Part shown: in pieces, positions 1 through 64,000 of the stretch
How positions within the stretch are numbered: the stretch's first letter is position 1
Layout of the letters: every line of letters starts with the position of its first letter
Origin: Trichosphaerium sp. ATCC 40318
Lineage: Eukaryota > Protista > Tubulinea
NCBI GenBank assembly: GCA_038496445.1
Contig: JALMLS010000370.1
Span: forward strand, 1-64,000
Direction: 5' to 3'
DNA: 64,000 nucleotides
Notes under the pieces: model-generated
What the model was told of the DNA's origin: nothing
Seen by the model: only the letters and a program-made list of their open reading frames with translations
Databases searched by the model: none
Program-made: the position numbers and the translations under genes

Positions 1-1621
1 TTATTGGTAATCAACGAACTATCTCCATGTCAAAGAAAGAAGGCTCATTAGGCGGTTCAATATCAATTGTTTTGGGCTATTTAGCTTTTTCTAACGATGT
101 CCGCACCCAAGCAATTGTAGACATCGACTACAGAGATATTTCAGGTGATATAACACCATCGTTAGACTTTACAGAAAATGGAGCCGGTGCGTGGTTGCTC
201 TTAGCGAAAAACTAAAAAATTACAGATTGACGCAAGATTTTATTTTCGTGGTCACGTGATTTTTTTTCACAGTTTTTTTTTATTTTCAACACACGTGTTT
301 TGACTTGAACTTTAATTTTATTTATTTTTCCTTTATCTAGATTGTTTCTTGGTTGATGTTCTTGCTTCTGATCAACTACACACTATTTCATTTATTGCAG
401 ATACACCAGAAGGACCACAAACATCAGAATTCTCATTTAGTTTCGGAGTGGAACCACAGGAACAAGATTGTGCTTACCTTACGGAGGTAATTAGTGCTTC
501 TATTTTTGATTAGTGGCTTATCCAAAACGATGTTGTAGGTGATTTACAAGCGTATGATGAAGTGACTTCTTTACATTTTAGTGATGAAGCAGACAGCAAT
601 GGTGTAGATGCTCTTTATGGATTTTTCTGTGTTGCTCCTTCAGTCAGTTGTTGGCATGAAATTTCTCCAAACGGATCTGAACCTATACTTGCCGGTGCGT
701 GATAAGAATAAATAGGGATTGTATAGCACTTATAAAAGAGTTATAGGAGATACACTATCCGTGACTGTACACTGCGAGAACTTTGTTTCGCTTCCTCCAA
801 TGAACCAACCCCTAGACATCTCCGTTGAGTTTCCACCTGAAATTGGTACTATGGATCCTTCTACGTTCACGTGCTCCACGCCCGTAAGATTATAGTGCTA
901 CCATATACACTATTTAACGCAATTATTTGTAGGACGTACCTACAATCACAGCAACGCCACAACGGTTTCTCGTGTCGACAGACTTACTAGACAACACAAC
1001 AATAACTTGCTCTTTCGATATTGATCTCATTGCCGCAGGCACTGTTGAGGGGTTTGCCGCTCGAGTCCTTAACACAAGATCGGGTTCTGTATCATTCTCA
1101 AACACTGGAGGTAACAGGTAATGAATTATAACTCTTAAATTTGGAAAAAAAATTGACCAACTAATTAGAGCTGACTCAGTGGACTTCTGCACTTTGGGTA
1201 ACTTAACAAGTACCATTGTAGTACAACCTCCACCACCAACACCTCCAACAACTCAAGCTCCAACAGTACCAGCACCGCCGACAACACAAGCTCCAACTAC
1301 AACAGCTCCAACCACTGCGGCACCTACCACTGCAATGCCCACTGCTCCTCCTACCGAACCACCAACCACAACCCCACCAACTACAGAGGCGCCTGTAGTG
1401 CCTACTGCACCTGTTACGCCTACTACAAACCCGCCAACCACAGAACCACCTACTACCGAGGCTCCTACTGAACCTCCAACGACACAACCTCCACCAACAC
1501 TACCACCTACGACAAATCCTCCAACTACTCTTCCACCTACGACATTACCACCAACAACACTGTCGCCTACAACAAATCCTCCTACTACTCTCCCTCCTAC
1601 GACTTTGCCTCCTACGACGCT
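1..1621 (+). pseudogene. Defective duplicate (copy A) of the secreted Pro/Thr-rich protein gene at 7751-9988
   Basis: Near-identical to 7911-9534. It has a 1-nt deletion in exon 2 (GAACCACAGG vs GAACCACCAGG) that breaks the frame, and is truncated at about 1621 by an unrelated inverted fragment. May be an assembly artefact. Confidence 0.75.
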
Positions 1622-1673
1622 GAGTAACCTATTGCCACCTACGACATTTGTTAGAAAAAAAAAATTAGAAAAA

Positions 1674-2242
1674 GCGTAACAACCGGTATGCTTAATTTAA
1701 CCAACTGTTAGCTGTTTTTACGGAGAAATTCGTTTAGCTAACTAAAACCATAGCAAACTACAAGGAGCTTGTAGTGTTGCGCGAAAAGTACCACAAAGAA
1801 GGATTTGAAGTGCTTGCATTCCCTTGCAATCAAGTAAGCCGCCATTTCTTCTTTTCTTGTCGAAAACGTCATTCTCATTAACACCTCTTTTTTTTTAATA
1901 GTTCGGTGGTCAAGAACCAGGCAGTAACGAGCAGATTAAAAAGTTTGTTGCAGGATTTGGTGTTAAATTCCCAATGTTTGATAAACTCGATGTCAAGGGT
2001 AAAAATCAAGATCCTTTGTTTGCATTCTTGTGCTCTAAACATGAAGGCGTGTCTGAGAGCACTATTGGTTGGAATTTCTCAAAGGCACGGACAGGGAAAA
2101 AGACGTAAACGTTTCCATTTTTGACTGACTTTGATTCTAGTTTGTTTGCAATAAGAATGGCGTACCTGTACAGTTCTATGATACACGCGTTAGTCCGAGC
2201 GAAATAGAGCCAAAGATTGTTGAGCTCTTAAAAGACAAATGA
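1674..2242 (+). CDS. GPX: Glutathione peroxidase (5'-truncated, likely selenoprotein)
   Basis: Spliced translation (G)VTTANYKELVVLREKYHKEGFEVLAFPCNQ|FGGQEPGSNEQIKKF..FPMFDKLDVKG..IGWNFSK|FVCNKNGVPV..DK*, containing GPx signature motifs. GC-AG intron 2085-2140. The N-terminal exon with the catalytic U/C is absent. Confidence 0.93.
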
Positions 2243-2291
2243 AGCCAGAATGGCTCTAAATTGCTTAAAAGTCCTTATACCGCATGCTTAT

Positions 2292-2368
2292 GAAACGATT
2301 TATGATATGCAATTGTTCAAACCCTAAACTAGTTGGGCACAATCGCATTGATAACCTTTTATCTGTTT
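2292..2368 (+). promoter_or_regulatory. SECIS element (type II) in GPx 3' UTR
   Basis: ATGAT (2302) and TGAT (2349) quartet. Helix II ATGCAATTGT/ACAATCGCAT pairs at 9 of 10 positions. Unpaired AAA is followed by a CCC/GGG mini-stem. Helix I AAACGAT/ATCTGTTT. Confidence 0.8.
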
Positions 2369-2967
2369 TGTAATCATTCACCGGCTTGAAGGAAGCCATA
2401 AGCAAGTCATATTAAACGTGAAACTGCGTTAGTACTGCTACGTAGTTGTATAATAAACAATGCGCAGTATTTCACGTAAAAATTAAATTCTATGCCTATT
2501 TTACCCTTTGTAGCGCTAAGAGACTGCGAAAGCTATTTCCTGGTTGCAGTTTCGTATCAACATTTCGAAACGTCGTCTACTCACGTACTTTTATCACGTT
2601 TCTATGGCTTGATTAGGTTGTATGTGTATTTAAAGCGGTTTCTTGTTTCTCTAGAGGTGTTGTAGTTATTTTAAAAGAGTCCTCTGCCAAGTAGTTTGAC
2701 TTTTTTTTATTTTTCGAAGCCCAGATTTTATTTACGTCACGCAACTAACGATAGCTGCTACTACGAACATACGAAAAGCTCACATAGTCAAGAGGTATGG
2801 GACAGTTGAAGGTCAAAAGCCATTCAAACCTGTTTTGCATTTCTCCTCGTTCTACTCGAACGTGCTTATGGCGTCATACTTGAGTCATAGCTGTGCTTGA
2901 TGCAGCAGTGGTATTGGCTTGCGTTTTAATTTTAACCAAGATGTAGAAATTGTTCGAGAGTTGAAGT

Positions 2968-5699
2968 ATGATCAAGCTCCCTACGTTAATCTTCATATTA
3001 CACATCACAGTGCTCATCCCGGTTGCTATTGGATCGCTATCGTGGATTGAAAACGGGGCACCAGGTAATCCCTCTTTTTTTATGACATTTCCTATTCGTT
3101 TGTTATCAATAACCCCAAAGAACGCTTAAAATAATATAAGAACAGCATTTGAAATCTCGTGCTATGCAGTTTTAACGACTTTTCTCAGTTCATGCAAACG
3201 CTCCGTTTCTTGACTTTACAGGGGCGTCAGGTATACCAAATGGTACTTTAGAGGGTATTCTATGTAGCGCAAAACACGAGGTACGAAACAGTTTTAAATT
3301 TATTTTTAAATTTCGTCTGTACAGCGACTCTTTATGGTTAATCCTTTGGTAGCGTTATGTATGTGCTAACGTGACGACAAAGATACTATTTGTTGAGTTT
3401 GAACAGGGAACAGTTGATAGAGTGCTTCTTCCTATAGTTGACGAGCACGACAACTATGTAGCGATCATTTTAGGTTCAACCGACAGTACGCTTTTTTAGC
3501 TAAAATAATTTTTTTTGTTTTTTATATTTTTCGCTGTTTTTGCGACGTTTCGGGTCGTTGAACTGTTTGTTCGACTTTTTTGTGCACACAATTGTGCTTT
3601 CGTTTTATTTACACTACTCCGCGGAGCAACACGTATTAGCACGTGATCAAAAAATAAGTGGAACGAACTTTTTCTCTTTTTTTTTTTGTTCTATTTTGTG
3701 GTTTTGCTTTACTGTTTTTAGCGAGTGTCGAAGTGATAATTTATTTTTTTAAATATTTTTATATAGTTGTAGAAGGTCGTGGGAGGTATCTATACGATAC
3801 AGAACCAAGCAAGTTCACACCAGCGCCAATTTATGAAATAAATCTTAAAGCGACAAATCAGTTGAAATCTCTCTTGGGTTCAGATTCTACGGTCAATATA
3901 ACACTTACTACTGGAGGTAAACTACCACGCTTTTCCCTCTTTAAATAATGGGTTAATTCACACAATAAAAAACTGTTTAGATATCAACCAATGGAGCCAA
4001 TTGGAAAGATCACCTTGGAGCTATTTACTTCAGATAGTTGCTATAATGCTACCTTCTCTTATCACATTATTGTTTGTATGCTTGGTTGCGTATTATCATT
4101 ATTACTACCACGAGAACCATGTAATACTACCAAGAGTAGTCATGGGACTACATATCTTCGCACTTTTATGCACGTGATTTTTTTTTAACTTGTTTCAAAA
4201 AAAGGTCACAAAAAAAAAACTAGTTTGAATTGGCTACTATTTTGTTGTTTCACAAAACGTTCCACTAACATTTTTCTCCGTTTTAGCTATTGTCATAATG
4301 TCGTCGGACTATTTATTTAGAAATTTCCTACCTGCTACTATGGTTGTAGCGATGTTTGACATGTGTGTAGCACCAACAATAATAGGTAAAAACCGACTTT
4401 TTTTTTTCGTTCGAAAAGAATTGTATTTACGAGATTAATCTTATTTTATTCTTCTAGCTACTCTTCTAGTAACACTTGCATGGCAAGACGCATTAACTGA
4501 TAGAGAATTAACAGTTAAAGCTTTTCTTTCAAGCAAGATGCGTATCGCTTTTTATTGCTTAGTGGCTTTCATGGCTACTGTTGCTGTAATGAGTGTTATG
4601 GCTAGGATATTCGTACAAGAGGTTATTATTGATTATGCTTATGGCATGATATCAATACTTGTAGTCATAAGTACGCCTCTCTTTGATCTTTTTTTGGGTG
4701 CCGGTTTTTTTGTGTTCATTGTGTTCCACTTTTTTTTTTCACTTTTTCCGGAAAATCATTTTTTGGCTTCATAGTTTTGACAAGTTGTATTTATTTTGTT
4801 TTCATCGTAGTGATGCTTGTTTTTAAATTCAAAACTGCGTATGGTATTGGAAGTCAACTTGGAGGGTTTGATAAAACAAAAAATAGGAGTTCAAGAGAGT
4901 ATATGCGTCGTGTACGTATTTCTTTTTAAGAATTTTAAATTTCTTTTTTTTGTTTTACTTATTTAATTAATTACTAGCTCATGTGGCGTATGATACTGGT
5001 TGGTACTGCATACTTTCTTTACATCATTGGTATGATTGTAATAATTTCCGGAGGAGTCTCAACACCTGCAGGTACGCCTTTTCGAACAAGGGCAACTGCG
5101 TTGCAATGGCAAAAAAAAAGTATTTACTTACATATCTTTTTTCAGGGTTCTTTGCTACGGGCACTTTGATGTACACCTCTGCGTCTCTTGTTGCTGTTGC
5201 ACAGGTTCATACATTCTTCGTTAAGAGTAGAGAAATCAAGAGCTCAGCAAGCAGCTCAGGATCAAAGAAAACATCTTCTTTTTCGAAAAGAACAACAAGT
5301 GAGATAAGAAATGTAACAACAAGACATACTATCAAAGATCGTGTTATTACAATGACAGAGGCACTTCCAGCTCCTGATCAGGGAGAAGTAATAACAAAGA
5401 GGAGTATCGCATTAAAAGCAGAACCAGAACATCACGGAGACCATGAGGAGCTATCTACGTCTTCAGGTCGCACGGAAGGTAGTATAAGTTCAGCGAAAGT
5501 ATCAAATGCTGGAAACGGAAGTGGTGTCGTTTCGGATTCCTCTAGCCCTCCAGCACGTGCTTCTTTACACACATCAAGATCTAGTAGTAGAAAATCAAAT
5601 AAGAAAAACGTAGAGTATGAGCTTAGTAGCCAGAACAGTGAAATTGATGATGATGGAGATAATGACGACTCTGAGCATCTAGACGAGCATATCTTGTAA
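2968..5699 (+). CDS. Signal peptide + PA-like ectodomain + multi-TM (GPCR-like) membrane protein with Ser-rich tail
   Basis: MIKLPTLIFILHITVLIPVAIG signal. Exons splice in frame through PIYEINLKATNQLKSLLGSDSTVNITLTTGDINQW, then about 7 hydrophobic helices and a Ser/acidic tail (ORF 4983-5699). GC donor at 4170. Confidence 0.7.
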
Positions 5700-5867
5700 A
5701 TTTTTTTGTAGTTATAAATAAAATAAGAAAGTAATTTAAACTTGTTATGGAACTGTCACATAACCCGGAGAAATAGGATGCCACCTTTGCCGAAGACAAG
5801 GAAGATTTTTTTTGGTGGTTAAGTTATTGTTGTTTGTTCTTAAGTCAGTTGTTTGGCGGTTTGACAC

Positions 5868-7454
5868 ATGGCAGAGTCAGAGTTAAAACTGTACCTACAC
5901 GATGATGAGTACCAGGTTAGAGCATTTGAGCGTTCCAAACATAATTCTTGCATAGTTGCCAACGAATATAACACCTGAGGAGCTGACTCCTATAATTAAC
6001 GATATACGAAAGGAAATAAAGACTCTAGAACGAGAATTAGGAAAAACTGCTCAATTAGAAGAAGGTGCGTTATAAACGCTCCCATTACACTCAAAAATGC
6101 GAAGATTACGAAGTTGAGACGTTTACAATCCCGCCACATTCCATACCGATCAGATGTGATGTCAGACGATTTGACTGGGCTGTACGATAATGCGCTGTGC
6201 GAGGTTTTACTAATGTTTACGCAAGGCTCTGGCCGCAGAAGTACAATTTGATGTAATAACTATGGATCCACCTTGGCAACTCGCAGGAAGCACACCCACG
6301 CGTGGAGTACGTATAAACGCTAAAGCTTTGAAAGATAACGGTTTTTTACGCATTTTTCTAATTTTTTTTCTAACAAATGTCATAGGTGGCAATCGGTTAC
6401 TCAGCGCTTCCCAACCATGATATTGAGAATATTCCCATTCCAAAGCTACAGAAGAATGGATTTTTATTTATATGGGTTATCAATGCACGTTACACGTTTG
6501 CTACGAACCTAATGAAGAATTGGGGATACGAGTAAGAACCAAAGTTACAGTTTCAAGTGTTTGTTTTCGGATTTTTAAAACACTTTTTGATAGTACGCTG
6601 ATTAATGTTGTAGGATAGTAGATGACATTACTTGGGTAAAATCTACAGTAAATAGACGTATGGCGAAAGGTCACGGATTTTATTTGCAGCATGCAAAAGA
6701 AACTTGTCTCGTTGGTAAAAAGGTATGTAATCTCTACAATTCCCTTGCTTTTATGAGATTCTCTGGTTGATCAGTTTTCGTCTACTTGAATTTTTTCTTC
6801 AATGTATTTGTAGTGTTTTTCGTAGTAGTTGTGTATGAGGGCATTCATGTTCTGTTTCCACTCTGTTTTCTAAATCAATTTTGTGAGATTTTTGAAGTCT
6901 ACAAAACCCTTAGCTCACAAGTGCTTCAGCGTCTCTTATGGCGTTTAAGGCAATGACCGACTCTGGTTCGGTTTCACTCAATGCTTGCAGCGCGTAGTGC
7001 AACTTGATAACTTGATGTAAATGCTCAACAAAACATTATCATTCAGTTACACGCACGTATTTGCTTGTTTTTCTCTCCTAGAGCTATTATACTCGCTTGA
7101 CTACGCGTTGCATTCATCTCTTTCTGCGTATAAAATTCGCTAAATTTTAAGCCGAATTTCGTAGTGAAAAGCAAAGCCAGTTGCCACCCAAAACCAGAGC
7201 AAATATTTTCCTTAATGGTATCATCGTTTTTCTTATTTTTAACGCACAAATTATTACAGGGAAATGATCCACCTAACACACGACGTGGTGTTATGTCAGA
7301 TGTAATATTTAGCGAAAGAAGAGGCCAAAGTCAGAAACCAGAAGAAATTTATGAGATGATCGAAAATCTCGTTCCTAACGGGAAGTACTTGGAGATATTT
7401 TCCAGAAGAAATAACTTAAGAAACTACTGGTTTTCAATCGGGTTAGAACTGTAA
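5868..7454 (+). CDS. AMT1: MT-A70 family N6-adenine DNA methyltransferase, AMT1/MTA1 clade
   Basis: Spliced motifs FDVITMDPPWQLAGSTPTRGVAIGY, GFLFIWVINARY, WGYEIVDDITWVK, AKGHGFYLQHAKETCLVG and SDVIFSERRGQSQKPEEIY..YLEIFSRRNNL match ciliate AMT1/MTA1 as I recall it. Confidence 0.92.
6771..7117 (-). CDS. 83-aa orphan protein nested antisense in the AMT1 intron
   Basis: Exons 7117-7057, 7010-6919, 6869-6771; GT-AG introns of 46 and 49 nt; continuous frame from ATG to TGA. Confidence 0.7.
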
Positions 7455-7750
7455 TAATGTAAAATAATAAAAATAAAAACAAAAACAAAAACAAGGAAAA
7501 CGAGTAGCGCGAAAGTATGATCTATCTACGCGTGACTTATATGCCCTTGAAAGTAAGATTGTTTACGCCTTTAATAGCTATCAAAGGTAAACAATCTCAA
7601 TGCTTGGCGTGTGTGCACTGATTTGCAGTAAGAATCAGTTATCGTTGGAAGTAAAGCATAAGCGATTGTAGTGATGCTCATAAAACAATCACATCTTGCT
7701 GTTTAAGTTGTTAACTTCCCGCTTGAGATTTTTTGATTCAGATTGGCCTC

Positions 7751-9988
7751 ATGGCAACGTATCACGTAGTTCTGTTTGTATTAGTCATACTACACTCCTA
7801 CGTACAAGCTGGGGTGCTAATCGACGACTTTAGTCTCAATAGAGATGTCTCAATTAGCCGTCTATTAAACTTCTCGCAAGTTGTCGATACGCCATCGGAC
7901 CACTCGTCTTTTATTGGTAATCAACGAACTATCTCCATGTCAAAGAAAGAAGGCTCATTAGGCGGTTCAATATCAATTGTTTTGGGCTATTTAGCTTTTT
8001 CTAACGATGTCCGCACCCAAGCAATTGTAGACATCGACTACAGAGATATTTCAGGTGATATAACACCATCGTTAGACTTTACAGAAAATGGAGCCGGTGC
8101 GTGGTTGCTCTTAGCGAAAAACTAAAAAATTACAGATTGACGCAAGATTTTATTTTCGTGGTCACGTGATTTTTTTTTTCACAGTTTTTTTTTATTTTCA
8201 ACACACGTGTTTTGACTTGAACTTTAATTTTATTTATTTTTCCTTTTGTAGATTGTTTCTTGGTTGATGTTCTTGCTTCTGATCAACTACACACTATTTC
8301 ATTTATTGCAGATACACCAGAAGGACCACAAACATCAGAATTCTCATTTAGTTTCGGAGTGGAACCACCAGGAACAAGATTGTGCTTACCTTACGGAGGT
8401 AATTAGTGCCTTCTATTTTTGATTAGTGGCTTATCCAAAACGATGTTGTAGGTGATTTACAAGCGTATGATGAAGTGACTTCTTTACATTTTAGTGATGA
8501 AGCAGACAGCAATGGTGTAGATGCTCTTTATGGATTTTTCTGTGTTGCTCCTTCAGTCAGTTGTTGGCATGAAATTTCTCCAAACGGATCTGAACCTATA
8601 CTTGCCGGTGCGTGATAAGAACAAATAAGGATTGTACAGCACTTATAAAAGAGTTATAGGAGATACACTATCCGTGACTGTACACTGCGAGAACTTTGTT
8701 TCGCTTCCTCCAATGAACCAACCCCTAGACATCTCCGTTGAGTTTCCACCTGAAATTGGTACTATGGATCCTTCTACGTTCACGTGCTCCACGCCCGTAA
8801 GATTATAGTGCTACCATATACACTATTTAACGCAATTATTTGTAGGACGTACCTACAATCACAGCAACGCCACAACGGTTTCTCGTGTCGACAGACTTAC
8901 TAGACAACACAACAATAACTTGCTCTTTCGATATTGATCTCATTGCCGCAGGCACTGTTGAGGGGTTTGCCGCTCGAGTCCTTAACACAAGATCGGGTTC
9001 TGTATCATTCTCAAACACTGGAGGTAACAGGTAATGAATTATAACTCTTAAATTTGGAAAAAAAATTGACCAACTAATTAGAGCTGACTCAGTGGCCTTC
9101 TGCACTTTGGGTAACTTAACAAGTACCATTGTAGTACAACCTCCTCCACCAACACCTCCAACAACTCAAGCTCCAACAGTACCAGCACCACCGACAACAC
9201 AAGCTCCAACTACAACAGCTCCAACCACTGCGGCACCTACCACTGCAATGCCCACTGCTCCTCCTACCGAACCACCAACCACAACCCCACCAACTACAGA
9301 GGCGCCTGTAGTGCCTACTGCACCTGTTACGCCTACTACAAACCCGCCAACCACAGAACCACCTACTACCGAGCCTCCTACTGAACCTCCAACGACACAA
9401 CCTCCAACTACACTACCACCTACGACAAATCCTCCAACTACTCTTCCACCTACGACATTACCACCAACAACACTGTCGCCTACAACAAATCCTCCTACTA
9501 CTCTCCCTCCTACGACTTTGCCTCCTACGACGCTTCCACCAACAACACTATCACCTACAACTCTACCTCCGACAACTCAAATACCAACAACCTTACCACC
9601 AACTACAAGTCCACCAACAACTGAACCTCCAACGACTCAACCTCCAACGACAATGGCACCTACAGTGCCAGTCCCACCTACGCTTCCTCCACCAGATGAA
9701 TGCGTTGGACCTCTTGTCCACGGTAAGAGCAGTGGGTTTGGCGTATTGAGCGAAATCTACCAAAATCTTCAAGATCAGGCTGAGGATGATTGTGCAAGGT
9801 ACTCTCTTTTTCAAAACTTCTAGTTTTGTTAATTGTTGTTCAGGTGTTGCGATGCTATTCAATTTACTGGAGATCCTTTCGTACTTGATTGCACATTTGA
9901 GAACCGCGGTACAGCATACACGAGGAAAGATTTTTGGAGCAAACAAAGAAAAGATGTTACAGCAATGTGCGTTTGTTGTTGTACATAA
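7751..9988 (+). CDS. Secreted protein: beta-rich N-terminal region, mucin-like Pro/Thr stalk, Cys-rich C-terminal domain
   Basis: Signal MATYHVVLFVLVILHSYVQA. All exons join in frame. PPTT repeats. Last exon reads RCCDAIQF..AMCVCCCT* (TAA 9986-9988). Confidence 0.85.
9137..9693 (+). repeat. Coding 15-bp degenerate tandem repeat (PPTTx pentapeptide)
   Basis: Repeated PPTTL/PPTTE/PPTTQ/APTT units; a partial copy is at about 1224-1621. Confidence 0.9.
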
Positions 9989-10698
9989 AAACTTTATAAA
10001 TGTCGCAATACACTTCACCAGTAGCGCAAAATATGTAATTAGATAAAATTATTCTTTTCTTCGACGCGACACAGGGTTGATTCCAGTTACCGCAAGCATT
10101 CAAGCTGTATCTGTGAGTTTGCAGCGGAGCAGGGTGCCCACACTGACCAATGGCCATGTACACATGCCATTTCTTACTACCCTGTGATAGCAATATTGGT
10201 AAAATACATAAACTCACAGTATATGATCCACGTGTTATGTCTCTTCTATTGCACTCTGTCTTTGTGATTTTTTAACCGACCCCACTAGGGAAGTCAATGA
10301 AATTGTTCTGCTTTGGCAAACACCAAGTATCGGCTTGGCCTCTGTACATGTAATTGTATTTGGGAGAGGACAAAGGCTATCAATGCCTTGACTTTCAAAG
10401 GCCCTACTTACGTAAGTAGCCATAATACGCATGTACAATGTTTTTATTATGTCAAGAAGTAAGTGTTTTGTAACGAGAGCCAAAAAGTTACTTTTCTTTA
10501 AATGCAATTGTGGCTGGAATACGTTAATCTTGTCTGTACAAATCAATCATGTTTAATTAGCGCTCTGCCTCTTGTTCAACAAGAAGTATAAATCGATCGT
10601 GTTGCTGACAGGTCACGTGCCAAGCTTGTTAACAGACTCAAGGACAGACTTCTAATTTAGTAAGTCAGCTGCAAAACAACCTTCCTCTTAAAGTCAGA

Positions 10699-12635
10699 AT
10701 GCAGGGCGTTCCGCCTGAGATTTTATGTCATATTGCCCGGTTTTGTACGTTAGATACCGTCAAAGCACTAAGACTAGCAGATAAATATTCAAGGGACAGT
10801 TTAAATCATTTACGCATTGTCCGCGTAGGTAGATGTTTTCTATAGCGTATTAATACCTTTTCAGGCTTGTTTGCGTCCACACGTCTTAGAATTCTTTAAA
10901 CGGTTTACATTAAATCCTAGATGGATTTCTGACATTGTCGAGTTACCGTCTGGCCTAGTACGCTCCTTTATTTGCAATATTCAACTGATCTAAGAAAATC
11001 AATAACTTTTTCCAAACAGCTCATGGTTGTCGATTTTACAGGTCATACAATATACACTATGGATAAACTTGGTAAAATAACGGTTAAAATTGGGTGTGGT
11101 AAAAAACAATCAGTAACAATATACAAAGACGGATCATTCAAAAACGCACGTTTTTATTTCCCACATTCTTTATTAGTGGGAAATAAAGGTAATATATACC
11201 TTACAGACTGTGGTAACCGTGTTGTGAGACATATAGGTAAAACACATCTTCACATATAACCTTATCTTCACCGTCTATATTATGATTTAAATGGTGATTT
11301 ATTGGTAACAGTAGAGTTTTCATCAAAGATATTTCGATGTAACTTAAAAAAGAAACACAACTTGAATACAAGCTAATACGAAAAATGTTTAAGTGTTTCA
11401 TCCACACTAACTTATGCAACACACCAAAACCGGTATACTATATGTCTTGAGACTTGATACTAAACGGTGGCCATCGAAGGGTGAACATAGAACAATATCA
11501 CGTGTCATTGATTGTAAAGTTGAAGATGTCTATACTCATGCCACGTGCATATATCCTATGAAGTTTGATGTTATAGGTAACTTGTACTTTGGGGCACAAG
11601 ATGGATTCTTCCAGATGGTAATAGAAGAAGACATACATCGTGTTTTTAAGATACAAACAAAACCGAGTATAACGAATGTAACTGCTTTTTGTGTCACTCT
11701 CTTGATAAATTATCTGTTTTTAAGGAAAATGGAAAAACAAGGGATAAGATATCATATGTCAGTTTAGCAGAACTGTGACACTTTTTTACTTTTTCACAAC
11801 TGATCATACAATATACACTATGGCAAACTTGGTAAAATAACGGAACTTTGATATGGGAACCAAAAATCAGTGCAATTACATTTTCGGATGTTCAAAAACG
11901 CACGTTTTTATTGCCCACATTCTTTGTTAGTGGGAATAAAAGTAATGTAACCTTCAACTGTGGTAACGTATTGCATAGGTATCTTCACATATAACCTTGT
12001 CTTCACCAACCAATTATGACTTAAAACTTATCCTTTGATTATGCTTCTTTACTCAGATATGAGGAAAGCTTCAGTGTCAACATTAGAATATTAGTTTCCA
12101 AAAGCCCAAGTAGTCTACTTATGATTTAAATGGTGATTTATTGGTAACAGTAGAGTTTTCATCAAAGATATTTCGATGTAACTTAAAAAAAGAAACACAA
12201 CTTGAATACAAGCTAATACGAGAAAAAAAAGAAGAATTTCATCCACATAACTTGGCAGTACACCCTAAAACCGGTATACTATACGTCTTGAGACTTGATA
12301 CTAAACGGTGGCCATCGAAGGGTGAACATAGAACAATATCACGTGTCATTGATTGTAAAGTTGAAGATGTCTATACTCATGCCACGTGCATATATCCTAT
12401 GAAGTGTGATGTTATAGGTAACTTGTACTTTGGGGCACAAGATGGATTCTTTCAGATGGTAATAGAAGAAGACATACATCGTGTTTTTAAGATACAAACA
12501 AAACCAAGTATAACGAATGTTACTGCTTTTTGTATCAACTCTCTTGATAAAAAGATTATTGCTGTTTTTAAGGAAAATGGAAAAACTAGGGATGAAGATA
12601 AACCATATGTCATGTTTAGCATGAACTGTCACTAA
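10699..12635 (+). pseudogene. F-box + NHL-repeat protein, partly duplicated and garbled
   Basis: N-terminus MQGVPPEILCHIARFC (F-box-like). NHL motif DGSFKNARFYFPHSLLVGNKGNIYLTDCGNRVVR. The 3' part is present twice (about 11280-11760 and 12120-12620) with frameshifts between. Confidence 0.65.
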
Positions 12636-13224
12636 AAAAAAGTAACAACTTGTTCACTAGCAGTTTCACAAACCGAACCGAAAACAAATGAATGAAGATG
12701 TGGAACATTTCAAGCGTTTGGTTGGACTGAACAAGACTGTCAATATCGAAGGACACAATAGAAAACAACAACAACAATGGCGAGTAGCAATCAAAACATC
12801 CCCTCACCCTCCCTAAAATCCTTTTTCTTTTTCTTGTAAAAAATTATTTCTTTATTTTTCCTTCAAACACATTTGCAATTCACACGAGCGTTCTTAAATG
12901 TAGAATAAATCCGCTCGTGTGGCTACACTAGAGCCACCAAAGACTGAGCGTCTTTCCTCCCAAGCGCGTCTCCCTTATATTGACAACGTTGTCCAATCTA
13001 ACACCAAAAAAATAAAACGAAAAAGATTGCAATGTTGCAACCTTCAACTGAACTCTACGGAACTTTGATATTAAGGGAACCACGAAAAGGATTTATTGTA
13101 TTTACATTTTCATGTTGTTGCCACGTGCTCACCTAGTTTAGTCCTGAAAACAGTCCGAAATTTTGTTTGTTTCAATAAAAGTCAACTAAGTCAGTCAAGT
13201 GTCATTTCGTATTGGTTTGGTGGC

Positions 13225-16200
13225 ATGTTACGCGTTTTACAACGTACACGCGTTGTTTTAAGACAAAGAGCAGGTATCTACCACTTAAAACTTATCCTTT
13301 GGTTATGCTTCTTTACTCAGTACACACACGCTTCTTTGGTGGAGTCGCTGGAATGTGAGTTTCTGTAATTGAGCTCAAAAAATACTTATTTTCGTTGTAC
13401 ATGCATTAACACCATACAGCCGACCCATACGGACAAACCAGGAGCGTTCATGTTGAAACAAATCCACTTCTCGCCGAAAAGGGCTTACCACGCTTCGCAG
13501 ACTTTGAAGTACGTATAAACGAGCATATTGAGCTTATTAACGTCATTTTAGGCATCCCACGTTGAACCTGCTGTTACGAAAATGCTAGAGGACGCAACAT
13601 CCATACTAAAGGACGTTGAAGCTAACGCAGAACCGTCTTTCGGTATATTTAACAAGCTAGAAAAAATAGACGTCCTTCTAGAGGTAATTTAAACAAAATT
13701 ACTGTTCAGCTACTAAATACGTCACATATAGCGTGTATGGGGTCCTGTAAACCATTTGCTAATGGTAAAAAATAATGAGGAACTCCGTGAAGCTCACGGG
13801 AAAGTACGAATTGTTCAGCTTTTTTTTGCAAAAAAAAGATGTTTTCTTATCAACTTTTTGGTTGTCTTGCGCAATGTCTATATCATTTTGTATTTGAAAC
13901 TTAATACTCTTTATACTAAGTAATTATATCTATTAGATGCTTCCGAAAGTAACAGCGTTCGATCTATTACTTCAACAGAGTAAACCTATTTTTAATGTAC
14001 GCTTCATCATAACTCATTTTGAACTTTCCTTGATGTTTGCACTAGGCCATCAAAGCTCTGAATGACACAAAAGCCAGTGAATTTACTCCAGGTCAAAAGC
14101 GTACAATAGAGCTAGCTCTACAAAGCTTTACTTTGAATGGGGTTGGCCTTGATGACGCCAAAAAGGAGGAATTTACAGCCATTAAAAAAGAAATTGCAAA
14201 ACTTCAAACAAAGTTCACAGACAACACCATAGATGCTGTCAAAAAATACGAGCTCGTTTTAAAAAATAAAGAAGATGTGGACGGTAATCATGATTACATA
14301 TTTTATATATTACACGTGCTCATCAAACCTTTTTTCAGGATTACCAAATAGTTCTCTTCAACTTGGTTCTCATACTTATTCCAAACGTCACGAGGGACAA
14401 ACTACGACTGCTGAAGATGGTACGGTAGTTACCTTAACCTAAAATGTTTTCTAAATATTTACTTTAAAGGACCTTGGTCTTTGACTCTCGATGGACCAAG
14501 TTTGATGGGTGTTATGGTAAGAAGAAGAAAGATTTCGGAATATTCAGTTTTTGCTTATTTCTCCTTTTTTTCAGCAATATGCCAATAAGAGAGATTTAAG
14601 AAAGGAGTTAACTATTGCTCGTGCTACTATGGCTTCTTCTGGTGAAGGAGATAATACTCCTTTAATAGAAGATCTATTGAAGCTACGTAAACGTCAAGCA
14701 AATATGCTTGGGTTTGAAAACTACGCACAACTCAGTACTAGCCAAAAGGTACAAAAAAAAATAGAACGAAAAGTTTTGACCTGCCTGTTCATTCTCTGAT
14801 AAACACTTCCAGATGGCAGGTACTCCTGAAGCAGTAGAGAAACTACAAAGTCGCCTCAGGTATGTTTTAACATGTTTATAAAGCAGCAACGAAGTAGAAT
14901 CTCAAACTTTCTTAATTTTTTCTTGCTTTTTGTTGTTTGTTGATTGTGCTGTTCAAAGGGAGGTTTCTTTTGATGCAGGAAAGAAAGAAGTTGAAGAAGT
15001 ACTTAAATTCGCAAAAGAAAACGGATTTGAAGGATCATTAATTGAGCAATGGGATTTTAGATACTGGTCAGAGAAACTTCGTGAAAAAAAGTATGACATC
15101 AATTCTGAAGCTTTGAGACAGTACTTTCCACTTGATACTGTACTTAAAGGTCTTTTTGATCTTGTCAAGAATATATTCAACATAGAGGTAATCACTTTAA
15201 ACCACAAGGGTAGTTATGGTTTACTCACAAAACTTTTCTTCGAAAAACAGGTAAAGCTTTCAACTGAGCCTGTTTCAACATGGCACGAGGATGTCCAATT
15301 CTATGACGTTTATGATGTTGAAACAAGCAAGAAGATTGCTGGGTTCTACTTTGATCCATACACAAGACCTGGCGAGAAGACAGGAGGAGCTTGGATGGAT
15401 ACAGCGCTACATAAGCGAACTGGTATGTTCAAACAAAAAACATATCACTGATGATTTTAGGCACTTATGCTCAGAACCCTGTTGCATACATTAACTGTAA
15501 TGGCTCTCCTCCTCTTGAAGGAAAACCCTCTCTTATGTCATTTGATGATGTTCGTACATTGTTTCACGAGTTTGGTCATGGCCTACAGCACATGCTGACC
15601 ACAGTAGAAGACTACAGAGTACGATCCAAAAAAAATACCTCTTCTACTTGTTGTTCTCATATTCTTTATAGGTGGCTGGTATCAATGGTATAGGTATGTG
15701 TATTAGTAACATTAAAACGTTGTACACTTTATGGATAAGGAGTGTTAACCAGTTTTTTTTTAAGAGTGGGATGCAGTTGAGTTTCCAAGTCAGTTTATGG
15801 AAAATTGGTGTTACCACACGCCAACACTAAAGGCTATTACACGCCATGTCGATACACGTGCGTATAAATCACGAGCACGTGAGTACGAATAATAGTCTTA
15901 TAAAAACATATAGAGGAATCTATCCCTGATGAGTTGATTAAGAAGTTAAAGGATGCCAGAACTTTTGGAGCAGCATCTCATATCCTAAGACAGCTAAAGT
16001 TTGGTAAACCTTTTTTTCCATCTTATTTCCTCCACTATTTTTCTTGATGTATTAATGTACACTTGAAGGGCTTGTTGATATGGAGCTATACTCTAGGTTC
16101 GATCCATTTGGAAATGAAAGTGTTTGGGATACTCAAAAACGTATTTTCGAGCAAACACAGCATTTTCCAACACTTGAACAAGACAAATTTTTATGTCAAT

Positions 16201-16515
16201 TTCAACATATCTTTTCAAGTACGTTTTCAACAACACGTGATTGACTGGTTCATAAAAAGACTTACATTTAAAATAATAGGTGAGTATGCTGCTGGATACT
16301 TTAGTTACTTTTGGGCTGAGGTAATGAGCGCAGACGCGTTTGAAACGTTTGAAGAAGTGCTAGATTCTGCTGAAAAGACAAGGCAATTTGGACGTAAATT
16401 CCGAGATACAGTACTTAGCCTTGGTGGTAGTGTTCATCCTATGGATGTATTCAAGAGTTTGACAAACAGAGAACCTAGTACAGACGCACTATTACGGCGA
16501 TCTGGGTTATTGTAA
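13225..16515 (+). CDS. Oligopeptidase A (peptidase M3A), likely organelle-targeted
   Basis: [75 protein letters not shown]; Arg-rich N-terminus. Confidence 0.95.
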
Positions 16516-16741
16516 GCTTACAAAAACCAATACACAAAATTTGTAGTTTTCCAAAAAAAAACCCACTTAACTTCGTCCACTGGGGTTTTTTTTTTGAAAT
16601 TAGTAGCGCTGTGTCTTGCCATAGGTTCAGGAACCACTCCTGGATTATCGCTGGCCGCTTTAAACGTCTTTTTCGTGAGCTGTTTATCTTCGTTGACTGC
16701 CTTTCTTGAAATTGTTTTTATTTTGACTTGTGACTGTTACC

Positions 16742-17502
16742 ATGACACATAACATTGAAGAGAATGCGTACAATAAGATAATGCTGCACTGTGTGAAATA
16801 CCCGGAGCACCGTGTTAATGGTATTTTGCTTGGTACATCAAAATCAGGACAAGCGGTCGTAAAAGACGCTGTGGCCTTGTTTCATGGTCCAACTTTTCGA
16901 TCGAGCTTTGAAGCTGCCATGCTATTGGTAATTAGTCGTATTCGCTCTATTTACGCTCATTTCTGCCCATAGATTGAGACAATAAGTAAACAAAAGGGTC
17001 TACAAATTGTAGGCTATTATCACGCAAACGAGCAACTCACAGACCCATCACTGGGCGTAGAAGCAAAGAAAATAGCTGATAAAATTTTAACATTGTACAA
17101 AAACAGTATTATCCTCCTGGTACGCCACCAAACCCTCTTAAATAACCGCTACAAACATTATAAGCAAATAAAAATAACATTAAACAAAATGACTTACACG
17201 TCAACAGGTAAACAACAGTAACCTCACAATTCACAGCGAAATGAACGAATCAGAGACATTACAGGCACGACTAACACGAAAAAAAAAAAAAAAAAAAAGG
17301 AAACAAAAAATGTTAATTACGCGCGTAGCTGTTTGTTAAAAAGGATAATATATGGCTAGCTGATAAGGAGACTATCTCAATAGAGAATTCAGCGGCTCTA
17401 TTGACTAAATACGTTCACGACAATATATTTTTGAAGTTAAACGATTTTGATGATCACATGGATGATATTAGCAGACCTTGGCCTAATGATGGATTAATAT
17501 AA
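16742..17502 (+). CDS. EMC8: ER membrane protein complex subunit 8/9 (UPF0172)
   Basis: AYNKIMLHCVKYPEHRVNGILLG, IVGYYHANE, LNDFDDHMDDISRPWPN; GC-AG intron 17265-17328. Confidence 0.92.
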
Positions 17503-17839
17503 TCCGTCGTACACTTGTAGCAAAACAAAAAAAAAAAATTCTTCTGGTTTTCCTTGACGTACTTTTTTGGGTTTCGGCTTAGTTCCTTTTAGCTAGTCCG
17601 TAAATATAACTTTGTGAACATATTTGGTCTCAAAATGACATTTGAGGAGGTCTTAACAAGCATAAGTCGTGCCTATTTATCACGTGATTTTTGTGAGATA
17701 AAAAAGACATCGAGAAAAAAAGTGCACAGCTTTTCTTTCTTTTTCAGAGCAGACCAAGGCTTTTACTCGCTCGTAAATCATTCACAATAGCTACTGGTTT
17801 TGTCCCTAAGAAGAGCGAGGTTCACCTACAATAATATAA

Positions 17840-18221
17840 CCAACACGTGTATGCATCAAGTCAATTCTTCCTATCCTCAGGTCTGAAAAATCAAGTGTTC
17901 CAATGTTACCATAAAGTACAAGTCCATGAGCTCCTCTTAGGTTATTTAGACGCTTTTGTTTGATTGGAAACTTGACACAGATTGTTTGATGAGAATCGGT
18001 GCTTCTTTGAATACCTTTTTTAATCTTTTTGTTGTTTTAATAACAATTCTGTCACTTCTATTGTTAGTGTATTTTAGGTGTTTTACAGCAATCTCAGCAA
18101 GTAATTCTGAGGTGAGTGCTACATTATGCATTCCTTGATGAGATACATTGCTCAGAATGTGAACAATGATTTCAATTGGAATTTCATCCAAGAGTGACGC
18201 TTTGTCTTCTTTTTCGTTCAT
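17840..18221 (-). pseudogene. F-box (LRR-like) gene, frameshifted or truncated
   Basis: LLDEIPIEIIVHILSNV F-box. Coding-like continuation (RLNNLRGAHGLVLYGNIGTLDFSDLRI) lies in another frame. Confidence 0.5.
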
Positions 18222-20348
18222 TAGTATGCTACTAGGCTTGTTTCCTCTATTTTAGTCTGCAATTGCGCTATTTTGAAGCTTGGGTACGTAGAGAACTTTT
18301 TGCTAAGTAGTTGAAAACTAAAAAAAAATTCGTTGTGGTTCACAAATGTTCGCTAGCAACTTCATATTACGGCTACAAGCAGACACAGTGCTGTTAAACG
18401 TACTACAAATGTACTAGTAACCAAAAACTATCACATGGCTGTAAATTCGTAAAAAACTGAAAAACGTGCTTTTTTTGATAATTTTCGTTCGAATGGTAAA
18501 CAGTTTCTGAAAGCCAAAGTCACTTTTCAATGGTGTCTTACTATACACACAGTATCTTACATTGTGTCACGAAACTCCTGGGTTCAACTACAGATTTCAA
18601 CGTAAAATATGGCAGACCGCAACCGCCTGTTTCTAAGGCAACGGAAATACATTTCCCTATATCTAGAAAGGGTGGTACCAAAGTTTCAAAACAGGCCTTG
18701 CTGGTCTACCCAATCTTTACACGAAACAAAATAAAAACGTTTTTGGTAAGATACAAATACACACCAAACTTTAGGACATGTGATTCTATGCGTAGAAAAG
18801 AACAATAAGAAGAACTTACCTCGTTTATTCCAATTAGTCGTATCCACAGCACTCAAATATGTATATTAATTCCACTACAACCTATTTAGTACTATAGTGA
18901 CCTGCAAGAGTAAACAAGTGGTAGTGGTTCACGAAAAGTACATTTTACAGTTTTTTAACGCAAAAATGTGTCAACAAAGTTCTTGAATTAATTTCGCAGT
19001 TAGGTGCAATTATTGTACACTCTAAGTTTGCTCAATATGTTCTAAACGTATTATACATGCAGGTTATACTTATCAACTACTTAGCAAAAAGTTCTCTAGT
19101 GATGCTACAGTGACGTGTGATGGATGTAAAAGATATTCAGTCCATGTTCAGCAAATGAAAACAACTTGCATGAAAGTGAACTTTCGTTGTATGAAACTTC
19201 CACGTGTATTGCTGAAAAAATGTTTAATATGGTCTTTGTGGAAAAGGTATAATTTAAGGACAATTGTAGTATGAGAGGTTTCTGTTGACTTTTGGCGTAG
19301 TATTTATTTCTGAAGTAGTACGGAATTTATATTCAGGTTCACATATGCATGCGCAATGTGACAAGTATTGCCATTACATTGGCAGATACTGTAACAAATG
19401 CAGCGGCGTACTGGTAAAAAGAAAGGCTGATACACCGTAAGCCATGTTTCCATGAATTGCTGCCATAACAACAACAGTAGAAGTGCCTATGTAAGCTCAA
19501 TTTTACTACGTTGACTACAAACAAACGTCAATCATCAATTAAATATGCCTGCATTGGCGTATTTACACCCTTATACATTCATCTGTGGACCACCACATTT
19601 ACTGGTTTCTGGAGTACGAACGCCAGACAGCGCTGTTATACTTTCATCTGTAATACGAAAACAAAGACCAAGACTAATAGTATGAATGTAGTCTATACTT
19701 TCAAACTACATTCACAAGGACTTCCATCTGGTGCTAGGGATAAAACATGCTACAATATTTTAAACATGATTGATCCGTTGGTACTGACAGTGCCGAAAAC
19801 TCTTCCGTGAGTATTATCCCTTTGTGCATCTCTATCTATTATACACTGTACTATTTCAATCATGACACTAGAGGTAAACTACTCTGCAATATTGTCAAAA
19901 TTAGGTATCAATCACTTGGCACTCAGACCTAAGGTAAAGATTATATTCGGAAGTAGCAGAACAAGAAAACAAAAATTGTAATATCTATGAGCTCCTGTGA
20001 CAACAGAGTTAGGCCATCGGTTTTTTGCGGACGTATGTTTGCCACCCTTTTTATTTGCAGTCAGCTGTTTGTATGTATGCCACAAAACAGGTAGTATAGT
20101 TCTTATACAATAACTGTTTGGCGCTAAAACAACATATCACGTGTTCCTTTTTACGATGTTTGTATGTTTCGTCGATTCCTCTAATCGCATGAGTACCGTT
20201 TTTAGTGAGTCAACGTACGGCCTACAGCATGTCAGTGACTGAGCCCGTTCTATGGTCTCATAGACTGCGTGTAAATATACCTGAGCTTAAGTAAATGCTC
20301 AGTCACAGCTATTCTTTTTGTTCAAAGAAAGTCTAAATTAAAGTCTAC

Positions 20349-23300
20349 ATGGGCAACAGACAAACCAAACCTCCAATCAAACCTGTGGTTCAACCACGCG
20401 TTCTCACTGCAGAAGAGAAAAAGAAGCAGTTGCTGCTATTGCGTACGCGTTTATAACAGTTTTATTTGAAAAAGCCTTCACTACCACGCTTGATACAGTA
20501 GCTTGGTTATTGACGCATTTTGTAGCTCTTGAGCTTTGGTCTCACCATGATTTGTACAATTGGATCAGTTTAGAACTCCCTGACACCGACAAAGCGCTAT
20601 TAACCCGTGTAAAGGATTTATTTACGATTTACCGCTTAGAAGCCCACGGTGCTATACAACTCTCAGAGCAGTTATTTAATAGTATAACGGATGATACTGA
20701 ATGGATTAAGAAAGCACAAGCGTCTTTACAAGGTATTTTTGGTCACAACCATTTTTGTTTTCGCTGAAAACTAAATTTGGCTTAACCACGTTCCCCTTAA
20801 GTACTGGATGACTTGGTAGACGATATACGGAAAGGAATGATAGATATGGAGGGAAAAGAGAACCCACAGACAAAGTATAAAGATGATGTTTATGACATTC
20901 CAAAAGAAGCAATCGACCTTATACAATTTTATCACAAAGCCACTTGGTACGACAACCACCATCATTTTATTTACAAGACCATAAGGTAGTACTCGTTACA
21001 ATTGCCAAGCAATAACTGCGAGAATACGAAAAGCTTAAAAACACGTGCTTTTGTTCAGAAATTGAACGATGGATTCAAAATTTTTCCTCTAGTTTTTTCG
21101 TCTTCTGTTCTCACTGTTTTTTAGGAATTCAACTAAAGGAGGTACTGTTTTGTTAGTTGTAATAAGAAGCTTAACAAAAATACAGGAGCTAGAAGTATGC
21201 GTCGTCACTGGGCGTTTCAGCCACATATCACAAGGTGACTGGTTTTGTACTTAAAAACTAAACCTCATTTTTTCTACAAAGGCGATACTATGGATCACCA
21301 GTGTTTTCTTTACCTATTCCAAAGCCAGCTTTGGAGCCTTACTTTGATATGTGTTCAGGATCACTAGATCCAGTACCTATAAACATAGATAGCATCTCAA
21401 AATTCTTGTACAACTCTATGGCTTGCTCAGCGCACAAAGATGTATTCTCAAGTACATTTCTGACCAAAAAAAAAAAACGAATCATTTTTTTACTTACTTT
21501 TTGACCTCCAACAGTGCTTGGTATGCCAAAGAGTTCATGGTGTAAACGTGTTAATCCTAGCAGGTTCGTTACCATAGTCTTTGGAGGTAGTTCAGTCTCT
21601 AACTTCTTCACTAGTGGAGGTCTTCATCCAGTTGAAAGCTATTTACTGTTATCACCAGAACATTACTCTCTTTGTGATATTGATACACCAGAATCAATCG
21701 ATCAAGTCTTCAAACAAAATAAGAAAGCGGCTGCTTTAATGCATTATACACCAAAGATTCATGGTCTCGAACTCAGGTTTGTGACACAAACGTTTTTATT
21801 GACAACTTATTTTTGATAAAGAGCTGAAATGTGTTCAAACCATCTGTCTAAATTGAATATTCCAAAACAAGCCTTTGCTGTTTTGTTGACCTCAGTTAAC
21901 TGGAGAGAAGTATGGAAATATGGAGAGAGAGGTTTTAGATATACTCAGCTCGATATTGGTCATGCTATAGGGTAAACAGGTCGAGTCGACAAGTTTAGAA
22001 ATGACAATTTTGAATTTTTTTTATTTTGGAACTAAACTATTTAGAGCGCTTGTCATGGCAGCACTACTCAATGGTAACACGCCAATACTGTAAACCCACG
22101 TATTCATTACTGTATTGTAGGGTGGCATTATGCTGTCGTTGATGTTGCAGACGATGTATTGCTTGATTTGCTTCAATTAGACTATTCCAAACAGCGGCCT
22201 GGTGAGATTGAGTACCCAGCTGTAGCACTCATATTCTCTGCGTGTACGTATACTATGAGTAAAAACCAATACATTTTGTTTATCTTACATGGTTCTAGCA
22301 CCAATCGAAGTTAACAAGGATACACAAAATCCTGCTGATGAAACCTTCGAAACTACTCTTTTTGGAGAACTCAACCAATTATCTTTTGCATACCACACGT
22401 ACGATTTTTCATTAGTAGTAATAAATACTATTCTCTATGAACTCTTACAATATTTCTAAGGTGGGATATTGTTGAAGCTGTCACACGTGCAACAACACGT
22501 GAGAAAACTGATAAATCAATAACCTTTAAAGTGTCTGAAGAAAAGCGAAAGATACCCGAAGAATGGCAGAACCTTTGTGCCAAAGCAAGTCATGATGTCT
22601 TACGCTTTCGGAGATCAGTTCTTTCTTTTGACCCACACTGTACGCATATTTATTATTATTATACGGGAACTGGATTGTGAGCGTTATTAACATTCAAAAA
22701 ACAGCACCAGTGTTGATGAAAAAGGAGGAGTGTTGTGCTATTCTTAGCGGAACTTTGCACTCGTTTTACGATAGATACTGGTCTCCAACGTCTTCTTGGG
22801 GTATCAATGTACATTTGGCTCTTTTTATACAACGTGTAGACGGTTTACAACCGGGCTATTATATTCTGACTAGGTACACAAAAAAAAGAAGCTATTTTCG
22901 AAACAAGTTTTTTTTGTGTACTAACACCCTCAACAAAGGACTGGGGATAGCGTCGAGAAAATACAATCTTTATCGAAAGATAACGGGTCACCTACATGGG
23001 AACAAGTACCAAATACACCAGAAGGATTTCACTTGCACTTCATAAAACCAGCTAAAGTGTACGAACAAAAAAGTTGTAACTCGACTGAAAGTCGTTTTTT
23101 TTTTTTGATTTTTTGGAAAACCGGAAAAAAAAAGCGTTCAACGGATTGTTTTTTTGTTTATTTCGGTTTTAGGGAACTTTTGAGTACTATTGCTAGCGTT
23201 GCGAGTTGTACGCAAGATATTTCGAGAGACTGCTCCTTCACTATCGCGATGTTTGCGGATATGACCGGAATGCTTCAGAAACTACCTCCTTACGCATACA

Positions 23301-23752
23301 GGTACGTTATACAAGCGATGAAAGTCGATAAAACGGCAAAAATCAAAAGAAAACAGACCAATTCTTACAGAAAAAGGAAAAATCAAAAAAAAAAACCAAA
23401 AACTTCGTTTTGTTTTGAGTCTTGTTCTCTTGTCTTTACTCTATTAGGGTTCTACACTGGCAAGCTGGAATGATCGGTAATATGTTATACCATCAAGCAT
23501 ACGCATACGGATTTGGAGCAACTGGTATGGGATGTTATCTAGACGACATTGCCTTGGACGAGGTATGAAAATATATAGCCGATAAAAAAAAAGTTTTCGT
23601 TCTAACCTTTTTATATCAAGTTCTTCCTCACCAAAAGTATGAAATCCTTGTATCATTTTAGTGTTGGTGTTCCTGTTAAAGAAGATCGATACAAGACATA
23701 CAATTACGAGCTAGAAATGGGTGCATTAGCACAATCACTGCAGAGAAAATAG
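20349..23752 (+). CDS. SagB/ThcOx-type double nitroreductase-domain protein with N-terminal extension
   Basis: Spliced motifs RVNPSSGGLHPVESY, WREVWKYGERGFRYTQLDIGHA, RFRRSVLSFD, QRVDGLQPGYY, SCTQDISRD, GATGMGCYLDD, LYHFSVG. Confidence 0.9.
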
Positions 23753-24921
23753 AAGTTCATAAATAACGTCATTGTACACGTGCTTTTTTAAAAACCTTAT
23801 TACGGAGTCTGTTGTGGTTTTTTTTTTCGATAATAAATTACTTCATACTCTTTGACTTGAATAAGGTTACTACACGCAGTTTATTTATCCACAAAGCCCG
23901 TTCTTTTGGATTTTCTGACACTTTTTTTTGTGTGGTGTCATGTCCATATAAATGTTGTTCTGCGCGACGTCACACTACTGTATTGCCTCTGGTTGGGTTA
24001 ATACCGCGTATAGAAATATTAGCTTTTCTGGTCTAGCCTATATCCTCATTAAGCGAACGCCTCTACGTGGAGAATGTAGTATCCACTAAATCAATAAAAA
24101 GATTCCCTATTCTTTCTCTTTTCTTTAGTTTTTTTTTTTTTCGAAAAACAATGTCTCTAAACTTGGCTTACTTTTGGTTCCCTTGTAGTTTTTCGTACTG
24201 CTAAATTAGTACAAAAACTTCAAAAAAACCGTTACGCTTTTTATGTCAGGTCATTGACTATCGTAAGAATGTGACGACTGTTCGATTTCTTTTTTGAATT
24301 ACAAGTTGGGAAAAACTGTTTCGTCATCTTTTACCGTCTAACAGCCACAAAAAGTACCTTACAGTACTCACTATGTAATATCTACGCTGTTTGGGCTATA
24401 AACAAGGCTTTTCCGTGAGATTTTCGCGAATGACAATACCAGAAAAAAATGAATAGAACGTAGGCTTGTATAGTTTAGATATATAATTTAACGGTATTTT
24501 GGTACATGTCTTATTTTACGAACTTGTCGACAACGATTTGACAGGAACAAAATCTATTTTCTGGTATACGTTAAAACTCATCAAAACATTACCATTGGTA
24601 TGAAAAACAGTCAAATAACCAAAAATAGGAATTATATGTGTAGCAAACCTTACTTCTAAATCCAGCAATACCAGAAAAAAAATACTTTGAAAAAAAAAAG
24701 GATGTCTCATTGAGGTAAGAATAACACCACGTGTATAAAGGCTACGCGATAAACACAAACATATACGAATTATTAAGTTTCAAAGTTGTTATTATTTGTA
24801 CTTTACATCCACATTATTTTACAACCATTCCCATTAAACCATTATTAAATTCAATTCCGTTTTTGGTTTTTTCACATTTTTTTTTTCTTTTTTAGCTTCT
24901 TTTTGCAAAGAGAGAACTCTC

Positions 24922-27208
24922 TCACATAGCCATAGCATCATAACCACCGTCGCTACTCTTCAATGGTTGTGTTACATGTCCTACAGGAGTGTATCCTACA
25001 CTTTGACCTTTTGTACGGCTAAATGCAGACTTTGTTTTCTTACAGCAAAAAACAACATTAGAATCATCGACATCATCGACATCACGATTTTCCTCATCAT
25101 ACGACATTGATGCCGTTATAGAACCAGAAAAACCATCATACGATATATTTGACGATCCATCTGGGCTGTCAAAAAAGCTTGGTAGCTCTATTGGGCGCCA
25201 TACTCCTCTACCGAGTTCTATCCGTGGGGAAGACTGAAAAAAAAATGTCAGAAAACGCAACATCAAAAAAAAATCAAAAAAAAACGCTACAGAACGTCAC
25301 GTTATGCGACGGATGTATTTCACGCTTTTTTCGAAAAAAACCCGAAGAAAATACGTACGGAATTGACATTAACAATTTCTTGTACTCGTATCCTTGATTC
25401 TGATCGAGGTTTACTTGGTTGACGTGTTGTTTCTGATAGCATTTTTATTTTAGGTAACAAAGGTTTCGGTTGAGAATCCTGTTGTTTGAGTGTCTGTGAT
25501 CGTTGTGTGCGTGATCTACACCCACTTGTGAATAAAGACACTTGTGGTGGACATATAGGAGCAGATATACTGTGCCGCCGTGGTCTTATACTTGTTCTAA
25601 AGGAGAATGAACATCATACTTATTTTTGAACGGCTTTTTTTAAATAAAATCGTTTTACGTAGTTAAAAAGTTACGAAGGACACTGAAAGTACACCGGTAT
25701 TAAAGGGAACAGTAAAGAGTATTTTAATAGTATAAAATTGAATTGTTTCGAACAACACCAAGCGAGGAAAATACAAATTTTGAAAAAAAAAAGAAAAAAA
25801 AAGTCAGAGTTTCAAGGTTTGTTTACGTACAAATCGATTTGTAGTCTATTGCTGTTCTTGATTTCCCGTTCACGTTTAACTTGGTTCTCAAAATCATCAA
25901 TATTCGATAACGTCCACCTAATTAAAAAATATACGTTAATACGAGACCAACCCGAATTGAAAGCTCCAAAAAAAAATAATCCAAAATAAAAAAAGCAAAA
26001 AAAAAAACAAAAGGCAAGGCTAATAGTACGTACTGTTCTTGTTTTCGGCCTTGTTGTGAAACACCAGGCATAGGTTTACGGAGCTGGTCAAGTAAACTTT
26101 GTTCCCATTGGTGTACAGAACCGATAGGATTGAGTGAATCCCAATTTTTTTCAGTGTAAGTCTTGATATCTCGGAAAGAAAACTTTCCTTTTGGTCTAGC
26201 CTTTTGAAGGTTATACAATACTATTTTTACAACCGTTTGCCAGTCTTTACGCCCTAAAATGATAATGTAAGTAACTACAATACCAAAACTAAAAAAGAAG
26301 CCAAACCAAACGAAAAAGAAAAGAAAAAAAAAAAGGTCCGAAAATAACCAAAAAAAAAACAAAACATTTTTGGGAGTTTTTTTCTCCGTTCCTCGTAGAG
26401 GAGGACGTCGACTTTTCTTTTCATACCTCGCGTAAAGCTACCGTTACAAACGCATTTTCCGCATGTGAATTCGTAAGAAATATCACCTAAATGTATAAAT
26501 TAGCGAAACGAGAAAAAAGAGAAACTTGGAGCCTGTGTGGTACACTCCGTAAAACGGTTTTTTTTTTTTCGCAACTTTTTTTTTTTTTGGTTTAATAATT
26601 TGCGTACACGGAAGTGGCCAATGGCCGTCTTTAACACATGTTACCATATCGTTTACGCCATATTCGCGATTACACTCGGCACAGGACAGTGTAGCTGGCG
26701 GTACTACTATAATAGTATATTTAGTACATAAAATAAAGCGTAATAATAGTCGGTAGCGCGTATAAGCGTTTTGGCGAAATAGAAACAAACAAAAAGCAAA
26801 AAAAAATATTTTCAGAAGTTTCGAAAATAATCAAAGGAAAAACGTACAAGGTCGCATAGGTTTTGAAGTTTTCTTACGTTTAGGACGCTTATTGCGCCCT
26901 CTGTTACCAGGGTCATAATCGGGATCATCGTTGGAAGGAGATCCACGCTTTTTGGTAGATTTAGATGTAGTTGGCTTGCTTCCACAGGTGTTGTTTTGAG
27001 GTTTGCACGGAGGGTGTAAGAAGCAATCTATAGTGAGACCATCAAGGTTTTTTAGACCGCCTACTATTATATCCTTGTGTTGTCTTGGTGAAGGGTGTTT
27101 TGTAGGTGTGGGTAGTTCTCTTGGGCTTCCGTTTATTGTGAAAAATTTGTAGCCGTCAGTTGGTAATGAGGATTTGAAAGAGCATATTGTTGAAGCTGCT
27201 TGCGTCAT
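24922..27208 (-). CDS. Atypical PHD + winged-helix (Polycomb-like/ASH2-type) chromatin protein
   Basis: CAEC..CVKDGHWPLPCDISYEFTCGKC..RKDWQTVVKIVLYNL..KFSFRDIKTYTEKNWDSL; basic NLS-like stretch; disordered C-terminus. Confidence 0.7.
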
Positions 27209-27507
27209 TTTTGATAGTTAATATATTTTTGTGTAGTGCGTGCTATTGTAAAAGTTAGGTGTCAGAATACAAGAATCGCGTATTGATATGGTGGGGTAAA
27301 GTTATAAAGTAATTGGCGCATGTCGCGACGTTTAGTTCGATCAGGCGCAGATCGGAAGGAAACAGAAAAAAAAAACCGACAGGACAATAGTGAGGCTGTA
27401 GACGGAATGGGGATCGCGTACGCTTAAAAAAATTGAGTGTTGTGTTGATCAATTGCCTAAAATCAATTTATACATGTGTCACCTTGTGTGGTGTTAGGCG
27501 ATCGTTT

Positions 27508-30500
27508 ATGTTTTCTGGTAAAGCTGCTGCGTGTACTGCAGTGTTTCAATAGTTGTTTAAATTGACTTTTGATTGACCCAATATTTTTACCTCTTTTACT
27601 AGATATTTTTTCTGAACTTGTTGCGTCTTCGGAAAAAAGGAACAGAAAACGTATGAGAGTTTTTGTTGGAGCGACCCCAGGATTGGAGGCGCTACTCAAG
27701 GAGGAGCTCACGCCACTATTAAAGCACCCAAAAATACGTATTACAGGTGGTAAAAGAGGTGCACAATTGATTTAGTTTGTTCTGCAGTAAAAAAGCTACG
27801 CAATCGATCATTTACGCGCCATATAAGGTGATGGTGGCGTAGAGATCAGTGGTTTAAGAAAACGAGATTTATGGGATGTCATCGCGTTTTCTCGTATACA
27901 GGGTGCCGTGAAATGTCTGTGAATGATTTAAATGACTCTTTTGCAAGAAAAAACATTAATGACAATCGGAGGCTTCAAAGCGACCAATCTAGGCGCTTTT
28001 AAGCGCGGTTTATCACAAATGAACTGGTGAGTTCTCGTTTATTCTCAAAAAACGCTTATTGTCAACTTGGGCGGAATATATCCCTCGTTCTAAGGACATA
28101 CCAGTAGTACACGCAACATGCAAACAGTCACCGCTTAAAAACTCTTCTTTACTAAAGGTACACAAAACAAACACACATTCCATGGTTAGAAACCAGCAAA
28201 TCTCCTCGCAGAAACTTCTCAAAACGAAAAAAAAACCGTTTTTTTTTATGTTTTCAGGCGATGGCATTGATTATTGTCAAAGGAGAAGCTCCGCACTTAT
28301 TTACATGAGAGACGACTGCGCGGAATAACAGGGCTACATACAGGACCATTACCAGATGTTTACGCCCATATAGAAGGGAGTCACGTGCGCGTACGTCAAC
28401 AAAGCGGATAATATCAAAAAAAAAACTAACAATTTCCCGTTAACCTCGTCGTTTGTATTTTTTTTTGCGAACTTTGGAAGATGGTATTTCTATTTGCTTA
28501 CACATAGGAAAAAAATCAAAAAGCTTTTGATTTTTTTTTCGGACCACATTTTAAAATTATAACAACATTCAAAGCCAGTAGTCGTTTGTTTTTTCAATAA
28601 AATAACGTGCTCACGGTGCGCTTGGGTTTTAATTTTTTTTCTGAAATGTTTTTTTTTTGTTTCGAAAAAATAAGCGTTTCCAGCTAACATACCTCTTGTA
28701 GATAAGTAAGGATAACAACTTGCCAAGTTTTTTTGAGTTTTTTTTTTTTCTGGAGTTAATAACAATCTTGCTCCTATATAGGTGTCACGGCAAGCTTAGG
28801 GTCATATAAAAGAGGATATTTAAAGGATAAACATGTTGTACCTGGTGGATTGCGAGAGGTGCTGTTTATTCCCTAGGTTGTATGAAAAACTGAAAATTGA
28901 AGTGATTTTTTTTTTTTCGACTTTGCTTAATTTTGACTTCGCACTTGCGTATTCAAACAACAAAAATGATAGCACGGGTCACTCCGTATTTAACACATTC
29001 TATAGAACGTTGTCAGAGTTTTTTTATCTCTGAACGTTTTGATCACATCACGTGATTCGTATTTTCTAAAAAAACATTTTTCCGAAAGTCCGACCACTTA
29101 TTAGTTGCTAAAAAAAAATGATGTTGTCATCAACATCTTCGTACAGTAGAAGTCATTTGAAGCTTGCTACATATTTTTACCTATTTTTGTCCATAGCACA
29201 TATTGGTGTACTATTATACTAACGACGTAGTTTTAGCATGTCGCTGCTGGTGTAGCTTGGTCTCTCTTTGCTGAGAATGCACTTACAGAGCGTCTAGATA
29301 GGCGTGTTGTTACATTGTGGGACCCATTTTGTGGGTCAGGAACAATTCTACAAGAAGGTGAGCGGTGACCACAATATTCAAACGAAAAAATCTGCGGGTG
29401 CAGTTTTTCGGTAGCTATCTCTGCACTTTTTCTTTTTAGTCAGAAAATTCTACGGCCATCACAACCTGAAAAGCGGAACACGCTCGTATTTTCTTTTGTG
29501 ACTGTCAAAGTTTTTTTTTTTATGTACGAGTGCGTTGTTGAACTATTCAGTCGCGTAGTATTTGCAGTAGGTATCAATCTTTTTTTTATAAAAAGTGTAT
29601 AGAGGGTAATCGAAGGTTATATGATAATTATAACTACAGTGTTGAGCCTTATTTTCAGTTGTAAGAAAAACAGTTTGTTTTCGGCTCGAGTTTTCTCAAA
29701 GATCTTCTTGAAACGACATTGTTCGTTCTTTCTATTGTCTTTTTTATGTATAATTTTATGCGTACGAACCGAAAAAACTCAAATACTTTGTAGTGCTATT
29801 TTTGTCTTTGAGTTCTTTTTTTTTTTTGACAAAAAAAAGTGAGTTTTCTCGTTTGGTTTCTCTTTATTTTTATTGTTTTGTTTGCTTATTTTTTTTAATA
29901 GCTATCGGGTATCTACACCGTCCTATATCTGATAAACCTCAGCACTTTCAAGTATGGCCTTCACACTCTCAAGAAGACTATAAAAAATACCTGGAAGAAA
30001 GGTAATCAACTCGAAACATTGAAAAAAAAAAAAGGGCTTATACCCTCATATCGTCTAAAAAAAACGCCCTCAAAAGAATTGATTGTCTAACAGTAACATT
30101 TTTTTTTCCCTTTCAGTTTTTTGCCTTCCATTTTGGGCGAAACAAGCGATTTGACGGATTATTGTTTTTAATTTTTTTGTTTTTGTTGATGGTGATTTCT
30201 TACTACATGTATTAGATCAAAGCGCTTACCTAAAGTAATGCCTGTTTTTGATATTGCCCGAATGGTAGGATCTGATATTTCTCCAAAAGCTATTGATGCC
30301 TCTATCTTTAACAACAAGATGACAAACGAGCAGTTTGGAAAAATGCACAACCTCAATTTTTACAAAGGTACACTTTTTATTTCTGTTTTATTTTTGGCAT
30401 CTTTTTGCTCTCCAAAGCCTTCTATTTTAGTTGTCTTGTTTTGTAAAAATATCATTATTGCTTCAACGACATATTTCAAAATTTACAGTAACAACACTGA

Positions 30501-30890
30501 CGAGGTATAGGCGATTTTGAACAAGTGTATAATAGTCAATTTTACACTCACGAAAAAAATATTGTTATCGCTTCAAATATACCCTATGGAAACTTGGTAG
30601 ATAACTCTGATCTTAATGATACATTCAAGAGATTTGGTGAGATGATAAAAAACAATCGTAATCGTATAAGAGACGTGATGGTTTTAAGTGGATATCCAAA
30701 ATTTGAGAGATTGACACGACTACGTTGGAATACTCTTCTCAGTTTTAAGAATAGAGGGTATCCTGTCCGGCTTCTAAACCTTGAAAACAGCGAAAATCCT
30801 CAGTTTAGGTACTCAAATGCATTTGAGGACTCTGGAAAGAAATCAAAGGAGAAGAATCGGAACAATGAGACTCCAACAAATAACAAATAA
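27508..30890 (+). CDS. THUMP-domain RlmL/Trm14-like RNA methyltransferase
   Basis: ATPGLEALLKEEL, SYKRGY, LREHVAAG, WDPFCGSGTILQEA, GSDISPKAI, ASNIPYG. The model needs a 4-nt microexon (28702-28705) and one 1-nt indel near 28280. Confidence 0.85.
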
Positions 30891-31272
30891 AGATGCTTTG
30901 ACGAGCTGTTGAGAAACAAATCTTTTTTGGTGATTATTGTCGTGCTAGCTCACTTGGCACGATTGCCTTACTACTGACCTGAGGTTAGGACTTAAATTAA
31001 CTTCAACTTAGTCGTGTCACGAACAAATTATTATTATTTTATTTTACATCCGTTGACTTCCACTGGCCCAATAGGGCGCTCATTCCACGAAAGGTGAAGT
31101 AATAGATGCCACCATATTCATTCATCGATGGGTTTCTGTGGATAAATCCAGAGCAGTTCATGTTTCAGTAATGTTTTTCCTCGCTTAGCAATTCCGACTA
31201 AGTGAGCTCATGTTTGTAATTTAAGGTCACCTTTTTAGTTCGTATTATTTTTGTGTTGTTTGTATTCGCGCT

Positions 31273-33126
31273 ATGGCGACTGTGAAAGGTATAGTGGTTT
31301 CGTCTTTAGCTGCTACTGGTGAGATATGCTGCCTAGTCAGCGCAGGTGTGAATGTCATTAACAATATGTAACGTTTCGTATTCTTAACTGTTTTTAGGCG
31401 TCCTCATGGTTAGAATAGGTGTTTTAAGTGATAGTTCTGTAAAAGATATTTCAAAGCTTGTGAAATCACTTGTGATGCCTGCATTACTATTCGCTCGCGG
31501 TATTTCTTTGTTGATTTAAGCTTTTGAAGTTGATTTAAGTTTTTTGTAAAAAGTAACAACTTTTTCTGATGAGACCTTTGTGTAGTTTCTGAGGTCGTCA
31601 CGCTTTCGCAATTAGTTACTTACTGGCCTACGATCGTATTTCCATACTTATACATTGCTTTTGGGCTATTGATTGGATGGACTATTACAAAGTACTGTCA
31701 ACCTTAATTTGGAAAGAAATTATTTTTTCTTGAAAAAGTTCTTGAAGGCCTAATTAGAATTCATTATCCTTTTTTAGAGCAACTTGTACATCTACATCTC
31801 TACAACGTTTTATGATGTGTGTTTTGGGATTTTCAAATACAACAAGCTTGGCGTTGGCGTATACAGCATCACTCATTGAAAAATCGCCTCAAGTACACTT
31901 TCTGAACATTCTGATTTTTTTCTTGTGTTGTTTATTCTTTGCTCTATTGTTTAGCTGTTCCAATCCGATGCAAAGGAAACAACAGAGATACTCGAGGTAA
32001 TAATAAATTAAATACGAGTAATGATACACGTGCCAGAAAAAATTAAGAAAATACAAAAAGGGTAGAGCGATATCGTACATCATGTTGATTACAATTTTTA
32101 TGCAATTTCCCAGATGGTTGATCGGTTATAATCTACTAGCCAAAGGAAAGGTATTACTTATCCTAGAATCAACCAGTGTTTCTCTGGTAAGTGGTTATGT
32201 TAAACTATTGATGTAGGACGATAATGAAGACAATGGTGAGCAAGGGAGTATACAAGATGCTAATAGCACAGAGATGGAAGTCCTCATGGCAACTGATACA
32301 AGTCTCGTCACTGACATCGAAGAAGTTGAAGAAACTGAAGAAATCTCTCCTGTAGCAACTGCAGATGTACCCATACAGCAACCGGTTGCGTCTGCGTGGG
32401 CACATGTAGTTAGGTATTTGAAAGTGATTTCGAGTATGCTTACACCTCCAATATATATAGGCGTCCTTGGTATGTGCGCTTCTGCGTTTTACATCAACGC
32501 AATCTTTAAAAAAGTTAAGTCACTGATTGTTGTCTTGTAGCTGTTTTTATTGGTTGTGTGCCACAACTGAGAGCGTTGTTTCATGAAAGCAATTACATTA
32601 AAGGGACACCACCATTGAGTTTTATCACAACTGCATGTAAGATGATTGGTAACTGCTTTGTACCATTTTCTATGATGATACTAGGAAGTAAAATAGCTTA
32701 TGTACTCAACTTCAAGTCCTCCTTTTTGATACTAACCCTTTTCTTATTTAGGGACCTCCAAGAAAGGATGTATCACTTAAATGGTTAAGTGTAGCATCGA
32801 TCATAAAGTTGATTGTCATGCCTGCTTTCTTTACCTTTGGCACAGTTTATTTCCTTGCACATAAAGTCATTGGGTTATTTTCTGATGACAAGGTAATGCT
32901 TGTTGTATTGATGCTTGAAGGGTGTACGTTGGCATACAATTTGGTTAGTTGGTTTTTTTTAAATTAAGATTACGTAGGCACTCCTACTGCTGTAGGCGTT
33001 GTTGTTATGGCAACCATACATGGAAACATGGCTGATGGTGTATCAGCGTTGCTGTTTTACCAGTACATCGCTGCAGTGGTTACAGTATCTGCTAGTGCAA
33101 TGGCAATACTTGCCACATTGCAATAA
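31273..33126 (+). CDS. Auxin efflux carrier / PIN-LIKES (Mem_trans) transporter
   Basis: ISKLVKSLVMPALLF, GFSNTTSL, TPPIYIGVL, IGNCFVPFSMMILG, KLIVMPAF, TPTAVGVVVMATIHG. Confidence 0.88.
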
Positions 33127-34039
33127 CACATGAACAAAAAAAAACCTAATTCACCGACTAAAAAAAAACACTTACTTTCTTTATAACTTGTCCATAATAA
33201 TATAAACTATGTGCCGATTTAAAATAGTTTGTTGTTTGATGAAACGCATTCAGCGTGGTTTGGATGATACTGTGTTTCAGTAATCCTTCCACAAAAGTAA
33301 CCGTGAACTGGTTGTTTGTTGAGCCACTAGCATGGCTACAGATACATCGTAGAATCTTCAAAGGAGAAATTTACTTGGTAGAGTTTGTAACGAGTGCCTG
33401 TAACCCAAGCACAACAGTTGGATGAGAGTAGATAGATATTAATTCTGAAAAACAGAACAATTCAAAAACACTAGTGCTTGGTTGACAGTGAACACACTCT
33501 CAGACTGTTGGCCTTAAATTCTGCCTTTGAGACCTATGAACAATAATATTTACAAGAAATGGTCTCTTTCCAATATTTCTGGTTGTCGTGAGCGACGGTA
33601 AAACACTACTAGACGAATGAAATGGCATTACGTGAAAGACCCTTTTAGGAGCTAAATTTTGTTATTCTATTACGTCATACCGTGTTACAATTTTGGAGAG
33701 ATTTTAGGTGGTTTAGTAAATAAAAACGCGCAGTTTTGTTGGATATTGTTCACGCGTGGTAACACATTTTGGTTAGCTTAAAAAGGATTCGCGAAACAAA
33801 GTAAAGTTCACGTATTAAAACGTGATTTTGATTTCGCGAAAACAGTCAGTTGTACTTTACAGTGAGATCTTAGTTATTAAGGTATTATGTAAGGTATATA
33901 TACAGCTCATTTAGTTCGCTGTAGATATGATTTTGGAGATGATGGCAGTACAGTACTCTCCGATACATCCTCATAGCTGTTGATAGAATAAACTGTGTTT
34001 TGTACAACTTAGCGAATCACACAAGATAACGGGTTGGTC

Positions 34040-34273
34040 AAACAAAAAAATGTGCTGTATCACGTGAGGTTCTTGTATAATTTGACATCAAAGCTAACTA
34101 TATATTTATTTGAAAGCACATAGGGCTAATTCACACAGGATATTGAAAACTCGTTCACCAAAACCACCGAAAACTCGAGTGACAACTTTTTGAATCTTAC
34201 ACATCACCCCGTTAGCATTGATATCAAAGTTATACAAGAATATCACGTGATACAGCACATTTTTTTTTTGTTT
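34040..34273. repeat. About 60-bp imperfect inverted repeat with about 112-bp spacer (MITE-like/hairpin)
   Basis: 34040-34098 is the reverse complement of 34211-34273 with few mismatches. Confidence 0.85.
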
Positions 34274-34655
34274 TTCTGAATCTGCCAAACATTTTATGTA
34301 CCCGCCACACTGTTGGTCTATCGATTTCACTGAGTTCCGTGATTTAATGCTGACGTGGATTAATTGTGTTACACCAAAGTGCCATTATGTAAGTTAGAGC
34401 CATAACAATACCTTTGTACAAAGAACTTACACTTGTAACAAGAATAGGGCTAACATTTGGAAAAATATCAATATCACGTGATACTTTTAACGTTTCTGCA
34501 GTTTTTAGAACGTACGAGCAAATATTTTATAGCGAGTCAGCAGGTTCTTATTCATAGAAAACTAAACGTCGACTATTATTTGTGATCTTTTGTGGACTTC
34601 CTTCGTAAGTGACTTAAATTGTCATTCGTAAGTTTCCAACAAGATAAACGCAACA

Positions 34656-35708
34656 ATGGACCTCATATTCAACGTAGACGGCATGGAATTCATAACAAAG
34701 CAATTTGTACCAGAAAACGCTGTGCGCATAATATCTTCAAAGTACACCCTAGACTTGATGAATGACGCCAACATATCCAAAATATCCAATGGAACAATAC
34801 CTACACTTGGATTCCTTCTAGGTAAGCTTGTGGAGATAGTATTTAACCTTAAAACGTTCTGATTGGTTTTCTATTTAGCGCAACTGAAGAAGGGCTCTAA
34901 CAAAGTACTTTTTTTTTTTTTTTTTGGTTTTCGGTCTTTTTATCTTGATGACATTCAAACACTCTTAGTTAAATAATCTGGTTACTCTTGAGATTGCTTC
35001 AGTTAACGCTAAGAAACTCTCTTTACGAATGAACAGAAAAGACTGTGATCCAGTGGACTTGGTTCTCTCTGCTGACTTGCTAAGATTTAGTACAAAGAAC
35101 AAGCACAAGGTATGGCCTAAACCGTTGGCTTTCTATTCACGTGTTATGTATGAATTTTTTGTTAGGCATGGACTTTGAATGCGTTAGGTAACAAGGCAAC
35201 TGTGAATGGTGGGAATGATTGTAAGTACACTTTTTTTTTGCTGTTGTGCTATCTAACATACATGGTGTTAAGCTGTTGTTTTACTTAAACCTTCAGTGTC
35301 TGAGAACAAAAGAACTGTGTCGTTCAAGTACGCACATAGTAACTTAAGTGTCAAAATAGCTGACTGATTGTTAGGATTCTTGGACTCTCGACTTCGTTGA
35401 GAATAGGTATTGTACCTTGCAAACAGTTCAACTTGAGCAGTAGGCTTGGTAGCGCTGGAAATCACTATGGTGCTGGCTTATCTCCAAGAGGTGGAGTTAC
35501 CCTATGCCAAGTACAAACTGGTGGTTGCTATAGTGGGGAGGGATTTAATAAAGGTGATATCGTTACAGTGGCAATAGATATCGAGAACAAGAAAGTTGTT
35601 TTTTCCATACGAGGAAAGGAGGTCAGCACCAAAGAGCTTGGCAAATACAGCTCTTATTATTTTGCTGTAAGTGGCTCTAAGGCGTGCTCGTTAATGATCA
35701 TTGACTAG
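34656..35708 (+). CDS. SPRY/B30.2-like domain protein
   Basis: Exons join in frame. C-terminal LRIGIV..GEGFNKGDIVTVAIDIENKKVVFSIRGKEV..YYFAVS is a SPRY-like pattern. Confidence 0.7.
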
Positions 35709-36025
35709 CGATAAAAGTATATTGTAAAACCTTTGGCAATAAACAAAACCTCTGGTCCCTTGTTATCAGTTTAAACAACCTTGTTCCTGAGTGACATCAT
35801 GTACACTGGTTAGATATTTTATTCCTCAACTTACCGTCAAACTACAAATCTTTACAGCCTTGATATTAAACTCAAACTGGTTGTGTTGGTGCTTTGATTT
35901 CGGTGAAACATGCTAAGAAATAAATACTAAGTTTACAATGTTCTTTGAGTTTATTTGTGTCAATGTTATAGAATAGTTCAGGGTTAAGGGTTATTTTCAT
36001 TAGTGGTAAGGTCGAACTTGTGGGG

Positions 36026-38514
36026 TTATTCTAGATCAGCGCTTCTATCCTTTTGAATCTTGTACATTGTAGCAATGCGCTTAGATGCAATTTCGAAATC
36101 CTTCGAATTAACTGAAGGCAAAACGATTGTACCTCCAGCAGCAGTACCCAGGACGAGCATACCAGACTTTGAAGGTTTGGTTATCTTATTCATAAAGTCT
36201 TTCATACTCCTTACTTCTTCACCGTTTACCTGTGTACAGAGTAAGACGAAGCTAATTGAATTCTAATCACTTCTATTTTTGGGAATTTTGTTTGGTGTTT
36301 TTTTTTTCAAACACGTGACTTGACGTACTTTACTAATTTCTGAAAATCTTAGTGATTCGTATCCAGTATTTATTGCATCCTTGAATGTTCTTGTAACTAC
36401 AACTACTTCTGTTCTCTTTGCTGTAGGAAATCCGGTTGTACATAACATGAGCAGGTCCTTTGGTGCCAATGTGAGGAAAGTCGCAGACCCGAAGTAGTGC
36501 CTGAGGGTGGAAAAAGCCAATAAGTAAGTACTTCTTCAAGAAAAAAGAAAGAAAAGAGTGTACCTCAATAATTCAAGACTTAGTGGTTGAAATAACAATC
36601 CACAGTATACAGCGTATGTCAAAGCGCTTTTATACTCTGTCATTGGTGCTAATTCAACCTGTTCTCTTAACTTGATCGTCAACTTAGTCACCTTTTTATT
36701 TCTCAATACAGTAATGGGTACGTCATCGCCTAATTGTAAAAAAAAAAAATGAGAGGGAAAAATAAAAGGAGTTGGATACATACCGACCATATGTTTGTGT
36801 AGTGCAACAACATACTCACTTCTAATAGAACTTGAAAGTTCTATAGATCCATTATTTGCTATATTGTAGCCGTCAACGTTGAGGATGACATCACCTGATC
36901 AAAACTGTTAAAATTGACCTTCAATGAGATTAATGCTATACCCTTCTTTAGAACACCATCTGCTGAACTGCCATAGTATACTCGTACAACTAATGTACCA
37001 GATTGATCTTGCTTCATGCCCAGGTACTCTCGAATAAGACTATTCTCAAGTGTTTGATGTTGTATTCCAAGAGCAGGGAACCCTTTGTAATCGGAACCAA
37101 ATTCTTGTGTTCCTGTCCACGTGAGTTAATATTTGAACAATAGAATTATTTAGCTTTTCATACCTTCTAGGAAATGCTGTATGATAGGAGGTGGGACGAT
37201 ATGTCCGACATTCTCAGCACCTTCAAGAGCTTGAAAAGCAACACCTGGAATAAGAAACCGGTTAGAAAGCTGATAATTTATAAGCGATGTAGTGTACCAA
37301 CAATAGCTCCATTACTGTTAAGTACTGGTCCTCCTGAATTTCCAGAATTAATTGCAGCGTCTACTGTAATACAAAAAAGATCTCTTAGTGAATGAGAGTA
37401 AGGTTGCATCTCTATACGACTGACAACACCATCAGTAACAGACAACTAAATAATTTATCATTTTTTTTGTCTTTTACAGTCGCTAATATTATCGTACCTC
37501 TTCTCCACCTATTGGAAATCCAACAACAAACACACGATCACGTAATTGAGGCACATCACCAAACTGAAGAGGCTGAACATCTTTCAAAAAGGAGGCATCA
37601 TCCGGCTAAGATAAAACAACATTGTAAGCGAAATGGTTGAATGAGGATGGCTTAAGTACCTTTATAAGTGCCAAATCAGCATCATGACATATTGACACAA
37701 CCCTTTAAACGAAATATTAACAAAAACAAAGCGCAAACAAACCTCTAAACAAACGCACGATGCCGGAGTCTTATTAGGAGAAAAAGTCTTTTGAATTTCA
37801 ATGAACGTATGCTGAGCTACCACGTGCGCTGCTGTTAAAATTAAACCACCTTCTATTACAGCACCAGAGCCTACCAGTAAAGTTAAAAAACAAATTACTA
37901 AACTATATACTAAACGCGATGATGAGTCAATTTAAATTAAATTAAAGTTTCGGCCTCAATCTCATGTGTATTATCTAGTGCACGTGTTTTGTGCGTACCT
38001 ACTGCTGAAACTATGTCCAAGGTTTGCCAAGGCATGCCGTAATCAGGCTCTTGAGAAGTACATGTTATCTTTATTACGGCTCTTGCGTACTCCCTGTGAT
38101 CTCTAAAAACAAGTTTTAAGATATCTAAGATTTTGTGGCTGGTACACAATTACCCCGTTGGATTCAGCTCCGCCATCAATTCTTGTATAGTAGTTTGATC
38201 CATGAACGCTATAATAGCAGTTATTAGGCGTTTACAGAAAAAAGAATGTCAGGATCATTTAATTTAGCGCCTTTTTGTTCTTTTTGGCGTACCTTGGCTT
38301 GAAATAGACTCATCATCGTAGTCTAAATGTCATTTAAATTGTTTTCGCTTAAAACGAAATAATTAACGCCAAAAAGTGTACCATCATAAACAGCTGAGCT
38401 GTTTAATTCCTTGTGCTTCCCTTTGCTTCTTTCCCGATGCTTTGTGAGTTGAGCAATAGATCTTTCTTTCTTTAAATGCGATGGTCTAGGAGAAGCGCTT
38501 GGTTGCTGACCCAT
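36026..38514 (-). CDS. Deg/HtrA serine protease (Deg2/9/10-like) with PDZ domains
   Basis: GSGAVI, ILTAAHVV, CHDADLALI, GFPIGGEELSVTDGVVSR, DAAINSGNSGGP; catalytic triad intact; N-terminal MG. Confidence 0.93.
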
Positions 38515-39039
38515 GTTGCGTTAACTAGGAATTTAGCAATAAACTATTGAAATGGCTTAACGGTGCACCTAAATTGCCTTATTGGGTTTCCGATCAAAAA
38601 ACTAATGGGTTGATATCAATACAACATATTCCTCCATGTTAAAGAGTCTGCGAAGCGCGAGCTATGGTACAACACGTGTACATACTCTATCAGAGTGTAC
38701 GAGCTTACATGACATGAGCATACTTGCAACTTTGTTAACTTAGAAAACGTTAAATCAAAAGCTGTTCACGTGTCAGATCCCTCCTGTCATTCGACACTTG
38801 ATCGAAAATGTTACCTTAAGGGGTAACAAGTTCTGATGTCTGTCATGCAACAGCACTCGTCTATGTCAGATCGAAGATCGTTTTAGGCATTCGAAACTTT
38901 GTTACGATAGTAACAAATGATGGATTGGTATTGACAACATGAAAGGAGAAGGGTTTTTATTCGCTGCAGGATATCTAGTTTTCTTCAAAACCACGTAGGC
39001 TCCAGGCGTTATAAGTCTTCCTTCTTGGTATCAAGATGG

Positions 39040-41383
39040 CTATTCAGCGTATATTGGCACTAAATGGTATTTCTTCTTGTAGTATATACAGCCAACAATA
39101 CTTAACACTATAATAAGAGCTATTGGTACTAAGATCACAGCCAATACTATTGGGCTTCCAACTGTGGGAATAAAATATTAGCACAAACAAGGGTAATGCT
39201 ATCTATCTAAGTACATGTGCATTTTGTAGCATCCTCTTTTGATGTTGCCGTCCAATGACACTTTTCGCAAGGTGCACCTTGCTCTCGCTGAAAAGTACCT
39301 TTTTATTGTGTTAATTAGTTGATGAAAACAAAAAAACAATACAAGCTATTGTTATACCTGCTGAACACAAAACACACGTGTTCCAACGCGCATACCCACG
39401 CTCACACTTGTTACAATAAGTGCTTCCAGTATTAAGTGAGATGCCGTCATAGCAAGGATTACAATGATCCTGTCCTCTATTAAGAATAAGAAAGTTGTTG
39501 CTGGCAATGGTGGCTTACGTTAGATTCTGGTATGTAAATCTCCAGCATTGCCAGCATGTTGTGGCCCAATCACTAGCCGAAAAGTTACCAGCAGCACACT
39601 GTGAACATATAAATCCATTATCATAAGTACCATAACCGCAAACTTCACATTTAAGGTTGACAGATTTGAGACCTGATCCAGGCGGACAAGCTAAGAGTTG
39701 AAGTTAGATTTCTGTAAAAACAAACAAGAAATTGTACATGGTTGAGGCATTACGGTAAATTGTACTGCAGCATTTTTAGGCCATGAGTTATTTCCTTTTA
39801 GTATCCCGATTGGTGGTGAAAAACTCCTTTCTTCGCTTTGATATGATTGAACAACATTGTCAATAAATTGTGTGTTTGTAATTGAGATGGTATGGTTTGA
39901 GCTAACACTTTCAAACGCGAGTGTAGAGAAAAGAGAGCCTGATTCCTTCAGACTGTATATACTCTTAGTATTATTACGGAAAACAGTGTCTGTCATGTTG
40001 AATGTTGATGTAACGTTAACATACATGACATTCTATTAATAGGCTCAGAAGAAAAAAGTGAGTAGAGAAGTGGCGTACGTTTGAGGTCTCCGCGTTTATA
40101 AATGAACAATCACTAATGATAGCAGACTTTGCATGTATTCTAAATGGGGAATCACTAAATTGTGTACCAGACATGATAGCTTCTGTTCAACAAAGAAAAA
40201 GTTAGCAACAATGAAACTAAACTAAAAAAATTGTCCACTATACCACTTGTAATCAATGTGAGAGTAGACTCTATAAGTGTACATTCTGTAAAAGAAACAT
40301 AATTACTAGCGAGAGTATGTGTAGAATAAATAGAGTCAGATACAAATTCTACATTTTGAAAAGTAACATTTCTGAATGCAAATTTCTCAATGACTGAGTC
40401 AACATGAAAAGAGCCCCGAATGTCAGAATCCTCTATTTCTAAATTTGAAATATTATGTGCTCCAATATTTACTGAACAATAGACATAAGTTATAACCTGA
40501 ACCTGTAAAGCTATATTGACTCACCTTGTAACAAGTGACACTCGCTGATTTTGAGTGTCCCAATGTTCTTTTGAGAACCATAGTATCGTTCGATCTGTAA
40601 CAAGTCTGTGACAACACCGTTGACGTATATATTTGACAAGTCTGTATCAAGTGATAGTATCTATAGCGGTTAGATTGTAACCAACGTATGGTATCAACAG
40701 TACCAAGCCATTTCCCAAAAAGACAGGTTGTCCATCATACGCTTGAAGAATCACATTTGTCACATTTAATTCTTTAGTTCGAATAGTTTGAGCTGTATTA
40801 TGCTCATACGGACCACCTACAATCACGTGGTTAGTTTTGATGGAAGTAATCTGACCAATTAATAACTATTAACCAATTCAACCTTGTACTTTAAGATGGA
40901 ACGGTCTGTAACTAGCTATAGCGAAATACTTGCAGATAGAGTGAATTGATCCGAAAAAAAACTGCTTGGACAACTCAAATTTGTCATTTAGGTGTACCTT
41001 TGATGTAAATGATAATCGAGTTTGCGTCAATGATGTTGGTTTTCTTCGTGAAACAGTCTTCAAGGTCTAGAAAGGGAAATTCTTCAGTACCATTGAACTA
41101 GTGCTGTTGTTAGTAAATAGCAAGCGATGATAGGCCAGCGTACTAAATCAGACCCTGTATTTGAGACATAGCAAGCAATAGACGAGTTATCCTTCGAATC
41201 TTATTGTAAATGATTACTATGACGTTATTATTCTAAGCTACCGTACCTACTACATCAGCTGGCGTTTGAGCGCGTGATTGCTAGATATCTTTGATGAGAA
41301 GGACAAAACCCGCTATTGACGTTTACCTGTATCATTACAGCCACGAATAGTATAGACACAACTTTCGCTAGAAAGGAGACCAT
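39040..41383 (-). CDS. Type I membrane protein: parallel beta-helix ectodomain, Cys-rich repeats, TM, short tail
   Basis: Signal MVSFLAKVVSILFVAV; YVSNTGSDLFNGTEEFPF motif; CPPG/CxxC repeats; TM IVLAVILVPIALIIVLSIVGCIYY followed by KKK. Confidence 0.75.
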
Positions 41384-41624
41384 GGCGTTGCTTTGTACGT
41401 AAAATATTGCCACGTTGGCTTTTTTTTGGGTAAGGTTGGTAACCTAAATTAGGAACTGCTAATCACGTTACGTTAAAATATGTGTGCATGTTTAATTGAA
41501 AACGCCTGTTTCTTTGAATAAACTGCATTGAAGTTACGAATACAGATTCCTCTGATATAAGTATAACTACGAGATCATAGTCAATCGAAATGTATCGTGG
41601 CTTATTTGAAAAGAAGTTGAAACT

Positions 41625-43692
41625 TTATTGGTTGACAACAAACAATGTAAGGATTGTATCATCAAAGAAAGTAGAAACAGCTTCTTCCAATTGAACAAAA
41701 GGACCTTGTAGAATGATATCCGGTATATTATTAGCAACAACCTTTGATACATACTCCATGTTATCATGAATACTGAAGCCGACATAAACAAAACCAATGC
41801 CCATAATAAATGTTGAAACAGCGAAGACGAGCTTATTGTCAGACACACGCTTAACAAGTAACCCAAGAATACTGTAAATGGCTGTAATAGTGTCAGTAAT
41901 ATAAAAGTAAGAATAAGAGGCGTACCAGCAATACCAACCATCATAAGTAGAGGTGCGTTAGCATCAAGAGCTTGTATGACTGTAACAGAAGATATGACAA
42001 GAGCAGCGATGTCATTGATTATCGGTCTCTTTTTATTGCCTAATCTAAGAAGTACGCCCAAGTTATGGATACGTATTAAAATATATCCAAAGAATACAAA
42101 TGTACTCTGACTACTACTGAGCACAAGCATTCGTGAAGTTATAAACGACAAAGCTAAAACTCCAAAGTCAGTTCACTTTCGAAAACAAAAAACAAAGTAA
42201 AAACTGTTTTTGAAAAGAAAAAGCCACGTGTCTTACCAATTCTGACGTAGTCAGGTGTAGATCCAGCAAATGGCCAATTAAATACATTCAATGCCACAAA
42301 AGAGAGCGCAAACCAAACAATACCATCAGATTCCTTGGACATTAAATGCAATCCAATGATAGCGAATGCGTAACGTGAAATGAAAATAGGTATCCACATG
42401 AATGAGTGTCCGCCTTTGTCGAAAGTAGTAAAATCTGATCCAAATAGAACGAATAATGCTGCGATAACAAGCTGTGATCTGACAAGGGAAACAACAAAGA
42501 ACTCCAAAAGAGTCTGTCCATGGAAAAGTCTAAAGACTTGCATCCAAAATGCATCTCTTACATTCAAAAATCCGTTGCACATGCCAAGGAAAGCGCACGT
42601 GCAAACAATAAGGAATAAGAATTTCATACCTTGTGTTATGAGTGTTCTCGGCGTATAGGCAAAATGAGAAAATATGGATATAAAGAAGCACCCAAGCGGT
42701 ATAAAGATCCAAGAGTCATCCAACATTGATCTATAAAGCATACCGACATTAACAGCGATTACAAGAGCCCATAATAATGGCTGGCGATCCCAACGTGATG
42801 TAGTTGCTGGGTTAGGAGGCAAGGCATAGTATATCGCTGCTGGAAAAGACCAAACAAAGGTAGCATAACCAGCTGCATTTGCCCAAAAAGCAAGTTGTCT
42901 GCTGGCTACCAATGGCTGCGTCTCGGCAATAAAAGGCAAGAAGAACCCAAGTGCGAGGCACACCACAGCGTAAACAACTACGATAGGGCTGTCTTTGGTT
43001 GCTATATGCTCAAAATTGAATGTGATACGACTCTTACCGAATAGATCGAGAACCAGGCGGAATGCAATCAGAAATGGCACCAATGCAAGAAAAGGTGAAT
43101 CTATATTAATGACGTATACTACGCTCGCGCTAAGTGCTAGCAGATTGGCAATTGCAAAGTTTGTCTTCGTTGTGGCTTCTCTGAGGGATAGATGGTTGCC
43201 TGCGAACTGCAAGACGCTTAAAACAGCTATAGGGAACAGAGCAAGCGCCGTTGCCATCATCAACGATGCCATAATCGGCGCGTCACGATCTAGTACAGCA
43301 AAACCCGCCTTGGGATATACGTTAGTTTTGTCAAACCTCTAAAACGGTTTATTTGTTACCTTTGTGTATCCGAGGATGTAAATTACTGTTAGAATGGTTG
43401 TAACTGCGCCCTTGCCCATTCTTTCAACCAAACTCACAAACATCGCGTAGGAAACGCCCACTACCACGTAGCCAATAATATACAACGCAAACCTGCTGTA
43501 TTTAGGCTAATTTAACTTTAAACGTGCGTACGTTACATTAAAAAACTGACTAATCGTCGAAACAACGGTATTTTCATGAGCGATAGCGAGATGCGAAGTA
43601 AGCGCAGCAAAAAGTTGAGTAGCTTGTTCAGCTGTTATAATTTCCTCTGACGCTGCCCAAGACAAGTCTTCGGGCGTAATTGTTAGAGACAT
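41625..43692 (-). CDS. Polytopic membrane protein, DUF2157-like
   Basis: N-terminus MSLTITPEDLSWAASEEIITAEQATQLFAAL resembles bacterial DUF2157 N-termini; more than 15 hydrophobic segments (ORFs 42154-43272, 41625-41846). Confidence 0.65.
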
Positions 43693-43933
43693 TGCAGTTT
43701 GAGCGCAATTTTTGGACAATGAGACTAAAACTAGCACCTTTAGTAAGTGGGTTTTCACTGAACAGTTTGTCATTTACCAGTAAGACCCTAGAGAAACACA
43801 ATTGATCGAAAACATAACGTTGTTACCAGTATTCGAAAAAAACTATGCCACACTCATTACACACGTACAATTTTGTTAACCGTTAGCGTTTAAGTGTAAT
43901 GTGATCGATAAATTTTTGATTTCTCCGCGAACC

Positions 43934-45793
43934 ATGCTCAAGTTCTTGCTACACCTGTGTATATGCGCATTTTATCTACCTTTCTATGCTGTGGTACTCT
44001 AGACTAACTTTAAGCTATTTCTTACGTATTTGAGGCTTTAATCACAGGAGTAATTCCTAGACGCGAACTAGGTTTCAGAAGCGGCGTTTATGATGTCATT
44101 GCTCTCAATATCCGGTAAAAACCATCGTTCTCGATAACAACAGACTCTTACGTACTTACAGAGCTATTCAAGACGTTATAGATTGTATAACTATGATTTT
44201 TACGATTGTTCTATTCAAACAGGCGTCAAACAGGAAAAAGGTTGTCGTTGTTGGTGGTGGCTTTGCTGGAGCGAATGGTACATACCTACTTTTTACTCAA
44301 CTTGCTTTTTTTTTTTTGCGGCACGTGTCAAGATATTAAATGGAATCAAAGTGGCGCGGACGTTACAACACGACTTTGATGTTACACTTATTGATACCAA
44401 GCCATACTGGGAATACACGCCCTCTATTGTAAAGGCAGCAGCTCATCCACAAATTAGTCACAGGTGAATATCCATCAGGATTCTGGGGGTTTTTTTTCAT
44501 TCGAGTTACCAAGGCTAACTAGTACTTACTGCTTTAAAGGTGGCAATTTTCTCACAAGTCATATCTACCAAAAGCCAATGTGTGCATTGGTCGCGTCACA
44601 AAGTAAGTTTTTATTTCTAAATATCCTCCTGAGATACTTTGCCATTGGCTCATTCCGTTTTACATGTAGGGTCTCAAATAAGTCAGTCATAACATGTAAA
44701 AAAGAAGCGCATCCTTTTGACTTCCTAGTGCTAGCAACAGGGATGGATTCAAAAGACTCTGGTAACCACTTTAAACAAATAAATCACTTTGTTTTAACAC
44801 TTTTCAGGGATGATACAATGCAACTCTGGAAGCGTCTTAAGCGAGTCCGGTAATGAACTGAAAGAGGCTGAACAAGTTCTTGTTGTAGGAGGTAAACAAA
44901 TCACCCACGAATATGCTCATTACTAATTTCTTATCTGTAGGTGGTATTGTTGGTGTTGAGCTTTGTGGTGAAATCAACCAAAAGTACCCATCAAAGAGAA
45001 TTACACTTGTACATGCCCACAATAGACTCATACAAAGAATGCCTAAACAAGCTTCAACATATGCTTTATCTTATCTCCAATCCAAAGGTGAAATACAAAG
45101 CAATTGTTTTGTTGTCTAATACCAAGCAAAGGAGTGTCAATTGTTCTGGGTACAAAAGTGACAGAACAAGTGTCCAAAGGAGTCTACCTCACAAACGCAG
45201 GCTCTCGGATACAAGCTGATATTGCCTACCAATGCATAGGAAGCAAACCACATACTACTGGTCTATTACCTGGAATAACAAGTATGCACCAAGTTGTTGT
45301 TTGAAGTGTTTTTAATGCTTCTTTTTAAAGATAATGACAATGTAAATGGATTCGTTCAAGTCAACAGTTACCTTCAAACAACACATGCCCGAAATATATT
45401 CGCATGTGGAGATGTTGCAAACGTTAGAGAAGAAAAGTTGGCTCAAGCAGCTGAACTACAGGCTCATATTGTAGCACACAATATCAAGTACATTTTAATG
45501 AATCCTTCTTACTTTGGCATTTAATCAAATGTAGGGCAATGACAACAGGCAGTCGGCTTAAACAATATCAATCACTACCAAGAATAGTTGTTGTATCCCT
45601 TGGTTTATACGATGGGTTCATCGCTTGGGGGAACAAAGTCTATACAGGCTCAATATGGCGCCCTATTGCCGTGGTTTTAAAGTATCTCATCGAAATTAAG
45701 TGTGTTGTAACCTACTGGATATTCTATGTTGCTACATGGATACCTAACCGACTTGAAACTTACGCACGCAATGTTAGTCCCAACAAGCCATAA
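43934..45793 (+). CDS. AIFM2/FSP1 (AMID)-like FAD/NAD(P)H oxidoreductase
   Basis: KVVVVGGGFAG, FDVTLIDTKPYWEYTP, DFLVLATG, GGGIVGVELCGEI, NIFACGD. Confidence 0.88.
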
Positions 45794-45933
45794 TAAAATA
45801 CGAACTTGACATCTCATGTCTTTGTTTAAAAACCAAGATCTACATCACTTCTTCAAACATTTGTTAAAAGGTCAAAACGAACACAATGTAAAATGGTAAA
45901 ATCTACTTTCAAATATATAATAATTGGTTTTAT

Positions 45934-46598
45934 TTAATATCTAGCTTGATGTTCAATATTGATACGCAATTGCCTTGCACACGAGGAATCAGTTGTACAT
46001 TTGGACATGAATCTGAGTGGATTCAAAATCGCCGTACGGAAAGCGAATTCCGTACTTCCTTGTGTAGCAATTGGAGCGTACGAACTTAGCCAAGAGCAAT
46101 CTCCGCTGTCACATTCAGAATGGTAGTTTCTAAAACTTTCGTAATTAACCCTCATACGTATATCTTGAGCGGCTTGGACGCGCACTAAAGAGTAAGGCAG
46201 GCCCTTATAGGCCCCATTGGTTCGCGCATACTGGCAGATAAACATGACGTAGTATTGTGCGAAACATTTGCTTGGATTGCTACAGCTTGCAGAGTAGGAG
46301 AATAGACCATTCTTTGTGTTTATATGGCTATAATACGCTTCAACGTTATTAAGCGGGTATTTTTCGCCCTTATACCACGTATGAGATCTGCATTTGTACA
46401 CCTGCGGTGGTTTGTTGTTAATACAAGGACCAACAGCTCCGCTACGATTGTCAGCAATGAATGTGCCATCTCTCTGTCGTACATTGGTTTAGGGCACGTC
46501 TTCGGCGGCTTCCTCCTCCTAAACAGCCTTCTCCAGCTCATGGCCTCTGTCGCTACAACTAAGAGTAAAAGAGCAATCACAACTTTTTTGCACAGCAT
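45934..46598 (-). CDS. Secreted Cys-rich protein of unknown function
   Basis: Signal peptide MLCKKVVIALLLLVVATEA; one 41-nt GT-AG intron joins ORFs 46320-46598 and 45934-46401. Confidence 0.8.
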
Positions 46599-47335
46599 GT
46601 TACTCTTTTGGGTTGTTAGTTGGGTTTTTTAAGGAGATTGTTGACTTAACTTACCTAATCAGGCAGTGTGTGCCTTTTAAGGAACCAAACACGCCAGCAG
46701 TGCATGTCTCATGGTTGATGCTTCAGTTGTGTATTTTTTGTAGAATTCTATAGCGATGGGAAAGAATCGCACAACTTACGAGATGTTCGGAATTCGATTT
46801 TTGCTCTACAGGAGCGTAGAGTCTGAAAAATGGGTCCAGGATTTGCTAAAAAATGTTGCAAAATGGTGCACTCTCACACAAAAAATACATTAAGAATTCC
46901 AAAAAATATTTCATTTACCAAGCTTGATAAAATGCGTGTTTCTGTAACCTTCCAAACCGGTATTACTTTTTTCAGAAATGAAATCGAATGAACTCTTAGT
47001 CTAACCACGTGCTTTTCAAGCGCTCTAGCTGGACTAAATAGACTTAAAATGCATTTTGTCGATACATAGGTCCAAAGCCCCGTTTGAGTTTGTTTACCCA
47101 AATTAAAAATGTCAAAAAGTAGGAAATGTGGAATGTCTACCATTTTTTGAAGGTGAAATACTCTTGAGATGCTATTTTTTTTCAATGTTAATACTATCAC
47201 AACATCAGACTCACATCTCTTCCTGAAGTATCTTGTGCCTATTACACAACAAACTAAACGAGTGGCTAACAAATCAATTATTCAGCGAAATAAACTTGAC
47301 AAAGAACAAGAAGTAAGAAAACAAGTAAATCTACA

Positions 47336-48668
47336 ATGAAGGCATCTGATGAACAAGAAGAATTTTTTTGTTGCTTTAAAGATGCTACTGCGTTCGCGTC
47401 AATTTCAAGGCTGTTAAAGAGTTTAATAGGTACCAAAATGAAGCGCGCCCGAAATGTGAATTTCTGTGTAGACCTTGTGAGTATTGATGTTACAGAGAAG
47501 GGTCTTAGTATCTGTACAGTTGACACTGCGCAAGTAAGAATATTACTTGAAGCGCAGGTATCATGTTACGATTCTTATAGTTGAGCAGGTTATGGTGGTA
47601 AAGCTAGATTTGCACGCAAATCATGCGTTTAGACAATTCCAATTGTACGTTCACATTATGCCCCACTACTAGCTCACTTTGTGGGCAACCCAAAGTACAC
47701 GTAATGCAGTGATTGGTATAAAAAGTGCGGATTTATCTAGAGGCGAGTACTTGCCAATAACAAAACTAAACCTCCACGTAGCCCTCAAACACATCAAGCC
47801 AACTACCATTGGTACGAACAATGTTGTAACACCTAAGATATTGTCTAGTATCCCTTCATTCATTAAACGAAGAAAAACTCCTGATTACAGCGTGTACAAA
47901 GACCCACTACCAGTGCCCAGCTCATTATCTCTAGCTCAGCGGGAGCCATTCCCTAAAACTTCTAGCTTTAATATCAATCAAATGGTTATTGTAAACGAAC
48001 CAAGGTACTGTCAGCATTTTTGTATCAGCATCTAAACAATTGCAAAGATTGGACATTCCAGTTGGAGGCTACAGTTCAGAAGCTCTCTTACCTGTCTACG
48101 CGTTTACATCGGTCAGCTTTTTTTGAAGTTACTTCAACTTATTGCGTGTAGGTAATAGATGATCTTTGTGGTGACGAGGTTATGATTACGCTAGCACCAG
48201 ATAAACTTGAAATTGCAGGTAAGAAACCTATCCGTTCAAGTTTTGAAAGCTGCAATAGCGGATAGTTCAGACGGGAGCATGTCAGTAGCAATAGCCTTTA
48301 GATCAAAGGTGTGCTTGAATCCTTCATCAAAATTTCCTTTTACTCATTTCAACAAGGACTTTGCATCACATCCTGGGTGTGGTATCATCTCTACTCAAGT
48401 TGTATCACAAAAATACAAGTTGGCATATTTTATCAAGATAGCAAAGATGGCCAAGATGGTATGCCTCCTAGCACAACACGATATCTCATCTCATAATTTA
48501 GAAGTGCATTGAAGAAGTCCTTATTCAAATGGGCGAGGACAAGCCTTTGTCTTTGGTTTATCCACTGGGCCAAGAAGTACGTAATACTTTGTTGTTGTGT
48601 TTATTGTTTACGGTATAATCAATAAGGGAGCTATAAATGTTTTCTTGGCACCGCTGATAACCGACTAG
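47336..48668 (+). CDS. Divergent PCNA-like sliding clamp
   Basis: Spliced: VSIDVTEKGLSICTVDTAQVMVVKLDL, IGIKSADLSRALK, LDIPVGGYSSEALLP, YKLAYFIKIAK, MGEDKPLSLVYPLGQEGAINVFLAPLITD*; colinear with PCNA. Confidence 0.8.
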
Positions 48669-48828
48669 CATTTACGCTACTCGAATTACCAACGAGTAAA
48701 CAATTCACGTGTTACGTGAGATACTTTTGTAAAGGAGTGAAAGACAGTGCATTACTTCTCTTTTGTAGTAAATAAAGTTGCTTGGAATACGCCTTTTCAT
48801 AAAAAAAATGTATCAGCTAGAGTCAATG

Positions 48829-49203
48829 TTAAGTGAGGCATTTTTTCCGTACTAAGTAAGCATAGATATTATCAGTGTATTCCAATAATATCTGCATTCT
48901 ATGCTTTATGTCGTTGACTACAGCCTCTGTAAAATTCCTTACAAGATGTTAAAGAAGTTCAAACAAATTAAATTATCTTCAAACTTTAGCGTACGCGTCC
49001 GTTATTGATCTACTCCCATCACCGCGGGCTTGTTTTATCATTAAAGCAGTACGCGCAATCAATTTCTACGAATTGTTAAAATGGTAAAATGACTTTAGAC
49101 TAACGCAAAGGCCATTAAATACTCGTGTCATGTCATCATCTAGAAAATGGGTTGTGACGCGAGGTACTGGACGAGCACCGCCAATTATGATTTTGGTTGT
49201 CAT
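48829..49203 (-). CDS. 86-aa orphan protein
   Basis: Exons 49203-49123, 49065-48995, 48937-48829; two 57-nt GT-AG introns; continuous frame. Confidence 0.6.
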
Positions 49204-49478
49204 TTTGTTGAATGCTAAGCCGTTACTTAACACTCCACAATCAACACTTAACAGCTGTCTTAATAGTCGCAGAAAACTTTAACGAGGATCAGTTTGTACA
49301 CAGGATAGAGAAAGAACTCAACTACACTGACAAACAACAGAAAGAAGGAAGTTGATTACCAAATTGGATGATTTATTTGACAAGCCATGACAGTACATGC
49401 CTAATAGTACGCTACAGCGTTGTATTATGTACAATTGGTGCAAAGCTGTATACTGTTACTACCGCGCATTTGTGTTGT

Positions 49479-51511
49479 CTACTCCTCCATGGCATCTCCT
49501 TCATCGCTAGCAGCCAGACCTTCATTTTCCTCTGCAGCTCGCTCTTCTTCTAACTGCTCTCTGCGAAGCTCCTTCCATTTATCACTTCCAAATAAACTGA
49601 GAAACAGTTGATCACAAATGACATCATCATCTTTTGGATAAAACCGCCTCTTTGGTGCCATAAAATTCTCAATTTGTGGATGAATGTTGTACCTGTAAAG
49701 AAAAAAATTAGTTTCAAAAATAAAACTAATCATCAACTAACTTACCGAATCTGTTTTTGATTTTTAGGCCATTTCATTTTCTTTGGCTTTGAATTTGAAA
49801 ATCTACCAGTGGAATACGTTGTGAATTCTAAAACGAAAGAATCAGAGGTAAAAAATAACATTTACGCTTAACAACAAGAATTGAAACCTAACGAACCTTT
49901 TGAGTCTAAACCACCGTTATTACGCAACAAGTACGCGTAAAAATCATCGTCATCATAAATCTGGGAATCATGTTGTTCCAAGTGAGAATCATGCATTGAT
50001 TCAGTTGAGGCACGTTTTTTATCAGGTCCATCATTTGTTTGCTGGTTACTTTGTCTTTTTCTCTTTCCAAGTACTCTATAAGAAGATCTCTGTAACTGAG
50101 ACCTTCTAATAAGATTATCTTTATCTTCCATTTGTTCATCGATTTGGTCCAAAATACGCTACATAAATGTCAATTTTTTTGTATCACAACACTCTTTGTT
50201 AGTGCGGTACCTTATTCAACGTTTTGAATTTTGTCATTTGTACGCCTGAGGCAAGGAGTACTTTATCGTTCCATTTTTGTGTTGTCTCTCGAAGGAATGG
50301 GTCTATACTATCGCATTGATTTGGTTAATTATTGGGCATGTTTGCAAGAAAAAAAAAACATAAATAATGAGGTCAGGGGCTTAAGCGTACGTGTCCATAG
50401 TGATTTTATAGCGTTCTAATAGTTGCTCAAAAGGATCTTCATTATCAGCAGCAGGAAGAGACGACATATCAACTCCAGAAGGAGGATTTTGATTCAATAG
50501 TTCCTTAGCAAAGATAAGAGAAGACGAATAAACAATAAGAAATAAACTGTGCTATTTCCAACAAAATATTTTCATACGTCCTGAACATCAAGTAAGGTCT
50601 TTACAACCCAACCAACATTTTTATTCATCCTTGACACGCTCTTTTTGATCCTAAAGAACAAAAAAAAAACGAATCAATGACTAATTTTTGTGCTGAGTTG
50701 ATTTACCTGCCGTCATGTGACTCGAACATTGGCAATGTGTCAAATTGTGGTAATCTATTTGCCATTCTTTGAAGTTTTTGTAGTTCAACACGTATTCCCA
50801 AGACATCATCCCAAATACTTGATTGGTTCTTAGTATGCGCTGCTTTTTCTAATTCATCTGTAACTTCGAATGTTTGGATATCATCTCTTGGCCTATCACT
50901 CAATAATAAGCAACTCTTATTACATTACTATCTTTTAGGATATTTACCCAAGGCTTAGTTGAGCTTCGAACATTTCAGCCTCCTTGACAGTGCTTAGTTT
51001 GGGTTGTTTGTCATCTACTGTCAACATGTCGTAAAATTGGTTTATCTTGGATGACACCTCCTATACGCCTTGTTAAATGTAATCACGTATGCGATAAATG
51101 ATACCTCGTCGATATCCTCCTCTTCATCGTTGACATTCTCCCAGCCTAAGGTGTCTAATGATGTTTTTTCTCCTGCGAACTCTTCGTCTAGTTCTGGTGG
51201 TGGGAGGATTTGATTATCATATCTAGTGCGCATTTAGCGTACTTTGGAGCGTATTTAACTACCTTAGATCTTGTGGTGTTCCTTCGAAGCCAAATTGATC
51301 ATCAGTCGCGGTTTTAAAGTCAAATGTATCCCAATTAGAGTCTGCAGTGTCTTCCGCGTCTATTTTGTTTGAGAAAATAATATAATCCTTGTTATGTACT
51401 GTGTGTTGGGTCCAGGTTCATGTACGACGCGATTTTATCCTTTAGAGATAAAGGAGCGACACTTGCGTCTTCCTCTACTTCGTGAATATGCTTTACTGTT
51501 CGTACCCTCAT
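49479..51511 (-). CDS. AATF: AATF/Bfr2 ribosome biogenesis factor
   Basis: TKNQSSIWDDVLGIRVELQKLQRMANRLPQ, QIYDDDDFYAYLL, RYNIHPQIENFMAP, QLFLSLFG. Confidence 0.9.
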
Positions 51512-52210
51512 CAATAAATACAAAACGTGGTGTGGTTACGCGTAGAAACGAGTGGAAAAACAAAAGAAAATTATGAATTTTATGTGTAACAACTAAAATA
51601 GCCCTACGTAATAATACTTCAAAAACTAACGTAGAAACGATGAACACAGACTTTATTTAACAAGATATAACTCATCGCCATTCGCTACTAGTACTTTTGA
51701 AGATACTTTTAAAATGGTTTTGGCAGTTTCTTTTGCATGGCATGTTGATTTGAAAAACGAGATGGTGGTCATTCAGAATGTAAGTGACAGACTGAAAATG
51801 TCGCTGATATTGAAGTAGATCTCAAGCATAAACTCGCAGCATCTTGAACTCGAGGCAGTTAGCTGCACCAGAAAGAGAGCAAAAGTTAAAGGGCTGAAGG
51901 TCAACTAGCACAACTGCAAGAAAAGAGAAAAAAAAGAACATCGTGAAGTGGCTGGCGCACAAAACAGAATAGTTCTGAAGAAAACCACACTTTTTGACTT
52001 TGATGCTGAACTAATTAAACAACAAACAGCCATTTGTGGATACATATATTTACTCTACATAAGATAGATGGTAATACTAAAGTACAGTTATTTACAATCG
52101 CCCTTTTCTATTATAAATGGCGTAAAAACTTCCTAATCGTTTTTGATATTCAAGAATACAACTTCACTGCACAGTTTTTTATGAAATAGAGCATGAATCC
52201 CCTGGCTCAC

Positions 52211-52771
52211 TTATGATGCTAGCTGGTCTAGGGCGCTCCTGCTAAAAAAAGAATATGAATATTCAGGCTTTGTGCTAAAACGTCACCACATACCTTGTGA
52301 TTCTTTGCTGAGTCCTTCTTTGCAAACTGTTTTTCAAGCTCATTTAGATCTTCCTGTTGAACTTTAGAATATTAGAATTGCACTCGGTACGTACAATTAT
52401 CGATTGTGGTAGCCCAAACAATGTTGTGCAGGTTATAGAAGCTGTTTTTTGAGCTTCTGGAGCAAGAGTGAATGCTGGGTAATCCCCGGATAAGTCTTTG
52501 AATTTTAAGGGCAACAATGGCTCTATGTTGCCTCCTTGTACTGTTATGGCGCAACGTGAGCTACCCACAAGAGGCTTTTTGCCTATCAAGGCTAGTGATC
52601 GCGAATCTCTTTTGGATGGCTACACACATATCAATATTAAGCACATAGGTGAGCACTGTGTACTTGTTTGGTGCTAGCAGCATCTGTATGTGTTTGCGGT
52701 GCCTCGCAACACCCTCTATAAGAGGCCCAGTGTTGAGTGTGTACAGGTGTAGTAGTTTGTGCGTCGTTCAT
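52211..52771 (-). CDS. About 140-aa orphan protein
   Basis: Four exons joined by three short GT-AG introns: MNDAQTTTP..STKQ|PSKRD..QSII|EDLNELENSLQRRTQQRITS|RSALDQLAS*. Confidence 0.6.
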
Positions 52772-53090
52772 GGGAAAGGTGTGATTCTGTGTGAGTAAAT
52801 GTGGTAATACCCTTTCAACAGCAAAAAAGGTAATAGTAAACCAAAACCGGCAACCGCACACAGAGTTCTGCGGCCTTGCTTTAAGATATGCGCTAGATGT
52901 ACGCTGTGTTAGCTTCGATCGTTTTTTACTCAGAAACGTCATATTGAATAGGCAATGAGTGCAGGCCACTAAAACCAGGCTCAAACATCATCGTAACATT
53001 GCTAACCTGCGAAACAAAATTTTGGTTTTTTTGGCGTGCATAATTTTATTGTACGTGCACAGGTATTTATTTACAAGGGTGGCAACGAGC

Positions 53091-54637
53091 CTATTGATAT
53101 TCGAGAATAGGCTCGCCGACCTTATCCACCGCCGGAATGTTACATTTTAAATCAAAGGATTTTGCCAATGCAATTTTAAATACCTTATCACTATGTTAGA
53201 AATACTGCTTAACAGAATTGTATAAATGCAACTACACCCTTCTTCTACAGAAGACGGCGTTCGAACAAAAAATATAGCTACTGACGTGCCTTTTGTACGT
53301 TAATGGAATGCGATGCAGACGAAAATATAAGAGGAGCTTTCATTGCTTTGGCAAAACGGCGAGCCTTGAGGTGGTAGTCAGTACAAGAGTATATATTTTT
53401 TCAGTTATATTTTTTGTTTGTTTCATATCAAAAAACTGAACCAAAAAAAAAAAGCAATAAATCAAAAAAGCCCAATTTCAGTTTGATAGATTACCTGAGC
53501 AGTAATCTCCTCTTGTTCCTGGTCATCGAATGTTGCGAACATGTCGTACTTTGTACCGATGAGAAATGGTATAGCAGTCTACAAAAAAGGTTAAGACCGC
53601 CGACTAAATTTACAAAAGCAGTGCACAAAATAATTGAGAGTGATTTTTTACCTTATTGAAGCCTCTGGCTTGGCGATACCACTCCCGGATTGAGTTTAGC
53701 GTTCCCTTTCTCGATAAATCGAACATAAATAAAATTACGACCGCATCGTTACACACAAGCGGAAGCATGTTAACAAACTCGCGTTGTCCTAGACGAGTAA
53801 GAATAATATAATTCAAAGCAAAATTCGCTCGATACGAACACAAGGAAGCCCAATTTAATTTCACACTGAAAAAGCGCTCCACGCCAAAAAAAAAAAAAAG
53901 CTCTCAAATAGAATTGTAGCTTGTCCGAATAAAGGTCTTACCACCTAGATCCCATATACTGAAGGTTATTTCCGTTCCTTTTACTCGTACAGTTTTTTCC
54001 ATAAAGTTTACACCTACGCGCATTTAAAAATTATTTTTTTCAACTAGAATTGTAGATCTCTACTATATAGTTGAATACTAGATCACTCCGACCAATAAAA
54101 TAGCATAATTTTTTTTTTTGGTTAAAGTTGAATTTGTAACGTTATGGTTTGTCGTATTTGCTTACCCAACGTCTGGATGTAGTCGTCATCGAATGTATTT
54201 TCAACGTATTTAACCATGAGTGATGTTTTGCCTGAAGAAGCGTTAAAAAAAATCTGACCAAGGAGTGGTTTTGCAACTGATTCTAACAGTGACAACTATT
54301 TGTAGATCGATAGTAAAATTTCACCCACAAAACACTCCGTAAGTAAATGTGGAGTAAGCAAACCAGCAGATTACTGAAATATTTTTAAAAGCGAGTGTAA
54401 AACCGTTTGCGCAATGTAAGTAATAGCAAGTTTTGATGCAGCTTTACCAGGCCGTAATTAGAATTGCTTTTAATCAAGCGCTGTAGGATCACCACAGATG
54501 AAAGCAAAATACGTAGCGGCAAACACCGGAACTTGTAATGTACCTATTGCTGCGTCGCCAACCATCCCAACTTTCAGCACAACCCGGTTTCTCTTGCCCT
54601 CGCGCAAGCCTCGCGTAAACTTATTTTGGCTCGCCAT
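53091..54637 (-). CDS. TEM1: Septum-promoting/mitotic-exit GTPase Spg1/Tem1
   Basis: [69 protein letters not shown]; GC donor at 53289. Confidence 0.95.
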
Positions 54638-54759
54638 CGTCGTTGTGCAAACTCGGATGAAGTTGGTTTCTTTTAGTACACTTTCAAAAAGAAAGAATTT
54701 GCCTGACGACGAAACTTAAAATCGCAGCGCGTTACGCAAAGCACAAAGGTAATAATAAG

Positions 54760-58939
<4,180 letters not shown>

Positions 58940-59487
58940 TCAAATGATTTTGTTACCATTTTTTCTAAACTTAGTAGGAAGCTACTGTATCAACTATGAC
59001 AACAGGGCCAACTGATATGTCAGTAGATTAAAAAGAGAGACCAAAAGAACCTTTTTTTGGCTAATTTGGTTGTATTCAAATAAAAAAAATCCAATACTTG
59101 ATAACCTCGTCGCCATAGTTGGTGACGAAATAACGCATCACACCTTTTCACTCTCACATCATATCAATCTTCGAAGACTTTGCTCGAGAATTTTATCGCA
59201 GACAAAACCCTTTTTTAGTCAATCTTTGTAACGTACGTTAAGTCTTTGGGTTGTCTATCCATTAGAATTACTTGTGATAGTTGTTATTACTTTACGGTTG
59301 TTCTCATTATCGTAAGTTAAAAGAAACGCGTAAATTAGGAACCAATTATTTACCTAAGTAATTAGTGCGTACAGCTATCGCTGAGGCACAATAAATCGGC
59401 ATGGTTGTTGGATTCAGGACATTTTGAACTGCTTGGTTTTAGAAAACGCTGAAGGTGTCTTTCTCACCTTACCTTGGGACGCATAGT

Positions 59488-62475
59488 ATGAGGAGGGATA
59501 GTGATGGTTATAAATATGGTGTAAACACGTATGCGTCTTACAACATGCCGAAACTTTCCGATCTGATTTTCAAACGCCCCACACATGCACCTAAAAACGG
59601 TACAGTGCGAATCAGTACAATAACTTTTCCTAATTTATTTCTTAGCTACTTACCGGCCTCAATGGCAATCAGACGATACTGTTGAGCTATGTGTAAGATG
59701 TAGAAGTAAATTTAGTGCTTTACGGCGACGACACCATTGTAGAGCTTGTGGTAACATTTTTTGCAGTAGCTGCGCTAAGCGCTTTGCTAAACTGCCAGGT
59801 ATGAACCGAATAATTTTCGTACCAACTCGTTTGAATTTAATTTTGTCTTTTAGCACGCTTTGGTTATGTAATGGCTGAAAGAACTTGCGAGGAGTGTTAT
59901 TGGAAATTCGCAGAGGTGTAAGTGCCTGTTTTTTCAGTTGGTTCTCAAACTCTATACAGTGCTCCTGGCAAGGTAGGAAAAACCTGCCCTCTACGCCAAC
60001 GATCTCTGCTTCAAGGTGAAGGTGCTGGGTGCCTAGACGATAGCTCTATCGGATCTCTGTTGTTAACTGCATCATATCTACCGGGTGAGAGCCTTGAGGC
60101 CGGAAGAAATCAGGTAAGCTTCGAACCCTGTATTTGTACGCTAATGGTCATCTCGTAGATGCAAGCCGAGCTCCTGGGCCAGGAACGTCAACGCGTGAGT
60201 GTCTATTTATTCAATTTCATTATTATTTCGTCTTGTTAACCGCGTATCACGTTCAGGAGCTCGTTCTTATTAGCTTAACAAATTATCGTGTAATTCTCAA
60301 ATCTTTACCATTCTCCTTGCTGGGTTCTGTAAGTTTTCTATTATTTTTTAAAAGTGGTTCTAAATACTCATTTTAGGTGCCTCTTGCTAGTATCTGTCAA
60401 ATTGAGAGACATGGACAAGAGGTCGTCTTTACTTGTTATGATAGCCGCACAATACGTGCTCGTATATTCACAGAAGAGCACAGTGACAGTCAATGGTTAG
60501 AATCTGAGCACTGTAGCCTGAGATGTACAATTTTATTTGACATTTTTTAGGTTGACACAGTTTGTGCGTACTCGCGCTTCTCTGTTGCAATCTGGGAATA
60601 AGGAGCAATCTTTTGCTTTTTCTAGATGGCAACATTCTCAAGACAGTGCTAATGAGGCTGGTTGGCATATATTCGATATGGATAAGGTTCGTCCTAATGA
60701 TGTATTGACTGCTCATCATCTTGTTTTACTAGCATTTCGAGCAACGCCTAGCTGATTCTTCTGCTTGGCGTATTAATGATATGAATGCGTCTTATGAAGT
60801 TTGTAAGACATATCCTGCTACATTGGTGTTACCCAAGCTTCCTAATGGCATAATTCTTCGCGTTGCTGAAAAATACTCACATAAAAGGTAAACATGAAAA
60901 TATCCCTTTTGTATTAAAACAAAAATTGATATTAGATTTCCTGTACTTTGTTGGCGTGGTACAGGTGGCCAATGTATTCTTCGTTGTGCTAGACTAGAAT
61001 CCAGTAGCGACGAGACTGAGCATGATATTCCTAATTACCTACAGGCTGTGGCTAATAGGTAGGTCGTCACAAGAATAGACATATTTGTTTGACATGTTTC
61101 TTTAGTAACCCAAGAAACAATACATTGTATGTAGTTGATTGTGGAGATCGTACTGCCAGTGTACATGAGATAAAGTTAGAGTTTGTCAAGACCATTTATG
61201 CTGAGCTGGATGACCATGTACATATTTCAAAAAGCTTTAATAGACTTCACGCTGCAATAAACAGTCGTCGTGGCGATTCTTGGCTTTATTACCTTGATAC
61301 AAGCGGCTGGCTTCAAGTACGTTTTTCATACTCTAAGGACACACTTTTAGTTTGTATACACGGGCATCACGTTAACTGAGCTGTATTTTAGAACATACGG
61401 CGTATACTAACTGTATCAATTAACATTGTACGGCTTATTAAACGAAAAAAAAGCAGTGTCATTATACAGAGTCTAAAAGGCAAGGACAGGGCATCACAGG
61501 TATTCGATAAACATTTATATTACAACGTCATTAGCTAAAAACAACGTGCTAAGGTCAGTGGTGTCGTGCAAGTACTTCTAGATCATCGGTATCGCACCTG
61601 TGAAGGGTTGGAGCAGTTAATAGAAAAAGAATGGTGTTCTTTTGGTTATCCCTTTGCAAAACGATTCCGTGCGTCATTTTTATTTTTGTTGTTGGTTAAT
61701 ACTGTTCTTTGTTATGTCTAATTCTTGTAGATGTTGATAAAGAGTGGTCTGTCGGATTTTTACAGTGGATTGAATGTATATACCAACTTCTCCGACAGTT
61801 TCCTCATGCTTTCGAGTTTAATGAGGTATCATCATTTTTTTAACTATACTTGTTTATAACACCCTGTTATAGCATTTTTTGGCGGCTATTATAGACGCTG
61901 TGTACACTTCAAGATTTGGCACATTTTTATATAACTCTGAGCGATCCCGTGTCAGTGCTAACTTGTCAAAGGTTCGTTCTTTATCAATGACAATTACAAC
62001 AAAAAATAAGAAAACAAAACCTAACATGTGGTAGTTGACAAAGTCGGCTTGGGCCTGGTTAAACGCACCATCAATGCGTGCGCAGCACTTAAACAAATTT
62101 TATAGATCTATGGATTTAGTGTTGGCTCCTAATGTCAAAGCGCGGTCCATTAAGTTATGGGAGGTACATTAAGTTCAACACAGTCAACTCAATATTTTTA
62201 TTGACATTTGACTTTTAGAATTTCTGGTTGCGATGGGATTTGCAGTACAAGCCATCCAGTATTTGGAGTGAGTGTGAGGAAGCCTTCACCGAAGAAACAC
62301 GGATACAAACAGAACTGGTATGTACCTTTATTAACGAGTCACTTCCTTGCAGATGTGTAATTTGACTCACTCCTTCGTTTCATAGGCACTTGAGGTGCAG
62401 CGGTTAACAGAACGCTTACAAAAGCTAAAATCAGAGGCAATGAATCATAGTAACGTTGCATCTCGGTCATTGTAA
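59488..62475 (+). CDS. N-terminal FYVE + myotubularin-related pseudophosphatase with C-terminal coiled coil
   Basis: WQSDD..CVRCRSKFSALRRRHHCRACGNIFCSSC; myotubularin motifs WRINDMNASYEVCKTYP, LIEKEWCSFGYPF, QFPHAFEFNE, FGTFL. The active-site position reads IQSLKGKDRASQ. Confidence 0.88.
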
Positions 62476-62769
62476 ATTAAACATTATTAATATCACGTTA
62501 AAACGCATGTCAACCGTCTACAACGACCAATGCCAACCCTCTTGTTGATGTCTTCAATTCTACAAGAACAAATGACGTTGACATCTTCCTTGTATTCCTT
62601 CCAAAACCACTTTACAAGTCGTCAACGACTTCTTGGGTCAACCAGGAGCTTACTTCGGTTTCCAGCACATCTTTTTACTAACTTGAACGGTCCAGACTTT
62701 GGGTATTTGAGCGCAAAACCTAAACTCGAGAATTTCAAAAAAAAGTCGTTGCGTGGCTTTACACTGGCC

Positions 62770-64000
62770 ATGAGACCGTTATTACTGGCCATAGTACTCG
62801 CTCTATGGATATACGCGTGTTCGGGTCTGGGGTGCAACCCTATAGAAATTAAAACCGCATGCCAGTACGCGAATAAAACAGACCCCTTATCCATATTTGT
62901 GCCCTATGCTGATCAACAAACGCTGTTATTAAATTATTCGGGCGTTTCGTGGTCTATCGCTAAAACCCTTTCAGCCAGTAGGCGGTACGTAGTGTTACTT
63001 TGCTTTTTTTAAATCGACAACCACAAATGGCTTCCCTTGCTCCAAAACCAATTTTGGCAAGTCCTCGTATTTACAATCTAACCAGTGACGTAGCTGTGGG
63101 CAGTTAGCAAAAGATTTACTTTGCAAGGTAAAAAAACACATCAAAAAATCCTTTTTTGGACAAAAATTTGAGGCGATCAATAAAAGCTTACATATTTAGC
63201 GTGTATATCGCCCTTGTGAAGGATTTAATACACAAAGAGCATGTAAAAGCACATGTGAGACATTCATTAATGAATGTAGTCGTCTCCTTGCTTATGTACA
63301 AGCACCAAATTGTTCAGAAACTGAAACTTTCTTTGGTACGTTTTTTTTTTGATTGACCCAAGTTTGGTCCTTTATCTCCGTACAAATTTTTTATATTCTC
63401 TATGTAGGTATTACAAACGATGCCTATGATTCAAACCCTGATACGTGCAATCAATTAGAGGTTTCGGTACAGCCTCAAGATTGTATGTCTCCTTTTAAAT
63501 GGGATCCTCAAGCTGGTCCAGATGAACCTCCTTGTGGTCTACCCTGTCCTGTATTAACAAAAGATGATTGTACCACAACTTATTGGGTATGTGAAAATGT
63601 CACATAGTTGGTGATTCCTTTTGCTGACTGCTAGTAGTTGGAGGTTATTTTGGTGCCATTGTCAACTATTTTTGGTCTTTTTGCTGCCATAACGTTGACT
63701 TCTCGTAAAGAGTATGCAGCTACATTTCACCTTCATAATTAAGATACTTACATGGGTATATAGGAGGCGCCAATTTCCGCAAAATATTTACCTTTGTGCT
63801 GTGTGGTACGACCATAATTTGATTGTGCACAAAACCTTTCTCGCTTGTCTCTGTTTCTTAAGCAATTCACAGGGCTGCTATCATTGCCACGCTTCCACAC
63901 TACCCTACTATTGTGATACCACGTGATAAATTAATGTGCAGAAATACTGCACGTCATCGTATAGATTTTCATCCTGAAAACACGTGGTGCATCCTACAAG
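62770..64000 (+). CDS. Frizzled/Smoothened-like receptor (partial, runs off window)
   Basis: Signal peptide; Cys-rich FZ-like domain (CGQLAKDLLC..YRPC..CKSTCETFINEC..C); CGLPCP linker; TM1; RRQFP-type TM2 start. Confidence 0.75.

What the first reader, a model, noticed from the sequence alone, without database searches (positions are those of the whole stretch)
6771..7117. Spliced antisense micro-gene nested in the only long intron of the 6mA methyltransferase
Seen: AMT1 intron 6723-7259 is 537 nt, whereas its other introns are under about 85 nt. On the minus strand it holds ATG(7117)-exon-GTGCGT..AAG (46 nt)-exon-GTGAGC..TAG (49 nt)-exon-TGA(6771). Both introns have the genome's typical size and consensus, and both are needed to keep the frame: MNATRSQASIIALGEKNKQILIKLHYALQALSETEPESVIALNAIRDAEALKTEWKQNMNALIHNYYEKHYKYIEEKIQVDEN*. 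The product looks helical and amphipathic, matches no family I recognise, and is invisible in the ORF track. Inference: convergent transcription could regulate AMT1 expression or splicing, or the peptide could be a partner or inhibitor of the MTA1 complex, giving a candidate host-nested regulatory module.
Basis: partly seen in the sequence, partly recalled or inferred. Interest (0 to 1): 0.8.

Follow-up and report, generated by a model that had tools for sequence, protein, structure and literature searches.

The report
Small antisense gene inside AMT1 intron
The one long intron of this amoeba's DNA-adenine methyltransferase gene holds a real, separately spliced transcript on the opposite strand that probably encodes a small lineage-specific helical protein, but nothing ties it functionally to the methyltransferase and such nesting is an ordinary kind of gene arrangement.

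Summary
Transcriptome contigs confirm all six AMT1 introns (40-82 nt, plus the 537-nt one). One contig shows the junction 7010/7057 with minus-strand GT..AG ends, which is exactly the predicted nested intron 1. Intron 2 was not seen.

The ORF alone is not remarkable. A quarter of shuffles give 83 or more codons with two free introns; with intron 1 fixed, P is about 0.07.

Three modest signals favour coding:
- Codon usage is like that of real exons (likelihood ratio about 7).
- Between two alleles the nested exons differ by 0.4% (one synonymous change), against 2% in non-coding DNA (P about 0.04).
- All indels lie outside the exons or keep the frame.

The stop codon is polymorphic. Five distant AMT1 orthologues have no intron or an 81-nt intron at this site, and no nested gene.

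The genome is Trichosphaerium sp., which is rich in orphan genes. Verdict: a probable orphan nested micro-gene, with no support for the AMT1-regulatory idea.

The parts
5868..7454 (+). Host gene: AMT1/MTA1-type MT-A70 adenine methyltransferase. It has seven exons and a 765-nt CDS with a DPPW motif.
   Evidence: All six introns appear as GT..AG junctions in transcriptome contigs. Pfam MT-A70 matches exons 5 and 7. The best PDB matches are Tetrahymena MTA1 (7f4l, 7yi8) at E 1e-21.
6723..7259 (+). Host intron 6, 537 nt. It is the only long intron of the gene and is spliced out normally.
   Evidence: The junction 6720->7258 (cut +2) is seen in X3 at depth 31.5 and in X4 at 6.15. The same intron position holds an 81-nt intron in Acaulospora colombiana (L007 4013-4093) and no intron in L003-L006.
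7057..7117 (-). Nested gene exon 1, coding part: ATG at 7117, 20 codons plus 1 nt.
   Evidence: Translation. It is the first ATG of its frame. The 5' end of the transcript is unknown.
7011..7056 (-). Nested intron 1, 46 nt, GTGCGT..AAG. Confirmed by RNA.
   Evidence: The junction 7010->7057 skips 46 nt with CT..AC ends, in one X4 contig at depth 3.85 with 68 nt on the shorter side and no positional ambiguity. GTGCGT is the donor of 3 of 11 confirmed introns nearby.
6919..7010 (-). Nested gene exon 2: 2 nt plus 30 codons.
   Evidence: Translation. The single allelic substitution (6922) is synonymous. AF2 predicts two helices broken at the proline.
6870..6918 (-). Nested intron 2, 49 nt, GTGAGC..TAG. 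Predicted only.
   Evidence: The sequence is. No junction was seen in the four runs laid. Its GT and AG are kept in the C82 allele, which carries a substitution and a 1-nt insertion inside it. If it is retained, the ORF ends after 53 codons.
6771..6869 (-). Nested gene exon 3: 32 codons plus TGA at 6773-6771.
   Evidence: Translation. AF2 predicts one helix, pLDDT 92.6. The stop is TCA in the C82 allele, where the frame runs 7 codons further to TAA at 6753-6751.

Best explanation
An independent transcription unit sits on the minus strand inside intron 6 of the AMT1 gene of the amoeba Trichosphaerium sp. It is transcribed antisense to AMT1 and spliced with its own short GT..AG introns. It most likely encodes a small, soluble, all-helical protein with no detectable relatives (83 aa in this allele, 90 aa in the other), that is, a lineage-restricted ('orphan') nested gene.

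Shown: the sequence model; host-intron splicing; minus-strand splicing of nested intron 1; absence of homologues at exon level; the allele pattern.

Inferred: that intron 2 is spliced; that the RNA is translated; that the host intron is long because it houses this gene (an ordinary short intron at an old position that grew); and that any effect on AMT1 is incidental transcriptional interference and not a dedicated regulatory circuit.
For: RNA. The junction 7010/7057 has minus-strand GT..AG ends exactly as predicted from sequence alone. The host junction 6720/7258 is present in the same run. There is no coverage of the neighbouring intergenic DNA, so genomic contamination is unlikely.

Splice sites. 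Both nested introns match local usage.

Coding signals:
- Codon log-likelihood is 0.079 bit per codon, equal to AMT1 exons (0.08-0.12) and above 98% of stop-free non-coding frames, giving a density ratio of about 7.
- ORF length, given the confirmed intron, has P = 0.07.
- The two alleles (C79 and C82) differ at 1 of 249 nested coding sites, and that change is synonymous. AMT1 CDS differs by 0.26% and the neighbouring gene's CDS by 0.27%, against 20 of 1013 sites (1.97%) in non-coding DNA; Poisson P = 0.043.
- The nested introns (2/95) and the rest of the host intron (3/190) diverge at the non-coding rate, and every indel lies outside the exons.
- The allele seen in X3 differs from the C82 allele at the C-terminus by a 6-nt, frame-keeping deletion (inferred).

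Not a repeat or transposon. The genome holds only the allelic second copy and there are no terminal repeats.

Context. The genome is Trichosphaerium sp.: contig C1 is 1,255,013 bp, the longest scaffold in Table 1 of PMC10521059. That paper reports a mean intron of 75 bp and 7,489 ORFan gene models, so a taxon-restricted small gene is unexceptional there.
Against: Intron 2 was not seen spliced. X3 holds an unspliced 587-nt contig across the whole host intron.

Each coding signal is only marginal on its own (P 0.02-0.07).

The stop codon is polymorphic: three alleles give three C-termini. The X3 allele also carries a non-synonymous change (6781, Asp to Ala).

The C82 copy lies at the end of contig C82 and the window at the start of C79, so I read them as uncollapsed alleles; a recent duplicate is not excluded.

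There is no homologue anywhere, so there is no conservation test across species.

Contigs give no strand, no transcript ends and no evidence of translation.

If the transcript starts upstream of about 7224, a 25-codon upstream ORF precedes the main ATG.

The joined protein was never searched or folded, so membership of a known small-protein family is not excluded.
Confidence: 0.55

Rival explanations
1. It is a spliced natural antisense non-coding RNA. The minus-strand transcript is real but untranslated, the ORF is a by-product, and the RNA either does nothing or damps AMT1 by transcriptional interference or by pairing with AMT1 pre-mRNA.
For: The ORF length is within chance: 25% of shuffles reach it with free introns, and P is 0.07 with intron 1 fixed. 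Only one junction is seen, in one contig at depth 3.85. There are no homologues. The stop codon varies between alleles. Unspliced contigs reach about 30 nt into both flanking AMT1 exons (6694-7287), as an overlapping antisense RNA would, though AMT1 pre-mRNA explains them equally well.
Against: Codon usage is like that of real exons. Allelic divergence is low in the exons and normal in the nested introns and flanks, the one exonic change is synonymous, and indels avoid the exons or keep the frame.
Confidence: 0.3
2. This is the first reader's reading: a dedicated AMT1 module. Either the antisense transcription controls AMT1 expression or splicing, or the peptide binds or inhibits the MTA1-type 6mA writer complex.
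For: Only position supports it: the unit lies convergent inside the last intron of AMT1, and unspliced contigs cross both intron borders.
Against: AMT1 mRNA spliced across the intron is present at 1.6 to 4 times the depth of the intronic contigs in the same runs, so there is no sign of mutual exclusion. The nesting is absent from five other AMT1 loci. No exon matches any Pfam family at a curated cut-off. Earlier notes list many other long-intron antisense nested genes in this genome.
Confidence: 0.07
3. It is not a real feature. The spliced ORF is a chance construct, and the RNA junction is an assembly artefact or a 46-nt deletion allele within retained-intron AMT1 pre-mRNA.
For: A single low-depth contig supports the junction. 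The intron is retained in an X3 contig. The ORF is not beyond chance.
Against: The junction falls exactly on the GT and AG predicted beforehand, with no positional ambiguity and 68 nt on the shorter side. Neither genomic allele carries such a deletion. The coding-like signals would then be coincidence.
Confidence: 0.05

Closest known systems
Host/nested gene pairs: protein-coding genes lying antisense inside an intron of another gene (for example Drosophila 2mit in timeless2, PMC3786989; mammalian surveys, PMC11694760, PMC3192792)
   Same: The whole coding region lies in one host intron on the opposite strand. It has its own introns, the host intron is still spliced out, and both RNAs are found in the same sample.
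   Different: The nested gene is very small (about 350 nt from ATG to stop) in a compact protist genome with 75-nt mean introns. The product has no relatives, and the transcript ends are unknown.
Natural antisense transcripts of compact amoebozoan genomes (for example Entamoeba histolytica NATs, PMC7677554)
   Same: Antisense transcription within a gene of an amoebozoan.
   Different: This one is spliced, and it carries an ORF with exon-like codon usage and exon-like allelic conservation.
Taxonomically restricted (orphan) micro-protein genes. 7,489 ORFan gene models are reported for this genome (PMC10521059).
   Same: No homologue is detectable, it is short, it is predicted helical, and it is expressed.
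   Different: The origin (de novo in the intron, or a diverged insertion) is unresolved. Translation is not shown.
Accessory subunits of the ciliate MTA1 complex (MTA9, p1, p2; PDB 7f4l, 7yi8)
   Same: Nothing beyond the genomic address inside the catalytic subunit's gene.
   Different: There is no sequence similarity at exon level, and no conserved linkage with AMT1 in other lineages.

Membership tests
Nested intronic gene (host/nested pair, antisense) | The coding region lies wholly inside one intron of the host | tested here: met
   ATG 7117 to stop 6771 lies within host intron 6723-7259.
Nested intronic gene (host/nested pair, antisense) | The host intron is still removed from the host mRNA | tested here: met
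   The junction 6720->7258 is seen in X3 and X4.
Nested intronic gene (host/nested pair, antisense) | It is transcribed on its own from the opposite strand | tested here: met
   The 46-nt junction has CT..AC ends on the + strand, which can only be spliced from a minus-strand RNA. Its promoter and ends are not mapped.
Nested intronic gene (host/nested pair, antisense) | The whole transcript (UTRs included) stays inside the intron | tested here: inconclusive
   Unspliced contigs reach 6694 and 7287, about 30 nt into both AMT1 exons, but contigs carry no strand.
Protein-coding micro-gene | An open frame is kept across all junctions of the mature RNA | tested here: inconclusive
   Intron 1 is confirmed and keeps the frame. 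Intron 2 is not observed; if it is retained, the ORF is 53 codons.
Protein-coding micro-gene | Codon usage and a selection pattern typical of coding sequence | tested here: met
   Codon LLR is 0.079 bit per codon, above 98% of non-coding open frames. Allelic divergence is 0.40% against 1.97% in non-coding DNA, P = 0.043, and the only change is synonymous. This is marginal strength; the stop codon is polymorphic.
Protein-coding micro-gene | It is translated | not testable with these tools
   No ribosome profiling or proteomics was available.
Orphan / taxonomically restricted gene | No homologue outside the lineage | tested here: inconclusive
   Exon 3 against 1.84 billion representatives gave only a spurious repeat protein. 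Word searches with the exon 1 and exon 2 frames found nothing. The Pfam and Atlas searches found nothing either. Exon-wise queries of 20-32 aa detect only near-identical kin, and the joined protein was not searched.
Transposon or repeat remnant in an intron | Multiple copies, or terminal repeats | tested here: not met
   The genome holds only the 99% identical allelic copy on C82. Only short chance repeats were found.
Intron-hosted small RNA (snoRNA and the like) | A match to an RNA family | tested here: not met
   An Rfam E-value scan of 5500-8000 gave 0 matches at E of 1 or less.
MTA1-complex accessory subunit (MTA9 / p1 / p2) | Homology to a known subunit | tested here: not met
   No Pfam family passes its cut-off for any exon. 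Physical binding is not testable here.
AMT1/MTA1-clade MT-A70 methyltransferase (the host) | MT-A70 domain with a DPPW motif, closer to MTA1 than to METTL3 | tested here: met
   Pfam PF05063 matches. DPPW lies in the ORF 6262-6420. PDB gives Tetrahymena MTA1 at 1e-21 against METTL3 at 1e-9.

The most novel reading that the evidence does not exclude
The nested unit is a lineage-specific regulator of the 6mA writer. Either its convergent transcription sets AMT1 output through interference or intron retention during the amoeba's life-cycle stages, or its helical micro-protein binds the AMT1 complex.
Probability: 0.06. Interest if true: 0.7.

Novelty: new member of a known kind. Interest (0 to 1): 0.3.

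Why it matters
If the gene is real, it adds an unannotated micro-protein gene to a poorly studied amoebozoan genome. It also shows why plain ORF tracks miss such genes: every exon is 32 codons or fewer. It illustrates a useful annotation rule for this compact genome, namely that an intron many times the 75-nt norm is worth checking for an antisense tenant. It would matter more only if the tenant were shown to influence AMT1 and 6mA deposition, and there is no evidence for that at present.

Tried and rejected
- Rfam scan of 5500-8000 on both strands: nothing, so no intron-hosted RNA family.
- Repeat or transposon origin: only the allelic copy exists in 70 Mb, there are no protein-level paralogues, and there are no terminal repeats.
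- Homology: Pfam on each exon at E up to 10 gave only a sub-threshold RskA_N match on exon 2 (16 bits against a cut-off of 27).
- Exon 3 against 1.84 billion representatives gave one hit, P0078. It is a 4,421-aa repeat protein whose repeats each match 7 of 17 residues, so the hit is spurious.
- Word searches with the 78-aa frame holding exon 1 and the 41-aa frame holding exon 2 found no candidates.
- The ESM Atlas feature search on exons 2 and 3 gave only unnamed short clusters, below the recognition level.
- Synteny: local tblastn of the three exon peptides against five AMT1 loci from other organisms (L003-L007) gave nothing better than E = 0.13.
- Amphipathicity is not above shuffled residue order.
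The exons were handled apart and by reference. In scripts, the host-intron sequence with nested intron 1 removed was used only to measure ORF lengths against shuffles.
- The single look-up of sequencing runs and read-laying runs were used on X1-X4.

Full report
**What is in the sequence**

The + strand of 5868-7454 carries a seven-exon gene. Its exons match Pfam MT-A70 and carry a DPPW motif (ORF 6262-6420). In the PDB they match Tetrahymena MTA1 of the MTA1-MTA9-p1-p2 complex at E about 1e-21, against about 1e-9 for METTL3. Calling the host 'AMT1/MTA1-type' is therefore justified.

The two proposed introns are 7056-7011 (GTGCGT..AAG, 46 nt) and 6918-6870 (GTGAGC..TAG, 49 nt). The plain ORF list shows only fragments of 25-30 aa there.

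**RNA evidence**

Only one run search and one read-laying run were allowed. Runs X2, X3 and X4 behave as transcriptomes. Every intron of the three genes in 5000-9000 appears as a GT..AG junction, and the intergenic stretches have no depth.

The AMT1 introns are 40, 40, 44, 79, 82 and 537 nt. The 537-nt intron is spliced in X3 (depth 31.5) and in X4 (6.15).

The key result is a junction in X4 from 7010 to 7057. It skips 46 nt and has CT..AC ends on the + strand, with no positional ambiguity and 68 nt on the shorter side (depth 3.85). A spliced antisense transcript therefore exists.

Several limits apply:
- The evidence is one contig at low depth.
- The contig does not reach intron 2, and no junction at 6869/6919 was listed.
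- X3 holds an unspliced 587-nt contig (6694-7287, depth 8.08) that may be AMT1 pre-mRNA or unspliced antisense RNA.
- Contigs give no strand and no transcript ends.

**Is the ORF more than chance?**

Not by itself. If two GT..AG introns of 38-90 nt may be chosen freely, 74 of 300 dinucleotide shuffles of the intron give 83 or more codons. The + strand of the real intron gives 69.

With the RNA-confirmed intron removed, the 53-codon ORF that needs no further splicing has P = 0.074. The 83-codon ORF with one further free intron has P = 0.068.

**Independent signs of coding**

1. Codon usage. I trained a codon log-likelihood on long open frames from 256 kb of this genome (200 kb of other contigs plus window bases 8001-64000) and compared it with stop-free non-coding frames. 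The three exons score 0.079 bit per codon. That is the same as AMT1 exons (0.08-0.12) and above 98% of non-coding open frames, a density ratio of about 7.
2. Alleles. The intron has exactly one other copy in the 70-Mb assembly, 99% identical, at C82:254723-255260.
   - That copy lies at the end of contig C82, while the window is the start of C79, so I read the two as uncollapsed alleles.
   - Over the 3.5 kb aligned, non-coding DNA differs at 20 of 1013 sites (1.97%), AMT1 CDS at 0.26% and the neighbouring gene's CDS at 0.27%.
   - The nested exons differ at 1 of 249 sites (0.40%), the nested introns at 2 of 95, and the rest of the host intron at 3 of 190.
   - The Poisson probability of one change or fewer in the nested exons is 0.043.
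   - The one exonic change (6922) is synonymous, and all indels lie outside the exons. Both alleles keep all four splice sites.
3. The C-terminus varies.
   - In the C82 allele the stop is TCA, and the frame runs seven codons further to TAA at 6753-6751.
   - The allele in X3 lacks 5 nt at 6769. Relative to C82 this is a 6-nt, frame-keeping deletion that reaches the same TAA (my inference).
   - X3 also has T>G at 6781, which changes Asp to Ala.

Taken together these signals favour coding, but none is strong.

**Relatives**

There are no paralogues in the genome and no Pfam family for any exon. Exon 3 against 1.84 billion representative proteins gave only a repeat protein with trivial 7-of-17 matches. 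Word searches with the frames holding exons 1 and 2 gave nothing, and the Atlas search gave nothing.

Queries of 20-32 aa only detect close kin.

For synteny, I found AMT1 last-exon homologues and fetched five genomic loci. Four have no intron at this point; for example, L003 reads straight through. Acaulospora colombiana has an 81-nt GT..AG intron at exactly this position (L007 4013-4093). None has the nested exons (best E = 0.13). These organisms are very distant, so this shows only that the nesting is not an old, AMT1-linked feature. The shared intron position suggests an ordinary short intron that grew.

**Organism**

I checked this. Contig C1 is 1,255,013 bp, exactly the longest scaffold in Table 1 of PMC10521059. 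That paper reports 70.87 Mb, 37.69% GC, a mean intron of 75.4 bp, 7,489 ORFan models and single-cell transcriptomes. No close relative's genome is public, which explains why no conservation test across species was possible.

**Product**

AF2 on single exons predicts helices. Exon 2 forms two helices broken at its proline (pLDDT 93.3), and exon 3 forms one helix (pLDDT 92.6). Short peptides are often predicted helical, so this is weak support.

The helical hydrophobic moment is not above shuffled residue order. The product has no cysteine, one proline and a near-neutral charge. Nothing suggests a signal peptide or a membrane span.

**How it most likely works**

The unit is an autonomous nested gene. 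The host removes the whole intron, so AMT1 protein is unaffected. The tenant is transcribed convergently and spliced by the same machinery.

Collisions between polymerases, or pairing with AMT1 pre-mRNA, are possible side effects. However, both mature RNAs are present in the same samples. Other first-stage notes on this genome report many long introns with antisense tenants, including a cytochrome c gene, RNase P/MRP RNA genes, an RGS gene and Vma12. I did not check those notes.

I therefore rate the readings as follows:
- orphan nested micro-gene, 0.55
- spliced non-coding antisense RNA, 0.30
- AMT1-specific module, 0.07
- artefact, 0.05

**Novelty**

Nested antisense intronic genes and orphan micro-proteins are well-known kinds (PMC3786989, PMC11694760, PMC3192792). 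This is a new, probably unannotated member. Interest is modest.

Noticed in passing
window 1-~9000 vs G000:C82:~248000-257650 (L002): The start of contig C79 and the end of contig C82 carry the same genes at about 99% identity (46 differing columns in 3.5 kb). This looks like an uncollapsed heterozygous region left after Redundans, not a true duplication. RNA contigs carry variants of both copies.
   Followed up: partly
window 6731, 6769, 6781 (run X3 contig 6694-7287): A third haplotype, with a 2-nt and a 5-nt deletion and T>G, appears in transcriptome run X3. This suggests more than two alleles in this multinucleate amoeba, or strain drift between the genome and RNA cultures.
   Followed up: no
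window 5223-5699: The Ser-rich last exon of the upstream + strand gene differs between the two alleles at 2.1% of sites, as much as non-coding DNA, while the AMT1 and downstream-gene exons differ at about 0.27%. The tail is either fast-evolving or unconstrained.
   Followed up: no
window 6722/7260; L007 4013-4093: The AMT1 intron position after '..GKK' is shared exactly with the glomeromycotan fungus Acaulospora colombiana (81-nt intron) and is absent in four other orthologues. It is either an old intron position or a parallel gain.
   Followed up: partly
window 6679-6684 (minus strand): An AATAAA motif on the minus strand lies 87 nt downstream of the nested stop codon, inside AMT1 exon 6. If it is used as a poly(A) signal, the nested transcript would overlap that exon antisense. 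Whether this organism uses the motif is unknown.
   Followed up: no
window 7147-7224 (minus strand): An out-of-frame ATG at about 7224 opens a 25-codon upstream ORF ahead of the nested start. It matters only if the transcript starts upstream of it, as the unspliced contigs reaching 7287 might suggest.
   Followed up: no
run X1, window 5882-6412: A large 2024 run labelled as a different organism holds correctly spliced AMT1 fragments at 99% identity or more. This amoeba, or a very close relative, is therefore present in that sample.
   Followed up: no
window 7741-9000+: The downstream + strand gene starts with a hydrophobic, signal-peptide-like N-terminus (my reading of the sequence, not scored). 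It has four RNA-confirmed introns (155, 53, 52 and 49 nt). It was not scanned against any family library.
   Followed up: no
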